Assembly: GCA_963662405.2 (NCBI GenBank)
Contig: CAXXKT010000001.1
Span: 1,952,001-2,016,000 of the forward strand
Origin: Syntrophales bacterium
GTDB lineage: Bacteria; Desulfobacterota; Syntrophia; Syntrophales; UBA2210
Length of the DNA: 64,000 nt
Direction of reading: 5' to 3'
Shown: one piece after another, positions 1 through 64,000 of the stretch
Position numbering within the stretch: the stretch's first letter is position 1
How the letters are laid out: every line of letters begins with the position of its first letter
The notes under the pieces: model-generated
What the model saw: only the letters and a program-made list of their open reading frames with translations
What the model was told of the DNA's origin: nothing
The model's database searches: none
Translations under genes and position numbers: made by a program

Positions 1-103
1 GCAGATAATCTACATGAACCTAGAATGTGCAGCCCGAGTTGTGCATCTTTCAACCCGCATTCGATAAGGTTGGCTGACGAATTGTGGTGCTGACTTGTAT
101 TTG
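1..103. repeat. Direct repeat copy A (may extend beyond window start); partner at 3701-3803
   Basis: gcagataatctacatgaacc...cttgtatttg is near-identical to 3701-3803, offset exactly 3700 bp, with a few mismatches in the 3' half. Confidence 0.95.
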
Positions 104-190
104 TAGTCAATAAATGTGGGAAATGGATTCGCGGCTTGGCTTTCAATCCGTACTGTTCAGGCAGGATAAAGGAAAATGCCAGAGTGTCGG

Positions 191-598
191 TTATTGACGC
201 CACCTACAAAGGCTCAGAACAACTCCGGAGAAAAATCGGTTATTACTGTTTGAACTTGCCCCCTGTAGTTGATAATCTTTCTCCCGGAATAATTTCAGGC
301 AAACATCCACTGCATCCGCATCGTAAATGATCCCCCGGTTATCCTCGATCTCTTTCAGGGCCGCATCAATACCCAGAGCGGCACGATAGGGACGGTGGGA
401 GGCCATGGCTTCGACTACGTCGCAAACGGTCAGGATGCGGGCCCCCATGACAATCTCATCCCCCCTCAGGTTTCTCGGATAGCCCGAACCGTCCATCCGC
501 TCATGGTGTTGGTAGACAATATCTGCCAGAGGCCAGGAAAATTCGATGTCCTTTAGTATGTCATAGCCTGCCTGGACGTGATTTTTGATCAGGTCGAA
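191..598 (-). pseudogene. C-terminal fragment of an HD-GYP phosphodiesterase
   Basis: Translates FDLIKNHVQAGYDILKDIEFSWPLADIVYQHHERMDGSGYP...ARILTVCDVVEAMASHRPYR; HD motif and start are missing; begins right at the stop of the upstream gene. Confidence 0.85.
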
Positions 599-600
599 AT

Positions 601-3327
601 TTACCTTTGTTCTGCGGGAACATGTGTGCGCAGCAGATCGGCAAATTGTTCGGGCACAACGGGTTTACTGAAGTAGAACCCCTGCATTTCATCACAGGAG
701 CGTTCCTGCAGAAAGTCCATTTGCTCCTGAGTTTCCACACCTTCGGCCACAACGGTAAGCCTGAGAGTCTTGCCCATGGCAATGATCGCCTCGGCGATCG
801 CTTTGTCCCCAGAATTGTCAGGAATGTTACGAATAAAGGATCGATCCACTTTGAGTGTGTCAACTGGGAAGTGTTTGAGCTGGGAGAGAGAAGAGTAGCC
901 GGTACCGAAATCGTCGATGGCAAGCCTCACACCCAAGTCCTTGATCTTCGAGAGCACCTTGATCATGCGCTTGGGGTTATGCATCACCATACTTTCGGTG
1001 ATTTCAAGCTCCAGCAGATTTGGCTCCATCCCGGATTCGTCCAGCGCTGCTTTGATATCTTCGAGCAGACCGCCATCCATGAGCTGACGGAGTGATAGAT
1101 TTACGGCCATACAGACAGGGGGAAGGCCCTGGTTTTGCCAGGCGACATTCTGGGCACAGGCGGTTTTCATGACCCATCTGCCGATGGGCACTATCAGCCC
1201 TGTCTCTTCGGCTACCGGGATAAGTTGCATGGGAGTCACTGAACCAAGCGATGGGCTCTGCCAGCGCAGCAGGGCTTCCACCCCGGTGATCGCACCGGTC
1301 TTAAAATCAAGCTTGGCCTGATAGTGCAAAGAGAGTTCGTTTCGCTGCAATGCCTCCCGCAGGTTAGTCTCGATCGAGAGGCGTTCGATGGATTGCGTTT
1401 TGATGCCCTTGGAATAAAACTGGTAGTTGTTTTTTCCTTCCTCCTTGGCAAAATACATGGCTATATCGGCATTTTTCATCAAGGTCTGTTCGTCCATGCC
1501 ATCTTTGGGATAGATGCTGATGCCGATACTTGCTGTTACACGGCATTCCTCACCCATGATTGTCATCGGCTTCATGGCGGTAGAAAGGACATTCTTGGCC
1601 ACGGTGGCAATCTTGCTCAGATCACCCACCTCCTCAATCAGTATGACGAATTCATCTCCTCCCAGACGGGCGATGACGTCGACCGCCCGCAGAGCCTGCC
1701 TCAATTGAGTTGCCATTTCCTGTAGCAGCAGGTCGCCGGCTTCGTGCCCCAGTGTGTCGTTGATAATCTTGAAGCGATCCAAGTCGATGAAAAATACAGC
1801 GAGTTCTCGCTTATAACGCTGCGCTGCCTGAATTGCATGGTTCAACAACTGGCTGAACATCAAACGGTTGGGGAGGTCGGTCAGGACATCATGTGTGGCG
1901 AGATACTGAATTTTATCTTCGGCACGTTTGCGCTCGGTGATATCGCGAACAATAGCCTGAATGTACTGTTTACCGGCTATTCTGAAGGCATTCAGGCTGA
2001 CCTCTGCATCAAACAAGGTCCCATCGTAACGACGGGGCGTCCATTCGAAAAACTGCGGCTGACCTTCGACTGCCGCATTCATTCTTTCCCGAGCTTCCTC
2101 CACGGATTTTTTTCCATCAGGCTGAACTTCCGGAAAGAACGGGTCAGGAGGGTGCCCGATGATCTGCTCCCTGGTACACCCGAACATTTCCAATGTCTTT
2201 TTATTGCAGTCAATAAAGATATTCTGATCCATCAGGAAAATAGCGTCACTGGCAGACTCGAAGAGGGTCCGGAATTTGGTTTCGCTTTCCCGCAGAGCCT
2301 CCTCCGCCTCTTTGCGCTCGGTGATGTCACGGTCGATTCCTCGGTAACCGATAAATGCCCCCACCTCATCAAAAACCGGTTCACCACTGGTTTCTAATAC
2401 TACCGGCCTTCCATCCTTATGCAGGTTAATGTTCACCAGTCCCGAGAACGCTTCGTGCGTAGCGATATAACCGCCGAATATACCTGCAACCTCGCTGATC
2501 CCTTCCGGGGGCATTAAATCGAAGGGTGTCTTCCCGATAACCTCTTCAGGTTTGTACCCAAGGATATCCCATACCTTCGGATTGGAATAGGTATATATGC
2601 CTTCGTGATCCACTACCCACATCCAGTCGCTGGACTTTTCGACTAAGTTCCGATACTTCACTTCGCTTGTACACAATGCCTCCTCCGCCCGTCTGCGCTT
2701 GGCAATTTCGCTTTGGAGCTGCTCATTTGTGTTCCGTAGATCTGCTGTGCGTTGTTCAACCCGATCTTCCATGCTTTTCCTGTCCAGCCCCATCTCGCCT
2801 ATGAGCCGGGCCAGGCGAGAAAAGAAATCCATCATCGTTCTCACCTGGTTCTCGGAAAAGATGGGAACCCTGCTCAACGCTGCCAGGTAGTCAGTTTTGC
2901 CAAACCCAAATTCTTCCGCCTGTCGGATAAAGTATTTTTTGTCCGGCGGCTCAAAGAAAAACTGGCCGGTAAAAAAGTTGGCGACGTGTTCGTCGCCGAG
3001 CATGATAGGTACGGCGGCATCAACCAGACCATTCTTGCACTTGTAGACGTTATAGCCCTCTCCTTTTTTCAATTGACCAGCCAGGATGGTGTCGCTTTCC
3101 CGACAGCGACACGCCGTCGTGATGTGGACTCGGTGAAAACGCGTACAAATATCTTGCCATCCGGTGGCGATCAGGATGTTACCTTCCAGGTCAAGGATGG
3201 CCGTCACTGCCCCGGTGATTGCGGTAAAGCTCTCGCATAACTCGCGTAATTCGCTGATATTTACCAGTTCAGCAAACATGAGGCTCTCCCTGTGGGCTTC
3301 CTTGTCCATAACCTGCTCCTTTAACAT
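601..3327 (-). CDS. PocR-PAS-PAS-GGDEF-EAL diguanylate cyclase/phosphodiesterase
   Basis: PocR-type N-terminus (WQDICTRFHR, YKCKNGLVD), two PAS domains, RAVD I-site plus RLGGDEF, VEALLRW, DDFGTGYSSL. Confidence 0.93.
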   Translation of the reverse strand: MLKEQVMDKEAHRESLMFAELVNISELRELCESFTAITGAVTAILDLEGNILIATGWQDICTRFHRVHITTACRCRESDTILAGQLKKGEGYNVYKCKNGLVDAAVPIMLGDEHVANFFTGQFFFEPPDKKYFIRQAEEFGFGKTDYLAALSRVPIFSENQVRTMMDFFSRLARLIGEMGLDRKSMEDRVEQRTADLRNTNEQLQSEIAKRRRAEEALCTSEVKYRNLVEKSSDWMWVVDHEGIYTYSNPKVWDILGYKPEEVIGKTPFDLMPPEGISEVAGIFGGYIATHEAFSGLVNINLHKDGRPVVLETSGEPVFDEVGAFIGYRGIDRDITERKEAEEALRESETKFRTLFESASDAIFLMDQNIFIDCNKKTLEMFGCTREQIIGHPPDPFFPEVQPDGKKSVEEARERMNAAVEGQPQFFEWTPRRYDGTLFDAEVSLNAFRIAGKQYIQAIVRDITERKRAEDKIQYLATHDVLTDLPNRLMFSQLLNHAIQAAQRYKRELAVFFIDLDRFKIINDTLGHEAGDLLLQEMATQLRQALRAVDVIARLGGDEFVILIEEVGDLSKIATVAKNVLSTAMKPMTIMGEECRVTASIGISIYPKDGMDEQTLMKNADIAMYFAKEEGKNNYQFYSKGIKTQSIERLSIETNLREALQRNELSLHYQAKLDFKTGAITGVEALLRWQSPSLGSVTPMQLIPVAEETGLIVPIGRWVMKTACAQNVAWQNQGLPPVCMAVNLSLRQLMDGGLLEDIKAALDESGMEPNLLELEITESMVMHNPKRMIKVLSKIKDLGVRLAIDDFGTGYSSLSQLKHFPVDTLKVDRSFIRNIPDNSGDKAIAEAIIAMGKTLRLTVVAEGVETQEQMDFLQERSCDEMQGFYFSKPVVPEQFADLLRTHVPAEQR

Positions 3328-3336
3328 AAATTTCTT

Positions 3337-3576
3337 TTAATCTCGGATACTCATCGCCAGTCGCAGACCATCCTCCGATTCCGGTACGGCGATCAAATGG
3401 ATGTGGTTAGGTTAGGCATAAGGCAATATGCCCATACTTCAACACCGCAACGGGAAGACCATTCAGACAACAGGTTTATGTATTCCTGGTAATCTCCATC
3501 GTTAAAGAAGGTTTCCTCCACGTTGGGTTATATGATGTGGAAATCCTGGGACCACTATTCGTGCTATCCTTGTCAT
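3337..3576 (-). pseudogene. REP-associated tyrosine (Y1/HUH) transposase remnant
   Basis: Manual translation MTRIARIVVPGFPHHITQRG / ETFFNDGDYQEY...VWAYCLMPN / HIHLIAVPESEDGLRLAM; two frameshifts (one a 5-bp gttag duplication) and 3' truncation. Confidence 0.85.
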
Positions 3577-3700
3577 AATATGGAACACTATAGCTGAAGG
3601 TATGCATCTTACTTCAGTTCATGAAAAAAGAAAAGTGATTAATATCGTTCGAAATAAAGTATTAACTTAAAAACTGCCAGGCGCTCTCTTTCAGGAAGGA

Positions 3701-3803
3701 GCAGATAATCTACATGAACCTAGAATGTGCAGCCCGAGTTGTGCATCTTTCAACCCGCATTCAATAAGGTTGACCGACGAATTGTGGTGATTACTTGTAT
3801 TTG
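3701..3803. repeat. Direct repeat copy B; partner at 1-103
   Basis: Direct sequence comparison. Confidence 0.95.
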
Positions 3804-3983
3804 AAAGTGTAAACCCCATATTGATTTCCGTCTTATCGAGTACGAGGAAGAATGTTTCAACTTGCTTGAAGTTCAATGGTTATAAAGAAGAATTGCCATG
3901 TTTAGGTTTTATCAGGATCCAGCCAAACATTGTTGGCCTTAAAAGATTGAATGAAACCATAACTTTTTTCTCCTCACTCACCC

Positions 3984-4012
3984 TTGATCTTTGTACGTCA
4001 ATGGCGCATAAT
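3984..4012 (+). promoter_or_regulatory. Sigma70-like promoter of the TA operon with imperfect inverted-repeat operator; probably leaderless mRNA
   Basis: TTGATC-N17-CATAAT ending 7 nt before ATG 4020; tacgtca-a-tggcgca imperfect IR in the spacer. Confidence 0.5.
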
Positions 4013-4019
4013 AAGATAT

Positions 4020-4337
4020 ATGAAATTCATTGAAACTCCAATATTCACGAAGGAAGTCCTTGAACTAATGGAGGACGATGAATACAAGGCATTACAAGTT
4101 GCCTTACTGCTGAGGCCTGAACAAGGAGCCATTATTCCCAAATCTGGAGGTCTCCGCAAAGTTCGCTGGGCAATAAAGGGAACAGGGAAACGCGGTGGTC
4201 TCAGGATAATCTATTATTGGGACAAGAAAACAGAGTCTTTCTACATGCTTTATGTTTATCAAAAAAACAAACAAGATGACCTAACGCCAGATCAGCTCCG
4301 GATCTTAAGTCGATTAGTAGAGGAGGAGCTAAAATGA
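4020..4337 (+). CDS. higB: RelE/HigB-family toxin (HigB2-like)
   Basis: MKFIETPIF...GGLRKVRW...GKRGGLRIIYY; overlaps the downstream HTH antitoxin. Confidence 0.9.
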   Translation: MKFIETPIFTKEVLELMEDDEYKALQVALLLRPEQGAIIPKSGGLRKVRWAIKGTGKRGGLRIIYYWDKKTESFYMLYVYQKNKQDDLTPDQLRILSRLVEEELK

Positions 4338-4624
4338 AAGAACAAGACTTTAATAACCTACTCAAAAGCATTAAGCAGGCTGGAAAAATCCGTCGCGGAG
4401 AGATGAAAGCCAGTCGAGTTCATGAGTTTGTTCCCGCTGATATTAAAGCAATCCGGAACCAACTTCACAAGTCTCAGTCTGAATTTGCCATGATGATTGG
4501 AGTAAGTGTATCAACCCTCCAAAATTGGGAACAGGGCCGCCGTACTCCTGAAGGTCCAGCGAGAGCACTTCTCAAAATAGCTGCGGCAAACCCAAAAGTA
4601 GTGGAAGAAGCCCTTTCCGCATGA
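4334..4624 (+). CDS. higA: HigA-like XRE HTH antitoxin
   Basis: SQSEFAMMIGVSVSTLQNWEQGRRTPEGPARALL; toxin-first operon. Confidence 0.9.
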   Translation: MKEQDFNNLLKSIKQAGKIRRGEMKASRVHEFVPADIKAIRNQLHKSQSEFAMMIGVSVSTLQNWEQGRRTPEGPARALLKIAAANPKVVEEALSA

Positions 4625-4711
4625 ACGAAAGATATGGGCCAACAATCTGCTGTGAGACTCGCAGAAACCGCGCGCCCCACAGCAGCACATTGGAAGTCAG
4701 AAACCTGGAAG

Positions 4712-5014
4712 ATGGGTATACAAAATAACCTAAAGTCAGTCCTTATCCGCGAGGGGTTCACGCAGGCAGAACTTTCCCGGGCCTCGGCTGTGTCAACCGG
4801 AACCACCAATCGCGTTCTGAACCGGCAAAGTTCAGTAGCCTCGATTACTATGTCCAAGATTGTTATTGCTTTCAACATGTCATCTTACAATAAGTACAGC
4901 ATCAGGGGCGTCTTCCCCGCGCGCAGGAAAGAAATCTCCCGCGTCACTCAATCGCCCGATCGCGTAATGCCCGGAGTTTTTGCTCCCCACCCCGTCCACT
5001 GTCCGGACCCATAG
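4712..5014 (+). CDS. XRE-family HTH protein
   Basis: NNLKSVLIREGFTQAELSRASAVSTGTTNR HTH pattern; C-terminal tail may be run-on. Confidence 0.6.
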   Translation: MGIQNNLKSVLIREGFTQAELSRASAVSTGTTNRVLNRQSSVASITMSKIVIAFNMSSYNKYSIRGVFPARRKEISRVTQSPDRVMPGVFAPHPVHCPDP

Positions 5015-5031
5015 CCCTTTGAGAAGGTTTC

Positions 5032-5313
5032 TTACGTAAGGCGGCGAGGGGGCGGCGACGGTGGCGGTCCTTTCGGAAACGGCGACCAGTCACCTCTGAG
5101 GGCTATCCTGTGGGCATCCGCTATCGTCGGGGCACAATCTCTGCACAGATAGCGCAACACGCCTCCGTTACGCCCATGGTACGGACCCGTAACAAACGAC
5201 CACCCCCATGTTCTCCGAAACTCCTGTCTGCACACAACGCACTGACGCCAGAGCAACAGGGGGAACCTCAGAGAGATGCCCTGCTCATATCGCTCTTTGG
5301 GCTCACGCTTCAC
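5032..5313 (-). CDS. Hypothetical phage protein with two CxxC motifs
   Basis: CVVC...CRDC; translationally coupled to the upstream ORF. Confidence 0.55.
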   Translation of the reverse strand: MKREPKERYEQGISLRFPLLLWRQCVVCRQEFRRTWGWSFVTGPYHGRNGGVLRYLCRDCAPTIADAHRIALRGDWSPFPKGPPPSPPPRRLT

Positions 5314-5617
5314 CTTGCTTCCCTCCGTTCTTCCCTCTTGTCCTCTTTTTCCTTGCCAGCTCGGGGCGGGTGTTCAGTCCTTCGAGGTGACCCAGGATTT
5401 CGCCCATGATGAATTTCTTTCGCCACTCCGCTATGAGCTCAGTGTCCGACATCCATATACCTCCTCCCCCCCGGGACTTTCAGGCTGGAAACCCTCTGTC
5501 TCTTGTCCACGCAAGGATCGTGTCGGCGGAGAGTTTGCAGTGCTCCGTTATCGCCTTCATGCCTATCAGTTCCACGCTACCATCTCCGTGATCCGGGTTT
5601 TTCCCCTTGGGGTTCAT
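5303..5617 (-). pseudogene. Small Xis/AlpA-like HTH protein with in-frame TGA at 5480-5482
   Basis: LIGMKAITEHCKLSADTILAWTRDRGFPA*KSRGGGGIWMSDTELIAEWRKK aligns with the paralog at 5614-5937 on both sides of the stop. Confidence 0.75.
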
Positions 5618-5937
5618 TTCTTTTCGCTCGCGTTTGTCATGTCCTTGGCCGGCTTCTTTCCCTGATCCTTCTTCCTGTTGCTGACTTTGCGCGCCGGCCG
5701 TGTCATGATCCGGTCGGTTATCATCTCGGCTGCCCCTTTCGGGACAATGCCTTTCAGGACGTATGAGATATACCACTGATCCACAGCGTCGGAGTCTGAC
5801 AGGAGCGTCCCGCCGGGCTTTCCCGTTGATGATACGGCCGGGAACCCGTACTCTTTGATCCACTGTCGGATCTTGTCTTCCCCCACCTCGCCCTTGAAAT
5901 GATCCAGGATTGCCTTCATGCCTATCAATTTTGCCAT
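5614..5937 (-). CDS. Small Xis/AlpA-like DNA-binding protein
   Basis: LIGMKAILDHF...KIRQWIKEYGFPA...SDSDAVDQW; coupled to terL. Confidence 0.7.
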   Translation of the reverse strand: MAKLIGMKAILDHFKGEVGEDKIRQWIKEYGFPAVSSTGKPGGTLLSDSDAVDQWYISYVLKGIVPKGAAEMITDRIMTRPARKVSNRKKDQGKKPAKDMTNASEKK

Positions 5938-5939
5938 GC

Positions 5940-7850
5940 TTACCACCTCCGTGATTTAGGCTTTTTCTCTTGCGGTTCTTTCCGTGGCGCCGCTGGTACG
6001 GACGCCTGTTCTTTCTGTTGCCTCAGATAGCTTGCCAGCATCTTGAGCGAGGGCAACCATTCGCTGTCGGCGCATGCCGCCGCGATCACTTCACAGTCGA
6101 GCAGGTGGTTGTCCTTCCGGATCTGTTTCCAGTAGGTCTTGCCTCTCCGGTCCCGCCGGAACTCTTCGGCCAGGACCTGGCGCGCGTAGTCGAGACCGGT
6201 GTCCGTGTTGAGCAGGAATCGCTGTGTCTCGCCTTCTTCCCGTTCCATGCGCCAGTGCAGCAGGGCCTTGTACTGGTCGGTGTCGAGGAGTCGCAGCTCC
6301 AGACCGCCGGGAATTGGCTTGTTCGATCGGGGCAGCTTGTCGATCTGCGACACCCTGATCCGGCCTATCTGCCTATGGGTCGCACCCTTGGTCCCGAAGA
6401 CCCTGCCCGGTTGCTGATCTCGTATCCACTGGTAGATCTCCTCGGTACGGGTCCAGATGTTCTCTTCCGTAACGCCGCCCCCGGTATCGATGCCGGCGCG
6501 CCAGATGCCCATCGTCTCGGTCGGTTTTCCCTCGATAGGATATTGCGTGTTGAAGACGAGGTTCTCCACGTCGTCGAATGTCGTCAGGTAGCCGTACTGG
6601 ACCAGCCATGATGTCAGGTCGTCGGCCCAGGCGCGGACGACGAACCAGAACCCGCTTTTCTGAACGTCGATACCCGCGGTCAGGGCGACCGCGTCTTTAG
6701 GGACAATGCCGGCGGCAAGTTCGGTCCTGCCCTCGAGGAGGGCGCTTTCCTTCTTCGGGACCACCGTCTCCCGCCAGACCTCGGCCTTGTGCTGGGTGAT
6801 GTAGACCATCATCTTCGACGGGTCCTCCATCCCACGCATATAGGCGGCGACGCAAGAGGACAGGGAGACAAAGGGACTGTACCAGGACGGGAGATGGAAC
6901 CCGATGACCGGGGCGCGCTCCACCGGGCTGTCCGGGATCCAGCCGTAAAACGAATCGGGGTTCCCGAGCCCGTTCAGGACGGCCTTGTTGCGCAGATGAT
7001 CATCCCACAGCATCCCGCAGGATTCGCACTGGTAGTGCGCCAGGCGCTTGCGGACGATCTCCCGGGGATCGTTGCAGGTCTTCGGCCAGTTGATCTGTCC
7101 GAAGTGCATCACCTGGGGGGCCCTGCAGACGGGGCAGACCGCGTAGTAACGCATCAGTTCGTCTGCCTCCCTTTCGATCATGGGGCCGATGTAGCCGCTC
7201 TCGTCCGTCGGGGTCGACAGGTCGATGGTTTTTTTGGTGAAGGGGTAGGCGTTCTGCCGCTGGTCGGTGAGTGCGATGGGATCGGCTTCCTTGCCGGTGA
7301 AGTCGGGATACTTGTCCACCTCGTCCCGGATCATGTAGCGGACCGATTCGGAGGACATCTCGGCGGCGCTGGTCGCCCAGGCCATCATGAAGTCCATGCC
7401 GTTCGTGAAATTGACATGCAGGGTCGTCGTGTCGGAAACGCCGGGTCCCAGGAGCTCGGCTATCCGGGACGTGGATCTGAACATGGGGAGAATCCGCCGG
7501 CGGGCGATCCGCTTTGTCACCTTCTCGTCGGGCATGATGTACATGCAGGGGCCGGGATCCTGCTCGATCCACTGGCAGAGGGCGTTGAAGGCGACCTGTG
7601 TCTTGCCCGTCTGGGGCGCGAACATGAGGATGATCCGCCTGACATGGGGCTGACTGATCGCGTTCATGGGCCCGACCAGGTAGGGCGTGGTCGTGTTCTG
7701 CCAGAGTCCGGTCATAGGACCGTTCGTGACGATGCGGTACCGCTCGGCCCACTCGGATACGGCCAGGCGTTCCCGGAGACGAAAGACGCGCCTCTCTCCC
7801 GGGGTGAAGGTGAGTGAGTCTTGGCTTTTTAGATCAGGAGCCGTGTTCAT
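5940..7850 (-). CDS. Terminase large subunit, lambda GpA family
   Basis: 636 aa; TPYL, Walker A APQTGKT, Walker B MIRDEVD, STPT, CPVC/CESC, nuclease AGIDVQ, NHLLDC. Confidence 0.95.
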   Translation of the reverse strand: MNTAPDLKSQDSLTFTPGERRVFRLRERLAVSEWAERYRIVTNGPMTGLWQNTTTPYLVGPMNAISQPHVRRIILMFAPQTGKTQVAFNALCQWIEQDPGPCMYIMPDEKVTKRIARRRILPMFRSTSRIAELLGPGVSDTTTLHVNFTNGMDFMMAWATSAAEMSSESVRYMIRDEVDKYPDFTGKEADPIALTDQRQNAYPFTKKTIDLSTPTDESGYIGPMIEREADELMRYYAVCPVCRAPQVMHFGQINWPKTCNDPREIVRKRLAHYQCESCGMLWDDHLRNKAVLNGLGNPDSFYGWIPDSPVERAPVIGFHLPSWYSPFVSLSSCVAAYMRGMEDPSKMMVYITQHKAEVWRETVVPKKESALLEGRTELAAGIVPKDAVALTAGIDVQKSGFWFVVRAWADDLTSWLVQYGYLTTFDDVENLVFNTQYPIEGKPTETMGIWRAGIDTGGGVTEENIWTRTEEIYQWIRDQQPGRVFGTKGATHRQIGRIRVSQIDKLPRSNKPIPGGLELRLLDTDQYKALLHWRMEREEGETQRFLLNTDTGLDYARQVLAEEFRRDRRGKTYWKQIRKDNHLLDCEVIAAACADSEWLPSLKMLASYLRQQKEQASVPAAPRKEPQEKKPKSRRW

Positions 7851-8734
7851 TGTTCGTCCTCCGTCTCTTCGTCTGTTTCGTCTTCCATAGCCTCGTCATT
7901 TCGTTCTGGGGGCGGCAGGATCACCCGGAAGGTCCGCTCCTCGCTGTAGCGGGCCAGGAACGATTCGAAACGGCCGAGAAGCCATTCGATCAGATCGGAT
8001 ATCGTGTCGGCATTGCCGGCGGCGCGGTTCACGATCTCGGATGCCTCGGCCCGCGCAAAGGTCTCAAGGTCGTTCCGGAAGACGGCGGCGCGTTTCGCCA
8101 GTTCTCCCTCGAACAGGTCCTTCGGCACGTAGGCGCCGGTGAACATCTCCGCCTTCATCGTCCAGTGCCGCGCCTGGGCCTTGGTCTTTTCGATCTCCGC
8201 GTGCAGTTTTTCCTGCTGCAGCTTCTCAAGTTTTTCTGAAGCGCTCCCGTCGGCCCGCTTCAGATAGGTCTGCGCATATCGGTCGACCTCATCGATCCGG
8301 TAGGTACCGTCGGCCTCGCATCGGAGTTTCCCCTCCTTTTTGTGCTTGTACACGGCGGACTTCCTGACCTTCCAGCCCTGATCCTGGAGGTACTCGGCCA
8401 CCGCCAGTGTGTTGGCAAGGGACGGAGCGCTCCCCAGGTATTTTTCGGACAGGACCACCAGTTGCTGTTCCAGGGCGGACTCCGCCTTCTGCCAGTCGTT
8501 GAGGCGGGCGGAGGTGGATTCCGCCTGGTAGTCCCGGATGCATTTCACAACGGCGTTGTGCAGGACCTTCAACGCGATCTGGTCCTGCCCGCCGGCAACC
8601 TCAAGCAGTTTTTTTACCTTCTCCTGATCCATCATTCCGTCCGAGATCGCCTGGCAGATCATCCAGGCGCGCTGCGCGTTACTCGCGCGCTTCCAGTCAT
8701 CAGCGACGATCTGATTCTCTTTTCCCTTTACCAT
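7847..8734 (-). CDS. Probable terminase small subunit (HTH plus coiled coil)
   Basis: Overlaps terL start; HTH-like VRKSAVYKHKKEGKL then coiled coil and GAYVPK; positional analogy to Nu1. Confidence 0.65.
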   Translation of the reverse strand: MVKGKENQIVADDWKRASNAQRAWMICQAISDGMMDQEKVKKLLEVAGGQDQIALKVLHNAVVKCIRDYQAESTSARLNDWQKAESALEQQLVVLSEKYLGSAPSLANTLAVAEYLQDQGWKVRKSAVYKHKKEGKLRCEADGTYRIDEVDRYAQTYLKRADGSASEKLEKLQQEKLHAEIEKTKAQARHWTMKAEMFTGAYVPKDLFEGELAKRAAVFRNDLETFARAEASEIVNRAAGNADTISDLIEWLLGRFESFLARYSEERTFRVILPPPERNDEAMEDETDEETEDEQ

Positions 8735-9074
8735 TTACATGAGGCCCCTTTCGTGGTATCGGCACTCACGTGGATGGTAGCGCTTCGGCGCCCTGTGTCC
8801 CTGGCACAGGTTTACGGGAGCTCCCTACTCCCGGAATACCGTCCACCCTTCTTTTTTCCTTCAGTACAAACCGTCAATTATCTCTTTCGGATCTCACCTC
8901 CTCCCGATCAGGCTTCCCCTTTACCATTTACATAGGGGAATCGTTCGTGGTACAGAGACTCACGTGGACAGCAGTGCCGTAACGCCCTGTACTCTACCCC
9001 AGGTATTCCGGGAGTTTCCCAACAGCTCCCGGAATACCCTCCTTTCTTCCTTTTTCGCTTCAATACAAACCATC
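8722..9074. repeat. Diverged tandem duplication (~190-bp period) of a structured intergenic region
   Basis: Shared blocks ccctttaccatttacat, ttcgtggta, actcacgtgga, cgccctgt, ctcccggaatacc, tacaaacc in 8722-8875 and 8914-9074. Confidence 0.85.
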
Positions 9075-10385
9075 GGTCATACGGCCTTCTTCCCGGCCTC
9101 TTACCAGCTCTGCCTTTTCCCCGGTGAACCGTTCCCACCGCTTCACGATCACGTCGCAGTAGACGGGTGTCTTCTCCATCGTGTTGCAGACACGTCCCAT
9201 CTGCTCGCACGCCATCAGGGTCGTTCCGGATCCTCCGAACCCGTCCAGGACGAGTATGTCAGGGCTGTTCGGCGTGCTGTTCCGGATCATCCTGCCCACC
9301 AGGGGAACGGGTTTCTGCGTGGGATGGAGGGGGTTCCGGGATTGGCGGTCCTCTCGCAGAACGGTGGCGGCCTCGCATCGCCGCATCTCCTTCACCAGTT
9401 CCACGAGCTCCGCGCGTTTCATCCGGGAGATGTCCGCCTCCTCGTCGATCACGGTCGTCAGTGAGTAGTCCATACAGAAGTAATGGGCCCGCCCCGGCTT
9501 CCATCCGTACAGGATGGGCTCATGTTTCCAGTTGTAGTCCTGCCGGCCGAGAACGGCGCCGTTCTTGACCCAGATCAGGCACTGCTTGAGGAGAAACCCC
9601 GCCTCGATGACGGCGCTCCGGAAGGCCAACCCCCCGATGTCGGAATGGGAGACGTAAAAGCAACTGCCCTCCCGGGTGTGGGTGTAGATGTTGCGGAAGG
9701 CGGCTGTGATCATCTCCCGGAACCGTTCAGGGGGAAGGTTGTCGTTCTCAATGCCCTCCCCGCGGTCGTTGTGATAGTCGACGTTGTAGGGGGGATCCGT
9801 CCAGACCAGATCGGCGAGGCGACCCTCCATCAGACTGGCCATCGCGCCGGCGTCGCTGCTGTCGCCGCAGAAGAGGCGGTGCCTCCCCAGGAGGTAGAGG
9901 TCCCCCGGACGGGTGATGGGTTCGGTGATTTTTGCGACCTCGGTTTCGGCATCGAAGCCGTCTTCCCGCGGTTCGGTCTCTTCCGCCCTCGGCATGATCT
10001 CCGCGATCTCTTCCGCGTCGAACCCGGTGAGGCTGACGTCGATCTCCACGGCCTCAAGTTCGACAAGCAGATCGCGGAGCCGGTCGAGGTCCCATTCGCC
10101 GCTGATCTTGTTGAGGGCGATATTGAGGGCCTTCTCCTTTTCCTCGGGGAGATCGACAACGGAGACTTCGGCCTCTGTCCAGCCGAGGTCCCGCATGACG
10201 GTCAGTCGCTGATGACCGCCGACGAGGCGCCCGGTCCGCACGTTCCAGATCAGGGGATCCACACAGCCGAATTCCTCCAGCGAGCGGCGGAGCTTCTCGT
10301 ATTCCCGGTCACCGCTGCTCAATGCCTTGCGCGGGTTGTAGTCCGCCGCGGTCAGATCACTCAGTTTCATGGTACTGAATTTCAT
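9060..10385 (-). CDS. ParB-like N-terminal domain fused to N4/N6 DNA methyltransferase
   Basis: ADYNPRK, LVGGHQR; TDPPYN, HPTQKP, DGFGGSGTT. Confidence 0.93.
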   Translation of the reverse strand: MKFSTMKLSDLTAADYNPRKALSSGDREYEKLRRSLEEFGCVDPLIWNVRTGRLVGGHQRLTVMRDLGWTEAEVSVVDLPEEKEKALNIALNKISGEWDLDRLRDLLVELEAVEIDVSLTGFDAEEIAEIMPRAEETEPREDGFDAETEVAKITEPITRPGDLYLLGRHRLFCGDSSDAGAMASLMEGRLADLVWTDPPYNVDYHNDRGEGIENDNLPPERFREMITAAFRNIYTHTREGSCFYVSHSDIGGLAFRSAVIEAGFLLKQCLIWVKNGAVLGRQDYNWKHEPILYGWKPGRAHYFCMDYSLTTVIDEEADISRMKRAELVELVKEMRRCEAATVLREDRQSRNPLHPTQKPVPLVGRMIRNSTPNSPDILVLDGFGGSGTTLMACEQMGRVCNTMEKTPVYCDVIVKRWERFTGEKAELVRGREEGRMTDGLY

Positions 10386-10394
10386 GGTGCCTCC

Positions 10395-10838
10395 CTATTC
10401 CACCTGCTTCGATATGGCCCGGAGCTTTCCCAGGGCACGGAACTTGATCTCCCACAGCCTCACCGTCTCGGGGCTGATCTTCAAAATCCCGGCAATCTCC
10501 CGGGGGGAAATCCCGAAATGCAAAAAGACGGCAAGGAGGAGGACTTCGCTGTAGGTCATGTGACACCCGGCCAGGAAGGAACCCGTGAGGGCTGTAAAGA
10601 ACTTCCCGCATTGCCGGCAGCACACCCGTTTCCCTTCCCAGAATCTCTGCAACGCCTTTCCCGCTATCTCACCCCGGCACTCCGGGCAGCGGACGGGTCC
10701 TCTCCCGTGGATCGTCCCGAGGATCCATGCCCTGCAGGCGTCCTCATCCAAAAACCCCGCCTGAAATGACGCGGCAACATCGATCGGGACGAAAACGTTT
10801 CGCCTTATGCATTTCTCTTTATTTGCTTTAATTTCCAT
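10395..10838 (-). CDS. Zinc-ribbon plus HTH protein resembling the IS1595 transposase N-terminus, no DDE domain
   Basis: FLDEDACRAW, CPEC, CRQCGKFFTALTGS, GISPREIAGILKISPETVRLW. Confidence 0.75.
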   Translation of the reverse strand: MEIKANKEKCIRRNVFVPIDVAASFQAGFLDEDACRAWILGTIHGRGPVRCPECRGEIAGKALQRFWEGKRVCCRQCGKFFTALTGSFLAGCHMTYSEVLLLAVFLHFGISPREIAGILKISPETVRLWEIKFRALGKLRAISKQVE

Positions 10839-10884
10839 CGGTTCCGTTTTTCCATGCAGTTTTTATTCAACAAGTAGTGAAGAG

Positions 10885-10931
10885 CCGGGGTGCTCCGTCT
10901 CCGTGTCCAAGGATTCCCTCAGGAAGGACCC
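10885..10931 (-). other. Putative cos packaging site (cosQ plus cosN)
   Basis: GGGTCCT, a 23-nt spacer ending ACG, then GAGACGGAGCAC CCCGG; same geometry as lambda GGGTCCT-N23(ACG)-GGGCGGCGACCT CGCGG. Confidence 0.65.
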
Positions 10932-11299
10932 GCTCGAGGGTCTCCTGTTCTGATGAAGGGAAGGAGATCGCCACGGGAGATGAGTTCGTTCAGATCGTCA
11001 CGGGCTTCCTCCAAGAGATCGCAGAGATTCTGGGCGGCGGTCCACCGAGCGGTGCCGATGTCGTCCCTAGTCATGGCCGGTTCGAAGTGGAGGCGGAAGC
11101 CGTCCCTCTCCCGGTAGATGGAAAAGCCCTTGTCCCGGTTCATCTTCATATACTCCGCCAGTCTCATCACCGCCGGGCGGTGCGTCCAGGGTGATGGATA
11201 TGCGTTTGTCCTGTTCGTCGGGGATCCCGTTGTTTCTTGTGTCTGTGTTTCTTCTTTTCCCGTCTGTGACTGGTACTTTTTGAAGTCGATTATTGGCAT
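10919..11299 (-). CDS. Hypothetical phage protein
   Basis: ATG (MPIIDFKKY) preceded by GGAGG; the upstream part of the long ORF only crosses the origin repeats. Confidence 0.65.
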   Translation of the reverse strand: MPIIDFKKYQSQTGKEETQTQETTGSPTNRTNAYPSPWTHRPAVMRLAEYMKMNRDKGFSIYRERDGFRLHFEPAMTRDDIGTARWTAAQNLCDLLEEARDDLNELISRGDLLPFIRTGDPRAGPS

Positions 11300-11369
11300 G
11301 ATTTCCTCCATAAACCGGCAAATCGCGATTTTGAACATCGCAGCATGTTGAAATTGCTTACGTATCCGG

Positions 11370-11690
11370 GTGGTCCAAGCTGGAATTGGCGAAACGAGTT
11401 GATATTGTTTGATTATTCGGAAAGTGGACCGGAAATGGACCGAAATGGTCCAAGCTAACTTTTTGATTTTATTGACTGGTCCAAGTGGTCCAAGTACTTT
11501 TCTATAAAATAGATTTATAAAATTGTAAGAAGTGTTCTCAACGCGCGCGCGCGCGTGCGCGCGCATGTGCAATATTTCAAAAAAGCTTGGACCACTTGGA
11601 CCACTTGGACCGGGCCGCGAAATCATTACGGTTTTTTCGGTGGTCAGGTTGGACCAGCCTGGACCACCTGGACCACCCTGCACCGTTTTC
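11370..11690. other. Putative replication origin: GGWCC iterons flanking an AT-rich and alternating purine-pyrimidine core
   Basis: About 12 GGACC/GGTCC units at 9-11 bp spacing in inverted clusters; directly downstream of the primase-helicase. Confidence 0.7.
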
Positions 11691-11805
11691 GCCGGTATTT
11701 TGACATACGGCCGCGTAAAATACTCGGGGGACGCGGGGGAAAACAGCGGTCTGGTACCGCACCGGAGGAAGCGATTCAAATGCTTTCTCTTGTTCATGGT
11801 CATAC

Positions 11806-14232
11806 TCATGTCTTCACCTTCAGTCCCACGCCGCGTATCACCCGTTTCCGTTCTCCGGAGATGCGGGGACGGTAGATCATGATGTTGTTCACGGCGTTCT
11901 CGAGCTCACGGAAGAAGTTGTTGTTCGACGTCGGCATGTACCCGTTCATCCCGCAGTACTGCCGGTACCGGCTGTAGATCTCGTCCTTGGCCACTTCCTC
12001 TTCACTGCCGGTGACGCACTCGTCCTCGACGAAGGAGAGGATCGGACTGTTCGATCTTCTGTAGGACATGATGAGGGCGCGGGTCTCCTCGCAGTCGGTG
12101 AACCGGCCCTTCTCCATCAGTCTCCTGAGCCCGCAGAGGGCCCAGTAGAAGATCTCCGACAGCTCTTCTTTGAGCTTGTCGAAGAGGTAGGGATCACGTT
12201 CGGGATCCCCCTCGAGGAACTGCCGCTTGAATCTGACCGGCAGGAACCGTTCGTACAGCGCATCGGAGGTGTCCTTGATGCGGGGCAGGATGTTCCCGGC
12301 GAATATCAGCTTGCAGTACGGGGCGAACTCGAAGTTGTCCCGGTGCTTGAAGGCGGCCTGGATGGGATCGCCGCTGGTGATCGCCTTGAAGTAGCTGCTC
12401 TCGATCGCCTGGCTCCCGATCTCCGTGGATATGTTCAGGAGCTTGTTGTAGAGCGACGACCGGGGGAACTCACGCTCCAGGTCCGGGAAGGAGACGGCGG
12501 AGCAGTTCCTCCCGCCCACCATCTCCCTGAGGAGCTTCATGAGCGTCGACTTCCCGTCCCGGCCCGGGCCGTAGAGGAAGAGGCACTTCTCGTAGCGTGC
12601 ATGGCGCGTCAGGATGTAGCCGGCGAACTCCTGGACCTGGTCGATAACCGCAGGGGTCCGGACAGTGGCGTCGAGATAGGCAAGGAACCGGTCGCACCGT
12701 TTCGGGGACGCCGGATCCAGGGATACGGGGAAGATGGTGGTGAAATAGTAGTCCGGATCGTGTTCCTTCATGTCGAAGGTGGTGATGTTCAGCATGCCGT
12801 TCTGCAGGCAGATCCAGTCCATCCGGTCGTTGACCTTCCGGCCGTGGGGCAGCGTGCAGAGCTTCCGCACCTGGTAGACGGCATCCTCGACCCGCGCCTT
12901 CTGTGATTCGGTGGCCAGGTGCCGTATGGCGGCGTTCTTCAGGTGGTCCTCGTCGAACTCTTCCCAGTACTTCCCGTTCCAGAGATAGATCAGCCCGGAC
13001 GCCGGGTCGGACATGAGCCGGTACTCCGCAAGAAGCCGCTCCGCCAGGAGGCGGGCCTTGAATGAGTAGCGGTGGTTGACGCCGTGTTCGAAGAACTCCT
13101 TCACAGACTCCAGATCGCCCGGGGGAGGATGCTCTCCTTCGGAAGAAGACGGCGTGGTCGACGTCGTTCCCCGGGTCTCGAACCGCGGCTTCTCCGCCGA
13201 TTCGACCAATATCTTGAAGTCGTCTGTTGTCTTTTGATGTCTGACGAAGAAGTCCGTCAGATCCTGGCCGTGATCGGCCGGAAAGCCCCCCTGCTCGTCT
13301 TTTCCCATGAAGCCGGGCCATTGTATGACCCGTACCGATTTTGCCGTGCCGACGAGCGCCTGGGCGGCGTACCGGGTGTACTTCTGTCCCGGGCGGTCGG
13401 CATCGTAGGCGATGACCACGTCCCGGTCCCTGAAGGCGTCCAGCTGGTCGTCGGGGAACGTCTTGAGCTTCGTTGTCTGGGTGATTGCGTTGAAACCGTG
13501 CGACAGGGCGCAGATCGTGTCGCTTTCGCCCTCGCAGAGGATGACCGTATCTTCGGGGTGCAGGGGGCGTGCCGGGAAGAGGCGCGACCGGCCGGTGGAC
13601 CGGGCGAAGGAGATGATCTTGTAGCGCTTCGCCCCCGGGCGGTAGAGCCTGATGTTGACCAGCTTACCCTCGCTGTCCCGTACGGGGACTGCCAGCCGGT
13701 CCGGGACCTTGATGGCCACCAGGGCGCCCTTCTTCGACAGGTAGTGCGTCTGGAGGCGGAGGTCGAGGATCTCCATCCATTTCCGTGACCATCCCCGTTC
13801 CTTCTCCATGCGGGCCAGGAGGCCTTCCGGAAGGGCCGGGAAGAGCTCCAGGGCGCGCTCCATCTGTTCGTTGACCATCGCCGGATCGAGGGGAGGTGTC
13901 TCTTTCTCCGATCGTTCTGCCGCAGCATTTTTTGCTCTCCCGGAGGAGTCGATCGGGATGTCGTAGGCCTCGCAGAAGGCCCTGAATCCCTCCTTCCGGC
14001 CGTAACCCTTCACCTCGGACCACAGCCTGATCAGGTCGCCGTCGGCGTTGCAGGAGAGGCACTTATAGACGTCTTTCTTGAAGTTGTACGAAAATGAGGG
14101 GTTCTTCTCGCCGTGGAGGGGACAGAGGCCGTGCAGTTCGCCCTTGGTCTCGTCGACGCTCGTGACGGTGAACAGCGTCCTTGCGATCTCCGCCCGGCGG
14201 GCTTCTCCCAGGTATTTTGCGGCAAGACCCAC
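11806..14232 (-). CDS. P4/D5-family primase-helicase (CHC2 zinc finger, TOPRIM, SF3 helicase)
   Basis: CPLHGEKNPS...CLSC, CEGESD, AYDAD, GPGRDGKST, KLIFAGN. Confidence 0.95.
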   Translation of the reverse strand: MGLAAKYLGEARRAEIARTLFTVTSVDETKGELHGLCPLHGEKNPSFSYNFKKDVYKCLSCNADGDLIRLWSEVKGYGRKEGFRAFCEAYDIPIDSSGRAKNAAAERSEKETPPLDPAMVNEQMERALELFPALPEGLLARMEKERGWSRKWMEILDLRLQTHYLSKKGALVAIKVPDRLAVPVRDSEGKLVNIRLYRPGAKRYKIISFARSTGRSRLFPARPLHPEDTVILCEGESDTICALSHGFNAITQTTKLKTFPDDQLDAFRDRDVVIAYDADRPGQKYTRYAAQALVGTAKSVRVIQWPGFMGKDEQGGFPADHGQDLTDFFVRHQKTTDDFKILVESAEKPRFETRGTTSTTPSSSEGEHPPPGDLESVKEFFEHGVNHRYSFKARLLAERLLAEYRLMSDPASGLIYLWNGKYWEEFDEDHLKNAAIRHLATESQKARVEDAVYQVRKLCTLPHGRKVNDRMDWICLQNGMLNITTFDMKEHDPDYYFTTIFPVSLDPASPKRCDRFLAYLDATVRTPAVIDQVQEFAGYILTRHARYEKCLFLYGPGRDGKSTLMKLLREMVGGRNCSAVSFPDLEREFPRSSLYNKLLNISTEIGSQAIESSYFKAITSGDPIQAAFKHRDNFEFAPYCKLIFAGNILPRIKDTSDALYERFLPVRFKRQFLEGDPERDPYLFDKLKEELSEIFYWALCGLRRLMEKGRFTDCEETRALIMSYRRSNSPILSFVEDECVTGSEEEVAKDEIYSRYRQYCGMNGYMPTSNNNFFRELENAVNNIMIYRPRISGERKRVIRGVGLKVKT

Positions 14233-14461
14233 TATAAAACCCCTTTTTCTCCTCCTGGAACAGCCCGAGTTCCCGCAGTCTTACCTTTCCCCTCAGAATC
14301 GGGGAAAATCGAAAATTGACGCTGAAACCGCCCCCCAACAACCACTTTCAAGGGTTTCCTCGCAAGGGACGCCCCTTTACTTGTCCCACAAGGGAGGGAT
14401 TCTTTCCCATACGATATGAATGGACCGGACAGGTTTCGATGAGACTCTTCAGCAGCGCGAA

Positions 14462-15682
14462 TCATAAAGACAATACCTCCTGCGCAAGGCGCTTTGTACC
14501 CATGTCGATGTACTCATCTTTCAATTCGATCATGACGGCTTTTCTCCCCAACTCCTTTGCCACATACGCCGTTGTCATCGATCCGCCGAACGGGTCAAGG
14601 ATCACATCACCAGGCATGCTTCCGGCTAGGATACATGGTTTGACAAGATCCGGAGGAAATGTTGCGAAGTGGGCTTCCTTATATGGCTGCGGGTTGATGA
14701 TAAAGGCCAGTGGATCACCGTCATCGTCCGTCAAAAGACCCTGCCATGATTCGAAGAACCAATCAGTGTTGCGTCTAGCCCGGAGAGTAACAACATCCTT
14801 TACCGCCGCCGAGAATGACGTGTTCTGTTTGTCCCTCCAGCCCGGTCCACGACCGAATTTAGATGACGTTCCGAGCTCCTGTTCTTTCCGGCCCGTATCT
14901 TTTGTCACATTGTGATCTATTGCCCTGTGAGATCCCGGGCCATTCATCCAACCGGAGACGGGCTTTTGAGCCTTCGGGTTGACGCCGGGCGGTACCATAT
15001 GCTCGAAGGATCGAGCGATTGTCTGTCCACCGGGACCGCCATCAGCATACTTGTGGTGATCTGATCTTCCTCGCCGCCCATACCGTGCGTGTGAATATGG
15101 TGATGCCATGATCTTTACCGATTCATGGTCGTAGAAGTATCGAGAGGACTTCGACAGGAGAAATATATATTCTATAAATTGAGCTGGTCTATCTTTACAG
15201 GATTCAGGCATCCCGTTTCTCTTCAGCCAGGGGCAGCACGAGCGTAACCACCAACCGTCTGCCTGGAGGGCCATAGCGACGCGGAAAGGTATCATGCATA
15301 GGTCTTTGGGCTTGAGTCCCAAAACACGATAATCTGATCGCGGGATGAGGGCATTATCTCTGCGACGTGATTGTGTGGTTGATCGCGCTCCTCCTCGTGC
15401 ATCGTTCCTGTTGCCGGCATACAAATCCCCCATATTCAGCCACAACGTGCCGTCTTTGTTCAAAACCCGGCGGACTTCACGGAAGATAGTCACTATCTTC
15501 TCAACATACTCTTGGGGTGTCTTTTCGAGGCCGATCTGACCCGCGACACCATAATCACGCAGTCCCCAGTACGGAGGCGAGGTTACGCAACACTGTACAT
15601 ATTCGTCCGGGAGGCTCCGGAGGATTTTGAGCGCGTCACCGTGATAGATCGTTATCCCTGCGTGGTCATAATAAGGCGTCAT
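14462..15682 (-). CDS. Orphan site-specific DNA methyltransferase (N4/N6 family)
   Basis: VTSPPYWGLRDY, AHFATFPPDL, DPFGGSMTT. Confidence 0.93.
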   Translation of the reverse strand: MTPYYDHAGITIYHGDALKILRSLPDEYVQCCVTSPPYWGLRDYGVAGQIGLEKTPQEYVEKIVTIFREVRRVLNKDGTLWLNMGDLYAGNRNDARGGARSTTQSRRRDNALIPRSDYRVLGLKPKDLCMIPFRVAMALQADGWWLRSCCPWLKRNGMPESCKDRPAQFIEYIFLLSKSSRYFYDHESVKIMASPYSHARYGRRGRSDHHKYADGGPGGQTIARSFEHMVPPGVNPKAQKPVSGWMNGPGSHRAIDHNVTKDTGRKEQELGTSSKFGRGPGWRDKQNTSFSAAVKDVVTLRARRNTDWFFESWQGLLTDDDGDPLAFIINPQPYKEAHFATFPPDLVKPCILAGSMPGDVILDPFGGSMTTAYVAKELGRKAVMIELKDEYIDMGTKRLAQEVLSL

Positions 15683-15689
15683 TCCCTCT

Positions 15690-15983
15690 TCAACCTCCCT
15701 CACACATCGACAAGGGGAGCAATTCAACCGACATGATCACCCATCCAACTCTCAGCCCGTACGCCGGGCCGGGCAGGATAAAGATGATCCGCACAAGCAT
15801 CTTCCGCCCGGTATATTCCAGTGGCTTTCCTTCTTTCATTTCCGCGCCGGTATACTTTGTCTCCCGCAGGAGGATCAAATCGCCCGCCTGATAATCCCGA
15901 TCGTTGTACCGGATCTCCCACTCCCTCAATCCCCGGTATGATGCCTCAAACATCTCCGGGTCCGTCTTTAATTCGTGTTTCAC
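15690..15983 (-). CDS. DUF3850 / ASCH-PUA-like phage protein
   Basis: HELKT...EIRYNDRDYQAGD.LLRE...YTGR. Confidence 0.8.
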   Translation of the reverse strand: MKHELKTDPEMFEASYRGLREWEIRYNDRDYQAGDLILLRETKYTGAEMKEGKPLEYTGRKMLVRIIFILPGPAYGLRVGWVIMSVELLPLSMCEGG

Positions 15984-16410
15984 TGTTTTGCTCCCTCATT
16001 CCTCCCGAATCATTGCGATCGAGATTCTGCAGGCCAAATATGAGCAGTGGAATATCTCTCCGGTGTATCGCTCCATGGGTTTGGGTATGCAGAAAGTTGA
16101 TGTTAATGACGTCACTGCCGTCCTCCAGTATCGCGAGGCGTATCTTCTCATGCATGTCCGTCCGGGAGTCCTTGTCGGGGAAACGTACTATGTGACCGTT
16201 CGCGGGATCGGGGGGTGAAACATCCCTGCCGGCAACAATGCGGTCGAACTCATCGCGCAAGCGTTGTTCCATTTCCCTTTTATCCGGAGGGCCGATGCGA
16301 ACCAGTATCAATTCATCCGGAGGCTCTTTCATGGGTGACTGTGCTCCTTTCCCGCAAGCGGCATTGTCCCGGCCGTCTGATCCCGCATCTTTTTCCCGTC
16401 TCATCGCCAC
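15946..16410 (-). CDS. Hypothetical phage protein (start uncertain)
   Basis: Fills the gap in the co-directional phage operon. Confidence 0.45.
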   Translation of the reverse strand: MAMRREKDAGSDGRDNAACGKGAQSPMKEPPDELILVRIGPPDKREMEQRLRDEFDRIVAGRDVSPPDPANGHIVRFPDKDSRTDMHEKIRLAILEDGSDVININFLHTQTHGAIHRRDIPLLIFGLQNLDRNDSGGMREQNSETRIKDGPGDV

Positions 16411-16412
16411 TT

Positions 16413-16796
16413 CTACCTCCCCAAAAACATAACTTCGCGGGTTTGATTTCCGAAGGACCTGGCCTCTTCAACGGTACCCATAAAGACATCAACTCTCTCG
16501 TGGAACCTTTTGTTCATCAAATCGTTGACCCTCCGGACACCAACACCATCAATATAAACCCGTCCGCCAAGCCAGTGCATCAGATCCCGGGACACGGCGC
16601 AGGTCCACCCGGCCACCGGGCCCTCCATGGTGGCGGTGTGTCCCGGATCGCTGTTCGTCTCGCATTGCCGGTTTGTGTATGCCGTGACCGTGGCGGTGAT
16701 CTCCTCGGTGGCGGAACCCCCCTTCACCTGGTGTATGACGTACACCTGGGAGGCTGCCAGGATCGCAATGAACAGGATGTTCCAGAAGAGTTTCAT
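16413..16796 (-). CDS. 3D-domain protein with N-terminal signal/TM segment
   Basis: TVTAYT...CAVSRDL...VNDLMNKRF..RVDVFM. Confidence 0.85.
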   Translation of the reverse strand: MKLFWNILFIAILAASQVYVIHQVKGGSATEEITATVTAYTNRQCETNSDPGHTATMEGPVAGWTCAVSRDLMHWLGGRVYIDGVGVRRVNDLMNKRFHERVDVFMGTVEEARSFGNQTREVMFLGR

Positions 16797-16847
16797 AGAT
16801 CGTCAACCTGCCGTGCAATAAGTCTTCGTTGTCCGTGCTAGCGGCTG

Positions 16848-17030
16848 TCATGGCGCATAAGCAATATTCCATGTCGGATGATACAATCGTGACGCCTTTT
16901 CCCCGTCAATCCGTATGCGAAGATAGGGGCCGCGTGTTCCGGTGATAACGCCGTGCCTGCCTTCACAGTTCACTCTTCCGCCACGTTTGGCGGGGACGCC
17001 ATAGGCTTTCCTGATATAATCCATGCTCAC
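16848..17030 (-). CDS. Hypothetical phage protein
   Basis: YIRKAYGVPAKRGGRV...YHPTW; coupled to the upstream ORF. Confidence 0.65.
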   Translation of the reverse strand: MSMDYIRKAYGVPAKRGGRVNCEGRHGVITGTRGPYLRIRIDGEKASRLYHPTWNIAYAP

Positions 17031-17464
17031 CGTGTCCCCTCCGACATATCCGCACAGTCTTTTCCCGTCTTGAAAATGATGTCCTGCAATCCTGACTCGA
17101 GGATGGTGATCGCCTCGCTTTCGATCATACGGCAGTTTATGCCTGCCGCCGTTTCCAAGGCCTTATAGATCTCAATATCCGGGCCCTGGAAAACGATGGT
17201 GATCTTTTTCCCGTCTCGGGCTTCTCTTATGGCTTCCTGGGCCTCGTTTGCCGCCTGTTCGGCTCTTTTGCTTTGAATTTCATCACATCGATCCTCGATG
17301 TCCTTACGCTCCTTGGCCAGGATCCGCTCTCGGACCTTCGCCAACGCCTTTTTTCGTTCCTCGTCTTCGAGACCCCTTGCAGCCTGGTAGCACGTGCCGC
17401 ACAGCCCCTTGGCCATGATCTTGATGTCTTTCCGTCCGCAATTCTCACACGTCCCTATCTTCAT
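17027..17464 (-). CDS. Hypothetical phage protein with N-terminal zinc finger
   Basis: CENC...CGTC; good RBS. Confidence 0.65.
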   Translation of the reverse strand: MKIGTCENCGRKDIKIMAKGLCGTCYQAARGLEDEERKKALAKVRERILAKERKDIEDRCDEIQSKRAEQAANEAQEAIREARDGKKITIVFQGPDIEIYKALETAAGINCRMIESEAITILESGLQDIIFKTGKDCADMSEGTR

Positions 17465-17488
17465 GGCGTCCTTCCCCCTTTTTCTCCT

Positions 17489-17710
17489 TCACCCTCCACG
17501 GCAAATCGCGGTTTGGCCATCCTGTTGTGCCTCGGTCCCAGATGCTTCCGACATGCCGCTTACCGCCGCGGCCAAATGGCTCTCCGATCTCCGCAAGTGA
17601 TCAAGGACCTGCTCATCGGGGTCGTGTCCGTCCCTCTCTCTATCGTTGATTCTCAACACCGCACGGCTGAGTTCCATCTGTGCACATCCCAGCTCTTCTC
17701 TCCAATGCAT
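17489..17710 (-). CDS. Hypothetical phage protein
   Basis: RBS ggggac; co-directional operon. Confidence 0.5.
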   Translation of the reverse strand: MHWREELGCAQMELSRAVLRINDRERDGHDPDEQVLDHLRRSESHLAAAVSGMSEASGTEAQQDGQTAICRGG

Positions 17711-17734
17711 TGCCTGGTCCCCTTGCTGTGTTAA

Positions 17735-18019
17735 TTATTTCTTCACCTCGGCATTCTCCCTTTCCAACAGTGGAAGATCCCGAGGGGAAAATGATGTTTT
17801 GTGCAATCTCCCTAATGCATCAACGTAGTCACACATCAATACAGGCTCTTGCACAAATCCGACTTCAACATTGCCGATGATAGTAGAGTGCCCGGTAACC
17901 AGCATAGTGATACCAAGGTATGTGAAGGATTCTCCCCGCTTCCTGAATGCCTCGAGCCTCTTGATTGCCTCTTCTTGCCAACTCGGTTTTTGTTCAGCTT
18001 TCTTCCTTTTCAACCACAT
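17735..18019 (-). CDS. Hypothetical phage protein
   Basis: RBS aggag; co-directional operon. Confidence 0.6.
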   Translation of the reverse strand: MWLKRKKAEQKPSWQEEAIKRLEAFRKRGESFTYLGITMLVTGHSTIIGNVEVGFVQEPVLMCDYVDALGRLHKTSFSPRDLPLLERENAEVKK

Positions 18020-18026
18020 ACTGTTA

Positions 18027-18248
18027 CTATTCTCCTCGCCGTGTCGTGATCCTCTGTATGTTCTGTGTCCCCAACCATTCTTCTCGCAGATGGTCCCGCT
18101 CTCCCTAGAGGATATAAAGCAGCATCAGGAACGCCCCCATCAGCATCACCAAAAAGGCGACGCATCCGAGCATGCGCCGCCAGTTGCTTCGAGGATCCGG
18201 CATTTCCAGCTTCACAAAATAGCCTGATACCTTCGCAATGACTTCCAT
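18027..18248 (-). pseudogene. Small membrane protein with a TAG at 18105-18107 (either a 47-aa gene or an interrupted longer gene)
   Basis: MEVIAKV...MLGCVAFLVMLMGAFLMLLYIL*GERDHLREE...RRGE*; RBS ggag; frame stays open to just before the next gene. Confidence 0.4.
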
Positions 18249-18262
18249 GGTGTCTCCCTTTC

Positions 18263-18463
18263 TCATGTGTAGAGCTCACGCCGGGGAATCCCGTTGTCCG
18301 CGTCAAACTTCCCCTGATCCCAGGCCAGCGACATTTCCGGGGAGGAAAACAGGGTGAAGTGGCAGTTCCCCTCGTTCGGGCCCTGCTTTCCGCAGTCGTA
18401 CCCCGCGTTGTATGCTTCCTCCAGGGTCCGGCGTTTCGGTATGATTTCTGAAAGTGTCATCAC
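18263..18463 (-). CDS. Hypothetical phage protein
   Basis: AYNAGYDCG...AWDQG; RBS gagg. Confidence 0.55.
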   Translation of the reverse strand: MMTLSEIIPKRRTLEEAYNAGYDCGKQGPNEGNCHFTLFSSPEMSLAWDQGKFDADNGIPRRELYT

Positions 18464-18493
18464 CGTCCTCTTCCTTCCGGGATGGTCCCGCTG

Positions 18494-18709
18494 TTATGAG
18501 TGTTTCTTAGACCCTCTGGCCGCGTCGGGTGGGTACGCTCCAGCCGGCGACTTTCCGCTTCCGTAATGCTTTTTCCTGAAATTGTGCACGATCCGATCGG
18601 CTTCGATCTTTGATTCGATCGGCGACTTCCTCCTCGTTTTGCCGAGGTTGAATGCATCAATGATCAGATCCAGCTTTTCATTCACTTCTTTGAACTGTTC
18701 ATTCGTCAT
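18494..18709 (-). CDS. Hypothetical phage protein
   Basis: ATG overlaps the upstream gene end. Confidence 0.55.
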   Translation of the reverse strand: MTNEQFKEVNEKLDLIIDAFNLGKTRRKSPIESKIEADRIVHNFRKKHYGSGKSPAGAYPPDAARGSKKHS

Positions 18710-19190
18710 ATCGATCCCGCCCATCGTCAAGACAGATCTGTGCCCGCAGAAGCGCCTCGATCGCCTCGTCGATCTCGCGTGAGAGACGCTTTTTTTCGGC
18801 ATCCGTCACCCTTCCGTCGCGAAGCGACTCCGCAGCCACGGAAACGACATCCGCCGTCTCTTTCATGATATCTGATATCCGGGTTGCGATAGAGGAGGCA
18901 CTGCAATCTGTGCCACCGTCGAGTTGGATAAAGTAACCGTTTGCCTGACGGCACAACTTTTTCATTGTCTGAACCGGTTTCGTGACCCTGATGATACCGA
19001 TAAAGCCTTCGACCGATGGTTTGCCGTCCCCATTTCTATAATTCTGGTGAGTTCGCCAACTTCGCCCGACCATATTTTCAAGATCGCGGTCAGAATAGCC
19101 GTTGAAGTTTGCCTCCCGCATCAGATCCTTCAGAATGTCTTCCGCACAATCCCTGTGAGCCTGCTTGATTCCGGTCTGTGATCTTGTCAT
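18699..19190 (-). CDS. Phage regulatory protein, CII/CP76-like
   Basis: HTH N-terminus; ETADVV...LRDGRVTDAEKKRL.REIDE; position after cro. Confidence 0.7.
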   Translation of the reverse strand: MTRSQTGIKQAHRDCAEDILKDLMREANFNGYSDRDLENMVGRSWRTHQNYRNGDGKPSVEGFIGIIRVTKPVQTMKKLCRQANGYFIQLDGGTDCSASSIATRISDIMKETADVVSVAAESLRDGRVTDAEKKRLSREIDEAIEALLRAQICLDDGRDRYDE

Positions 19191-19527
19191 TGCCTCCCTC
19201 CCGAATATCGTGTAAATGCGCCACCTTTCCCCCTGTCAATTGACTACGACCCGCCGTATCATGCGAGTCAAGGGGAAAGAGATGGTCAACGAGATTGTGA
19301 TCGATACGCAAAACGTCACTACGGAGATTATCGAAAACCGGCCGGAGCAGCTCCGCGAGCTGGAGCATGGCCCGTTCGTTGCCGCTGTGGTAGGACGTGA
19401 GCAGTTGAGAGACCCGGGCCCGGGACACGGGCGGGTTCATGTTCTGCGCGAGGATTTCATGCGTCAGCCCGCCGTAGGTGATCAGCGTCGTGATCATATT
19501 TCTATTGATAATGCGTTTTTGTTTCAT
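19090..19527 (-). CDS. Cro-like HTH protein
   Basis: GLTHEILAQNMNPPVSRARVSQLL; divergent from the repressor. Confidence 0.55.
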   Translation of the reverse strand: MKQKRIINRNMITTLITYGGLTHEILAQNMNPPVSRARVSQLLTSYHSGNERAMLQLAELLRPVFDNLRSDVLRIDHNLVDHLFPLDSHDTAGRSQLTGGKVAHLHDIREGGNDKITDRNQAGSQGLCGRHSEGSDAGGKLQRLF

Positions 19528-19801
19528 TATAGTGACCCTTACCTCATGTTAGCTGGTGCGTTTGCGGAGTCTTTGAAAGAAACGGCACGGTATCAGAGAG
19601 CCCTTCGGTACGGTATAGCCGTTGACATTCTGAGCTGGCCAAAGAAAAAGCGGTCTCCGCGGACTCCGGTAGAGATCCGTCAACTGGAAGATCCGCTGAA
19701 TGTAAGCAGCGGTGAGGGGTAAGAACATTAACTGAAATAACGTTGTTCATGATGCCCTCCGTTGTGAGTTTGTTAGTACGGTGAGTAAATAATCGGAAAA
19801 A

Positions 19802-20491
19802 ATGATAATGTCAAGAAAAAAATCGAAATTTTCGAATAAAACATCAGATATTATCGATTATATTAAAAGGATAAAAGGCTTAAAAACTGACACAGAATTT
19901 GCTAAAATATTAGGAATACGTCAAAATACGGTATCTACCTGGAGAGGAAAAGATTCCTTTCCCGTAAAAAAAATAATCAAATTTTGCGATAAAGAAAATA
20001 TATCTCTTGCGCCGTTCGTAGGTTCTGGTAACAGGTTCGACAATCCCCCAAGCCATACAAACCCATCCAACCATACCGATGACAACTATTTCATCAATGC
20101 TATGATGGCGCATCCAATTCCTATCGTAGGAACTGTTCCCGCTGGTTTTCCCCAACTACCCCCTGACGAAGATCATGTCATTGATTATCTTTCGATTCCC
20201 GACGTGCCGAGAGATTCATTTGCTATGATCGTATCAGGCGAAAGCATGTCTCCCACAGTCAGAAGCGGAGATTATGCCGTTTTTCAAATTGCCGGAGGAG
20301 GAGATATAAAAAGCGGTGATCTTGTCATTGTCAGTAATGAATGGAATGAGTTGATTCTCAAGCGGTTTAGAAAAAAAGATCAAAAGATTGTACTAACCAG
20401 CGACAATCCAGAGTACCATGCTATAGCTCCAAATGATCACTACAGAATTATTGGTAAAGTAATCAAGGTGATAAGGGACATTAAATTCTAA
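19802..20491 (+). CDS. CI/LexA-like phage repressor (HTH plus S24 peptidase)
   Basis: EFAKILGIRQNTVSTWR; VPAG cleavage site, GESMSP, ILKRF, LTSDNPEY. Confidence 0.93.
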   Translation: MIMSRKKSKFSNKTSDIIDYIKRIKGLKTDTEFAKILGIRQNTVSTWRGKDSFPVKKIIKFCDKENISLAPFVGSGNRFDNPPSHTNPSNHTDDNYFINAMMAHPIPIVGTVPAGFPQLPPDEDHVIDYLSIPDVPRDSFAMIVSGESMSPTVRSGDYAVFQIAGGGDIKSGDLVIVSNEWNELILKRFRKKDQKIVLTSDNPEYHAIAPNDHYRIIGKVIKVIRDIKF

Positions 20492-20643
20492 AATAAATTA
20501 ATGCTGCACGTGTCAAAGAAAAACAACGGCTGCAATCATCCAGGAAAAGACGTCTGCTGAGGCGGTTATAAAGACACCTGTATCATCCTCACCGGTGCGG
20601 CCTCTGGTCTGGATCGGAAATTGTCCCCAATGGAAATACAGAC

Positions 20644-21663
20644 ATGAGCGTCCGTAGAATAGGTGAGAACAAATACCAGATCGACGTGTACGAAGCCGGC
20701 CGGAAGGGGAAGCGGATCCGCAAAATCATAGAAGGAACCGAGGTCGATGCAAACCAGCTCGAACGCGACATAAAGCTGGCGCTGGGCCAGACACCCTACA
20801 AAACCGAAACGATCGCTGCCTTGATCGAGCCGTACCTCGAATGGGTAAAAACCGATCAGTCCGACCGGACCTACACCGAAAAATACAAAATGCTCAATGG
20901 GCACATACTCTCATTCTTTGGCAAATTCATGCCCCCGGAAATCACCAGACGGCACATTGACGCCTACAAAAAATACCGTCTGGACGAGATAGGCAAAAAG
21001 CACCGGCAGATCAATCTCGAAATCACCACACTCTCGGCCATGATCAGGTGGCATTACGATCTTGAAGGCATCGACGACGCGCCGCTGCCGCGCCACAAAA
21101 AACTCCCCTACAAACGTCCCCTCCCGCAATACCTCTCCCGGGAGGAGGTTGATCGATTCATTGGGGCCATGTCGATATTCCATGTGGCGTTCTGCGGGTG
21201 CATGTATTACGCCGGAATGCGGTTTCAGGAGGTTGCGACCCTCAAGCTGGGGTCACTACACGAGACGCACATCAAAGTGATGGGGAAGGGCAGCAAGATA
21301 CGCTTGGTGCCCATCTCCGGGACGCTCCGTGGTATCCTGGACAGATACCTCGAGGGACGGGCACAGCTCGCGGAGAAGAATGAAAAGATTGCCGGGTCCG
21401 ATCTGGTATTTCCATCGGCAAAGACCGGACGACCGCTGACCAGTATCAAAACAGCGATCCGACTGGCTCTGGGGCGTGCAGAAATCGGCCGGAAAATCAC
21501 ACCCCACATGCTCCGGCACGCATTCGCGACCCATCTGCTCGAGGGAGGAGGCGACCTGAGATCTATCCAGATGCTGCTGGGACACGCTCAAATCAGTACG
21601 ACACAGATCTATACAAACGTCGCCATGCCCCACTTGAGACACACCGTCGAACTCCTCAAGTAA
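20644..21663 (+). CDS. int: Tyrosine integrase
   Basis: [31 protein letters not shown]. Confidence 0.95.
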   Translation: MSVRRIGENKYQIDVYEAGRKGKRIRKIIEGTEVDANQLERDIKLALGQTPYKTETIAALIEPYLEWVKTDQSDRTYTEKYKMLNGHILSFFGKFMPPEITRRHIDAYKKYRLDEIGKKHRQINLEITTLSAMIRWHYDLEGIDDAPLPRHKKLPYKRPLPQYLSREEVDRFIGAMSIFHVAFCGCMYYAGMRFQEVATLKLGSLHETHIKVMGKGSKIRLVPISGTLRGILDRYLEGRAQLAEKNEKIAGSDLVFPSAKTGRPLTSIKTAIRLALGRAEIGRKITPHMLRHAFATHLLEGGGDLRSIQMLLGHAQISTTQIYTNVAMPHLRHTVELLK

Positions 21664-21713
21664 AAAGCGTAGTCAATATTGACTACAAAAAAGGAGCTAC
21701 GACAAATCGTAAC
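21542..21713 (+). repeat. Direct repeat copy 1 (integrase 3' end, palindrome, degenerate terminator)
   Basis: Near-identical to 22349-22530. Confidence 0.95.
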
Positions 21714-21746
21714 TCAGAAGGCATCAAACTCTGCAAAGGACCCTAT

Positions 21747-21995
21747 TTGCCATATCCCTACAGTTCGAATATTGAAGGGGCCAAGTACGGTGAAATAAGA
21801 GAACTGAGGATTCAACATAAGGGGAAACCATACAGAGTCATTTACGCCTTTGATCCCCGAAGGGCCGCTATTCTGCTGATCGGCGGCAGGAAGACCGGGG
21901 GAAAACGGTGGTACGAAAAATACGTACCCCTGGCAGAAAAGATTTATGAGGAGCATTTGAAGTCGCTAAAAGAAGAAAAAGGAGAAGTACCATGA
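21747..21995 (+). CDS. RelE/HigB (Gp49-like) toxin, apparently N-terminally truncated
   Basis: IRELRIQHKGKPYRVIYAFDPRRAAILLIGG.KTG; only a TTG start, family N-terminus absent. Confidence 0.75.
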   Translation: MPYPYSSNIEGAKYGEIRELRIQHKGKPYRVIYAFDPRRAAILLIGGRKTGGKRWYEKYVPLAEKIYEEHLKSLKEEKGEVP

Positions 21996-22312
21996 GCAAA
22001 CCTTATTCTATATTGAGAGAGAAGATGAAACCCGCGGCAAGAAAAAAGGCATCAGAGAAAACCAAGGCGATGCTTGAAGCTATGCCATTACAAGAATTGC
22101 GTCAGGCCAGAAATTTGAGTCAGGAACAATTGGCACAGACATTGTCTGTTAACCAGGCTGCGGTATCAAAGATTGAGCATCGGACAGATATGTATATCAG
22201 CACATTGCGGAACTTTATCAAGGCCATGGGGGGAGATCTTGAGATTATTGCTAAATTCCCTGATGGGTCGATCCCGATCAATCAGTTTAAGAGAATTGCT
22301 GGGAAACGGTAG
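21992..22312 (+). CDS. XRE HTH antitoxin (HigA-like)
   Basis: LQELRQARNLSQEQLA...QAAVSKIEHRTDMYISTLR..IKAMGG. Confidence 0.9.
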   Translation: MSKPYSILREKMKPAARKKASEKTKAMLEAMPLQELRQARNLSQEQLAQTLSVNQAAVSKIEHRTDMYISTLRNFIKAMGGDLEIIAKFPDGSIPINQFKRIAGKR

Positions 22313-22348
22313 AACAATCGATTCATATCTTCTTAAGTCCTATAGGAT

Positions 22349-22530
22349 AGGGAGGAGGCGACCTGAGATCCATCCAGATGCTGCTGGGACACGCTCAAAT
22401 CAGTACGACACAGATCTACACAAACGTCGCCATGCCCCACTTGAGACACACCGTCGAACTCCTCAAGTAAAAAGCGTAGTCAACCGTAGTCAATATTGAC
22501 TACAAAAAAGGGGTTACGAAAAATCGTAAC
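22349..22530 (+). repeat. Direct repeat copy 2 (orphan integrase 3' fragment)
   Basis: Near-identical to 21542-21713 with an extra 10-bp ccgtagtcaa unit. Confidence 0.95.
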
Positions 22531-22535
22531 CCCTT
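22504..22535 (-). terminator. Rho-independent terminator of tRNA-Thr
   Basis: aaggggttacga-N4-tcgtaacccctt stem running into a T tract on the minus strand. Confidence 0.85.
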
Positions 22536-22541
22536 GGAATC

Positions 22542-22617
22542 TGGAGCCGATGAGCGGATTTGAACCGCTGACCTGCTGATTACGAATCAGCTGCTCTACC
22601 GGCTGAGCTACATCGGC
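22542..22617 (-). tRNA. tRNA-Thr(CGT)
   Basis: GCCGATGTAGCTCAGCCGGTAGAGCAGCTGATT-CGT-AATCAGCAGGTCAGCGGTTCAAATCCGCTCATCGGCTCCA; 76 nt, CCA encoded. Confidence 0.98.
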
Positions 22618-22645
22618 CTTCATACCGGACAGCTTGAAAAGTGCC

Positions 22646-22674
22646 TTTCTATCGTAACCTTCTCCTGTTGTCAA
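22646..22674 (-). promoter_or_regulatory. Sigma70 promoter of tRNA-Thr
   Basis: TTGACA-N17-TAGAAA. Confidence 0.6.
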
Positions 22675-22860
22675 GAGATTAGCCGAGACATTATCGTTAT
22701 TGTGCTTTTTGAATCGTATGGGGATGAGCAGAAGCGTATTTTGTCCTTTCCACCGAAGGCTCATACCCTTTGCCTTGACTTTCCCCCCTGTTTTGGTAGT
22801 ATCTTCGCGGTTTAAGCGTGGGGTCAAAAGACCCGGAAGCAACACGGAGTCATAGGAGAG

Positions 22861-24804
22861 ATGGCGCAACAGAGGCAGCGATACAGGAGCTGGGTGGAGA
22901 TCGACCTGGACAGCTTCAGGGATAACTGGGCCGAGATAGGACGGTTGGTCGGTCCCGGTGTCAAGGTTCTCCAGGTGGTTAAAGCGGATGCGTACGGCCA
23001 TGGGGCGATCGAGATCTCACGGGCCGCCGTGAAAAACGGCGTGTATGGCCTCGGGGTAGCCAATGCGGATGAGGGGGTGCAGCTCCGGGTCGGCGGGATC
23101 GACGCACCGGTTATCATCCTGAGTCCTTCCACGACACCTGAGATCGATGAGATCATCAAGTATCATCTCATCCCCTCCGTATCGGATGTCCACTTCGCGC
23201 AAGCGCTGAGCGAAAAGCTGGTCGAGAATGGGGCGCAGCTCCCCGTGCATATCGAGGTCGATACCGGGATGGGGAGAGGCGGGGCCATCACTGAGGATGC
23301 CATCGCCATGGTGAAGGAAGTACGTGCCCTCCCCAACATGGAGCTTGAGGGGATATTCTCCCACCTGTCCGTCAGCGAGGTGGGGGATGACGCGTATAAC
23401 GATCTCCAGTGGGAGCGCTTTGATGAGATCCTGAGGGGTCTGGAGAGGGAGGGGATTACTGTTCCCATCAGGCACATCTCGAACAGCGGCGGGGTGATCG
23501 ATTTTCCCTCCTTCTGCCTGGATATGGTCCGTCCCGGGATCATGACGTATGGTGTTTTCCCCGGTCACGGTATGGAGGCGAAGGCTCATTTGATCCCGGT
23601 GATGACCTTCAAAACAACCGTCGTGATTCTCAAAGACTTCCCCGCCGGATACAGTATCGGGTACGGCAGGACGTATGTTACCAAGAGGCCGACGCGGATA
23701 GCGACCATACCGGTCGGATACGGTGACGGGTACGGTGTTGTCATGTCGAACCGGGGTGAGGCGTTGATTCGCGGGAGGAGGGTGCCGATCGTAGGGCGGA
23801 TCTCTATGGACATGTGCACGGTCGATGTGACCGATATCCCCCACTGTGAGATCGGAGACGAGGTGGTCCTGATGGGACGGCAGGGGGAAGAGTATATCTC
23901 GGCGGGTGAGATTGCCGAAAAGGCCGGGACGATCAGCTATGAGATCCTCTGCGCCCTGGGGAAGAGGGCCCCGCGGGTATTTGTCGATAGGGGGAAACCG
24001 GATGCGGTCGAACCGAAACTGCGGCGGATCTTTATACCCGGAGAGGAAAAGTCCATCGGTCGGATCGACAATATGATACGCAGTTGCCTCCAGGCCCGGA
24101 CGATCGATCCGGCCTTCGCCGATGCGATCTACTATGAGATGTTCGAGACGCTCTTCGGGAAGGAAAACCGCCGGCTGGAATTGAGGATGGGGTTCAGATA
24201 TGATATCAGGATCGGCGAGTTACACGAGCCGGACGGGGAGTATTTCAAGGCCACGACCCATATCGAGTATACAAAAACGTTGAGGGACACCCGCTTCATC
24301 ATCGGGTGCGCCCGAAATGAGGAGCAGCTCTCGGCCCTCTTCGAGGAAGAGCGGTGTGAATACCGGTGGCTCCTGAACGGGACGAACAGTCCCATTCCCA
24401 TCAGAGAGGGTGATTTTCGGGTGACCCGCGTGGCGATTGATGGTGCCGACGTACCGATTATCAGTACGCAGAGCACTCACCGGGGATACGAGGTCCTGTG
24501 CGGCGGAGATGACCTCGATGAATTCATGAACCGGCAGGTCAGGGTGGCGATCGAGATAGAGACGAAAAAGCACCGGGGGACCAGGATGTTCCCCGTCTAC
24601 CTGGCATACCCCACCCGTGGATTGGGCATATCCTTCAGCTATGAGGGGACGGGGCTCAGGAATGTCAGGGAGGTGAGCTTCTTCGCGGGGCGGCGCCCCT
24701 ATCCGGAGGTACGGATGGATGAGGGGCGGTCGATAGAACTCAGGATCGATGACGATGAATGGATCTTTCCGAACAGCGGCGTAACTTTTGTCTGGGATCT
24801 TTAG
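22861..24804 (+). CDS. alr: Alanine racemase with ~270-aa C-terminal domain of unknown function
   Basis: VVKADAYGHG (PLP Lys), DTGMGR, SIGYG, GYGDG, GRISMD, TISYEILC, then a beta-rich extension. Confidence 0.93.
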   Translation: MAQQRQRYRSWVEIDLDSFRDNWAEIGRLVGPGVKVLQVVKADAYGHGAIEISRAAVKNGVYGLGVANADEGVQLRVGGIDAPVIILSPSTTPEIDEIIKYHLIPSVSDVHFAQALSEKLVENGAQLPVHIEVDTGMGRGGAITEDAIAMVKEVRALPNMELEGIFSHLSVSEVGDDAYNDLQWERFDEILRGLEREGITVPIRHISNSGGVIDFPSFCLDMVRPGIMTYGVFPGHGMEAKAHLIPVMTFKTTVVILKDFPAGYSIGYGRTYVTKRPTRIATIPVGYGDGYGVVMSNRGEALIRGRRVPIVGRISMDMCTVDVTDIPHCEIGDEVVLMGRQGEEYISAGEIAEKAGTISYEILCALGKRAPRVFVDRGKPDAVEPKLRRIFIPGEEKSIGRIDNMIRSCLQARTIDPAFADAIYYEMFETLFGKENRRLELRMGFRYDIRIGELHEPDGEYFKATTHIEYTKTLRDTRFIIGCARNEEQLSALFEEERCEYRWLLNGTNSPIPIREGDFRVTRVAIDGADVPIISTQSTHRGYEVLCGGDDLDEFMNRQVRVAIEIETKKHRGTRMFPVYLAYPTRGLGISFSYEGTGLRNVREVSFFAGRRPYPEVRMDEGRSIELRIDDDEWIFPNSGVTFVWDL

Positions 24805-24831
24805 CGGATCAACAGTAAGGGAACGAGTTTG

Positions 24832-25887
24832 ATGAACACAGTGCGCGTGGGGATTATACTGGGGGGGATGTCTTCCGAGAAGGAGGTCTCGCTCAACAGC
24901 GGGAGGAATGTGTACGATAACCTGGACCGGGAACGGTACGAGCCCGTCCCGATCTTTATGGACGGCGAGGGAAGGTTGTGGGTGATCCCCTGGCAGTTGG
25001 TGTCGCAGAACACGACGGCTGATATCGCCGATCACTTGAAGGAGGCGCGGCGGATTTCATACGAAGGCCTGAGCGGCGAGATCGACTTCGCCTTCATCTC
25101 TCTCCACGGGAAATACGGTGACGATGGGTGTATCCAGGGGCTTTTGGAAATCCTGGGAATTCCCTATACCGGTCCCGGCGTCCTGGCCTCCGCCCTGGGA
25201 ATGGACAAGGATGCGCAGCAGAAAATCCTGAAGGCGGCGGGGATCGATGTCCCTGAGAGTATGACGGTCGGCGAAGGAGAATGGTTGCGGGATCGAGAAG
25301 CCGCCCGGCAAAGGATAGAAAAGGAATTCACAATCCCGTTTGTTGTCAAGCCGATCAGAGAGGGGTCGAGCATGGGGGTGACTATCGTACGGGACCCGGG
25401 GATGCTGGATACCGCGATGGCCGGGGCCTTCGCATGGGACCGGGTGGTTCTGGTTGAGGAATATCTGGACGGGACCGAGTTTTCGTGCATTGTCCTGGAG
25501 AGGGAGGAGGGACCTGAGGTCCTCGGGGTAACCGAGATCCACCCGCAGAGCGATTTCTACTCGTACGATGACAAATATATGCCGGGGAGGTGCAGCAAAT
25601 TTACTCCCCCCCGGAATATCCCCGCAGAGGTGGTCGCCCGAATCGAGGAGCGGGTGGTCGAGGCCTTCACGATCCTGGGATTCAGGTCGTACGGGCGGAT
25701 TGACGGGTTTGTCCTGACCGACGGACGGGTCCTGATCACCGACCCGAATTCATCCTCGGGGATGGCACCGTCGTCCTTCTTTTTCGAGCAGGCCGCGGAG
25801 GCAGGGATGCTCCCCCCCATGATCCTGTCCGAGCTGATCGAGATCTCGATCAGGGGTCACGGCGGGAAAAAAGGCCCGCTGCAATAG
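24832..25887 (+). CDS. ddl: D-Ala-D-Ala ligase family protein, paralog 1
   Basis: GGMSSEKEVSLNSG, LHGKYGDDGCIQG, VVKP..EGSS, RIDG; atypical DPNSSSGM. Confidence 0.88.
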   Translation: MNTVRVGIILGGMSSEKEVSLNSGRNVYDNLDRERYEPVPIFMDGEGRLWVIPWQLVSQNTTADIADHLKEARRISYEGLSGEIDFAFISLHGKYGDDGCIQGLLEILGIPYTGPGVLASALGMDKDAQQKILKAAGIDVPESMTVGEGEWLRDREAARQRIEKEFTIPFVVKPIREGSSMGVTIVRDPGMLDTAMAGAFAWDRVVLVEEYLDGTEFSCIVLEREEGPEVLGVTEIHPQSDFYSYDDKYMPGRCSKFTPPRNIPAEVVARIEERVVEAFTILGFRSYGRIDGFVLTDGRVLITDPNSSSGMAPSSFFFEQAAEAGMLPPMILSELIEISIRGHGGKKGPLQ

Positions 25888-25999
25888 GGACAAGAGAAAA
25901 ACCGCGGACTGAGAGGAAGCAGGTAACGGAATGATAATGCATGACGATGAGGGTGTATATCCCGTGGTCACCTGACGAACAGTTAGTGATGGAGTAACA

Positions 26000-27070
26000 A
26001 TGGTTGTGGAGCAAACAAAAACCGGAAAAATGAGGGTCGGGGTCATCATGGGAGGGATCTCTTCTGAAAAGGAGGTTTCCCTCGAGAGTGGGAGAAACAT
26101 CTTCAGCAAGATAGACCGGAAAGAGTATGAACCCCTTCCGATCTTTATGGACAGCCGGGGGCTCTTATGGGAGATCCCGATCAAGCTGCTGATGCGCAAT
26201 TCCACCGGAGACGTCGAGGCGGATCTGGAGACGGAGGCCAGACGGCTTTTTTATGAAGACCTGAAGGGTGCGGTGGACTTTGTCTACATCGGCCTCCATG
26301 GCAAGTACGGAGAGGATGGTTGCCTGCAGGGGGTGTTGGAACTCTTGAAGGTCCCCTATGCCGGCTCAGGGGTTTTGGGATCGGCGCTTGGCGCCGATAA
26401 ATACGTCTCACGGAAGATCCTTGCCATGAGCGGCCTGGATGTCCCGCGGACGAAGGCCGTTTCGCTCAAGGAATGGGGAGAGAACCGCGATGATATCATC
26501 GCCGGAATCGAAGAACGGATCGGATTCCCCTGTGTGGTAAAACCGACCCGGGAGGGGTGCAGCACGACGGTGAAGAAGGTCGTTTCCGCGGCGGGTATCG
26601 AGAGCGCCCTCCTGGCCGCCTTTCAATGGGACACCGTGGCCCTGGTCGAGGAATTCATTTCAGGAACGGAGGTTACGTGCGGTGTTCTCGGGAACGATAC
26701 CCCCGAAGCCTTTGTCCCCTCCGAGACGATACCGACGCAGGGAATTCTTTCGCTGGAGGATAAATTCCTGTATGGTCAGGGAGAGAATAAGACCCCCGCG
26801 CGGCTCCCGGAGGATACCCTTCGGATGATACAGGATGTGGCAGTCAGGACCTTTCAGGTCCTGGGGCTGAAGGTATATGCCCGGATTGATATGTTTGTCA
26901 CCGGTGACGGGCGCATTGTCGTTCTCGAGCCGAATAGTCTTCCGGGGATGACCCCCTCGACGGTCCTCTTTCACCAGGCGGCCGCCGCGGGGATTACGCA
27001 GACCGAGCTGATCACCAGGATCATACGGCTATCGCTCGAAGCACACGCGAATAAGAGAGGGCCGCTGTAG
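26000..27070 (+). CDS. ddl: D-Ala-D-Ala ligase family protein, paralog 2
   Basis: GGISSEKEVSLESG, LHGKYGEDG, YARIDMF, EPNSLPGMT; omega loop LSLEDKF. Confidence 0.88.
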   Translation: MVVEQTKTGKMRVGVIMGGISSEKEVSLESGRNIFSKIDRKEYEPLPIFMDSRGLLWEIPIKLLMRNSTGDVEADLETEARRLFYEDLKGAVDFVYIGLHGKYGEDGCLQGVLELLKVPYAGSGVLGSALGADKYVSRKILAMSGLDVPRTKAVSLKEWGENRDDIIAGIEERIGFPCVVKPTREGCSTTVKKVVSAAGIESALLAAFQWDTVALVEEFISGTEVTCGVLGNDTPEAFVPSETIPTQGILSLEDKFLYGQGENKTPARLPEDTLRMIQDVAVRTFQVLGLKVYARIDMFVTGDGRIVVLEPNSLPGMTPSTVLFHQAAAAGITQTELITRIIRLSLEAHANKRGPL

Positions 27071-27082
27071 GCCGGGTGGTGT

Positions 27083-27862
27083 ATGAACAGGATTTTCGCG
27101 GCAATCGACAGATTCGGGAAGGTTGTCCTCGAGAACATCGAGGAAATGGGGAAGATCCTGATCCTGTTCCTCTCCGTCCTGATGTGGATGGTGCGTCCCC
27201 CCCTGAAACTGCGCCTGATCTTCAAGCAGATGGAGTTTGTCGGGGTCAAGTCCATCTTCGTCGTTGTCCTCACGGGTACCTTCACCGGGATGGTCATGGC
27301 GCTGCAGGGGTACTACGGATTTCGGATGTTCAATGCGGAGAGCCTTGTCGGTTCTACCGTCGCCCTGGGAATGACCCGGGAGCTGGGGCCGGTTCTCACC
27401 TCCCTGATGGTGACCGCTCGGGCGGGGTCCGCCATGGCCGCCGAACTGGGGACGATGCGCGTTACTGAACAGATCGACGCCCTGTCTGTGATGGCCACAA
27501 ACCCCGTCAAGCACCTGATCGTCCCGCGGATCATCGCGGGGGTGGTCATGCTCCCGGCCCTTACCATCGTCTCCGACTTTATGGGGATCCTTGGTGGATA
27601 CTTTGTGGGGGTGCCGATTCTGCATATCAATGAAGGTGCCTTTGTAAAGAATATTACGAAGATGGTGGATCTGGACGATTTATATAACGGCCTGATCAAG
27701 GCGGCCGTCTTCGGGTTGATCCTGTCCCTGGTCGGGTGCTACAAGGGGTTCAACACGACGGGAGGCGCCGAGGGGGTGGGGAAGGCCACCACGGAGGCGG
27801 TGGTCCTCGCGTCGATATCGATCCTGATCAGCGATTATTTTCTGACGGCGATTATGTTTTAA
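27083..27862 (+). CDS. mlaE: MlaE-family ABC permease
   Basis: RELGPVLT, RAGSAMAAELGTMRVTEQIDAL, GAEGVGKATT. Confidence 0.95.
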   Translation: MNRIFAAIDRFGKVVLENIEEMGKILILFLSVLMWMVRPPLKLRLIFKQMEFVGVKSIFVVVLTGTFTGMVMALQGYYGFRMFNAESLVGSTVALGMTRELGPVLTSLMVTARAGSAMAAELGTMRVTEQIDALSVMATNPVKHLIVPRIIAGVVMLPALTIVSDFMGILGGYFVGVPILHINEGAFVKNITKMVDLDDLYNGLIKAAVFGLILSLVGCYKGFNTTGGAEGVGKATTEAVVLASISILISDYFLTAIMF

Positions 27863-27895
27863 GAAGGAATTTCCGTGGGGCGAGTGGGAAACGAT

Positions 27896-28642
27896 ATGAT
27901 CAGACTGGTTGATGTCCACAAGTCGTTCGGGCGGCAGAGGGTTCTCGACGGTATCGATCTCGGTATAGAGGAAGGAAAAACCACCGTCATCATCGGCGGG
28001 AGTGGCGGGGGGAAGTCCGTTCTCCTGAAGCATATCATCGGTCTCTTGCGCCCCGACAGCGGCCAGGTGCTGGTGGACGGTGTGGATATCGCTGCGTTGA
28101 ACGACCGGGATCTGAATGAGATCCGGAAGAAATTCGGGATGCTCTTCCAGGAGGCGGCCCTTTTCGACTCAATGAACGTCAGGGAGAATGTCGCCTTCCC
28201 CCTGAGAGAGCATACCAAAAAGAAGGAAGGCGAGATCCGACGGATCGTGGCCGAGCGGCTGAAGGCGGTCGGTCTTCCCGGTGTCGAGGATAAGATGCCG
28301 TCTGAACTGAGCGGCGGGATGCGCAAGAGGGTAGGGCTGGCCAGGGCGATCGCCCTGCATCCGCAGATTGTGCTCTTCGATGAGCCCACCACCGGCCTGG
28401 ACCCCGTGATGACCGAGGCGATCAACGAACTCATCATCAAGACTCAGAAAGACTTCAATCTCACCTGTGTGGTGATCAGTCATGATGTCCAGTCGATCTT
28501 TACGGTGGGACACAAGATCGCCATGCTCTATCAGGGAAAGATCATTGAGCATGGAACCGCCGAAGAGATACGGAGATCTTCCAATCCGGTGCTCAGGCAG
28601 TTTCTCTCCGGGAGTCTTGAAGGACCGATCAATGTGATGTAA
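27896..28642 (+). CDS. mlaF: MlaF-family ABC ATPase
   Basis: GGSGGGKS, FQEAALFDS, LSGGMRKRVGLARA, DEPTTGLDP. Confidence 0.95.
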   Translation: MIRLVDVHKSFGRQRVLDGIDLGIEEGKTTVIIGGSGGGKSVLLKHIIGLLRPDSGQVLVDGVDIAALNDRDLNEIRKKFGMLFQEAALFDSMNVRENVAFPLREHTKKKEGEIRRIVAERLKAVGLPGVEDKMPSELSGGMRKRVGLARAIALHPQIVLFDEPTTGLDPVMTEAINELIIKTQKDFNLTCVVISHDVQSIFTVGHKIAMLYQGKIIEHGTAEEIRRSSNPVLRQFLSGSLEGPINVM

Positions 28643-28687
28643 GGTACGTGGAATAAAGCGGTATAAAACACACCCCGGCGGTGAATA

Positions 28688-30228
28688 ATGGAAAGAAAGT
28701 TGTCGTCAATCAGCGCGGAAGCAAAGGTGGGCCTGTTTGTTCTGGTGGCGTTGATCATACTGGGGTACATGTCGTTCAGGGTCGGCGAACAAGGGTTCGG
28801 CCTGAAGAAGGGGTATCCGGTCACGGTGATATTCGATAACGCGACAGGCCTTGAAAAGGATGCCTCCGTGCAGATAGCGGGTGTCGAGGTCGGGCGGGTC
28901 GAGGATATCTCGCTCAAGAACGGCAAGGCCCGGGTCACGCTCCGGATCCTTCCGGAGATAAAGCTGGAGAAGGACACACGGGCCAAGATAAAGGCGTACG
29001 GTATCCTGGGGGACAAGTATGTCGATATCGTACCCGGAACCCCGGGCGAGACCTATATCGCGGCGGGCGGGGACATCGCCAGGGTGGAACAGCAGGCAGA
29101 TATCGACAAGCTACTCAGCGAGCTGGGGACCATAGCAGGCGATGTCATGGAGGTGACGGCTTCACTGAAAAAGACCGTCGGAAGCGCGGAAGGTGAAGAA
29201 AACCTCAGGGTGATCATCGACAACACTCGGATTATCACGGAGGACCTCAGCCGGATCGTGAAACAGAACGATGCCAAACTCAACCTGATGGTCGAGAATC
29301 TCAGCGAGGCCTCGATGGAGATGCGCAGGGCCTTTGCATCGCTCAACCGTATCGTGGAAGGGATTGACCGGGGGGAGGGGACCATCGGCCAACTGATCGA
29401 GAACCGGGATGTCTTTGACAACCTCAATCAGACGCTTGTCTCGCTCAGGGATATTACGGACAAGATCAACCGGGGTGAAGGCTCGATCGGAAAACTGGTC
29501 AATGACGGTGGTACCGTTGACAACCTCGAGCAGACGCTTGCATCGCTGAGGGATATTACGGACAAGATCAACCGGGGTGAGGGCTCGATCGGAAAACTGG
29601 TCAATGACGAAGACACCGTCGATAATCTGAACGCAAGCCTCAATAGCGTCGAGACGAGTATGGAGGGGATAAACCGGTTTGTATCGAAGTCCGAACAATT
29701 CAGGACCTTTCTCGGATACCGAGGGGAATACCTCTTCGACGAGGGTGACGGAAAGGGGTATTTGACCCTCACTATACGGCCGAAGGAGGATTATTTCTAT
29801 ATTCTCGGTTTTGTCGCCGATCCCCGGGGCGAACGGACCGTGACCGAGGCTACGGTGGGCGGTGTCACCACAAGGACAGAAAAGTGGGAGGAGGATGAAC
29901 TCCTCTTTACCGCTCAGATCGGCAAGAGATTCAAGGATATTGCCCTCAGGGGAGGCGTCTTTGAATCGACGGGAGGGATCGGGGTGGACTATTTTGCCCT
30001 TGACGACCGCCTGCAGTTCACCTTCGAGGCCTTTGACTTCGGCAGTGACCGGAACGCGCACCTCAAGGCATACGCAGAATACGGCTCATGAGGCACCTCT
30101 ACCTGTCGGCGGGTTGGGATGACTTTATCAGTGACGAGGGGAACGAATCTCCTTTTGTCGGACTGGCAATCAAGTTTGAAGACGAGGACCTCAAATATCT
30201 CCTCGGCAGTGTGCCAATGCCGAACTAG
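28688..30228 (+). CDS. mlaD: MlaD/MCE protein, frameshifted near 30083-30091 (error or pseudogene)
   Basis: MCE domain (GLEKDASVQIAGVEVGRV, GILGDKYV); protein-like C-terminus LMRHLYLSAGWDDF...FEDEDLKYLLGSVPMPN* continues in another frame. Confidence 0.85.
29366..29640 (+). repeat. 102-bp (34-aa) tandem repeats inside mlaD
   Basis: GEG(T/S)IG(Q/K)L...DNL..TL.SLRDITDKINR, about 2.7 copies. Confidence 0.9.
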
Positions 30229-30346
30229 CTGAGCGGGGAGCTGAAAATCCCCGGGATTGATACGCGCAGGATATCCCGATGGTACCCCCTTGACATTTTC
30301 CGGTATGTGTATATATTACGACCGCGGTTTGATGGGACGGTGTTGA

Positions 30347-30913
30347 ATGAGGTGCTTCAGTCCACCGCAAATATCCCTTGTCGGGACGACTTTTCGATGT
30401 GCGGAGGAGTTGGCTGAGGATTATTTTCATCTTGGCAGAAGGGGTCTTAAGGCCCATCGGTACGAGGTGAAGACCCTTGCCCATCTGAGCGATCAGGAGG
30501 TGGACGGTACCGCGTTTGCTCACCTGTGCCGGTATCAGTACCGGAAAGAAGGCAAGGCCGATCATCCTGACAACTTCTACTTTTTCAAGATTTGTCTCCA
30601 GGATGACCGGATCCTCGATGCGGTGAAACGAAGCGAGTCATTTGTCAAGCTGGAGCCCCTCATGCTCTATATCGCGGCGCACGAGTTGGTTCATGTCATT
30701 CGTTTCAACAACAGTCAGGCCGATTTCGACGCGCCTTTCGAGGAAAAGGTTGTCGAGGAAGAGAAGGTCCATTCGATTACCCGGAGTATGCTGAAGCCGA
30801 TAGCGGGGACGGATGTGAATCTCGTGCTCGAGTGCTTCAGTGATCGCTATCGAATTGGAGATATCTATAATGCCCGCTCATCCGAAAGGGATGATGCGGA
30901 GAGCGGGCACTGA
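30347..30913 (+). CDS. Hypothetical protein with HExxH motif (possible metallopeptidase)
   Basis: IAAHELVHVIRF followed by EE. Confidence 0.7.
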   Translation: MRCFSPPQISLVGTTFRCAEELAEDYFHLGRRGLKAHRYEVKTLAHLSDQEVDGTAFAHLCRYQYRKEGKADHPDNFYFFKICLQDDRILDAVKRSESFVKLEPLMLYIAAHELVHVIRFNNSQADFDAPFEEKVVEEEKVHSITRSMLKPIAGTDVNLVLECFSDRYRIGDIYNARSSERDDAESGH

Positions 30914-30941
30914 TAAATTGTCTGGCGGAGGTGGTAGTTAT

Positions 30942-31223
30942 ATGCCTATTTATGAGTATCAATGCAAGAAATGTGGAAAGAAATTCGAAGTTTTTCAGGG
31001 AATCACGGACGGAGAGATCAAAAACTGTAAGTTCTGTGACGGGACGGTTAGTAAACTGATATCCCTCACCTCATTTCACCTCAAGGGATCGGGGTGGTAT
31101 GTGACCGACTACGGCGGAAAGAAACCGTCCGTATCCGAGGCACCTAACAACGATTCGTCCTCCACATCAAGCGAGACAGCGTCCGTGCCGGACCCCAAAC
31201 CATCTTCCGAAAAGAGTGAATAA
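30942..31223 (+). CDS. FmdB-family zinc-ribbon protein
   Basis: MPIYEYQCKKCG...CKFC...FHLKGSGWYVTDY. Confidence 0.9.
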   Translation: MPIYEYQCKKCGKKFEVFQGITDGEIKNCKFCDGTVSKLISLTSFHLKGSGWYVTDYGGKKPSVSEAPNNDSSSTSSETASVPDPKPSSEKSE

Positions 31224-31265
31224 CGGAGGCGTTGCCTCTCCAGGTTATGGCCGGGAATCCTCTTG

Positions 31266-32810
31266 TCACGAGGGTTCTCGGCTTTCTCGCTTGATCCCCC
31301 CGCTGTGTTCTTCCCTCAGCAGGTCATCCACGGTTTTCACGGGATTGAATGTTGCGGAAGGCACCGCCACGAAGACGGTGTTCCACCGTGCCATGGCGCC
31401 ATTCCACAGACCGGGAAGTTCCAGGGCCTTCAGAGGTCGTCCTTCGGATGACTTGTGTGCGATAATCCGCGTGTTCCCGTCGACGTACCGTTTGAGGTCG
31501 AACTTTTCGCCCCGAAAATCCCGGGTGCCGCACACCAGGTCGACGGGATTGAAGTACGTGGATGATTTCCAGATGGCGCGCTGTCGTTTCGATTGATCAA
31601 CCTGTACCTCTTCCACAATCTGCAGTGACCGAGTCCCGTCCGGTTCCTCCACCCAGAAGGGGCCTCCTCCCGGCTCCCCCTCGTTTTTCACCATACCGCA
31701 GACACGCAGGGGGCGGTTCAGGATATCGAAGAGCATGTTTTTTTTCCGTGTCCCGGTACAGGTGTAAAAAACCTGCGGAAGCGTGCGGGACAGCCGTTCA
31801 CGGCAGAAGAGGGCGGTTTGGGAAAGGTCCGAATCATCCGGCTCTCCGTCGCTCAAGAGACGCAGGTGGTGAAAGATCTCTTCCTGAAGCGTCACGAGAT
31901 ACCCCCCGAGGACTTTTTTGTGGAGCACCGTCTCCGGCTTGAAACGATCGGGGACGACATTATCGATATTCTTGATGAAGATGATGTCTTCTTCGATAAG
32001 ATTGAGGTTTTCCAAGAGGGCCCCATGTCCTCCGGGTCTGAACATCAGCGTGCCGGCCTCATCGCGGAACGGCTTGCCCTCATCGTCGATCGCTATGGTC
32101 CCGGTTGACGGTAACTGAATGGAAAGAGCAATGAGAAACCTGACATCATACTCGGTTTCATAGTCTCCTCTCACATCCGCAAGGTATGCTTCGACCTCCC
32201 GCCGGTGTTCTTCCGAAACGGTGATATGCAACCGGCATCCGTGCCGGTCATCCTTAACGTACAGGGCGGCCTCGACCAGGTGCTCTTCGAGAGGGGTGCG
32301 ACTGCTCCCCGGGTACGGGTGAAACTTGAGGAGTGCCTTGGGCAGATGCCCGTAGTCCAACCCCTTTGCCGTCAGGATATATTTCAGTATCTCCCGGGGA
32401 TTCTCACGGTGAATGTCACGGCCGTCCCGGGACAGGGCGCGTGACAGCTCCTCGAAAAAGGCGAATTGAGGGAGCTGCTTTTGAAAGATCCGGGCATCTT
32501 TTGTCGTACTAAACCCTTCCGTTTCATACCAGGTGAACCACCGCTCGAACATACGGCTGGCCGCCCCGGAGGCGGGAACAAACTTGATCATCCTTCCCTG
32601 TGCCGCCGCCCGGTCGTGCTCGGATATCAACCTCTCCCGGTCGGAATCGGGGATGGCGACGATCCCGTCACCGATCGAACAGGCCCCGGCCAGCGTAAGA
32701 GGGATCGTTTCCCCCTCCAGTGCCTCGAGTTGCGACGATATATCCCGTGCAGTCAATCCGATTTTCTTGATGGATTTCAGGTCATCTTCAGTAAAAAGCT
32801 TTTCAGCCAT
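31266..32810 (-). CDS. DUF4301 family protein
   Basis: KFVPASGAASRMF, FRPGGHGAL, FIKNIDNV, GEPGGGPFW, ELPGLWNGAMA, FNPVKTV. Confidence 0.88.
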   Translation of the reverse strand: MAEKLFTEDDLKSIKKIGLTARDISSQLEALEGETIPLTLAGACSIGDGIVAIPDSDRERLISEHDRAAAQGRMIKFVPASGAASRMFERWFTWYETEGFSTTKDARIFQKQLPQFAFFEELSRALSRDGRDIHRENPREILKYILTAKGLDYGHLPKALLKFHPYPGSSRTPLEEHLVEAALYVKDDRHGCRLHITVSEEHRREVEAYLADVRGDYETEYDVRFLIALSIQLPSTGTIAIDDEGKPFRDEAGTLMFRPGGHGALLENLNLIEEDIIFIKNIDNVVPDRFKPETVLHKKVLGGYLVTLQEEIFHHLRLLSDGEPDDSDLSQTALFCRERLSRTLPQVFYTCTGTRKKNMLFDILNRPLRVCGMVKNEGEPGGGPFWVEEPDGTRSLQIVEEVQVDQSKRQRAIWKSSTYFNPVDLVCGTRDFRGEKFDLKRYVDGNTRIIAHKSSEGRPLKALELPGLWNGAMARWNTVFVAVPSATFNPVKTVDDLLREEHSGGIKRESREPS

Positions 32811-33036
32811 CGGGCAATTCACCTTGTCTTGATTCGCTTGCTGTAATTATAACGGATGAACCAGCAAAAAACAAACAGAGCCGGCATTTCAGGTACTCTT
32901 CGACGTAAAAGTATGGTAGGTGGTTCGATATGATCGATTCTGATCGAAAACGGTTTCTGAAAAAACATGCTACAAACGACGGATTCTGATTGCAGTCAAC
33001 AACCCGGAATAATTGCGCAGAGGGGGAGGGCCCTGT

Positions 33037-34152
33037 ATGGAGATATTACCTGATTTTTACGAGGCAGTATCTGAAACACAGACGTATGTGGAACGTCTGA
33101 AAAACACGGGTCAGAAGATCATCGGGTACCTGTGTTCCTACACCCCCGAAGAGATCATCCTTGCGGCGGGGGCTCATCCTTTGCGACTCTTCGGCACGAA
33201 GGGGACGATCTCCCTGGCCAACGCGCACCTGCAGTCCTACAGCTGTTCTCTCGCGCGGGGCGTGCTTGAAGACGCGCTCGCCGGGAGGCTGGCCTTTCTC
33301 GATGGCGCCGTCTTTCCCCACACCTGCGATACCATTCAGCGCCTCTCCGATATCTGGCGCCTCAATATCCGGTTTCCCTTCTTCGCAGATGTCGTCCTGC
33401 CCGTGAAGCTGGATACCGAGAGTGCCCGGGAATATATGGAGGATGTCCTCCGGAAGTTCAAACGCGACCTGGAAACGGGGTTGGGTGTGACGATAACCGA
33501 TGCGGCGCTGGGGGAGGCCGTCGATACCTACAACCGGATACGAGGCTGCCTCAAAACTATTTACGAACTGCGTTCCACCCATCCCGGTATCCTGACGGGA
33601 AGCGAGCTGTATGCCATCGTCAAGGGCTCGATGATTATGGACCGGCACTCCCTGGCCGAGAAACTCCCCTCGGTGATAGATGACCTCAAAGAAAAGATCC
33701 CTGCGGCGGATACCGGAAAGAAACGGATCATCCTGAGCGGCAGTATCTGTGACCAGCCGGATCTCTATGCCGTCTTCGAGAAGGCGGGGGGTGTCGTTGT
33801 CTGGGACGATCTGTGCACCGGTTCGCGCTGGTTTGACGGGGCTATCGAAGGCGGTGGCGACCCCATTGCGGCGATCGCGAAGCGATATAGCGGTCGGGCG
33901 CTCTGCCCCGCCAAACACCTCTCAAACACGATCCGGGGAGAGAGACTCTTGGAGCAGGCCCGAGAACATGGGGCCGACGGTGTTGTCTTTCTCCTGATGA
34001 AATTCTGCGATCCCCACGATTTCGATTATCCCTATCTGAAGGGATTTCTGGATCGAGAGGGGATCCCCAGCATGCTGCTGGAGATTGAGGATCAGCTTCC
34101 CTCAGAGGGGCAGCTCTTGACCAGATTTGAGACATTTATCCATATGCTGTAA
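33037..34152 (+). CDS. 2-hydroxyacyl-CoA dehydratase subunit (HgdB/FldC/BcrC-like)
   Basis: YTPEEII.AAG, HTCD, DDLCTG, KFCDPH, TRFETFI. Confidence 0.88.
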   Translation: MEILPDFYEAVSETQTYVERLKNTGQKIIGYLCSYTPEEIILAAGAHPLRLFGTKGTISLANAHLQSYSCSLARGVLEDALAGRLAFLDGAVFPHTCDTIQRLSDIWRLNIRFPFFADVVLPVKLDTESAREYMEDVLRKFKRDLETGLGVTITDAALGEAVDTYNRIRGCLKTIYELRSTHPGILTGSELYAIVKGSMIMDRHSLAEKLPSVIDDLKEKIPAADTGKKRIILSGSICDQPDLYAVFEKAGGVVVWDDLCTGSRWFDGAIEGGGDPIAAIAKRYSGRALCPAKHLSNTIRGERLLEQAREHGADGVVFLLMKFCDPHDFDYPYLKGFLDREGIPSMLLEIEDQLPSEGQLLTRFETFIHML

Positions 34153-34179
34153 CATGTGCTCGAGAAGAGGAGCGAAGAG

Positions 34180-35415
34180 ATGATGGATACCGATGCGGGG
34201 AAGAGCGAGAAGAAGATGCTGTCCGAAAAAAAGATGAAGGAAATCATGACCGGCTACTACATCGAGGCTAAAACGGCCGAGCAGGCGGGGAAGAAGGTCG
34301 CCTGGATCACCAGCGGAGGACCGGTGGAACCGCTGATAGCGATGGATATCATCCCTGTCTATCCGGAGAACTACGGGGCGATGATCGGGGCATCGAAGAT
34401 GGGGGCCGATCTGTGCGCGCGGGCCGAAGAGATGGGATACAGCGGAGACCTCTGTTCCTACGCGCGGGCCGATATCGCCTCTTCTTTGGTGGACGGCGGT
34501 CCCATCGGAGGACTGCCGAAGCCCGACATGCTGGTGTGCTGTAACAACATATGCGGGACGGTCCTCAAGTGGTACGAGGTGCAGGCCCGCCATTACGACG
34601 TCCCCCTCTTTATCCTTGATACCCCCTTCTGCCACACCGAATACAGCGACGAAGCAAAGAAATACGTTCGGAAACAGATACTCGAATATGTTGTCTTCCT
34701 CGAAGAGGCGACAAACCAGCGATTCGATTATGACCGGATGGCGGAGGTTGGAAAACTCTCCCTGGAAGGGCAGCGCCTGTGGCAGGCCGTTCTCGACACC
34801 GCCATGAACAGGCCGTCCCCGATGACCTGTTTCGACGCGTTCTTTCATCTTGCCCTCATCGTCACCCTGCGCGGGACCCAGGTGGCGGTGGATTACTACC
34901 GTATGCTCCTGAAAGAGATGGAGCAGCGTGTCGCCGATGGGGTCAGCGCAATTCCGAACGAGAAGTACCGGCTCTTGTGGGACAACCTGCCGATCTGGTA
35001 CCGGATGCGGTGGCTCTCCGAGCAGTTCGCGTCCCATGACGCCTGTCTCGTGGCGGACACGTACACCACCGCGTGGTGCATGAGCCTGAAGTATATGGAC
35101 GAGACCGATTTCCTCGATTCCATGGCCGAAGGATACACCAAGTCATATCTCAACATCGGGGTTGATGGGATGATCAAGATCATTCTCGAGATGGTGGACA
35201 AATATGACGTGGACGGTTTTGTCATGCACTCCAACCGGAGCTGCAAGCCTTACTCGCTCGGCCAGTACGATATCCAGCGGGCCGTTCAGCGGGAACGGGG
35301 GATTCCCTCCGTCACCATCGAATCCCACATGGTGGACGAACGATCCTTCTCCGAGAGCCAGACGGAGACACGGATCGATGCCTTCATGGAGATGATCAGT
35401 CAGAAAAAGGGATAA
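34180..35415 (+). CDS. 2-hydroxyacyl-CoA dehydratase subunit (HgdA/FldB/BcrB-like)
   Basis: YPENY, DLCSY, NNICGT, NRSCKP, TRIDAFME. Confidence 0.88.
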   Translation: MMDTDAGKSEKKMLSEKKMKEIMTGYYIEAKTAEQAGKKVAWITSGGPVEPLIAMDIIPVYPENYGAMIGASKMGADLCARAEEMGYSGDLCSYARADIASSLVDGGPIGGLPKPDMLVCCNNICGTVLKWYEVQARHYDVPLFILDTPFCHTEYSDEAKKYVRKQILEYVVFLEEATNQRFDYDRMAEVGKLSLEGQRLWQAVLDTAMNRPSPMTCFDAFFHLALIVTLRGTQVAVDYYRMLLKEMEQRVADGVSAIPNEKYRLLWDNLPIWYRMRWLSEQFASHDACLVADTYTTAWCMSLKYMDETDFLDSMAEGYTKSYLNIGVDGMIKIILEMVDKYDVDGFVMHSNRSCKPYSLGQYDIQRAVQRERGIPSVTIESHMVDERSFSESQTETRIDAFMEMISQKKG

Positions 35416-35441
35416 ACAGGAGACAGTGAGGAAAGCATTTT

Positions 35442-36209
35442 ATGATCACCGCAGGGATAGATATCGGATCCATAACCGCGAAGGCGGCGGTTCTGTCGGA
35501 CGGGAGGCTACTCGGGTCGAAGGTGGCCTTTACCGGATATAATGCGCGGCAGGCGGGGGAGAGCATATTTGAGTCCCTCCTCACCGATCTGGAGATGGAG
35601 GCCTCGTCGATCGAGCGGATCGTATCCACCGGTTACGGGCGAAACAGCGTGGCCTTTGCCGACAAGGCCGTAACGGAGATTATCTGTCACGGGGCCGGGG
35701 CGTACTACCTGAATCCCGCGGTCCGATCGATCATCGACGTGGGGGGGCAGGACAGCAAGGTCCTGGCGATCAACCCCGACGGAACGGTCAAGGATTTTTC
35801 GATGAACGACAAGTGCGCCGCCGGCACCGGCAGGTTTCTCGAGGTGATGGCGCGCGCCCTGGAGGCGGATCTTGACGATTTCGGGTCTCTTTCGCTCCGG
35901 TCTGATAATCCGTCGAAGATCAGCAGCATCTGCACGGTCTTCGCCGAATCAGAGGTGATCTCTCTCATCGCGAAAGGGGAAAACCGTGAGGATATCATCG
36001 CGGGGATCCATGAATCCGTTGCGTTGCGTATTTCATCAATGGCACGGAGAGTGGGGGTGAGGGAACCCGTGATGATGACGGGCGGTGTTGGCCGGAACAT
36101 CGGGGTGGTCAGGGCTCTGGAGCGGGCGCTCGATGTTCCCATCGAGGTCTCTGAATATGCCCAGGTCAACGGTGCCATCGGGGCGGCGGTCATAGCCACG
36201 AGGATTTGA
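35442..36209 (+). CDS. CoA-substrate-specific enzyme activase (HgdC/BadF family)
   Basis: GIDIGS, TGYGR, DVGGQDSK, MNDKCAAGTGRF, CTVFAESEVIS. Confidence 0.93.
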   Translation: MITAGIDIGSITAKAAVLSDGRLLGSKVAFTGYNARQAGESIFESLLTDLEMEASSIERIVSTGYGRNSVAFADKAVTEIICHGAGAYYLNPAVRSIIDVGGQDSKVLAINPDGTVKDFSMNDKCAAGTGRFLEVMARALEADLDDFGSLSLRSDNPSKISSICTVFAESEVISLIAKGENREDIIAGIHESVALRISSMARRVGVREPVMMTGGVGRNIGVVRALERALDVPIEVSEYAQVNGAIGAAVIATRI

Positions 36210-36505
36210 CTGTTTCCCGTTTGGCGTCCCCACAGGTGGACTGCTCATGCTTGGTCGTTTTCCCCCTGAGAAAGAACAAACAAAATTCGGCTACGGGACG
36301 GAAATGGAACGTGATTCTTCGACCCGATCAGGAAGAAAAAAATACAGCAGCGGTGGAGAAGAAGGCCCTCGTCCTGAACGACACAGGGGGAGACCTTGGC
36401 TTATTGATCAGGTCCATGCCTGCACTGTTTCATGACGACGAAGGATCGTATTCTGCATGGGCATTTCAAGCAACCGTGTCTGAATGCGGCTGAACAGGGT
36501 GTCCT

Positions 36506-36643
36506 CGAGGATACAATCTTTGACGGCGACAGGGAAACGGGGTCTTTGTTTGCCGGGTAGGAGATCGTCGGTATCCATCACATCCCAACCGTACAGGGAC
36601 TCGTCGAACGGATCATCGCAGAGACCGAGCAGGCAATAGATTA
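36506..36643 (+). pseudogene. C-terminal remnant of a nitronate monooxygenase/FabK-like gene
   Basis: EDTIFDGDRETGSLFAG*EIVGIHHIPTVQGLVERIIAETE, with internal TAG. Confidence 0.65.
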
Positions 36644-36711
36644 GTTTCGGAGAAAACGTATTGCGTCATGAGCCTGCGAAAGGTGCATGCGATATAAGGG
36701 AGGATATGACA

Positions 36712-37581
36712 ATGGAATGGCGAACGAAGATAACCGATTTATTCGGATGTAAGTATCCTGTTTTGCTCGGGGCCATGCATAAACTCGGGATATGGCAATT
36801 TGCTGCGGCCGTCGCCGAGGCAGGCGGTCACGGAACAATTACGGCGGCCATATCGGCGATGCCGGAACAACTGGAAAAGGATATCAGGAGTTGTAAAAAA
36901 TCCACAACAGGGAGCTTCGGGGTGAATCTGAGCGTCGGTATGTGCCCCAGAATAGATGAGATGCTTGAGGTGTGCATTTCAGAAAATGTGCCAATCGAGA
37001 CCTCATTGTATAAGCCGGATGACCTGGCGGCGCGCATTAAGGAATCCGGCCTGCCGTGGATTCACAAAGCGGCTCGGGTAAAAGATGCCGCCCATGCCCA
37101 GGAATTAGGTGTGGATGCAATAATAATAGTCGGATTAGAAGGAGGGGGTATAAAAAATCCCACACAACTTCCCACGCTGACAACCATTCGCCATGCTGTC
37201 AGATCTTTGTCGGTTCCTGTGATTGCTGCAGGGGGCATTGGTGATGGTCCAAGTTTTCTGGGGGCCTTGGCCCTTGGGGCCGAAGGGGTGATGTTGGGAA
37301 GCGCCTTTTTGATGACGAAAGAAAGCCCGATCACGCAGGAAGCCAGGGAAACCATGATCGCTCTGAATCTCGATGATCCGGAATTTCGCACCCGAGTGAT
37401 GACTCCAAGACTCTTTGACCCGAAAGCACCACACAAGACATCTACCGAGATCAACTGGGCCAAGGCCGCTTCGTTCGCCGCAGCCGGTATTCCCCGAATT
37501 TTCAGTGTAAAGGAACTGCTCGACCATATCACATCCGAAGCGGCGGCTGTGTTAAAGGAGCGGCGCTTTCAGATAGACTGA
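36712..37581 (+). CDS. Nitronate monooxygenase / FabK-like FMN oxidoreductase
   Basis: AAAVAEAGG.G, FGVNL, GLEGGG, PVIAAGGIGDG, GVMLGSAF. Confidence 0.88.
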   Translation: MEWRTKITDLFGCKYPVLLGAMHKLGIWQFAAAVAEAGGHGTITAAISAMPEQLEKDIRSCKKSTTGSFGVNLSVGMCPRIDEMLEVCISENVPIETSLYKPDDLAARIKESGLPWIHKAARVKDAAHAQELGVDAIIIVGLEGGGIKNPTQLPTLTTIRHAVRSLSVPVIAAGGIGDGPSFLGALALGAEGVMLGSAFLMTKESPITQEARETMIALNLDDPEFRTRVMTPRLFDPKAPHKTSTEINWAKAASFAAAGIPRIFSVKELLDHITSEAAAVLKERRFQID

Positions 37582-37769
37582 TACTCATATGATCTGGTCT
37601 ACGACATCCTTCGGCGGTTTGCTCAGGGGTGTCCGCGGTATCAAAAGAGAAACACCGCGTGATGCGCTCTATGGGGGACCGTCTTGGCCGGTCACTCGAA
37701 TGGTGGCCCGAAGGACCGTCCGTCCTCCCACCGTGTCGCTGTCGCAACAGCGGCGGGAGAGCCTCCGGG

Positions 37770-37975
37770 TTGGTCTCATGGGGAATGCAAAAGTACAGGA
37801 TATCTATATTGTGGTTTATACCTATATTCCTGCCTGGGTGCTCAATCAGACCGTTAGGGGTGCCGGCGAGTATCCCTGTCTACCGTGGCTGATTTCCGGA
37901 GGAGATATATCGGAAGATCCTGTGGCGGATGATCTGTCTACTATTTTTTTCGAGGGTCTTATGATGAAACAAGGT
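37770..37975 (+). pseudogene. Possible degraded TetR C-terminal remnant
   Basis: Ends VADDLSTIFFEGLM, reminiscent of TetR C-termini; no HTH recognisable. Confidence 0.25.
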
Positions 37976-38219
37976 AGAGAGAGACCTGGCCGCCCTTCAA
38001 CGCCGTGAAACGCTGGTTCCGCGAAACCGGTGCCGTAAATACCGCAACGGGTCTCGGTTTTTTCACTGAACGGCGTTTAGCGTTAAAAAAGTCTATTTCC
38101 CATATCTTAAAGCCTTCTCTTGATTGACCTTCAGTCACAAATCTGGTAGAAAGACCTTTCCTGATAGAGGTATGTCCTTTTTTTCACTCTATTCCCGGGG
38201 GGTAATAAAATATTCACGC

Positions 38220-39494
38220 ATGATGGAGCACACGGCTTCCAGATCACCCAACCAGAGCGATCCGCTCAGGATATGTCTCTTGACCTACCGGGGCAATCCC
38301 ACGTGCGGGGGGCAGGGGGTATACATCAAGTATCTCAGCAGGGCGTTGGCGGAGTTGGGACATACCGTTGACGTCGTGTCGGGCCCTCCCTATCCGGAGC
38401 TGACCGATGGGATCGGACTTCACAAACTGCCGAATCTCGATCTGTACAATCCCGAACACCTCTTCAGACCGGCGAGCTACAGTGGTCTCTTGCGGTCGCC
38501 GATCAATCAAATAGAGCTCCTCGGGGTTTCGCTGGGGGGATTCCCTGAGCCCCTGACCTTCGGATTAAGAACCTATCATCACTTCAGGAGAAAGAGGCCG
38601 CGCTACGATATCGTACACGACAATCAGTGCCTCTCGTACGGACTCCTGGGTCTCCCCGGTCTCGGATTTCCCACCGTGGCAACCATCCACCATCCGATCA
38701 CCGTTGACCGTGATGTGGAGATCAAATCTTCCCCCTCTCTCTTTCAGAAATTCAAGACATGGCGATGGTATTCCTTTCTCGGTATGCAGAAGCGCGTCTC
38801 GCGCCGTCTCTCCCATATCATCACCGTCTCGGAATGTTCGAAGAAGGATATCAGCAGGGACTTCCGGACATCGAGCCACCGGTTCCGGGTCGTCCCGAAC
38901 GGGATCAATACCGACTTCTTCTATCCCCTCCCGGATGTGGGGCGGAGTGATAACCAGATCCTGGTCACCAACAGCGCCGACACCCCCCTCAAGGGGCTCA
39001 GATATCTTCTCGAGGCCGTGGCATCGATAAAAAAGAAGCGGAAGATCGGTCTCACCGTTGTCGGGACCCCGAAGAAGAAAGGGGTGATCGAAGGCCTTGT
39101 GAGGACCCTTGGAATCGGCGACTGTGTCCGGTTCACGGGGCGTATCGCATACGAGGAATTTGCCTCCTACTATGCCCGTGCCACGATGGCCGTGATCCCC
39201 TCCCTGTACGAGGGGTTCGGGATGCCGGCCGGTGAGGCCATGGCCTGCGGCGTGCCGGTGATCAGCACCGTGGGGGGAGCCCTGCCCGAGGTGGTGGGCG
39301 ACGCGGGGATCCTGGTGCCGACCGCCGACAGCGGGGCGCTGGAAGGGGCAATCGTATCGCTCCTGGATAATCCGGACCTGCGGGGCCGGCTGGGGGAGGC
39401 GGGAATCAGACGGGTACAGGATTCATTTACGTGGCGGCACGCGGCACAGAGGACCGTCGACGTATACCGGGAAGCCATTCATGCTCACTGCTGA
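38220..39494 (+). CDS. GT4 glycosyltransferase, similar to mycobacterial MMP mannosyltransferase ManT
   Basis: LLTYRGNPTCGGQGVY...SGPPYP, GGFPEPLTF, HDNQCL, HHPITVD, YEGFGMPAGEAMACG. Confidence 0.9.
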   Translation: MMEHTASRSPNQSDPLRICLLTYRGNPTCGGQGVYIKYLSRALAELGHTVDVVSGPPYPELTDGIGLHKLPNLDLYNPEHLFRPASYSGLLRSPINQIELLGVSLGGFPEPLTFGLRTYHHFRRKRPRYDIVHDNQCLSYGLLGLPGLGFPTVATIHHPITVDRDVEIKSSPSLFQKFKTWRWYSFLGMQKRVSRRLSHIITVSECSKKDISRDFRTSSHRFRVVPNGINTDFFYPLPDVGRSDNQILVTNSADTPLKGLRYLLEAVASIKKKRKIGLTVVGTPKKKGVIEGLVRTLGIGDCVRFTGRIAYEEFASYYARATMAVIPSLYEGFGMPAGEAMACGVPVISTVGGALPEVVGDAGILVPTADSGALEGAIVSLLDNPDLRGRLGEAGIRRVQDSFTWRHAAQRTVDVYREAIHAHC

Positions 39495-40182
39495 TTTTGA
39501 CCTGCTAGGGATACGGCCGGGAGACCGGGTCCTCGACGCCGGATGCGGTACCGGACGCCACGCCTGCGAGATATTCCGGACCAGAGGGGCGGACGTCGTC
39601 GGTGTGGATCTGAACTGGAATGATCTGCAAAAGACGGCCTTCCTCCTGGATAATATGGAAGACGGGCATGATCGTTCGTGGTTGGTGTCGCAGGCCGATG
39701 CCACCCGGCTACCCTTCAGGGACGAGACCTTTGACGTGGTGATCTGCTCGGAGGTCCTGGAGCATATCCCCGCGAACCGGACCGCCATAGCGGAGCTGGT
39801 GAGGGTCCTGAAACCGGGAAAGAATATGGCCGTCAGCGTCCCGCGATTCTTCCCGGAACGCATCTGCTGGGCGCTCTCGTCGGCCTATCACAACGAACCG
39901 GGGGGGCATATACGGATTTACACGAAGAAAGGGCTGATTTCACTGCTGGAGGAGGCGGGGACCCGCTGCTGGCGGATTCGCTACAAACACGCCCTGCATG
40001 CCCCGTACTGGTGGCTGAAGTGCCTCGTCGGCCACCAGAACGAAGAATCCCGGTGGGTCAATCTCTACAAGAAGTTCCTTGAGTGGGACATTATGAAACA
40101 TCCTCCCCTGACCAGGGGACTGGATCGGATCTTGAACCCACTGATAGCCAAGAGCGTGGTCTTATACCTCAGAAAAGGATGA
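39481..40182 (+). CDS. Class I SAM-dependent methyltransferase
   Basis: MLTADFD.LG...DAGCGTGRH, SEVLEHI, PERICWALS..YH..PGGHIRIY, HALHAPYWWLKC. Confidence 0.9.
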   Translation: MLTADFDLLGIRPGDRVLDAGCGTGRHACEIFRTRGADVVGVDLNWNDLQKTAFLLDNMEDGHDRSWLVSQADATRLPFRDETFDVVICSEVLEHIPANRTAIAELVRVLKPGKNMAVSVPRFFPERICWALSSAYHNEPGGHIRIYTKKGLISLLEEAGTRCWRIRYKHALHAPYWWLKCLVGHQNEESRWVNLYKKFLEWDIMKHPPLTRGLDRILNPLIAKSVVLYLRKG

Positions 40183-41291
40183 CGGATATGGAGCTGAATC
40201 TTTCAAGGAACATCGTGGGGCAGTTTGTCAACTGCGACCAAATGGGGGTGTTCATCTGCGGCCTGCAGAGGGAGAGCGGAGAGATCCCGGGATCGAAAGA
40301 GGGGCAAACGGACCCATGGGATCATATCGAAAGCGCCATGGGACTCGCCGTTGCCGGATATGTCGATGAGGCCCGGCGCGCCTACGGGTGGATGAGGGAG
40401 GCGCAGCTCGATGACGGGAGCTGGTGGGCGGCCTACCGTGACGGTGTCCCGGAGGACCGGAGAAGGGACGCCAACTTCTCTGCCTATATCGCCGTGGGTC
40501 TCTTTCATTATTATCTGATAACGAAGGATCTTGTCTTTGTGCGGGAGATGTGGCCCACCGTCAGCGCCGGTATCGATTTTGCGCTCAGCCTCCAGGCCCC
40601 GACGGGCGAGATCTACTGGTCCATCGATCCCGACGGCGTCGTGGACCGGATGGCACTCCTCACCGGTTCCAGTTCCATCTATATGAGCATCAAGTGTGCC
40701 CTGGTTATCGCCCTGCTGGCGGGTGAAGACCGCCCCCAATGGAGGGTCGCCCTCGAAAAGCTGGGGAATGCCATCCGCACACTCCCCAATCGCTTCAACA
40801 TGATCAAGTCGCGCTACTCTATGGACTGGTACTACCCTATCCTGTGTGGTGCCGTTGCGGGAGCCGAAGCCGACAAACGGATCGACAAATCCTGGGACAA
40901 GTTCGTCGAGCCCGGCTGGGGGGTCCGGTGCGTCTCGGATCGCCCTTGGGCGACGATGGCGGAGACATCCGAACTGGTCATGGCCCTCATGGCCATTGAT
41001 CGGGTCGAGGAGGCGCGGGTCGTCTTCAGGTCCCTGGAGGGAAAATGCTATGACGACGGTTCGTACTGGATGGGCGTGACCTTCCCCGACAAGGTCATAT
41101 GGCCCGAGGAACGGACCTCATGGACAACGGCCGCCGTCCTCCTTGCCTATGACGCCCTTAACAGCCTGACCCCCGCGAGTTGTCTCTTCAGTCACCATTT
41201 CTGGTGGAGCTGCGGGGTCGGTCGTGCCCGTGGACGTCACCTGTGGCTGGATCAACAGGCCACGGAACAGATCGGGGGAGAGGTCCTGTGA
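40179..41291 (+). CDS. (alpha/alpha)6 glycoside hydrolase-like protein, MmpH-like (often annotated prenyltransferase)
   Basis: TDPWDHIESAMGL, ALLTGSSSIY, YSMDWYYP, RCVSDRPW.T.AETSEL, WPEERTSWT. Confidence 0.8.
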   Translation: MTDMELNLSRNIVGQFVNCDQMGVFICGLQRESGEIPGSKEGQTDPWDHIESAMGLAVAGYVDEARRAYGWMREAQLDDGSWWAAYRDGVPEDRRRDANFSAYIAVGLFHYYLITKDLVFVREMWPTVSAGIDFALSLQAPTGEIYWSIDPDGVVDRMALLTGSSSIYMSIKCALVIALLAGEDRPQWRVALEKLGNAIRTLPNRFNMIKSRYSMDWYYPILCGAVAGAEADKRIDKSWDKFVEPGWGVRCVSDRPWATMAETSELVMALMAIDRVEEARVVFRSLEGKCYDDGSYWMGVTFPDKVIWPEERTSWTTAAVLLAYDALNSLTPASCLFSHHFWWSCGVGRARGRHLWLDQQATEQIGGEVL

Positions 41292-42010
41292 GGAGAGACC
41301 ACCGACCTTATCTTCTCAAGCAGTGGGACATCAGATTTCAGAGATGGTACACGAAGCGGTTCCTGCGTCCTCAGTTCGAGCACCTGGGTGAACGTCACAC
41401 CTTCATGAAACCGTGGTACGTCGAGTTATTCGGCGGACCGGTCTTCTTGGGGAGATGCGCCCACGTCATTGCCGCCCCGGACAAGAGAGTGCGGTTGACT
41501 GTCTGGACAATTCCCGATGAAGCGGGAGCCATACGGATCGGTGATTACTGCCTCATCTGTCCCGGCGTCCGGATCAGCGCGGCCAGCGAGATCACCATCG
41601 GCGACAGCTGCATGATGGCACAGGGGGTCTTGATCACCGATGCGGACTGGCACGGGGTGTACGACCGGAGCCAGTCGGTAGGGCAGGCGGCTCCCGTCAG
41701 GATCGGTAACAACGTCTGGATCGGCGACAGCGCGATCGTCGGGAAAGGGGTGACGATCGGTGACAACAGCATCGTCGGCGCGGGCGCCGTCGTCACGAAG
41801 GATATCCCCTCCGATGTGATCGCCGCCGGCAACCCGGCGGCCGTCGTCAAGAAACTCGACAAACGGCGGCGCATGACGACACGCGCCGACTGGTTTGCCG
41901 ATCCCGATGACCTAGCGAGACGGTTTCAGGAGATCGACTGGGAACGCATGGGGGGAAACACGACCGTGGGGTGGCTCCGATCCCTTGTCTTCCCGAAGAA
42001 GGGAGACTAA
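41288..42010 (+). CDS. Hexapeptide-repeat (left-handed beta-helix) O-acyltransferase
   Basis: ITIGDSC, ITDADWH, IGNNVWIG, GAGAVVTKDIP, AGNPA. Confidence 0.9.
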   Translation: MRRDHRPYLLKQWDIRFQRWYTKRFLRPQFEHLGERHTFMKPWYVELFGGPVFLGRCAHVIAAPDKRVRLTVWTIPDEAGAIRIGDYCLICPGVRISAASEITIGDSCMMAQGVLITDADWHGVYDRSQSVGQAAPVRIGNNVWIGDSAIVGKGVTIGDNSIVGAGAVVTKDIPSDVIAAGNPAAVVKKLDKRRRMTTRADWFADPDDLARRFQEIDWERMGGNTTVGWLRSLVFPKKGD

Positions 42011-42035
42011 AAAACAGCGCCCATTTTGACAGTAG

Positions 42036-42284
42036 CTACTCCACCTCTTCAATAAAACCTTCCTTTATGAGAAAGTCGCAGAGATGCAGGATGGCCCATT
42101 CGATAGGGACTTCCTCGTATATGGAATAGTGGCAATCGTACACCTTCGTCAATGTGCGGGTGTCATCGTCTGAGCACCCCGCGCGGATAAGGTCGAAGAG
42201 GGTTATTTTCTTCAGTTGGCGGTATGATGTGCCGTTGTGTGTGCAGGTTTTCATCTCTTCTGTGCCCACGTCACCACGTTCATA
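42036..42284 (-). CDS. Small hypothetical protein (start uncertain)
   Basis: Protein-like ORF in an intergenic gap; ggag RBS upstream. Confidence 0.4.
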   Translation of the reverse strand, partial: YERGDVGTEEMKTCTHNGTSYRQLKKITLFDLIRAGCSDDDTRTLTKVYDCHYSIYEEVPIEWAILHLCDFLIKEGFIEEVE

Positions 42285-42571
42285 CATATGTCTGTTGATT
42301 GTTTCTCTCCATCTGCCTGATATCAATATCCGGAAAATCACCGGTTTTCAACCCAATCTTTTCCATGGCGGGGTATGGAGGCGTGATGCCCCGGTTTGTC
42401 GGACACTTCAGGTATTTATGTTTGACGGTCGGTGAGGATCAGAGTAAAACGACGTCTAAACTGAGCGTTCCCCGTGTCATGTGCGCCCGGTGGGAGAAAA
42501 ACGATTTCATGGGGGGCGAGTTCCTGTCGCTTCCTGCACATCAGTATCAGTTTTTATATATAGGGATTTCT

Positions 42572-45445
42572 ATGAGCACCCACCCATTTTTGCGACTGGC
42601 GGTATATACGCTCTTTTTTGTCTCGGGCCTTACCGGATTGGTGTATGAAGTTACGTGGACACGGATACTCACGACCGTTTTCGGGAGTACCACCTACGCA
42701 GTGACATCGGTTCTCTCCGCCTTTATGGGAGGACTGGCCGTCGGCAGTTTTTTCATCGGGAGGTATATCGAAAGAAGACGGAATCCGATCGTAGTCTATG
42801 CTGTTCTTGAGATCGGGATCGGGATAACGGCCCTCTTGATTCCCACTGTCTTCAAGGTCCTGGATACCGTCTATCCGTTCATCTATGCATATACCACCCA
42901 TTCCGTCTGGGCGCTGGTACCGATAAAGGTCGTTTTGTCTCTCCTGGTGCTCTTTGTTCCCACGTTTCTCATGGGCGGGACACTCCCCGTTCTCTGTAAG
43001 TTGTTTATCCACCGGCCACAGGAGAGCGGGAAAGAGGTCGGAATCCTGTACGCGATCAACACGATCGGCGCGACGGTCGGGGCCTTTGTCGCGGGTTTCT
43101 TCCTTATCGAACTGCTGGGAATCCTGAAGACGATTCAGGTGGCTGCGGGGGTCAACATCCTGCTGGGGGTCGCCTTTCTGATCCTCAATCTTTTCTCCAA
43201 AGACATGATGGCGGAAAGAGAAACGGCGACACCGGACGAAGAAGATTCCCGTGGTATCGATACCATCTCACCGTCATATTCCGTTCTGATCCTTGTCGGG
43301 TTTTTCCTGGCCGGTTTCGTGTCCCTTTCCTATGAGGTGCTCTGGACACGTCTCCTCGTCTTCAAACTGAAGATGACCATCTATGCCTTTTCGATCATGC
43401 TGACCACCTTTCTTCTGGGGATCGGTATCGGGAGCATGGCGGTTGCGATCATCGAGAAATATCATCTCATCAGGAATCACGCCCGGGCATTCGGGGTGGT
43501 GGAATCGTTGATCGGTATTCTGGGGCTGGTGACGATCGTCCTTTTCAGCCGGATCGATTCCATCCACCTCTTCGATACGGTTGGATTTTTCAAATCGTCA
43601 CTCTCCTGGCACAGGCTGGTCTTCACGGAGATCCTGTTGGCGGGGATGATCATGATCGTTCCGACGATCCTGATGGGGATGACCCTCCCCCTGGTGAGCA
43701 GGATATTCACCCGGGATATCCGGATCGTCGGTAAAACCATCGGTGGCATCTATGCCGTCAACACCGTGGGCTGCATCCTGGGCTCCTCTGTGACCGGTTT
43801 TGTCCTTGTCACGGTATTGGGGACCCAACACAGCATCATCCTCATATCGCTGATTGCCCTGGCCGTCGGGACGGTCATTGTCCTCATGAACCGGCGGGAG
43901 TTGCGTGAATCGCAAAGATTCGGACGTTCCTCCGTGATATTTTCGGGAATCATGTGGACCGCCGCCGTCGCCGTGATTGTGTGGCTCCCGAAGGATATCC
44001 TTTTCCGGTACTACAATATATTTGAAGAGCAGTTTTTTAAGGATACCAAGATCCTGTACGCGAACGAGGGCATCGAATGCATCACCACCGTCCATCAATA
44101 TCCGGACGGGTTTAGGGGTCTTTCAACAAGCTCGGTGAACATCGCCGGGACGCACTACACGCACCGGACCACCCAGAAGCTCCAGGCCCATGTCCCCATG
44201 CTCCTCCATCCTGATCCGAAGGAGGTTTTGCAGGTCGGATTCGGGAGCGGTGAGACCAGCCACATCGTGACGACGTATGACATAGAACGGCTCGATCTGG
44301 TGGAGATCAGCCGCGAGGTCATCGACACGGCGACACGGTATTTCGGAGAGATCAATCACGATGTGGCCCAGCATCCCCGGTTTCATCCCATCATCATGGA
44401 CGGGGCAAACTATGTCCACCTGACCGGGAAGAAGTACGATCTTATCCTGAACGATGCCTCATGGCCGGGGTATACCGGATGCTCGGCCCTCTATTCGAAA
44501 GACTACTTCGAGAATGCGAAGAAGCTTTTGAAACCCGGCGGCATGATGACCAGCTGGTTTCCAATCATGGAAGGGGATGATTTCAAGATCCTGCTCAAGA
44601 CCTTCCATTCGGTTTTTCCCTATGTCTCCGTGTGGCTGGCCATGACTCACGTCAACAAACATGCCCTGGTCGCCGGATCTTTGCATAAACCGGAGATCGA
44701 CGCGAAACAGTTCCTGAGACGGTTCGTGCGGTATGCCCGGGATGATCTGAGGGTCGTCGACCTGGACAACCCCGTCTTCTTCCTCGATGCCTATCAGGTG
44801 GATGAAACCGCTCTGGGTGATGTGCTCGATTCCGTCCCCCTGCATACCCGTGATCATCCCATACTGGAGTTCACCGAGCGTAAAAAGGACCCGGTCGAAA
44901 ATATCTCCGCCCTGCGAACGATTACGGGGCATAATGTGTCGGCGATACCATATCTGAAAAACGGAGAGGACATATCCATCAATGAGGAACCCTTTCTGCA
45001 GGCCCTTGCGGACGCGCGTGAGGCAACCGGGCTGGTCATGGAAGGGTATATCCGGGTCATTGGTTCCGGTGGGTACCAGCCTCAATATGAATCAGAATTC
45101 AAGGAGGCATTGCTGATCGACCCCTTCCATCCCGGGGCAAACTACTTTTTCTTCCGCATGTTCAAGATCCATTGCAATCTGGCGGGAGACTATGCGGAAA
45201 GCCGGAATGACCAGTATGCCGCGTACTGCTACCGGCTGGCCTTGCGGGAGATCAATTTTTACCTCTCACTGCGGCCGGATGTTGCGGCGGCGTATCATAA
45301 CCGGGGGCTCATCTATCTGAAGGGAGGAACCTATCTGGGGCTCCAGGGAGAAGAGAGTGAAGAGAAGGCCAAGGAAGATTTTGCCAGGGCACGGATGCTG
45401 GAATCCCAATATGCCCCGCCGGAAGATGCCGGCGACAGGTCGTGA
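42572..45445 (+). CDS. Fused membrane (MFS-like) / spermidine synthase-like protein with TPR-like tail
   Basis: SGLTGLVYEVTWTR repeated as AGFVSLSYEVLWTR; VGFGSGET, VEIS, DGANY, YDLILND. Confidence 0.88.
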   Translation: MSTHPFLRLAVYTLFFVSGLTGLVYEVTWTRILTTVFGSTTYAVTSVLSAFMGGLAVGSFFIGRYIERRRNPIVVYAVLEIGIGITALLIPTVFKVLDTVYPFIYAYTTHSVWALVPIKVVLSLLVLFVPTFLMGGTLPVLCKLFIHRPQESGKEVGILYAINTIGATVGAFVAGFFLIELLGILKTIQVAAGVNILLGVAFLILNLFSKDMMAERETATPDEEDSRGIDTISPSYSVLILVGFFLAGFVSLSYEVLWTRLLVFKLKMTIYAFSIMLTTFLLGIGIGSMAVAIIEKYHLIRNHARAFGVVESLIGILGLVTIVLFSRIDSIHLFDTVGFFKSSLSWHRLVFTEILLAGMIMIVPTILMGMTLPLVSRIFTRDIRIVGKTIGGIYAVNTVGCILGSSVTGFVLVTVLGTQHSIILISLIALAVGTVIVLMNRRELRESQRFGRSSVIFSGIMWTAAVAVIVWLPKDILFRYYNIFEEQFFKDTKILYANEGIECITTVHQYPDGFRGLSTSSVNIAGTHYTHRTTQKLQAHVPMLLHPDPKEVLQVGFGSGETSHIVTTYDIERLDLVEISREVIDTATRYFGEINHDVAQHPRFHPIIMDGANYVHLTGKKYDLILNDASWPGYTGCSALYSKDYFENAKKLLKPGGMMTSWFPIMEGDDFKILLKTFHSVFPYVSVWLAMTHVNKHALVAGSLHKPEIDAKQFLRRFVRYARDDLRVVDLDNPVFFLDAYQVDETALGDVLDSVPLHTRDHPILEFTERKKDPVENISALRTITGHNVSAIPYLKNGEDISINEEPFLQALADAREATGLVMEGYIRVIGSGGYQPQYESEFKEALLIDPFHPGANYFFFRMFKIHCNLAGDYAESRNDQYAAYCYRLALREINFYLSLRPDVAAAYHNRGLIYLKGGTYLGLQGEESEEKAKEDFARARMLESQYAPPEDAGDRS

Positions 45446-45806
45446 TGTTTTCACTTTCTTTTCGTAATTTCCGGGAGGTTGAGGATGAAACAGCTTGCAA
45501 AGTTGATGCTCATCGTGTTTATTGTGGTCTGGTTTTCAGGATGTTGCAGCATCCCGGATCTCCCCGGTCCTGTGGGGATTCCCGGACTTTAGAAAAAGCC
45601 CTCCTGGAGGGTACGGCGAGAAATTGCCGGATCGGGTGGATTGAGAGCTGTATCTTCAGGTAGCGCTTGCAGCCGCTCCCTGAAGCTGTCCGTCTACACA
45701 ATATACAGCATGAGGATAACGGATCTTGTTTTCGCACCCGTGACGCGAGTGCCGAAACGAGATCGATTACGGAACAAACAACATTATCAAAGGGAAGGGT
45801 CATGTC

Positions 45807-47417
45807 ATGATTACACGTGCACCGTCATTTTTCGCGAGGGTTTCCTGTCGGTATCTGCTCCTCATAGCCCTGATCGTTCTGGCGATTCACGCCGGGACGG
45901 TGACGGGGGTGAGGGCCGATGATGCCGCCACGGTGGAGGTCGACGCGAATGGCATCGTTGTCACCCCCGCCACCTCCGCGGTGACCTACCTCCTCCTCCG
46001 AGTCGCCGATCCCCGGGGAGATCTGATCAGCGAAGAGAGCACCGCGGGGACCGGGATCACCTGGGCACCGCCGGCGGGGGCGGCGGACGGTTTCTACACC
46101 TGGGAGGTGCGCGCCGGTTTCAGCGCACGGAAGACATCGCGGGATGAGGCCGTGCAGGCACAGGAACAGACCCGCCCGTGGAGTCGGTCGGAGACCTTCC
46201 TCGTCAAGGAGGGTACCATCGTTTCTCCGTCCGGCACGGAAAGCGGTCTCCTCGATAGGCTCTTCTCCACGGCCTCCGCCGCCCTCGGGGTGTTTATGGA
46301 CCTCATGGTCCCGCCGGCCTGGGCGGATCAGGTCTTTCAAGACGATGTTATCGTCCAGGGAAGCCTCGGTGTCGGGATGGACAACGACAACGGTGAGCCC
46401 TTCGGGTACGACACGATCCGCCTCAAGGAGAACAACCTGCGGATCCGTTTTTACGATACCAGCAACAGTGCCTCTTTCCCCACGAACGACTGGCAGATCG
46501 TCATCAACGACTTTTCCAACGGCGGGGCAAATTACTTTGCCGTGGAAGATTTGGATGCGGGGAGGAGACCCTTCACGATAGAGGCCGGGGCACGCAGCAA
46601 CTCTCTGTATGTCGATAACGCGTACTACAGCCGTATCGGTATCGGAACGTCCACGCCGGGCATAACAGGGGGGGTCCACACGGTATGTGGCAACACCCCC
46701 ACCGTCCGGCTCGAGCAGGACGGATCGAGCGGATGGGCGCCACAGACATGGGACGTGGCGGGGCACGAAACCTATTTCTTCATCCGCGACGTGACACACG
46801 GTTCAAATCTCCCCTTCCGGATTTTCCCCGGCACGCCGAGCGATACCCTCTGTGTGGGGTCTGGTAATGGTGCGGAGATGCGTGTCGGGATCGGGACCAG
46901 AAAACCGGCGGCGACATTGGATGTGCAGGGGGACGCACGGATCGGGATCGAATCAGGAACGACGGCGAATGTGGTAGAGGTGTACGGGACCGTCAGGGTC
47001 ACGGCCGGAACGTCCTTTCCTGCGAAGCTGGAGGTGAATGGAAACGCCTTTGTCCTGGGGAATCTCGAGATGGGGAGCAGCAGGGAATACAAGGAAAACA
47101 TCCGGACGCTCGAGGTGGAGGAGGCGATGAAGGCCTTGCAGGAACTCCGCCCCGTCAAATTTCATTACACGGTCGACCCGGACGAGGAATCGGTCGGCTT
47201 CATAGCCGAGGAGGTGCCGGATCTGGTGGCTACCAACAGCAGGAAATCACTGAGCACCATGGATATTGTGGCGGTCATCGCCAGGGTCACCCAGGAACAG
47301 CAGGGGGTTGCACGGGAACAGCAGAAGGTGATCGAACAGCTCACGCTCAAGATCGCCGATCTGGAGAGCAAACTGAAAACGCTCTCGCGGAACACCCACT
47401 CCGGGGGTGCGCTCTGA
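45807..47417 (+). CDS. Secreted fibre-like protein with C-terminal peptidase S74 (intramolecular chaperone) domain
   Basis: Signal peptide; RVGIGT..P...LDV repeats; SSREYKENI...LRPVKFHY...GFIAEEVP; coiled-coil tail. Confidence 0.8.
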   Translation: MITRAPSFFARVSCRYLLLIALIVLAIHAGTVTGVRADDAATVEVDANGIVVTPATSAVTYLLLRVADPRGDLISEESTAGTGITWAPPAGAADGFYTWEVRAGFSARKTSRDEAVQAQEQTRPWSRSETFLVKEGTIVSPSGTESGLLDRLFSTASAALGVFMDLMVPPAWADQVFQDDVIVQGSLGVGMDNDNGEPFGYDTIRLKENNLRIRFYDTSNSASFPTNDWQIVINDFSNGGANYFAVEDLDAGRRPFTIEAGARSNSLYVDNAYYSRIGIGTSTPGITGGVHTVCGNTPTVRLEQDGSSGWAPQTWDVAGHETYFFIRDVTHGSNLPFRIFPGTPSDTLCVGSGNGAEMRVGIGTRKPAATLDVQGDARIGIESGTTANVVEVYGTVRVTAGTSFPAKLEVNGNAFVLGNLEMGSSREYKENIRTLEVEEAMKALQELRPVKFHYTVDPDEESVGFIAEEVPDLVATNSRKSLSTMDIVAVIARVTQEQQGVAREQQKVIEQLTLKIADLESKLKTLSRNTHSGGAL

Positions 47418-47558
47418 GTAACAGCGTCGAACGACCCCCGGATCTTGTGAAACGGGATGGTTCCGATGATTCGCTTCTTCCTGATGCCGGTACACGTGCT
47501 ACGGTCCATGCGTTACGCAGAGAGGTAAAGCGACCATACTCCACTCTATGATGAGGCA

Positions 47559-50234
47559 ATGATGAAAAGGCCTGTTTCTTGTGTAGCATTGCTCCTCTTT
47601 TTCGCTGTTCTGTCATTCGGGACTCTTCCGGCTTTAGCGGGCAGTATAATTATCCATAACGGAGCCACCCTGACCCCGAACGGATCAACGATCGATCTCA
47701 ACTGTCAGGACCTCACCGTAGAAGATGGCGGGACATTTAACCTGAACAGTGGTGCGGTTTCGGAATGTGGGAACCTGATTGTCGAGAGCGGCGGGTTTTT
47801 GATCCAGGGTTCGGGGACGATATCTTATTGCACCCCCACCGTCACAACCGAGGCGGTGACTGGCATCGGGACAACCACGGCGACCGGGAACGGAACGATC
47901 ACGGACCTCGGTGTATCAAATCCCACGGCACATGGTGTCTGCTGGAACACGACCGGTGCCCCCACGCTGGCGGACGACAGCACGGACGAAGGGGCGGCGG
48001 GGACCACCGGTACGTTTACATCCGCAATGACGGGGCTTTCGCCAAATACCACCTATTATGTCCGGGCCTATGCTGCCAATACGGAGGGGACGGCCTACGG
48101 TAATGAGGTGTCCTTTTCTACAGCGGCAGCCGCGGTTGCACCGACGGCCACCACCCGGGCGGCCAGCGGGGTCGACGACACGACGGCCACGCTGAACGGT
48201 ACCGTCAATGCCAACGGTGCCAGCACGACCGTCGCATTCGAGTATGGCACCGATACGAGCTACGGGACCACCGTCACGGCCGACCAGAGCCCGGTCGACG
48301 GTTTCACCGATAGGGCCGCCAGTAAGATCATCACCGGGTTGACCACCGGGACCACCTACCACTATCGTGTCGTGGCAACCAATGTCAACGGCACCACCAA
48401 TGGCGCTGACATGACCTTTACTCCCGGAGCCACGCCTCCGATGGCCACCACCCAGGCGACCACGGCAGTCGGGACCCAGGCGGCCACGCTGAACGGTATC
48501 GTCAATGCCAACAATGACAGCACAACCGTCACCTTCGAGTATGGAGAGACAGCCGCGTACGGCAGTTCGGCAGATGCCGATCAAAGCCCGGTTTCCGGCA
48601 CGACCGATACGATCGTCAGCGCGACCATCACCGGTTTGACCGAAGGTGTTACCTATCACTACCGCGTCGTGGCGACCAATGCATCCGGCACCACCACCGG
48701 CGCCGATATGACCTTTACGACCGGTGTTACCCCTCCGACGGCCATCTCCCAGGCGGCCACGGCGGTGGGTACCACGACGGTCACGCTGAACGGTACCGTC
48801 AATGCCAATGGAACCAGTACGACCGTTACCTTCCAGTACGGAGAGACGACCGCGTACGGGGCCACGGCGAATGCGGTTCAAAGCCCGGTTTCCGGCACAA
48901 CCGACACGGCTGTCAGTGCGGCGATCTGCGGTCTTACCGCCGGTACCACGTATCACTATCGTGTCGTGGCCCAAAATGGCGGTGGCGCGACTTACGGCAC
49001 TGACCTGACCTTTACGACGGGAACCATGCCCCCGACGGTCACCACCCAGGCGGCCACGGCAGTGGGCACCACGACGGCCACGTTGAACGGCATCGTCAAT
49101 GCCAACGGTGCCAGTACGGTTGTTTCTTTTCAGTGTGGGACAACTGTTGAGTACGGGAGGACAATCACGGCAAGCCAGAGCCCGGTCACCGGGTCCAGTA
49201 ATACTGCCGTCAGCGCCGCTATGGATACACTCACTCCAAACACCCTCTACCACTATCGGGTATGCGCCGTGAATGGAACGGGAACCACATACGGTGCGGA
49301 TATGACCTTTACGACCAATCCGCTCGGGGCTCCCACGGTCACAACCACCACGGTGAGCGATATAACGATGACGACGGCGACAAGCGGAGGAACCGTCACC
49401 GAGGAAGGAAACGCTCCGGTGACGGCGCGGGGAGTCTGCTGGGGTACCTCGTCAGGTCCGACCATCGATGACTCCATCACCTCGAACGGCACGGGCACCG
49501 GTGCATTTACCAGCGACCTCGCCGGCCTGAGCCCGCTCACGACCTATTACGTCAGGGCGTACGCGACCAATACCATCGGGACTTCTTACGGGGATGCAAT
49601 GCAGTTCCCGACCGATGACGACGGCACGGGGGTGGAACCCGAAACCCAGGCTGCCGGGCCGAACGGCGGGGACGGGAACGGAGATGGGATGCAGGACAAC
49701 CTGCAGAGAACGGTCGCCTCGCTCCCCTCGGCAACCGGCACCGGATATCTGACTGTTGAGATATCCGGTTGTGACCAGATCGAACAGGTGAGGGCGGTCA
49801 CGTACGATTCAGTGGGATTAATCGATCCCGGATACGCTTATCCCTTCGGCCTGCTGAAATTTGAGATTCCCTGTTCACCGGTGACGGTCAGAATTTACTA
49901 CCACAGTGCCGAGACCCTTGAGGGGTACCGCTACCGGAAATTCGGACCCACTCCGAATAACTGGAGCAGGTCGATCTGGTATACCCTGCCGGAGGTGACC
50001 TTCGGCACGGCACTGATCGGAGGGCAGACTGTGTGCTATGCAGAGTTCATCCTGACGGCAGGTCAGCTGGGAGACGATACCGACGGCCTTTCGATCATCG
50101 ATCAGGGCGGCCCGGGATTATTTGACCCCTACGCAGTCCCCGTTTTCTCAGCATGGGGTATGATGCTGTTCACCCTGCTGGTTGCGGGAGCGGCGATTGT
50201 ATGCGTGAGAAGAAAAAGCCATATGACGGTATAA
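47559..50234 (+). CDS. Thr-rich surface protein with six FN3-like repeats, choice-of-anchor U-like domain and IPTL-CTERM-like tail
   Basis: Signal peptide; ~99-aa repeats (ATLNG.VNAN...TYHYRVVA.N); DGNGDG; AVPVFSAWGMMLF...VRRK. Confidence 0.85.
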   Translation: MMKRPVSCVALLLFFAVLSFGTLPALAGSIIIHNGATLTPNGSTIDLNCQDLTVEDGGTFNLNSGAVSECGNLIVESGGFLIQGSGTISYCTPTVTTEAVTGIGTTTATGNGTITDLGVSNPTAHGVCWNTTGAPTLADDSTDEGAAGTTGTFTSAMTGLSPNTTYYVRAYAANTEGTAYGNEVSFSTAAAAVAPTATTRAASGVDDTTATLNGTVNANGASTTVAFEYGTDTSYGTTVTADQSPVDGFTDRAASKIITGLTTGTTYHYRVVATNVNGTTNGADMTFTPGATPPMATTQATTAVGTQAATLNGIVNANNDSTTVTFEYGETAAYGSSADADQSPVSGTTDTIVSATITGLTEGVTYHYRVVATNASGTTTGADMTFTTGVTPPTAISQAATAVGTTTVTLNGTVNANGTSTTVTFQYGETTAYGATANAVQSPVSGTTDTAVSAAICGLTAGTTYHYRVVAQNGGGATYGTDLTFTTGTMPPTVTTQAATAVGTTTATLNGIVNANGASTVVSFQCGTTVEYGRTITASQSPVTGSSNTAVSAAMDTLTPNTLYHYRVCAVNGTGTTYGADMTFTTNPLGAPTVTTTTVSDITMTTATSGGTVTEEGNAPVTARGVCWGTSSGPTIDDSITSNGTGTGAFTSDLAGLSPLTTYYVRAYATNTIGTSYGDAMQFPTDDDGTGVEPETQAAGPNGGDGNGDGMQDNLQRTVASLPSATGTGYLTVEISGCDQIEQVRAVTYDSVGLIDPGYAYPFGLLKFEIPCSPVTVRIYYHSAETLEGYRYRKFGPTPNNWSRSIWYTLPEVTFGTALIGGQTVCYAEFILTAGQLGDDTDGLSIIDQGGPGLFDPYAVPVFSAWGMMLFTLLVAGAAIVCVRRKSHMTV

Positions 50235-50475
50235 CAATCATGCGGCGGACCGTTGGTCGCGAGAAAAGGTCAGGGCCTTTTACATCTTTGACCTTTCGTT
50301 TCAATCGAACGGCAGGATGCACGAGATCATTCGTTGCAGGGACAGTGAAACCTCTTGAGAAGAAATATGCAAAGAATCGGCCCGGCAGGATGTTGTCAAT
50401 AAAAGGAAATAAAACGTAATAAATGCTGTAAGGCGTAGCTTTCTTGTGATTATCTGATCTTCAATTCTGACGGTT

Positions 50476-51513
50476 TTAGAATGTGTGGATTGCCGTTGAT
50501 TTAAAAGAAAAGAATGTCTCCGATCCCTCGCCGACCTCGAGGTCAAAGAGGGAGCTTTTGGTGATCAGCGATTTGAAGGTAACGTTTTCAATGCTCACAC
50601 TCACTTCGTAGTAGAGCCCCTGATCCGTCACCTCCGTGACATGTCCCTTGAAAGAATTTCTCATGCTGGAGACCAGCTTTCTCTTGCTGAGGACGACATC
50701 TTCGGGACGTATGGCGATATAGCCGTGCCCGTTTTCAGGTGTTCTCCCCAGCTCGATCTCCAGTCCGTTTATGACGGCCTTGGTATCATGGAAACGGGCC
50801 GTAAACAGGTTTTTCATCCCGACAAAATCAGCGACAAACGTGGATCCCGGTCTCTGGAAGATCTCTTTCATCCCTCCGACCTGCTTGATCCTTCCTCCGT
50901 CCATGACGGCAGCCCGGTCCGCGAGGGAGAGGGCCTCTGAGAAGTCGTGGGTCACCATGAGGAAGGTGGCATCCGTGTTTTCGTGGAGTCGTTTGAGTCC
51001 CTTTCGCAGATCCTCTCGGAATACCGGGTCCAGGGCGGAGAGGGGCTCGTCGAGGAGAAGCACCTGCGGGTTTACGATCAATGCCCGCGCCAGGGAGACG
51101 CGCTGGTTTTCCCCGCCGCTCAGGTTTGTGGGGAGACGCTGCAGGAGGTGGGCAAGGTTCAACTCTTCCACCAAGCGATCAAAGCGTTGTGTTGCCTCTG
51201 CCTTGGAGGTCTTATGGAAGTGGAGACCATAGGTGATATTGTCCTGCACCGTCAGGTGGGGAAAGAGCGAATAGTCCTGATAGACGATGGATATCCCCCT
51301 CTTTTCCGGTGGAAGTCCGGTGATGTTTCGGCCGTCGACGATGATGTGCCCGCTTTTGACCCGGATCAGCCCCGCGATCGCCTCGAGGAGCACCGTCTTC
51401 CCCGCCCCCGTGGGACCCATCAGTATGAAGAACTCGTTCTTCTCGATCGAGAGGTTGATTTCTCGGAGGTCGAATTCCCCCAGGTGGATGTCGACGTTAT
51501 CGATGTTGATCAT
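50476..51513 (-). CDS. wtpC: Tungstate/molybdate ABC ATPase with TOBE domain
   Basis: GPTGAGKT, LSGGENQR, DEPLSALD, C-terminal TOBE. Confidence 0.88.
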   Translation of the reverse strand: MINIDNVDIHLGEFDLREINLSIEKNEFFILMGPTGAGKTVLLEAIAGLIRVKSGHIIVDGRNITGLPPEKRGISIVYQDYSLFPHLTVQDNITYGLHFHKTSKAEATQRFDRLVEELNLAHLLQRLPTNLSGGENQRVSLARALIVNPQVLLLDEPLSALDPVFREDLRKGLKRLHENTDATFLMVTHDFSEALSLADRAAVMDGGRIKQVGGMKEIFQRPGSTFVADFVGMKNLFTARFHDTKAVINGLEIELGRTPENGHGYIAIRPEDVVLSKRKLVSSMRNSFKGHVTEVTDQGLYYEVSVSIENVTFKSLITKSSLFDLEVGEGSETFFSFKSTAIHTF

Positions 51514-52295
51514 GATCGCTCGGTGCTCCTGAGGGTGAGGATCCGCAAGACCAGAAAGAGAATCAGACAGATAGATACGAGCCACACCGCCACCGGTTGA
51601 GAATATTTAAGCCCGTAGCTTTCAAACCGTTCATACAACAGGACCGGCGCGATCATGGGGTGATACGCGACAATAACGACCGCCCCGAACTCGCTGATCG
51701 CGCGGGCGCTGCACATGATGATGCCGATCAGCATGCTGCGCCAGGCGAGGGGAAAGGTGATCCGGGTAAAGGTGCTGAACATGGAGGCCCCGAGGCTCCG
51801 TGATACGTTTTCGAGCCGGGGCGGGATGTTTTCAAATCCGTTCTTGACCGCGTTGACGTAGAAGGGAAGCCCCACAAAGGTGAGGACCACGACGATCCCC
51901 GTCACACTCCCCATGATCCTGATGCCGAGTTCGTTGAAAAACTGTCCGAGCCAATGTCCCCTCCCCGCGACGCTGAGGATCGCGATCCCCACGACCGGGT
52001 GGGGAATGACGATCGGGAGGTCGATGATGCTCTCTATCAGGTGTTTCCCTTTGAAATCGCTTCTCGCGAGGATATAGGCGAGTGGGGTGCCGAAAAGGAA
52101 GGCGATGACCGCGGCCAATCCGGCTGTGTAGATGCTCAGCCAGATCGACCGCACGACATCTTTGTCTTGAATGGTTTCCTTGAGCATGGATAGAGAAGGG
52201 GCCGTCAGCATCTGAATCAGCGGAAGGAGGATGAAGGCCATGATAACCAGCCCGCACGACACGGTGATCCAGAAAAACGGTTCCTTCTTTATCAT
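51510..52295 (-). CDS. wtpB: Tungstate/molybdate ABC permease
   Basis: DLPIVIPHPVVGIAIL, ARAISEFGAV.IVAYHP. Confidence 0.88.
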   Translation of the reverse strand: MIKKEPFFWITVSCGLVIMAFILLPLIQMLTAPSLSMLKETIQDKDVVRSIWLSIYTAGLAAVIAFLFGTPLAYILARSDFKGKHLIESIIDLPIVIPHPVVGIAILSVAGRGHWLGQFFNELGIRIMGSVTGIVVVLTFVGLPFYVNAVKNGFENIPPRLENVSRSLGASMFSTFTRITFPLAWRSMLIGIIMCSARAISEFGAVVIVAYHPMIAPVLLYERFESYGLKYSQPVAVWLVSICLILFLVLRILTLRSTERS

Positions 52296-52310
52296 TGTTT
52301 TTTCTGTTTC

Positions 52311-53297
52311 CTAGTTCTTGACGGTGACGAGGCCCTGAAGCTCTGAGGGGAGCTTCGCCTTCATCGCCTCAGAGGAAACCCTGCAGGGGACAAACGGAGG
52401 CTGCCCCATCTCCTCCAATATCTTAAGACCTCCTTCAGGGTCAAGCATATACGCGAGGAAGGCAACAGCGGCTTCCCGGTTGGGGGCGTTTTCGATGAGC
52501 GTGACGCCGTACGTACAGGATTTTCCTTTCATCTCCATATAGGTCCCCGGTTTTTTCCCCGTGACCTTTACCACCGCCTTTTCGTAAATCGGATCATATT
52601 TGTAATTCCCCAGGTTCATTTCGTCGGGAAGAACGATATATCTCAGCTTATGCTGGACCGCTACGGAAAGGTATTCCCAGGCATAGTCCATATTGCCGGT
52701 CTGGAGGAGAGAAATGAGTTCAACGGATTTGGGCCGGATATTTTCCTGGGGCCTGTTGGCCAGCAATTTATCGTAGAGACCCGGTTTCCCGAGTGCCTTT
52801 TCGGCGAGCTGCATCACCATCAGCGACCGGTAGCCGCAGGGATCGAGGTTCGGGTCGGAGTGGCCCCAGACAACGCCCTTTCTCTGGAGGATTTCGTACC
52901 AGTTGGAGGCGTTGATCTCACCGGCGAACCTGCTTTTGTCCGTGTAGCAGAGGACCAACTGGTTCGTTGCAAAACGGATGTTCAGGACGGAATACTGGGG
53001 GATCAGCAGTTTGTCGATCACCTTGTAGTCGGCCGAAGCCATGATATCGCACGGTTTTTTGAGATCCGATATCTTCCGCGCGGCCTTCTGGCTCCCGCTT
53101 GCCTCGCGCTGGAGATCGACTTTCGGGTACTTTGCCTCAAAGGCCTTTTCCATGGCGGCGAAGGGGACGGTGAGGCTCCCGGCGTGGAACATGGTGAGTT
53201 TTCCCTCAGGTTCGGCAAAACCGGTTGCCGGAGCAATGAAAAAAAAGATTCCGGTCAGTAAAAACCCCAACCACCTCCATCTGTTAATGGTCCTCAT
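52311..53297 (-). CDS. wtpA: Tungstate-binding periplasmic protein WtpA
   Basis: [41 protein letters not shown]. Confidence 0.92.
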
Positions 53298-53384
53298 GCG
53301 CTGTCTCCTTTCGCGATAAAAGATAAAAAATGTAACCCTCCAAATCGATCGTTTTTCCTACCTCACCCGAATTACAAAGTCAAT

Positions 53385-53500
53385 ATCAATATAAATGGTA
53401 ATTATTGATTCAAATTAGTAATTATTAATAATGATGAGTATATCTGAGTATGTTACGGTTATTATTAGTTCTAAATAGTAAGTTTTTATCTTGACAAAGG
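53385..53500. promoter_or_regulatory. AT-rich divergent control region with phased repeats
   Basis: gtaattatt at 53398 and 53418, gttattatt at 53458; TTGACA at 53491. Confidence 0.5.
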
Positions 53501-53569
53501 TTTTTGATGTGATAGGGCATACTCGCGTTTGAAGTAATACGTAATTTCTAAGGATTGGAGGAGCGTGTT

Positions 53570-55615
53570 GTGAAGATAAGATACGTGGTTCTGTCGATAC
53601 TTGTAGGCATTCTTTTTCTCTATGGATCTCAGTGTTGGGCTGATTATGAGGTATACACGCTTGGTGAGGTGGTGGTCAGTGATGAAACCCCGGCGGTTGA
53701 GGAAACTGCTCAAGTAACCGTTATCACAGCTGAAGACGTTAGGGCGACAAACAGCCACTCGGTCGCGGATGTCCTGAAATCTGCGCCGGGGCTGTACGTG
53801 ACCACGGGGAGGAAGGCCGAGACGAATGTCTCGATTCATGGGTTTAATCAGGATAAGGCGTTGGTCCTTATCGACGGTATCCCCTACTACGAGACATATT
53901 ACGGCAAGCTGGATCTCAATAAGATCCCGGCTGATATTATCGCCAAGGTTGTCGTCACAAAGGGGGCCGCATCAGTGCTGTACGGTGCCAATGCGGAAGC
54001 GGGTGTCATTAATATCGTGACCAAAAAGGCGGGCAAAGAAGCTTCGTCCTCTGTGAACGTTGAGATTGGTGATAACCACTATCAGAAGGCGTCCGGGTTT
54101 TTCGGCGATACGAGCGGCATATTCAATTACTCGGTCAATATCCAACGAGAGGAAAGTGATGGATGGAATATGTCCGACGATTTTGACCCGGTTGTCGGAT
54201 CGTACGGGAAAAAGAAAAAGATGGTGGAGGAGGTCCTCGAAGACGGAGGCTTCCGCAATAATTCCGATTATGAGAGTACGAATCTGTGGGCGCGATTCGG
54301 TATAGAGCCGAATCCGGATTCGGAACTGTATGTCAGTTTCCGTGTTGCCGAGGGGGAGAAGGGATTCCCTCTGAACATCTACGAGAATCCGACCCATTTT
54401 ACGGACAGACCCGCCTTTTCATATCTTGCCCGATCGGAGTACCGGGACACCGGTGTTGATCTGAGCGGACGGCATGCAATCAATGACTTCGTGACGTTGA
54501 AGGCGAAGATCTTCTATCATGAGCATGAAGATGACTATATATCATACGAAGATACGACCTATGACTCCAAGATGGCGGTCAGCACCTTTGATGACAAATG
54601 TTACGGGTTAAGCCTGTTCACCGACTACAAGCCGGTTGAGTGGGATACGCTCAAGGCATCCATTCATTACAAGGTCGATTCTCACAAGAGCCGGGACGAC
54701 GATTATCTCCCCTTTGACGAAGCAAAGGCGAATACCGGGTCGGTCGGTATCGAGAACGAGTGGAATGCCGTAGAAAATCTCTCGGTAGTGGCAGGCATAA
54801 GTTACGATTGGTTCGATGTGACCAAGGCTCAGTCAAGTGAGACCGACGACAACGGTGATTTTCTCAGCCAGGAAGATCTGACTGAGCCCGGCGTCAAGGA
54901 TTGTGTCAATCCCATGATCGGTGTGGTCTATTTCTTCCGGGACACAACAAAATTCTACGCATCGGTGGCTCAGAAAACACGGTTCCCCGTACTCCATGAA
55001 CTGTACTCCAGTAAATCGGGTAACCCCGATCTTGATGAGGAAAAAAGTATCAACTATACGATCGGCGTCTCACGTCCATTCTTCGATATGGTCACCATGG
55101 AGCTCGCTTTCTTTCACCACGATATCAGTGATCGGATCGGGCGTCCCAACCGCGATTACGATTATATGAATTATGATGAGATCGCCATGACCGGTTTCGA
55201 AATCATATCGGAGGCATATGTTGCCGAGGACCTTACGTTAAAAGCGGCATATATGTACAATGACGCCCGCGATAAGAGTAGGAACCGCGTTACTGACAAG
55301 GTGACGGATGTGCCCGAACATAAGATAGATCTGAGCGCTGAGTATGTTATCCCCTCCGTCAGGACAAAACTGAATGTGACCGGTTCATACATGGCCACGA
55401 TCTATTCGGAACTTCCTACGACAAGCAATCCGGACGATCCTGAACGTGAAGCGGACAATTATTGGCTTTTTAATATGAGGATCACGCAACCATTGACGGA
55501 GCACCTGGAGGTCTATGTCGCGGCCAATAATATATTCGATAACGATTATGAAGAAGAATGGGGATGGCCGGGACACGGGAGAGAAGTATGGGCCGGTCTG
55601 AGCGCTCGATTCTGA
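53570..55615 (+). CDS. TonB-dependent outer-membrane receptor
   Basis: Signal peptide, TonB box LGEVVVS, plug LVLIDG...KGAASVLYG...GVINIVTKK, terminal F. Confidence 0.95.
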   Translation: MKIRYVVLSILVGILFLYGSQCWADYEVYTLGEVVVSDETPAVEETAQVTVITAEDVRATNSHSVADVLKSAPGLYVTTGRKAETNVSIHGFNQDKALVLIDGIPYYETYYGKLDLNKIPADIIAKVVVTKGAASVLYGANAEAGVINIVTKKAGKEASSSVNVEIGDNHYQKASGFFGDTSGIFNYSVNIQREESDGWNMSDDFDPVVGSYGKKKKMVEEVLEDGGFRNNSDYESTNLWARFGIEPNPDSELYVSFRVAEGEKGFPLNIYENPTHFTDRPAFSYLARSEYRDTGVDLSGRHAINDFVTLKAKIFYHEHEDDYISYEDTTYDSKMAVSTFDDKCYGLSLFTDYKPVEWDTLKASIHYKVDSHKSRDDDYLPFDEAKANTGSVGIENEWNAVENLSVVAGISYDWFDVTKAQSSETDDNGDFLSQEDLTEPGVKDCVNPMIGVVYFFRDTTKFYASVAQKTRFPVLHELYSSKSGNPDLDEEKSINYTIGVSRPFFDMVTMELAFFHHDISDRIGRPNRDYDYMNYDEIAMTGFEIISEAYVAEDLTLKAAYMYNDARDKSRNRVTDKVTDVPEHKIDLSAEYVIPSVRTKLNVTGSYMATIYSELPTTSNPDDPEREADNYWLFNMRITQPLTEHLEVYVAANNIFDNDYEEEWGWPGHGREVWAGLSARF

Positions 55616-55732
55616 TAGGGTACGAGTTGATATTGTCCCGGAGGCGAGGGTGAGTAATGGGAGAGGGTCTGATGGACGGGGATGAAACCGGCCACAGACC
55701 CTCCATACCGTACGCAAGGTTAGTCCGGTAAC

Positions 55733-56437
55733 ATGAAATTTTGGCAATGTGTGGTTGCAGCCCTCTTGTTGCACATGGCGATTCTGATGATCCCGATAAC
55801 GGTGACGGACATAACTCGTGTGGGAGAATTCCGGCTGGTGATCTCTGAGACGGTTTCCACTCCGTCCGTATCGGCTGTGGTACCGGCCGTAAGACCACCT
55901 CAGGTGAAGAAACCGAAATCTATCATAAAACCGAAATCCATTGTGAAACCAAAACCAAAACCGAAACCGCCTGCGAACACGCCTGAGATCAAACCGCTCA
56001 AGAGGGACAGCATATCCGAACCTGTGGAAGGCCCATCGCTTCCGGCAGCCCCCGCACCGGAGACCATTGAGGTCGGGAACACCGATCCTGTCGAGGAAGT
56101 TCCTTGTGCCGGGCCGGAGATTTCTCAGACCGCAGAGGAGCGCGAACCGGTGGAGATGTCCTTTGGTACCTCGGGAGGACCGAAATTCCTCAAGCAGGTA
56201 CAACCGGTATATCCCCGGAAGGCAAAAATGTTACGGAAGAGAGGGGTCGTAACCCTCATGCTGACCATAGATAAAGACGGAACCCTGATTGATGTAGAGG
56301 TTGTGAAAGGCGCGGGGTACGGCTTCGATGAAGAAAGCATACGGGCCGTGAAGGAATCAACGTTCATCGGCGCCCGGAAGAACGGCAGGCCAATCGCCTG
56401 TAAGGCCTTACTGCCGGTACGATTTCGATTGAGGTGA
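55733..56437 (+). CDS. tonB: TonB
   Basis: TM anchor, KP repeats, YP..A..G, PVRFRL. Confidence 0.93.
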   Translation: MKFWQCVVAALLLHMAILMIPITVTDITRVGEFRLVISETVSTPSVSAVVPAVRPPQVKKPKSIIKPKSIVKPKPKPKPPANTPEIKPLKRDSISEPVEGPSLPAAPAPETIEVGNTDPVEEVPCAGPEISQTAEEREPVEMSFGTSGGPKFLKQVQPVYPRKAKMLRKRGVVTLMLTIDKDGTLIDVEVVKGAGYGFDEESIRAVKESTFIGARKNGRPIACKALLPVRFRLR

Positions 56438-56985
56438 ATGCGGTGATTGATTTGTTTGTGAAAGGGGGGCCGTTGATGTGGCCCATCGCCCTCTGTTCCG
56501 TTATCATGGTTGCCATCATTATCCACAAGACGGTCCAGTTCACGGTATTACTCCGGCAGCTTTCATGGCCCCGACAACGAATCCGCGAACAGAGACCCCG
56601 CCATATTGCACTCCTGCTGGATGTACTCGCTGCGAAACGGGATGAGGAGGAAATCGTTCTGGCGGGGAGCAGGAATCTGAAGATCCTGGAAAGAGGGGTC
56701 GGGGCCCTTTCGCTTATAGCGGCTATTGCGCCTTTGATGGGGCTCACCGGTACGGTTCTCGGTATGATCGAGAGTTTCAGGATTATGGCTGCCTCCGGCG
56801 GAACTGCCGGTATCGGGCTTCTGGCGAAAGGCATATGGGAGGCGCTCCTGACAACGGCGGCGGGACTCCTTGTCGCCATTCCCGCGGAGATCGGCTACCA
56901 CTATCTGGAACGGCGGCTGGATGAGATATCGATTGCCATGAAGTCTCTCGTGTTACGGTTTAGAGGTGCGGACGATGCAGTTTGA
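56434..56985 (+). CDS. exbB: ExbB/TolQ proton channel
   Basis: APLMGLTGTVLGMI, GIWEALLTTAAGL. Confidence 0.93.
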   Translation: MNAVIDLFVKGGPLMWPIALCSVIMVAIIIHKTVQFTVLLRQLSWPRQRIREQRPRHIALLLDVLAAKRDEEEIVLAGSRNLKILERGVGALSLIAAIAPLMGLTGTVLGMIESFRIMAASGGTAGIGLLAKGIWEALLTTAAGLLVAIPAEIGYHYLERRLDEISIAMKSLVLRFRGADDAV

Positions 56986-57373
56986 GCGAAAAAAGAGGGC
57001 TCCGATCCATACCAATATAGCCCCCCTTGTCGATGTCGTCTTTCTCCTTCTGCTCTTTTTTATGGTGACGTCTCATATCGCGCTGGACCCCTCCATCGAT
57101 ATCAGCCTGCCCCAGTCAAAGACTGCGCAGCATCATGAATCGGATCCTGTGACACTTTCCATATCGAGGGAAGGGGAGATCTTTATCGGTGGAAAACAGA
57201 TTACGATAGAAGAAATCTGCGGTGCCGTCCGAGCACATCTGCAGGGTTCCGATACGAAAACGATCAAAATAAGGACGGACAAAGATATCCCTGTGGGAAC
57301 CCTGATACGGGTGGTGGATGAGGTACGGCTTTCAGGGGCGCATGGGCTGAGCATCCTAACGGAAAGAATATGA
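56975..57373 (+). CDS. exbD: ExbD
   Basis: NIAPLVDVVFLLLLFFMV. Confidence 0.93.
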   Translation: MQFERKKRAPIHTNIAPLVDVVFLLLLFFMVTSHIALDPSIDISLPQSKTAQHHESDPVTLSISREGEIFIGGKQITIEEICGAVRAHLQGSDTKTIKIRTDKDIPVGTLIRVVDEVRLSGAHGLSILTERI

Positions 57374-57399
57374 GAAACGAGATGAATGGGAGGTAGAAG

Positions 57400-58533
57400 A
57401 TGTCGAATAGGTCTGTATATCTGTCTGTGGTCATGAGTGTCCTGCTCGTCATTTCTGTGTTCGGATGTGACCGTTCGGACAGGGCATCGAGGCTGGCGGA
57501 AAAAAACGATACCCACAAGGCTGGGGTCACCAAGAAAAGCGGGGGGATAAATGACCCGGTCATGTCTCGGGGGAAGGCCGGCGTCCATTCGGGATTGCAT
57601 ATTTCCGGCGAGGTTCGGCAGCAACTCACCTTGCAACGAGAGGACCTTGAGCGGTTGCATGCAGCGACCACACGAACGAATGAAGTTTTACGATCGGGTC
57701 ATTATCGCGGCGCGTTTACGTACCGTGGCCCCTCTCTCAGATCGCTCCTTGAATTTGCGGGCATAGATAAAAAGAGCTCCGATTTCAACAAAGACCTTGA
57801 TCTGGTGATCGTGGTGGAAAACGGCGAAGGTGAAGAAATCGCCCTCTCCTGGGGTGAGATCTTTTATCGGAACCCCGGAGATATAATCGTTGCCGTGGAG
57901 GCCGCGCCGATCCGACCGCATCATGAAAGAGACCGCATCCCCCGGGCCTATTGGCCGTGGCTCGATCAACTTGACCGTGAAATCGGTTTCCCCAAGCTTG
58001 TCGTTGCAAATGATTTTTATTCGGATCGCTCCCTCGAAGGGATTCGGCGTATTCAGGTGATCGATCTGCACCCCGCTGTGCAGCGGAAGAAGCAGAAAAT
58101 GCTCTTCTCGCCTTCTTTTTCCATATGCGGTGCCGTGGCCAATCCGGTTACCATATCGGTTCTCCCCGAGAAAAACTATGACACTGTTGTGTTCAAGGAA
58201 GTGGGGGACGGACAGGGATATCACGGGTTAAAAACGTTCGGGGGTGTGCCCCTCGTCGATCTGCTTGAACAGGCAGGGATGAAGGGTGATCTTGACACGG
58301 CCGTTGTCATCTCCGCCCCGGATGGGTACAGAACGACCCTCTCATATGGGGAGCTGTTCCTGTCGAACGGGGGGAAGGATATCCGTATCGGTGACACAAT
58401 GGGAGGTGAATATCTCACCAATAGAGGCAAATTCTTTGTGTTATTGCCGGACGACCTTTCCGCCGACAGGTCCGTCAAGGCCATTCAGGAAATCAGAGTG
58501 GTACCGCTGAGCCGAGAGAATCCCTCTGAGTAG
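57400..58533 (+). CDS. Lipoprotein with two tandem molybdopterin-binding (sulfite-oxidase-fold-like) domains
   Basis: Lipobox VFGC; ISGEV...YRGPSLRSLLEFAG...LSWGEI repeated as ICGAV...FGGVPLVDLLEQAG...APDGY...LSYGEL. Confidence 0.7.
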   Translation: MSNRSVYLSVVMSVLLVISVFGCDRSDRASRLAEKNDTHKAGVTKKSGGINDPVMSRGKAGVHSGLHISGEVRQQLTLQREDLERLHAATTRTNEVLRSGHYRGAFTYRGPSLRSLLEFAGIDKKSSDFNKDLDLVIVVENGEGEEIALSWGEIFYRNPGDIIVAVEAAPIRPHHERDRIPRAYWPWLDQLDREIGFPKLVVANDFYSDRSLEGIRRIQVIDLHPAVQRKKQKMLFSPSFSICGAVANPVTISVLPEKNYDTVVFKEVGDGQGYHGLKTFGGVPLVDLLEQAGMKGDLDTAVVISAPDGYRTTLSYGELFLSNGGKDIRIGDTMGGEYLTNRGKFFVLLPDDLSADRSVKAIQEIRVVPLSRENPSE

Positions 58534-58542
58534 ACGAGATCC

Positions 58543-59307
58543 ATGGAAAACGATGTACTGTTTATCAAGAACTGGATGATGGCGGCATGCGGCTTCTATC
58601 TGCTGTCGAGCCTTGCCTATCTTGTGGGTCGGAAACGCATAGCGGTTATATTGCTTGTCACCGGGTTGCTGTCCAATGGTGTTGCCCTCGTCGGCAGGGG
58701 ATATATCGAAAAAGCCTGGTATCCAGCCCTCATGGTGCCTGAGCTGTTTGTCCTTCCCGCGGCCATGGCCTTGACGATCGGTTTCCTGTTCAAGCGGCAA
58801 AGGGTCATCGAGGGCAGAGTGGCGCTTATTCCCTTTGCTGCCTGTTGTTGCGTAACGATGCTTCTGCCCGTTGAAGCAGCGCTCCCCTGGGTTAAACAGC
58901 AAACCGCCTCGGCCGCCCTCTTTTTCCTCACCGAAGCCCTGAGTTGCGCCTTATTGGTGATCGCCGGCGCCTGTGCATGTGCGTCTCTCGTTCCGAGGAC
59001 CGACAACAGTGTAATATCCTATAACGGGCTGGTCCTCTGGGGTTTTCTCGCCTTTACGCTCTGCCAGATATCGGGAGCCGTCTGGGCATATCTCGGGTGG
59101 TCATACCCGTTTTCATGGAGTCCACGGCATTTGACCAGCGCTTCCCTCTGGTGCCTGTATGCCGCTCTTATCCATGCCCATTTCACGGGGATACAGGAAC
59201 GGCTGAAGGCGATCCTGACCGCTTTTGGTATCATTCCAATCACATATATGGTCTATCATCATGAGATAGTCACACTCCTGCAGGTGGTATCGGCGAGGTT
59301 CACATGA
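58543..59307 (+). CDS. CcsA/ResC-like membrane protein with degenerate WWD motif
   Basis: GAVWAYLGWSYPFSWSPRH...WCLYAALIH. Confidence 0.75.
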   Translation: MENDVLFIKNWMMAACGFYLLSSLAYLVGRKRIAVILLVTGLLSNGVALVGRGYIEKAWYPALMVPELFVLPAAMALTIGFLFKRQRVIEGRVALIPFAACCCVTMLLPVEAALPWVKQQTASAALFFLTEALSCALLVIAGACACASLVPRTDNSVISYNGLVLWGFLAFTLCQISGAVWAYLGWSYPFSWSPRHLTSASLWCLYAALIHAHFTGIQERLKAILTAFGIIPITYMVYHHEIVTLLQVVSARFT

Positions 59308-60047
59308 ACCGGTTCATTCGATTTCTGACCCGTATGGAAACAGGTTTTTTCCTGTTGATCGTTGCGTCGGCACTGTTATTGACGGGGGGCATTATAGCCG
59401 ACGTGCATGACACGTCGCTCAGGGCATTAAATTTTCTCACCTTTCAGAAATGGTTTCCAAAACACTCCATGAGACCCCTCCTGTATGTGTGGATATTGCT
59501 GCTTTTCGGCATTTTTTTTCTTCTTGCCGTCAACACGTTTCTCTGCACGGTTTCCTATGTGAGAAACATGTCGAGGAAGGGACTGTCGGCGAGGAGATGG
59601 GGGATTGTTCTGTTCCATTGCTGCTTTTTGATGTTTCTCTCGGGACATTTTCTGTATGGATTTACGGGAATCTGTGAAAAAGTGATGGTTGAAGAAGATA
59701 TCCCCTGCACGATCCCTGCCCTCGGTCTGTCCCTTGTCCCCTTCGCGGTTGAAAAGGGTGTCCTGTCCGTTTACGGGCAAGAAGTCCCCGCGGCGGTAAA
59801 GGCGGGGATCACGGTGTCGGATGAAAGGGGCGGGGAGACGACAATACATCCGGCAACGCTGAGACCGAAGCGCGCATTGGGATACACCGTTCATATCTCC
59901 ATGAAAGATAAAGCCCTTTCTCATTCGCAGGTCGGCATCATCGTGCGCAAGCAATACGGTCTCGACCTTTTGATTGGAGGGGGGATCACCATGCTGATGG
60001 CCATGGCGCTCTTCCTGCCGAGCGTGTTTCGTTCCCGTGGCCGTTAG
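59304..60047 (+). CDS. Short ResB/CcsB-like membrane protein
   Basis: LLAVNTFLCT, WGIVLFHCCFL...GH, periplasmic beta domain, C-terminal TM. Confidence 0.65.
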   Translation: MNRFIRFLTRMETGFFLLIVASALLLTGGIIADVHDTSLRALNFLTFQKWFPKHSMRPLLYVWILLLFGIFFLLAVNTFLCTVSYVRNMSRKGLSARRWGIVLFHCCFLMFLSGHFLYGFTGICEKVMVEEDIPCTIPALGLSLVPFAVEKGVLSVYGQEVPAAVKAGITVSDERGGETTIHPATLRPKRALGYTVHISMKDKALSHSQVGIIVRKQYGLDLLIGGGITMLMAMALFLPSVFRSRGR

Positions 60048-60145
60048 TCTTTGCCGTCCGCCGTTATGGCCTGGATCATCGGAAGAGCGCATTCTGTTTT
60101 GAGCCGTGATTCACTTCGCAATGTCGTTGACCATCATACCGGAAC

Positions 60146-61045
60146 ATGGTAAAAACCACGAATATGGAGAAAGAACTTCTCACCACGAAAGAACTGGCGG
60201 GTTTTCTGCGGTTCAACGAGAAGAAGATCTACCAACTCGTCAGAGACAGTGGTATCCCCCATGTCAAGATTGCCGGGAAGTGGTTGTTCCCCCGGCGGCA
60301 TGTCCTTCGCTGGATAGACGAACAGGTGCAGAGGGAGAAGGATGTCCTGATTGTCGGGAGCGACGATGCCCTCATGACGAGGCTCGTTTCCCTCTATTCT
60401 CAGGAAAATTTCCCCGAGTCCCAGGCCTTCTACTCGTCCGTGGGAAGCCTGAAGGGAATCCAGTCTCTGATGCGGATGAAGGGGCAGGCCTGCTGCACCC
60501 ATATCCTGGATATCGAGACAGGCGTGTATAACCTTCCCATCCTCGAGAGGATGCTTTCACCTCAGAGATATGTGGTCATTCACCTCTGGTGCCGGGAGCA
60601 GGGACTGATCGTGGCGAAGGGGAACCCCCTCGGGATAAAGACACTCGAAGATATTGCGGAAAAAGGGGCGCGATTCATCAATCGGAATGTCGGTTCAGGG
60701 ACGCGGGTCCTCATCGACTATCTGATGAAAGAAAGAGGACTCGACGGACGAGAGATTACCGGTTTTACTACTGAACAAGACAGCCACATCGGGGTGGCGC
60801 AGAGGGTCTTCTTCGGAGAGGCCGATGTCGGTGTGGGAATCGAGTATGTGACGCACCTCCTCGGTCTTGACTTTATCCCCCTCAGGGAAGAGAACTTCGA
60901 TCTTGTCATCCCCGAGGCGCTCTGGTCCACGGTCCCCATCAAACGCTTTGTCTCCTATCTGGACCCCGCACGGATCAAGGGACTCTCTGCAAATCTGCCG
61001 GGGTACAACCTGAAAGATACGGGAAAGCTGGCCTTCCAAAATTGA
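60146..61045 (+). CDS. Excisionase-type HTH fused to a molybdate/tungstate PBP-like domain (regulator)
   Basis: LLTTKELAGFL...KIAGKWLFP; GSDD, VGSLKG, REQGLIV..GNP, FINRNVGSGTR. Confidence 0.88.
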   Translation: MVKTTNMEKELLTTKELAGFLRFNEKKIYQLVRDSGIPHVKIAGKWLFPRRHVLRWIDEQVQREKDVLIVGSDDALMTRLVSLYSQENFPESQAFYSSVGSLKGIQSLMRMKGQACCTHILDIETGVYNLPILERMLSPQRYVVIHLWCREQGLIVAKGNPLGIKTLEDIAEKGARFINRNVGSGTRVLIDYLMKERGLDGREITGFTTEQDSHIGVAQRVFFGEADVGVGIEYVTHLLGLDFIPLREENFDLVIPEALWSTVPIKRFVSYLDPARIKGLSANLPGYNLKDTGKLAFQN

Positions 61046-61073
61046 TCCTCGAAGGGATCGAGTGAAAAAAAAG

Positions 61074-61102
61074 TTGCTTTCTCCTGTCGATTGGATTAGC
61101 AT
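61074..61102 (+). promoter_or_regulatory. Sigma70 promoter
   Basis: A-tract plus TTGCTT-N17-TAGCAT. Confidence 0.6.
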
Positions 61103-61131
61103 CCCTCCGAATCTGGGAGGTGAGTAAGGTC

Positions 61132-61206
61132 ATGATGACGATTGTACGGTACGATTCTTACTGGTGGTGGCAAAACAACATAGGGAGTCGTCCGTCCGCA
61201 GGCTGA
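61132..61206 (+). CDS. Tryptophan leader peptide 1 (MMTIVRYDSYWWWQNNIGSRPSAG)
   Basis: Three tandem TGG codons; upstream GGAGG; downstream terminator. Confidence 0.88.
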   Translation: MMTIVRYDSYWWWQNNIGSRPSAG

Positions 61207-61228
61207 TGCCAGCAACAACCGGAAACCG

Positions 61229-61264
61229 AAGGCCGTGGGCAGGCAGTGCTCGCGGCCTTTTTTT
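61229..61264 (+). terminator. Attenuator terminator 1
   Basis: aaggccgtgggca-ggcag-tgctcgcggcctt plus T tract. Confidence 0.9.
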
Positions 61265-61297
61265 ATGGTGAATCAAGATACTGTGAAGGAGCATACG

Positions 61298-62590
61298 ATG
61301 GATCAGACATTCATGCCGAAGATCAAGGCAGAGAAAGAACTTCAGGCACTCCAGCTTGAGGGGCTCAAATGGACCGTTGCCCATGCCTATCAGGGGTCGG
61401 ATTTCTATCGCCGACGGTTCGATGAGGCGGGGGTGAAACCGGAGGACATCCGAACCCTCGATGACCTGCGCAGGCTCCCCTTGGTCACCGCCCAGGACCT
61501 TCAGGAGCAGTACCCGTGGCCCCTCCGATCGGTTCCCTTCGATCAGATCGTTCGCCTCCACGCCTCCTCGGGGACGACGGGGAAGCGGAAGGTGATGATC
61601 TACACGGCGCGCGACATCGACGACTGGGCAAACATGTTTGCCCGCTGCTACGAGATCGCCGGCCTGACGCGGGAGGACCGGATTCAGATCTGTGTCGGGT
61701 ACGGAGTCTGGACCGCCGGTGTCGGTTTCCAGCTTGGGTGTGAGCGGTTCGGTGCCCTCGCCGTCCCTGCCGGACCGGGGAATATGGAGATGCAGATGCA
61801 GTTCCTCGAGGACTTCCAGCCCACCGTCATCTGCGCGACGGCATCCATGGGGCTCCTGATGGCCGAGGAGGTCGAGAAGAGGGGATTGAAAGACAAGATC
61901 AACGTCAAGAAGGTGATATTCGGGGCGGAACGTTCCAACGACGCCATGCGGGAGACCATCAAGGGCCTGCTCGGCGCGGAGCAGACCTTCGACATCCCGG
62001 GCCTCACGGAACTGTACGGACCGGGGACCGGCCTGGACTGCGAACACCACACCGGCATCCACTACTGGGCCGATTACTACATCATGGAACTCCTTGATCC
62101 CGATACACTCGAACCGGTCTCCGACGGTGAGATCGGTGAGATGGTCTATACGACCCTCCGCAAGGAGGGGGCGCCCCTGATCAGGTACCGTTCCCGTGAC
62201 CTGACGCGGTTGATCCCCGGCACCTGTCCCTGCGGGTCGATCTTCCCGCGGCACGACCGGCTGCTGGGGCGGTCGGACGATATGTTTATCATCCGGGGGG
62301 TCAATATCTATCCCGGCCATATCGACGAGATCCTCTCGGGCCAGGAGGGGATCGGGACCGAGTACCAGATACATCTCGATCGGCGGGATGACGGAAAGGA
62401 CTACATGACGGTACGCATCGAACGGGTCGAGGGAAACCGTGCCGACGACGACAGCAGGATCGCCTCCCGGATCGAGAGCGCTGTCAAGAAGGGGATTATG
62501 GTAAGCGGGAAGGTGGAGATCGTCGATTATCACGCTCTCCCGAGGACGGAGCGTAAGTCGAAGCGTCTCTTTGACCACCGTGATGAATAA
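61298..62590 (+). CDS. Phenylacetate-CoA ligase family (PaaK-like; predicted indoleacetate-CoA ligase)
   Basis: HASSGTTGK, GLTELYGPG, IRYRSRDL, GRSDDMFIIRGVNIYP. Confidence 0.9.
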   Translation: MDQTFMPKIKAEKELQALQLEGLKWTVAHAYQGSDFYRRRFDEAGVKPEDIRTLDDLRRLPLVTAQDLQEQYPWPLRSVPFDQIVRLHASSGTTGKRKVMIYTARDIDDWANMFARCYEIAGLTREDRIQICVGYGVWTAGVGFQLGCERFGALAVPAGPGNMEMQMQFLEDFQPTVICATASMGLLMAEEVEKRGLKDKINVKKVIFGAERSNDAMRETIKGLLGAEQTFDIPGLTELYGPGTGLDCEHHTGIHYWADYYIMELLDPDTLEPVSDGEIGEMVYTTLRKEGAPLIRYRSRDLTRLIPGTCPCGSIFPRHDRLLGRSDDMFIIRGVNIYPGHIDEILSGQEGIGTEYQIHLDRRDDGKDYMTVRIERVEGNRADDDSRIASRIESAVKKGIMVSGKVEIVDYHALPRTERKSKRLFDHRDE

Positions 62591-62603
62591 ATGTGAAAAA
62601 AAC

Positions 62604-62632
62604 TTGCTTTCCGGGATAAATTGCTTTAAAAG
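62604..62632 (+). promoter_or_regulatory. Sigma70 promoter
   Basis: A-tract plus TTGCTT-N17-TAAAAG; parallels 61074-61102. Confidence 0.55.
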
Positions 62633-62662
62633 CGGAAAATCAACCGTGTGGATGGAGACGAG

Positions 62663-62737
62663 ATGAAACCGGTCAACAACCTTTCGACAAACTGGTGGTG
62701 GTGCGAAATAACAGGGAGAGGTCTGTTCGCCGTGTAG
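62663..62737 (+). CDS. Tryptophan leader peptide 2 (MKPVNNLSTNWWWCEITGRGLFAV)
   Basis: Three tandem TGG codons at codons 11-13 as in leader 1; GGAG RBS. Confidence 0.88.
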   Translation: MKPVNNLSTNWWWCEITGRGLFAV

Positions 62738-62760
62738 ATCAGGACATTATGCAATTACAG

Positions 62761-62795
62761 AGGCCGTGAACAGATCGTGTTCACGGCCTTTTTTT
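62761..62795 (+). terminator. Attenuator terminator 2
   Basis: aggccgtgaaca-gatcg-tgttcacggcct plus T tract; antiterminator ggtctgttcgc can pair with gtgaacagatc. Confidence 0.9.
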
Positions 62796-62834
62796 GTAAA
62801 AATCTGCGGTACAACAGGTGAAATGGAACAAACG

Positions 62835-64000
62835 ATGAAAAAGAAGATTCTGATGGGAAATGAGGCGATCGGACGGGGACTGATCGAAGCGGGGTGCACG
62901 CTCATCTCCTCCTATCCGGGGACGCCGGCCTCGGAGATCCTGGAGTCGGCCGTTACCTTTGCCGGGGACGCCCCCCGGCCCGTCCATATCGAGTGGTCGA
63001 TCAACGAAAAGGTGGCCTATGAGGTCGCCCTGGGAAACAGCTCTTCGGGGAAACGCTCCGCCGTCGCCATGAAACAGGTGGGACTCAACGTGGCCTCCGA
63101 TCCCTTCATGCGGTCTGCCTACCTGGGGGTGACGGGAGGGATGGTGGTGGTGGTCGCCGACGACCCCGGTCCCCACAGCTCGCAGACGGATCAGGACAGC
63201 CGGTTCTTTGCGCAGTTCGCGCGCATCCCGGTCTTTGATCCGTCGAATCCCGCCGAGGCGAAGGAGATGGTGGAACGGGCCTTCGAGCTCTCGGAGCGGT
63301 ACGAGATCCCCGTGATGCTCAGGCCGACGACGCGGGTCTGTCACGCCCGGCAGGGGGTGGCCCTCGAGAAACCGCAGGAGATCGAACGCCGGGCCCATTT
63401 CAAGAAGGACCCGTCCCGCTGGGTCGCGACGCCCCAGTTTATCCCGGCCCTCCACCGGCGGCTCAATGCCACGATCGACGAGATAGCCGGTCTCGAGGAG
63501 ATGTATCCTTCCCGTATCGCCGGGAGCGGATCGTCACACATCTGCATCATTTCGTCGGGGGTCGCCTGCGCCAACATCTACGAGATCCTGGACGATATGG
63601 GGCTCCTGGGAACGATCGATCTCTTCAAGGTCGATCTCCCCTATCCCCTCAACCGCGACTTCATCGAGGCGATCAATGCCGGATACGAACGAATCCTCGT
63701 TGTGGAGGAGACCTACCCCACCATCGAGATGCAGCTCGCGAACCGGTCGATCAGGGGGCGGACCCTGAAGGATGTCCCCGACTACGGCGAGCTGACCTCC
63801 GACGTGATCGAGAAGATCCTCAGACAATTTCTGGATGTCCCCGGCGCACCCGCGGGAGATACGAAAGAGGCGGGGGGCATCAGGCCGAGCCTCTGCCCCG
63901 GCTGTCCCCACCGGGCCGCCTTCTACGCGATCAGGACCACCTTTCCGAAGGGGATCTTCCCCAGCGATATCGGCTGTTACACCCTGGGGATGAATTTCGG
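62835..64000 (+). CDS. iorA: Indolepyruvate:ferredoxin oxidoreductase alpha subunit (partial, runs off window)
   Basis: LMGNEAI.RG, SYPGTPASEI, EWSINEKVA, MKQVGLNVASDP, LCPGCPHR, SDIGCYTLG; absent from the ORF track. Confidence 0.95.
   Translation, partial: MKKKILMGNEAIGRGLIEAGCTLISSYPGTPASEILESAVTFAGDAPRPVHIEWSINEKVAYEVALGNSSSGKRSAVAMKQVGLNVASDPFMRSAYLGVTGGMVVVVADDPGPHSSQTDQDSRFFAQFARIPVFDPSNPAEAKEMVERAFELSERYEIPVMLRPTTRVCHARQGVALEKPQEIERRAHFKKDPSRWVATPQFIPALHRRLNATIDEIAGLEEMYPSRIAGSGSSHICIISSGVACANIYEILDDMGLLGTIDLFKVDLPYPLNRDFIEAINAGYERILVVEETYPTIEMQLANRSIRGRTLKDVPDYGELTSDVIEKILRQFLDVPGAPAGDTKEAGGIRPSLCPGCPHRAAFYAIRTTFPKGIFPSDIGCYTLGMNF

Follow-up and report, generated by a model that had tools for sequence, protein, structure and literature searches.

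A TonB-dependent receptor module with a tandem SUOX/PruR-fold protein and a CcsBA-derived membrane pair beside a tungstate importer: a probable accessory system for tungsten/molybdenum acquisition

A clade of TonB-dependent receptors (TBDRs) and a Sec-exported protein with tandem SUOX/PruR-fold domains travel together beside tungstate importers and W/Mo-type operators. Often accompanied by a CcsA/ResB-derived membrane pair, these genes form a module that recurs in Desulfobacterota and Nitrospirota, and the example described here lies in a window of 64,000 nucleotides of a Syntrophales genome. As far as can be judged from sequence, the module is very probably an accessory system for W/Mo acquisition that is regulated by W/Mo status.

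At this locus eight co-directional genes are divergent from wtpABC (Table 1), and all eleven genes were found at the place and on the strand that an earlier sequence-only reading had claimed for them. WtpA lies above both curated NCBIfam cut-offs and is accompanied by a permease and a TOBE-ATPase, WtpB and WtpC being top matches slightly below their cut-offs; wtpA is present as a single copy and no tupA-like gene was found in the genome at E≤1e-30. The probable true starts are ATG 51513 for wtpC and GTG 53570, preceded by GGAG, for the receptor. Intergenic gaps from tonB to the resB-like gene range from -20 to +26 bp, with larger gaps after the receptor gene (117 bp) and before the regulator (98 bp). 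For the ResB-like gene, searches of Pfam and NCBIfam gave zero matches and the family-profile match has an E-value of 3e-4. A plasmid search with the lipoprotein gave zero matches. Elsewhere the genome encodes one AOR and four FDH-type genes that contain TGA.

Table 1. Features of the locus, with positions counted from the first letter of the window.
Feature	Position	Strand	Basis or remark
wtpC, ABC ATPase + TOBE domain	50476..51513	-	NF040840 403 bits, cut-off 440
wtpB permease	51510..52295	-	NF040839 306 bits, cut-off 340
wtpA tungstate-binding protein	52311..53297	-	NF003196 448/355; TIGR03730 375/243
putative TaoR-type operator, 10-bp phased GT(A/T)A array	53396..53485	.	between divergent TTGAC hexamers
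TonB-dependent receptor, module-specific clade	53570..55615	+	ORF finder start 53555
tonB	55733..56437	+	domain search
exbB	56434..56985	+	domain search
exbD	56966..57373	+	domain search
lipoprotein, tandem Cys-less SUOX/PruR-fold domains	57400..58533	+	lipobox C23; PF00174 E 3e-8
CcsA-derived membrane protein	58543..59307	+	PF01578
short ResB/CcsB-derived membrane protein	59304..60047	+	family profile matches H. hepaticus CcsBA
regulator, HTH_17 + PBP_like (TaoR architecture)	60146..61045	+	single copy in genome

The link to W/Mo, which the sequence-only reading had proposed, was borne out by the neighbourhood survey together with three operator types. The receptor is encoded at 28 of the 29 well-flanked module loci. 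TupA/WtpA/TaoR-like genes lie at 18 of the 29, and counting W/Mo-type operators along with W genes brings the number to 26, while FecCD-type ABC genes occur at 3/29 (6/80 loci overall); at loci L015, L072 and L078 W/Mo signs were sought and none was found. TupA-like genes are present at 15/29 loci compared to a chance expectation roughly estimated at ~0.5% per 20 kb (301 genomes gave 235 matches, a background of ~0.8 copies in each), the loci being related and statistically non-independent. Moreover, the W link is repeated across tree clades with differing importers and regulators. Three unrelated operators are found among the module loci: the TaoR-type 10-bp array is that of the locus in this window, and the other two are a palindrome of ModE type and a LysR box. 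The ModE-type palindrome is likewise located upstream of fdh, modABC, tupA-like and Mo-aldehyde oxidoreductase genes, and its position directly after the -35 hexamer resembles that of a repressor site which the importers share.

Both operator patterns were initially chosen by eye from the same promoters. The units of the array in the wtpA/TBDR intergenic region start at 53398, 53418, 53458 and 53478, and TTGAC hexamers flank it divergently (53379-83 on the minus and 53491-95 on the plus strand); a generic promoter scan performed no better than shuffles and did not list the 53491 site. Of the 40 motif pairs of the array, 31 are in 10-bp phase, as against 0/5000 shuffles, and with a matrix made free of the window this intergenic region ranks first in the 3.8-Mb genome (23.8 versus 18.4). 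In genomes that have the array without a local regulator, a full-length HTH+PBP gene was found in 5/5, compared to 0/5 of the array-less genomes; the array scan gave no score at four promoters labelled as TaoR (L147, L154, L014, L065). The scanned AOR, fdh and modABC promoters of the genome do not contain the array, and therefore the TaoR-like regulon in this genome seems to be limited to this locus. The HTH_17 + PBP_like regulator adjoins W/Mo transport genes as TaoR regulators do, an already known architecture that the sequence-only reading had overlooked. In its wtpABC genes and this regulator architecture the locus resembles the TupABC/WtpABC systems controlled by TaoR or ModE(TunR) (PMC11980592); beyond these, the module has processing proteins and an energised step at the outer membrane. 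A TonB-linked W/Mo system or such a gene set was not found in literature searches that covered few subscription papers, and the TaoR/TunR regulon tables may already list the receptor.

The lipoprotein comprises two domains (residues about 60-225 and 232-372), and their proposed likeness to the sulfite oxidase fold is supported by a structure model with a pLDDT of 84 and a pTM of 0.78, which matches SorA with a VIA Z of 16.1 (rmsd 2.3 over 136). Domain 2 of the model matches PruR with a Z of 14.4 (rmsd 1.9 over 120); its sequence, searched against the PDB, returned no PruR/SUOX alignment. The claim that the Mo-ligating Cys is missing also holds, as a hairpin Cys occurs in 1/209 homologues for each domain and the lipoprotein has only C23 in the lipobox and C243. 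The register of the Cys-equivalent position is ambiguous (E95-R98 in domain 1, E267-D270 in domain 2), with acidic residues at or near it (E95 in 189/209, D/E270 in 206/209). Invariant in the family are a Gly-rich GDGxGYHG loop, K124, K131, R193, R210 and R357 as well as D308 and Y310, and residue 361 is A or S. An RRxF-like Tat motif was found in 0/209 homologues, the signals being of Sec/lipoprotein type, and therefore any cofactor would be acquired outside the cytoplasm. The typical family member is soluble and CxxCH-bearing (172/209) with an APC transporter alongside, and about half of the relatives are fused to a tetrapyrrole-methylase (TP-methylase) domain that is closest to CbiF/CobM and has intact SAM motifs in 67-68/74. 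The clade of this window is a reduced lipoprotein form without the CxxCH and the TP-methylase of these relatives, which the sequence-only reading had missed. Moreover, a paralogue of TupA was seen in which the motif is altered.

The fold (Z 12-16) is shared with the sulfite oxidase family (YedY/MsrP, SorA, SoxC), and the pairing of haem and SUOX domain in the relatives recalls SorAB; unlike these enzymes the protein has neither the Mo-ligating Cys nor a Tat motif nor the dimerisation domain, and it is a tandem duplication. It could nevertheless be a W/Mo redox enzyme similar to MsrPQ or SorAB, in which a carboxylate replaces the Cys, the membrane pair acts as quinone-side partner and the receptor provides the substrate. 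The long hairpins of the SUOX fold, the conserved acidic residues and the frequent CxxCH would suit such an enzyme, but with the Tat motif absent and the ModE-type box repressor-like and shared with importers, where a metal-consuming enzyme predicts the opposite (yet the fdh genes share the box), this is improbable. A precedent for a Cys-less SUOX fold that binds a pterin, also overlooked before, is PruR of A. tumefaciens (Atu3496; PDB 7kou, 7rkb), as described in the accessible part of the source (PMC11194511). Both proteins are secreted. PruR has one domain of ~170 aa with a PW motif, a short hairpin, Trp at the Cys position and DcpA as partner, whereas the module protein has two domains, long acidic hairpins and usually CxxCH, has TBDR and W importers as partners, and shows neither the Trp nor a downstream DcpA-type gene. 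By motif reading of the Asn/Tyr/Trp pterin pocket of PruR, the Tyr of the sandwich is apparently retained in domain 2 alone (Y310, 209/209) and the Trp position is apparently A/S.

The CcsA-like protein has a CcsBA fold (TM-score 0.67 to 7s9y), and mapping on 7s9y shows that the TM-His pair is kept (CcsA-like H211 in 63/63, ResB-like H105 in 65/65), as are the tryptophans of the WWD motif (W181 and W192 in 40/40, W186 in 39/40). The P-His1 position is F128 in the window (F in 45/63 and H in 14/63 of the family), the C-terminal P-His2 is unconserved, with H239-H240 near its expected location in the window clade, D840 and E843 correspond to S193 and H196, and the K842 position is R195. P-His1, D840 and E843 equivalents are altered across the family, whereas P-His1 and E843, together with W828, W833 and K842 of the WWD domain, are required in H. 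hepaticus CcsBA (PMC6299221). Judged by these residues, the pair has kept a predicted membrane haem site and lost the haem-attachment site, in line with the proposal of a repurposed CcsBA. The predicted pair complex scores 0.80 compared to 0.01 for the best control, with haems outside the scoring; this mark is reached by 116/157 solved and 2/215 mismatched pairs, the runs share at least 81% of contacts, the partner pLDDT is at least 81, and the modelled score is likely owed to the likeness to solved CcsBA. Besides homologous sequence and fold, TM-His pair, WWD tryptophans and predicted pairing, which are common to CcsBA (H. hepaticus, 7S9Y/7S9Z) and CcmF, the pair differs from CcsBA by a far shorter ResB, extra His residues and a distribution independent of CxxCH. 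It is optional, being present at 17/29 well-flanked loci and missing from 12/29, and was absent in 5/5 genomes with pair-less loci that were searched with family-level scores. A sister pair resides in CobN/HmuS-like receptor operons, adjoining CobN-like proteins; neither this occurrence nor the optional status had been noticed in the sequence-only reading.

A dedicated haem lyase for the SUOX-fold CxxCH protein, left as a relic in this window, was rejected on residues and distribution and is the least credible role of the pair, even though it adjoins a CxxCH protein in 31/80 loci, has the CcsBA fold, and shows H239-H240 and His at the P-His1 column in part of the family. The pair is present in 12/14 CxxCH-less loci and absent from 12 well-flanked CxxCH loci, and the genome has a separate intact ccsBA. 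Thus, because essential attachment residues are missing and its distribution is independent of CxxCH, the pair is by its sequence not a dedicated haem lyase. The sequence-only reading had the CcsBA-derived unit release or move the W/Mo complex. In this version of W/Mo scavenging the pair would not conduct electrons but form a channel through which a planar aromatic molecule, either haem b or pterin that has been freed, crosses the inner membrane. The ligand-positioning WWD tryptophans are kept, CcsBA itself is described as a haem channel in the accessible part of its source (PMC10663686), and the sister pairs lie in tetrapyrrole-type operons; the invariant TM-His pair, in contrast, implies haem at the channel base, and a second His pair of the SUOX-linked proteins (ResB H115 in 64/65, CcsA H196 in 47/63; equivalents 5/10 and 0/10 in CobN-linked pairs) better suits a second bound haem, so that a channel is unlikely.

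The module receptors form one clade (58 rows, SH-aLRT 99) separate from CobN-linked receptors. Selenocysteine in split receptors was considered and dropped, as the four inspected breaks terminate at TAG and not at TGA. It has little probability that the module is a haem/corrinoid uptake or remodelling system which came near W genes through hitch-hiking. This would account for the TP-methylase fusion, the CcsBA ancestry, the sister pair in CobN-like operons and the weak matches of the receptor to haem and B12 receptor models, but the module's own promoter stands under three W/Mo-type operator/regulator settings and its receptors are set apart. Furthermore, control by B12 or iron had been named beforehand as speaking against a W/Mo role, and neither a cobalamin riboswitch (window and 17 loci) nor a Fur box (best score 12/19 against the consensus) was found. 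A Moco riboswitch was not found either, and riboswitch control was dropped.

For the mechanism, a chain of ligand-bound W(Mo) import, periplasmic capture, redox-assisted release and uptake by WtpABC is proposed tentatively, at slightly less than even confidence. The TaoR-like protein would bind the 10-bp array and increase expression at low tungstate, and the receptor would take in ligand-bound W(Mo) that porins cannot supply because of its size or dilution; a metal-pterin/dithiolene set free by cell lysis is the most attractive candidate, with an organic chelate or thio/poly-tungstate as alternatives. The tandem-domain protein would capture this cargo in the periplasm, and the CcsBA-derived pair might carry a stable haem b as in CcmF, in which the accessible part of the source describes the TM haem as electron conduit (PMC10663686), and trade electrons with the tandem-domain protein (c-haem in relatives), freeing the metal; the fused methylase of relatives may block ligand sulfurs, and freed tungstate would enter via WtpABC. 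Dechelation by HmuS is likewise described as requiring a reductant (PMC12583661, in part), and the Hmu system of Bacteroidota (HmuR + HmuS dechelatase), like TonB-dependent metal-chelate uptake, resembles the module in receptor, reductant-dependent release and metal importer; metal and releasing proteins differ, and Hmu, in the accessible description, has no CcsBA-like pair. The missing CxxCH relay of the window clade counts against electron exchange, and with the pair absent from 12/29 loci this step is dispensable.

A possible but doubtful extension of this chain is that anaerobes scavenge W/Mo pterin cofactors from their environment, brought in by the TonB receptor and gripped by tandem SUOX domains whose two pockets would hold the two pterins of W-bis-pterin, with a di-haem b wire derived from a cytochrome c synthase stripping the metal for TupA/WtpA; in relatives a SAM methyltransferase in the periplasm, supplied through an APC antiporter, would assist. 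Pterin auxotrophy is ruled out as driver: moaC is present in 26/30 module genomes, and therefore pterin salvage is unnecessary for those genomes. The moaC count also suits a simpler scheme, in which tungstate as such, or thiotungstate, is actively taken up where it is very scarce. The receptor would concentrate the oxyanion, and the SUOX-fold protein would be a periplasmic shuttle that uses its Gly-rich loop and conserved Lys/Arg and removes no ligand. Neighbourhood and operator evidence fits equally, the loop and basic residues are invariant, and pair, CxxCH and methylase are individually dispensable. However, WtpA/TupA bind tungstate already, and the recurrent haem-binding pair, the c-haem, the methylase with intact SAM motifs and the altered TupA paralogue are left unexplained, so that this simpler uptake is a serious but minority possibility.

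Syntrophs and sulfate reducers rely on formate dehydrogenases of the W/Se type and on aldehyde oxidoreductases that contain W. The module suggests a way in which bound tungsten could be scavenged, an energised receptor being coupled to a tungstate importer, and with receptor clade, operator and periplasmic protein at one locus, the outer-membrane passage of tungsten and the use of bound tungsten become testable. Moreover, CcsBA derivatives like this pair make up a large family whose residues, by the known criteria, are incompatible with a role as haem lyase; its members occur with TonB receptors in two settings or more, among them the W module and CobN-like operons. In the relatives, the fused methylase may be a SAM-dependent enzyme working in the periplasm, and a transporter occurs together with it.

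The gene calls and domain matches bear out the layout proposed in the sequence-only reading, with wtpCBA divergent from an operon of TonB receptor (TBDR), tonB, exbB, exbD, lipoprotein, ccsA-like, resB-like and regulator genes. WtpA scores above its curated cut-offs, and the regulator combines HTH_17 and PBP_like domains, the architecture given for TaoR (PMC11980592). The 3.8 Mb genome (3 contigs) carries each accessory gene of the module in single copy, and elsewhere an intact housekeeping ccsBA, two modABC-like operons, one AOR gene and four TGA-containing FDH-type genes. Immediately past the 3' end of wtpC, the opposite strand encodes two further proteins: one is secreted and ends in an S74 chaperone domain, the other has 891 aa, Fn3 repeats and IPTL-CTERM.

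A GTDB scan yielded 97 relatives, of which the best 80 were used; 29 of these are flanked by at least 8 kb on both sides. Among these 29 well-flanked loci, a TBDR is present in 28, tonB/exbB in 20, the ccsA/resB-like pair in 17, LysR in 5 and FecCD in 3, and the neighbourhood link to W/Mo genes that had been predicted recurs: TupA (15), WtpA (3) or TaoR-like genes (8), at least one of the three in 18 loci. A metagenome set gave 11/15, partly repeating the same contigs. Since the 301 phylum genomes hold about 0.8 TupA-like genes each, none above the curated cut-off, chance adjacency is estimated at about 0.5%. The module is patchily distributed (6/41 relatives, 28/301 phylum genomes), its W partners vary by clade (47 rows passing the motif filter), and its receptors form one clade in the tree (58/76 rows, SH-aLRT 99), with the window genome's other TBDRs outside. 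In one near-complete genome the module is decaying: its SUOX, resB-like and receptor genes are frameshifted. The binding partner of a secreted TupA paralogue with TGSP replacing TTTS (14 loci) may be another W species or else the ligand that is set free. Fifteen loci of the LysR or ModE-box type, and no TaoR locus, carry another TupA-like protein, which has an HDPFRE motif and lacks a signal peptide; it might sense tungstate in the cytoplasm on behalf of regulators that have no binding domain themselves.

Features and their coordinates (window numbering, or locus L of a relative, or genome G and contig C; G000 is the window's genome, G036 the one with the decaying module)
Feature	Location	Strand
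Array of 10-bp phased GT(A/T)A repeats (putative TaoR-type operator)	53396..53485	
SUOX-fold lipoprotein	57400..58533	+
ccsA-like	58543..59307	+
resB-like	59304..60047	+
Regulator	60146..61045	+
S74 and Fn3-repeat proteins	45807-50234	
modABC-fmdE-short modE operon	G000:C1:144869-150600	
Its palindromes	149303; 149569	
Decaying module (L126)	G036:C8:638224-639907	
Signal-less TupA-like protein, examples	L009:10994-11797; L041:17877-18659	
TGSP-type TupA paralogue, examples	L044:15928-16794; L041:18666-19529	
Stand-alone TP-methylase homologues	L037:16804-17748; L041:16866-17792; L062:16821-17744	

Eight TaoR/WtpA/TupA-type promoters share 10-bp phased GT(A/C/T)A units upstream of TTGAC. Phased motif pairs number 31/40 (shuffle mean 1.3; reached in 0/5000 shuffles) for a pattern picked by eye, and autocorrelation without a preset pattern peaks at lags 10 and 20. 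A matrix whose training set left the window out places this intergenic region at the top of the window's genome and scores well at 11/15 other TaoR/Wtp-labelled promoters (one duplicating a training locus) and at 0/9 LysR promoters. Where the array lacks a local regulator, a full-length HTH+PBP gene is found in 5/5 genomes; five array-less genomes yield partial PBP matches only, four of them in MoeA-type frames of about 650 aa. LysR loci carry ATGAA-N5-TTCAT at -37 (5/5), a putative LysR box. In a third promoter group, TATGTC-N6-GACATA lies right behind the -35 hexamer; genome-wide, it is also found ahead of a tupA-like gene, a Mo aldehyde oxidoreductase, porins and fdh beside a short ModE-like gene, with some unrelated sites among the matches. 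In the window genome, 6 of the top 11 palindrome matches lie at fdh/modABC promoters (three outside training), and ModE-like HTH genes occur in 5/5 genomes, all under the cut-off. The modABC-fmdE-short modE operon adjoins an fdh operon, and its box also stands upstream of other fdh operons. Taken together, 26/29 well-flanked loci hold a W gene or W/Mo-type box. Control by iron or B12 instead of W/Mo would have spoken against the assignment; the searches turned up neither a riboswitch nor a Fur box.

The AlphaFold model of the lipoprotein has two domains resembling, as had been anticipated, the Moco domains of sulfite oxidases (SorA: Z 16.1, rmsd 2.3, 136 aligned); domain 2 also matches PruR (Z 14.4, rmsd 1.9, 120 aligned), and unrelated rows stay well below (Z≤6.9). 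Sequence search gave 496 homologues. The Mo-ligating cysteine is missing as noticed before, with a hairpin Cys in one homologue per domain among 209 full-length sequences and E95 and D/E270 at or near its position. Conservation is almost complete (n=209) for a GDGxGYHG loop, SAPDGYR and ADRxVK, no Tat motif was found (0/209), and 172/209 carry CxxCH in a domain-1 loop. The Cys-less fold has a precedent, because PruR, like the window protein, is a secreted SUOX-fold protein without ligating Cys, with pterin in its crystals (PMC11194511, PMC13259868). In the ESM Atlas, an unnamed cluster of 748 members, most of them from Bacteroidota, shows a likeness of 0.92 to the lipoprotein; the family may reach far outside Desulfobacterota.

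In 42 of the 80 loci the protein ends in a TP-methylase domain closest to CbiF/CobM, with SAM motifs in 67-68/74 domains. An APC transporter follows 24/32 fused vs 0/26 unfused genes, in lineages that are not independent. Since most relatives are non-lipoproteins with ordinary signal peptides and CxxCH (the lipoprotein form marking, by inspection, the window's clade), often with a fused methylase that is decayed in four close relatives, the window holds a reduced version of the protein. Methylation in human molybdopterin catabolism (PMC11514484) offers a loose parallel for the fused methylase. In three loci the module ends with a TP-methylase homologue that is encoded on its own and apparently bears a signal peptide; a periplasmic SAM enzyme would be unusual.

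The ccsA-like/resB-like pair is homologous to H. hepaticus CcsBA, and its predicted complex scores 0.80 vs 0.01 for the best control (contact agreement at least 81%, partner pLDDT at least 81; haems do not enter the score), a mark reached by 116/157 solved and 2/215 mismatched pairs; likeness to solved CcsBA probably accounts for the high value. The idea of a repurposed CcsBA holds in that the TM-His pair is invariant and the equivalents of P-His1, D840 and E843 are altered, P-His1 and E843 being needed for synthase activity (PMC6299221); the pair is optional (17/29 loci). It is present in 12/14 CxxCH-less loci and was not found in 12 well-flanked CxxCH loci, nor, by family-level score, in 5/5 tested genomes of such loci. 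Altered synthase residues and a distribution independent of CxxCH therefore rule it out as the haem lyase of the secreted protein. In SUOX-linked members, extra histidines (ResB H115, CcsA H196) could form a second haem site; in CcsBA, E843 crosslinks haem.

Short ResB-like matches (E≤1e-25) occur in 50/301 genomes. Nine of 20 hand-chosen regions away from the SUOX gene adjoin a protein of about 1250 aa (CobN in 6/6 tested); most of these nine also have TBDRs and FecCD-type ABC genes. The Desulfobacterota loci L088-L096, combining TBDR, CobN-like protein, degenerate ccsA/resB and type II ABC genes, are possibly Hmu-like tetrapyrrole dechelation systems. Short pairs in four other loci (L100, L101, L104, L106), with WxPKE and P-His1 kept and no TBDR nearby, look like another small-CcsBA subfamily. 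A redox-release role is suggested for the pair because HmuS, a CobN homologue, needs NADH for stripping iron from haem (PMC12583661), the TM haem of CcmF conducts electrons (PMC10663686) and sister pairs stand beside CobN-like proteins; alternatively, the pair is possibly a ligand channel.

The receptor would import bound W, followed by redox-assisted release, a reading that we hold tentatively, at slightly below an even chance; against it, pair, haem and methylase are each dispensable. A metallopterin as the imported substrate takes up rather more than half of that chance, and by itself is less likely than not; moaC, present in 26/30 carriers, speaks against it. The claim that no such system is described stands in part: the parts have known relatives, whereas the TonB-W/Mo assembly and the degenerate CcsBA family were not found in the portions of the literature available, and TaoR/TunR regulon lists may include the receptor. 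Overall, the module, known here from its genes, would be a variant of TonB-dependent metal-chelate uptake, with which it shares the proposed receptor import of bound metal, and it very probably serves W/Mo acquisition.

Follow-up and report, generated by a model that had tools for sequence, protein, structure and literature searches.

We analysed a window of 64,000 nt from contig CAXXKT010000001.1 of a Syntrophales bacterium, the end of which contains two genes on the forward strand, each preceded by a short leader. The first gene (61298..62590) encodes an AMP-forming arylacetate-CoA ligase of 430 aa, recognised by its match to TIGR02155, its PDB relatives and a subfamily signature. It scored 406.8 bits against TIGR02155, the PaaK phenylacetate-CoA ligase equivalog, which is below the cut-off of 646.3; its structural relatives are PDB 2y27 and 4r1l; the latter, presumably the Bacteroides ligase, is a distant relative (349.5 bits). 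The second gene is iorA (62835..64000, cut by the window end), encoding the alpha subunit of indolepyruvate:ferredoxin oxidoreductase (IOR), with TIGR03336, POR_N, TPP and Fer4 matches. The complete protein has 609 aa, ends at C1:2016664 (664 nt beyond the window), reaches 642.8 bits against TIGR03336 (cut-off 650.9) and is about 44% identical to the single methanogen match compared. The original prediction had called for a search downstream for iorB and for an aminotransferase. We found iorB (C1:2016661-2017167) directly after iorA, with a Pfam POR domain and IOR beta as its best NCBIfam match, below all cut-offs; the adjacent alpha and beta subunits carry TPP and Fe-S domains. It is followed by the genes of a TRAP transporter, dctP-dctQ-dctM (C1:2017187-2020030). 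No aminotransferase was present in this iorAB-dctPQM operon, and no conserved linked aminotransferase was found across the loci compared. In genome G142, an aminotransferase gene follows the operon, and its homolog in the present genome (56%) is unlinked.

The two leaders, their Trp runs and their terminators were confirmed at the level of coordinates. Leader peptide 1 (MMTIVRYDSYWWWQNNIGSRPSAG; 61132..61206) starts at the ATG at 61132 and ends with a TGA at 61206, and its WWW is encoded at 61162-61170; leader peptide 2 (MKPVNNLSTNWWWCEITGRGLFAV; 62663..62737) runs from the ATG at 62663 to a TAG ending at 62737, with WWW at 62693-62701. Both peptides have 24 aa with Trp at codons 11-13 and 11 codons past the last Trp, and in both the stop codon lies 51 nt from the T-run of an intrinsic terminator with a 14-bp stem. 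Terminator 1 spans 61228..61265 (stem 61228-61260, T-run from 61258) and terminator 2 spans 62759..62796 (stem 62759-62791, T-run from 62789); the energies of the computed folds were -25.8 and -23.8 kcal/mol, respectively. The 11-bp antiterminator claimed for leader 2 (62720..62776) was also found, as a predicted pairing of 62720-62730 with 62766-62776 (two G-U among the 11 pairs, duplex -18.8 kcal/mol), and leader 1 turned out to have one too (61190..61244), in which 61190-61203 would pair with 61232-61244 (12 pairs, two mismatches, duplex -17.4 kcal/mol) and the 5' strand sits within the final codons of the leader. Only 1 of 200 shuffles gave an antiterminator as good as that of leader 2, in which paired T>C and A>G substitutions are seen in the related loci L034 and L035.

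When folding was constrained by a ribosome on the Trp codons, the antiterminator of leader 1 had an energy of -18.1 kcal/mol, compared with -6.2 kcal/mol for a ribosome at the stop codon; for leader 2 the values were -18.7 and -0.3 kcal/mol. In computed folds of the full-length leaders, the terminator was the lowest-energy structure even with a stalled ribosome, and the switch must therefore be kinetic. From the leader ORFs, the terminators and the mutually exclusive antiterminators, we predict that both leaders are ribosome-mediated Trp attenuators of the trpL type. With plentiful charged tRNA-Trp, the ribosome would reach the leader stop and mask the 5' strand of the antiterminator, and the terminator would form; a ribosome stalled on WWW would leave this strand free to capture the 5' arm of the terminator, allowing RNA polymerase to read through. 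An Rfam scan of 60900-63000 gave sub-threshold matches only, with no family at gathering score and no match at E <= 5 to Trp_leader, the family of trpL-type leaders. No further leader with a terminator was found within 8 kb past the window end.

The opposite response, induction by excess Trp, would be expected if the leaders encoded arrest peptides like TnaC, in which 24 residues, W12, D16 and P24 before the stop codon are conserved. The present peptides do have 24 residues and a Trp at position 12, but no Asp16 or Pro24, these positions being N16/G24 in leader 1 and I16/V24 in leader 2. Furthermore, the length (about 14-39 aa) and the C-terminal residues vary among relatives, in which only the Trp run is constant, the terminators are intrinsic, and arrest of the ribosome at the stop codon would mask the antiterminator and still lead to termination. 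We consider this explanation extremely improbable.

Promoters had also been claimed for the two units. Promoter 1 (61074..61102) would consist of a -35 box TTGCTT (61074-61079) and, after 17 nt, a -10 box TAGCAT (61097-61102), and promoter 2 (62604..62632), which starts 13 nt past the ligase stop codon, of TTGCTT (62604-62609), 17 nt and TAAAAG (62627-62632). Neither site was called in a consensus promoter scan, TTGCTT having only 3 of 6 consensus matches. The -35 and -10 positions of promoter 1 are nevertheless kept in the ligase leaders of five relatives, and the CTTG..T and T.T.A columns of promoter 2 are invariant or nearly so among 14 aligned leaders. Because both sites fit the pattern TTGCTT-17 nt-TA..A(T/G) and these positions are kept in relatives, the promoters are plausible. 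No terminator was called between the ligase gene and promoter 2; the two full promoter-leader units are 1.5 kb apart.

Further evidence on the role of the leaders came from the rest of the genome. Short ORFs with three consecutive TGG codons gave six matches genome-wide, four of them followed by a strong terminator, compared with none of 179 for 26 other tripled codons. The four leaders combining WWW with a terminator stand ahead of the trpE operon, trpB2, the ligase gene and iorA, those of trpE and trpB2 having the same attenuator design; the tryptophan genes that were to be sought in the genome are present, as trpEGDCFBA. The same genome has a Tyr/Phe leader ahead of DAHP synthase and an Ile/Thr leader ahead of citramalate synthase. 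Since trpE, trpB2, DAHP synthase and citramalate synthase carry them, the leaders identified mark biosynthetic genes. In a Trp-starvation regulon of this kind, the trpE operon would serve de novo synthesis and trpB2 the salvage of indole, with the ligase/iorA unit as a third arm.

The iorA leader also occurs in related genomes. Among loci with enough upstream DNA, a Trp leader was found upstream of iorA in 56 of 100 in the core clade versus none of 21 in a paralogous clade that includes the two other iorA genes of this genome; the 44 core-clade loci without a leader by our strict rule include entire subgroups, and in these counts related loci are not independent and some are represented twice. 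The background rate was 19 matches in 885 kb. The clades were taken from a FastTree tree that gave long-branch warnings; we therefore treat their borders as approximate and read no sequence of events from the tree. The leader is maintained in at least eight families. When antiterminators were assessed crudely, only 28 of the 57 distinct leaders clearly beat shuffled sequences. In a neighbouring iorA group, trpB2 lies nearby in 8 of 15 loci, and at one further locus a TrpR gene lies immediately upstream; inspection by eye identified no TrpR operator. The leader of the ligase gene occurs in only six genomes (10 of 64 rows before repeats and one artefact were dropped), is decayed in a seventh (G001) and is likely a recent local addition to an older iorA attenuator. 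Auxotrophy was rejected as a general explanation of the operon: trpC is kept in 69 of 79 genomes tested, and the salvage route would therefore seldom be essential.

Which aryl acid the ligase activates was addressed by its sequence and context. It carries the signature VGYGVWTAG.GFQ / GAER where canonical PaaK has YGYGLFTGGLG.HY / GAEPW, and the differing positions presumably line the aryl pocket. The protein belongs to a separate PaaK-like subfamily and is likely an indoleacetate-CoA ligase. One could also think of a general arylacetate salvage, in which the same anabolic route yields not only Trp but, to a like extent, Phe from phenylacetate and Tyr from 4-hydroxyphenylacetate, Trp being no more than the sentinel. 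Characterised IORs accept phenyl-, hydroxyphenyl- and indolepyruvate, and the account of the Bacteroides IOR-linked ligase describes assays on all three acids (PMC13285125), this ligase, like the IORs, having a broad substrate range; a protein-name search returned only generic names, the database name of these ligases being phenylacetate-CoA ligase. Yet the leaders carry Trp runs only and DAHP synthase has its separate Tyr/Phe leader, no convincing Phe/Tyr leader was seen ahead of iorA among the loci compared, and Trp leaders are absent from the remaining paralogs in the genome, two of PaaK type and two of IorA. Together with the departure from the PaaK signature and a gene context favouring indole-3-acetate (IAA), this makes a general salvage unlikely.

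Part of this gene context is the binding protein. The closest solved relatives of DctP are 4n6d, 4pgn/4pgp and 4nap (E about 1e-99 to 1e-108, the next match being at 6e-27), 4nap being Dde_0634. In a structural alignment DctP was nearest to Desal_3247 and Dde_0634 (47-51% identity), and comparisons with this group gave Z scores of 41.8 (rmsd 1.7, 311 aligned) and 38.9 (rmsd 2.6, 306 aligned). The 4pgn and 4nap structures of Dde_0634 presumably contain indolepyruvate and D-Trp. Dde_0634 is also described as binding IAA (PMC9973260, PMC9543091). We predict from this similarity that DctPQM is an indole-acid importer. The presumed ligands raise the idea that uptake is the main benefit, indolepyruvate (or D-Trp) being imported and transaminated directly while ligase and IOR only recover IAA from indolepyruvate breakdown, and at locus L074 the leader indeed stands ahead of dctP. 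In most loci, however, the leader is directly ahead of iorA, many leader-bearing loci have no such TRAP genes, and in the present genome the ligase bears a leader of its own, so that this possibility appears very remote.

The ligase alone gives no direction, since its subfamily also occurs in catabolic-looking clusters: homologs with 64-71% identity lie among hydantoinase A/B, B12-mutase and molybdoenzyme genes in genomes G049, G088 and G327, with a CoA-transferase also present in G049 and a DctP 60% identical to ours in G088. These clusters, the decay or truncation of the ligase leader in some relatives, and the oxidative role described for IOR in Pyrococcus and Aromatoleum would fit an operon working from Trp via indolepyruvate to IAA-CoA, or degrading IAA, with attenuators that are vestigial or otherwise used. 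Against this, the leader geometry predicts repression by Trp, and the iorA leader has been kept across families. No hydantoinase B, a marker of iaa-type degradation, turned up in this genome, which is 100% complete, and of 40 relatives only 1 gave a match. Moreover, fermentative IORs are reported to adjoin a kinase and phosphate acyltransferase or an ADP-forming ligase, not an AMP-forming one, and AMP-forming ligases have been argued, for the Bacteroides IOR-linked enzyme, to favour acyl-CoA synthesis (PMC13285125). An oxidative or degradative role is highly improbable, a shade more so than uptake as the main benefit.

Because the genes are predicted to be on when Trp is scarce, this anaerobe likely rebuilds Trp from scavenged IAA. 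We infer the switching, the substrate and the direction of what is probably a Trp-starvation-induced salvage, proceeding from IAA via IAA-CoA and indolepyruvate to Trp. DctPQM would bring in IAA, the ligase would form IAA-CoA with conversion of ATP to AMP, IorAB would use CO2 and reduced ferredoxin to carboxylate IAA-CoA reductively, giving indole-3-pyruvate, and an unlinked aminotransferase would convert the latter to Trp. The interpretation put forward in the original prediction is supported: most of its suggested checks that lent themselves to sequence analysis turned out as expected, with iorB and trpEGDCFBA both present, and the operon has in addition a TRAP transporter with a binding protein close to an IAA binder.

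More tentatively, and with somewhat less than an even chance in our judgement, a distinct IOR clade may, across the Desulfobacterota, make up a dedicated IAA-to-Trp module together with a ligase subfamily and an importer of its own. Trp starvation would control this module through attenuators and, at some loci, through linkage to TrpR or trpB2. IAA-CoA would be the branch point to IAA degradation, some lineages that lack trpA/C/D/B (e.g. G049) would have no enzymatic source of Trp other than reverse IOR, and syntrophic communities would exchange IAA as a precursor of Trp. Annotation routinely assigns IOR and PaaK-like genes to the fermentation of aromatic amino acids or the degradation of phenylacetate; here sequence by itself would reveal, through a starvation switch, which way the flux goes, and the annotation of a large clade among syntrophs and sulfate reducers would change to tryptophan biosynthesis. 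IAA released by Trp fermenters would be a cheap cross-feeding currency for energy-limited anaerobes. Direct tests could start from the four sister leaders of this one genome, from the clear signature of the ligase subfamily and from the binding protein, which has relatives of solved structure.

We found no published account of these attenuators in a search beyond which subscription attenuator surveys mostly lay; PMC12358799 and PMC4641369 added nothing on mechanism. The idea of the pathway has been published before, for Methanococcus, for Bacteroides and in a table row on Geobacter; what the present analysis adds is a ligase under an attenuator of its own, a regulon of four members and gene-context evidence on the substrate. 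In Methanococcus maripaludis (Porat 2004, cited in PMC4162585) and Methanobacterium thermoautotrophicum (cited in PMC13285125), aromatic amino acids have been reported to arise from aryl acids by way of IOR. This route likewise leads from aryl acid via aryl-CoA and, by reverse IOR, arylpyruvate to the amino acid, whereas the system described here is bacterial and apparently Trp-specific, with a dedicated importer and amino-acid sensing at the RNA level. In Bacteroides thetaiotaomicron, an IOR also adjoins an AMP-forming arylacetate-CoA ligase ('IA ligase') and the authors proposed a biosynthetic role, the parts of their paper available to us mentioning no attenuator (PMC13285125). For Geobacter, one row of Table 2 in Aklujkar 2009 (PMC2700814) files iorAB-paaK under tryptophan biosynthesis with a conserved 5' sequence ('tryptophan (iorAB-paaK)'); leader peptide, mechanism and substrate are absent from that section. 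The iaa cluster of Aromatoleum/Azoarcus, with the indoleacetate-CoA ligase IaaB and the binding protein IaaM (PMC8360864), shares IAA uptake and activation to IAA-CoA and resembles the clusters of G049, G088 and G327 that hold ligase homologs, and in G088 also the DctP homolog; it degrades IAA, whereas the operon described here lacks the degradative genes and includes IOR. Finally, the trpL attenuators of the E. coli trpEDCBA type, which illustrate the general rule of ribosome-mediated attenuation (PMC1183508), share the ORF with tandem Trp codons, the overlapping antiterminator and the intrinsic terminator, but here the target genes encode an acyl-CoA ligase and, as an operon, a 2-oxoacid:ferredoxin oxidoreductase with a TRAP transporter, each of the two targets with a complete promoter-leader unit of its own.

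According to the original prediction, an arylacetate-CoA ligase gene and iorA are each preceded by a promoter, a leader with WWW at codons 11-13, and a terminator. Both 24-residue leaders (leader 1, 61132-61206; leader 2, 62663-62737) were indeed found complete in the window, with the Trp codons at those positions, and each unit has a terminator with a 14-bp stem and a T-run 51 nt past the leader stop. As for the promoters, their positions are conserved in relatives, but neither was called by a consensus scan. Folding was modelled for the transcript as far as the terminator loop. A ribosome placed on the W codons allowed an antiterminator of -18.1 (leader 1) and -18.7 kcal/mol (leader 2), whereas one placed at the stop codon left only -6.2 and -0.3 kcal/mol, respectively. 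In the full-length fold the terminator was still lowest in energy for both, so that the switch would be kinetic, as is usual for classical attenuators. A genome scan for short ORFs with tripled codons found a strong terminator in 4 of 6 matches with three TGG codons versus 0 of 179 for 26 other codons, which excludes a chance origin of the leaders. The pair of attenuators is judged to be real, and the leader geometry predicts that the ligase gene and the iorA operon are expressed when Trp is scarce.

We scanned the source genome (G000; 3 contigs, 100% complete) for short ORFs with tandem Trp codons. The 311 matches yielded eight hits, four of which encode WWW and lie directly 5' of the trpE operon, trpB2, the ligase gene, and iorA; one of the others overlaps, by eye, a tRNA-like gene. 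The same fold logic is common to the four WWW leaders, whose targets are predicted from sequence to form a four-member Trp-leader regulon. The de novo genes, which the original prediction had proposed to look for, are present as trpE-G-D-C-F-B-A together with what we take to be a prephenate-dehydrogenase-like gene; leader and genes span G000:C1:2089076-2096623. The WWW leader and terminator of the stand-alone trpB2 lie with that gene at G000:C1:784476-786023. In both units the first hairpin is succeeded by a second one bearing a T-run. The remaining two iorA genes of G000, and two further close paralogs of PaaK, carry no Trp leader. Other leaders with terminators were a Tyr/Phe-rich one 5' of DAHP synthase (G000:C1:2127176, minus strand; L173) and an Ile/Thr-rich one 5' of citramalate synthase (G000:C3:185299, plus strand; L174). 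An unlinked TrpR-like gene (G000:C1:824695-824985) shares 50% identity with the PF01371 protein encoded at L132, a locus with a TrpR gene directly 5' of iorA; no TrpR operator was identified by eye.

The survey of iorA loci comprised 61 from named genomes and a 301-genome phylum sample, in which 159 genomes had an iorA match and 90 among the matches listed were fetched; 147 of 153 loci, with proteins of at least 480 aa, entered a FastTree tree. In the core clade (107 loci, including the G000 gene), 100 loci had sufficient upstream sequence, and under a strict rule 56 of these carried a WW leader plus terminator. A paralogous 21-locus clade and a 4-locus group had none, and a neighbouring 15-locus group had one. 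These counts are descriptive only, as related loci are not independent of each other and some were retrieved twice. The rule gave a background of 19 hits in 885 kb and overlooks some leaders (those of L036, L100, and L122 are visible by eye); whole subgroups of the core clade truly have no WW leader. Among the compared genomes, the iorA leader occurs in at least eight families. Antiterminator duplexes of 57 distinct leaders were compared with 200 shuffles each. For 28 leaders, no more than 10 shuffles did equally well (median -15.0 vs -10.9 kcal/mol), the others not being distinguishable from shuffles. Loci L034/L035 show one matched change across antiterminator and terminator. In the 15-locus group, trpB2 lies nearby in 8 cases. 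Many core-clade iorAB loci of other families adjoin a branched-chain-type ABC transporter instead of TRAP (L052, L060, L086-L112, L123, L125, L130).

The ligase leader is more local. Of 64 rows examined, 10 showed it, corresponding to six genomes after removal of repeats and one artefact, all with ligases at least 85% identical. The stop follows right after WWW in genome G004, and the start codon and one W codon are lost in G001. The two window units are alike in spacing, promoter context, and terminator stem, while the trpB2 and trpE terminator stems share the likeness in part. We infer from these sequences that an attenuator module present across the lineage was probably copied to the ligase recently.

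Leader 1 precedes an AMP-forming, PaaK-like ligase of 430 aa (61298-62590), which scored 406.8 bits against the PaaK equivalog, under the cut-off of 646.3. Leader 2 directly precedes iorA (62835 onward), whose nearest named relatives are from Syntrophaceae/Syntrophales. Two downstream genes had been proposed for checking: iorB follows right after iorA, ahead of dctP-dctQ-dctM, and no aminotransferase gene was found in the iorAB-dctPQM operon. A presumably transposase-like gene (G000:C1:2020972-2022207) lies about 0.9 kb past dctM. On the 5' side of the leader units, an unrelated block (51510-61045), most of whose gene names we assumed from the ORF list, includes a regulator of HTH plus periplasmic-binding type, molybdate/tungstate-type ABC genes, a TonB-dependent receptor with TonB-ExbBD, and a CcsB-like gene.

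Passages of one paper (PMC13285125) state that AMP-forming ligases favour acyl-CoA formation and that fermentative IORs adjoin kinases or ADP-forming ligases. Leader geometry and the AMP-forming ligase together make an anabolic route to Trp the best model: indole-3-acetate (IAA) would be imported via DctPQM, activated to its CoA thioester by the ligase, reductively carboxylated by IorAB, and transaminated to Trp. Such Trp-starvation-induced IAA salvage is, we think with fair confidence, the best explanation. As trpC is kept in 69 of 79 carrier genomes tested, the route would usually spare, not replace, de novo synthesis. G049 (98% complete, 120 contigs) is an exception: trpA, trpC, trpD, and trpB of either type were not found, and despite this a WW leader precedes iorA. 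In G142, a single-contig 2.1-Mb genome without trpA, trpC, and trpD but with trpB1, a leaderless ligase-iorAB-dctPQM operon (L177, G142:C1:604000-622000) is interrupted by three genes resembling a restriction-modification insert and followed by a PLP aminotransferase.

With regard to the substrate, the nearest solved relatives of DctP were 4n6d, 4pgn/4pgp, and 4nap, the next hit being about 70 orders of magnitude behind, and its predicted structure (pLDDT 93) best matched Desal_3247 and Dde_0634. The latter binds IAA, according to excerpts of two papers citing Vetting 2015 (PMC9973260, PMC9543091). The G000-type ligase subfamily was carried by all five genomes examined that lack trpC and trpA (5 of 10 trpC-negative genomes, picked at 97% completeness or more). 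Its signature, VGYG(V/L)WTAG.GFQ and G(A/S)ER, differs from canonical PaaK, at positions that presumably line the aryl pocket. In three of the five (G049, G088, and G327; loci L186, L188, and L187), all Desulfobacterota, the ligase is surrounded by genes for hydantoinase A/B, a B12 mutase, and a molybdoenzyme; G049 adds a CoA-transferase, and G088 a DctP that is 60% identical. These clusters resemble the IAA-degradation cluster of Aromatoleum, of which we take hydantoinase and molybdoenzyme to be members; excerpts of PMC8360864 place IaaB, IaaM, IaaL, and IaaGH in it. The likeness points to IAA as the probable ligase substrate. It also shows that the ligase can serve catabolism. The hydantoinase B of the Aromatoleum cluster was not found in G000 and was matched in 1 of 40 relatives.

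Early rumen labelling work is said to have found Trp made from IAA. Leader-peptide attenuators on iorA or ligase genes were not described in the literature searched, which covered few subscription journals. An aryl-acid route to aromatic amino acids is known in Methanococcus (cited in PMC4162585) and has been proposed for Bacteroides (PMC13285125), and a Geobacter genome paper notes a conserved 5' sequence for an entry named 'tryptophan (iorAB-paaK)' (PMC2700814). The attenuators are a known type of switch on an unexpected target, and the chemistry behind the target genes is known.
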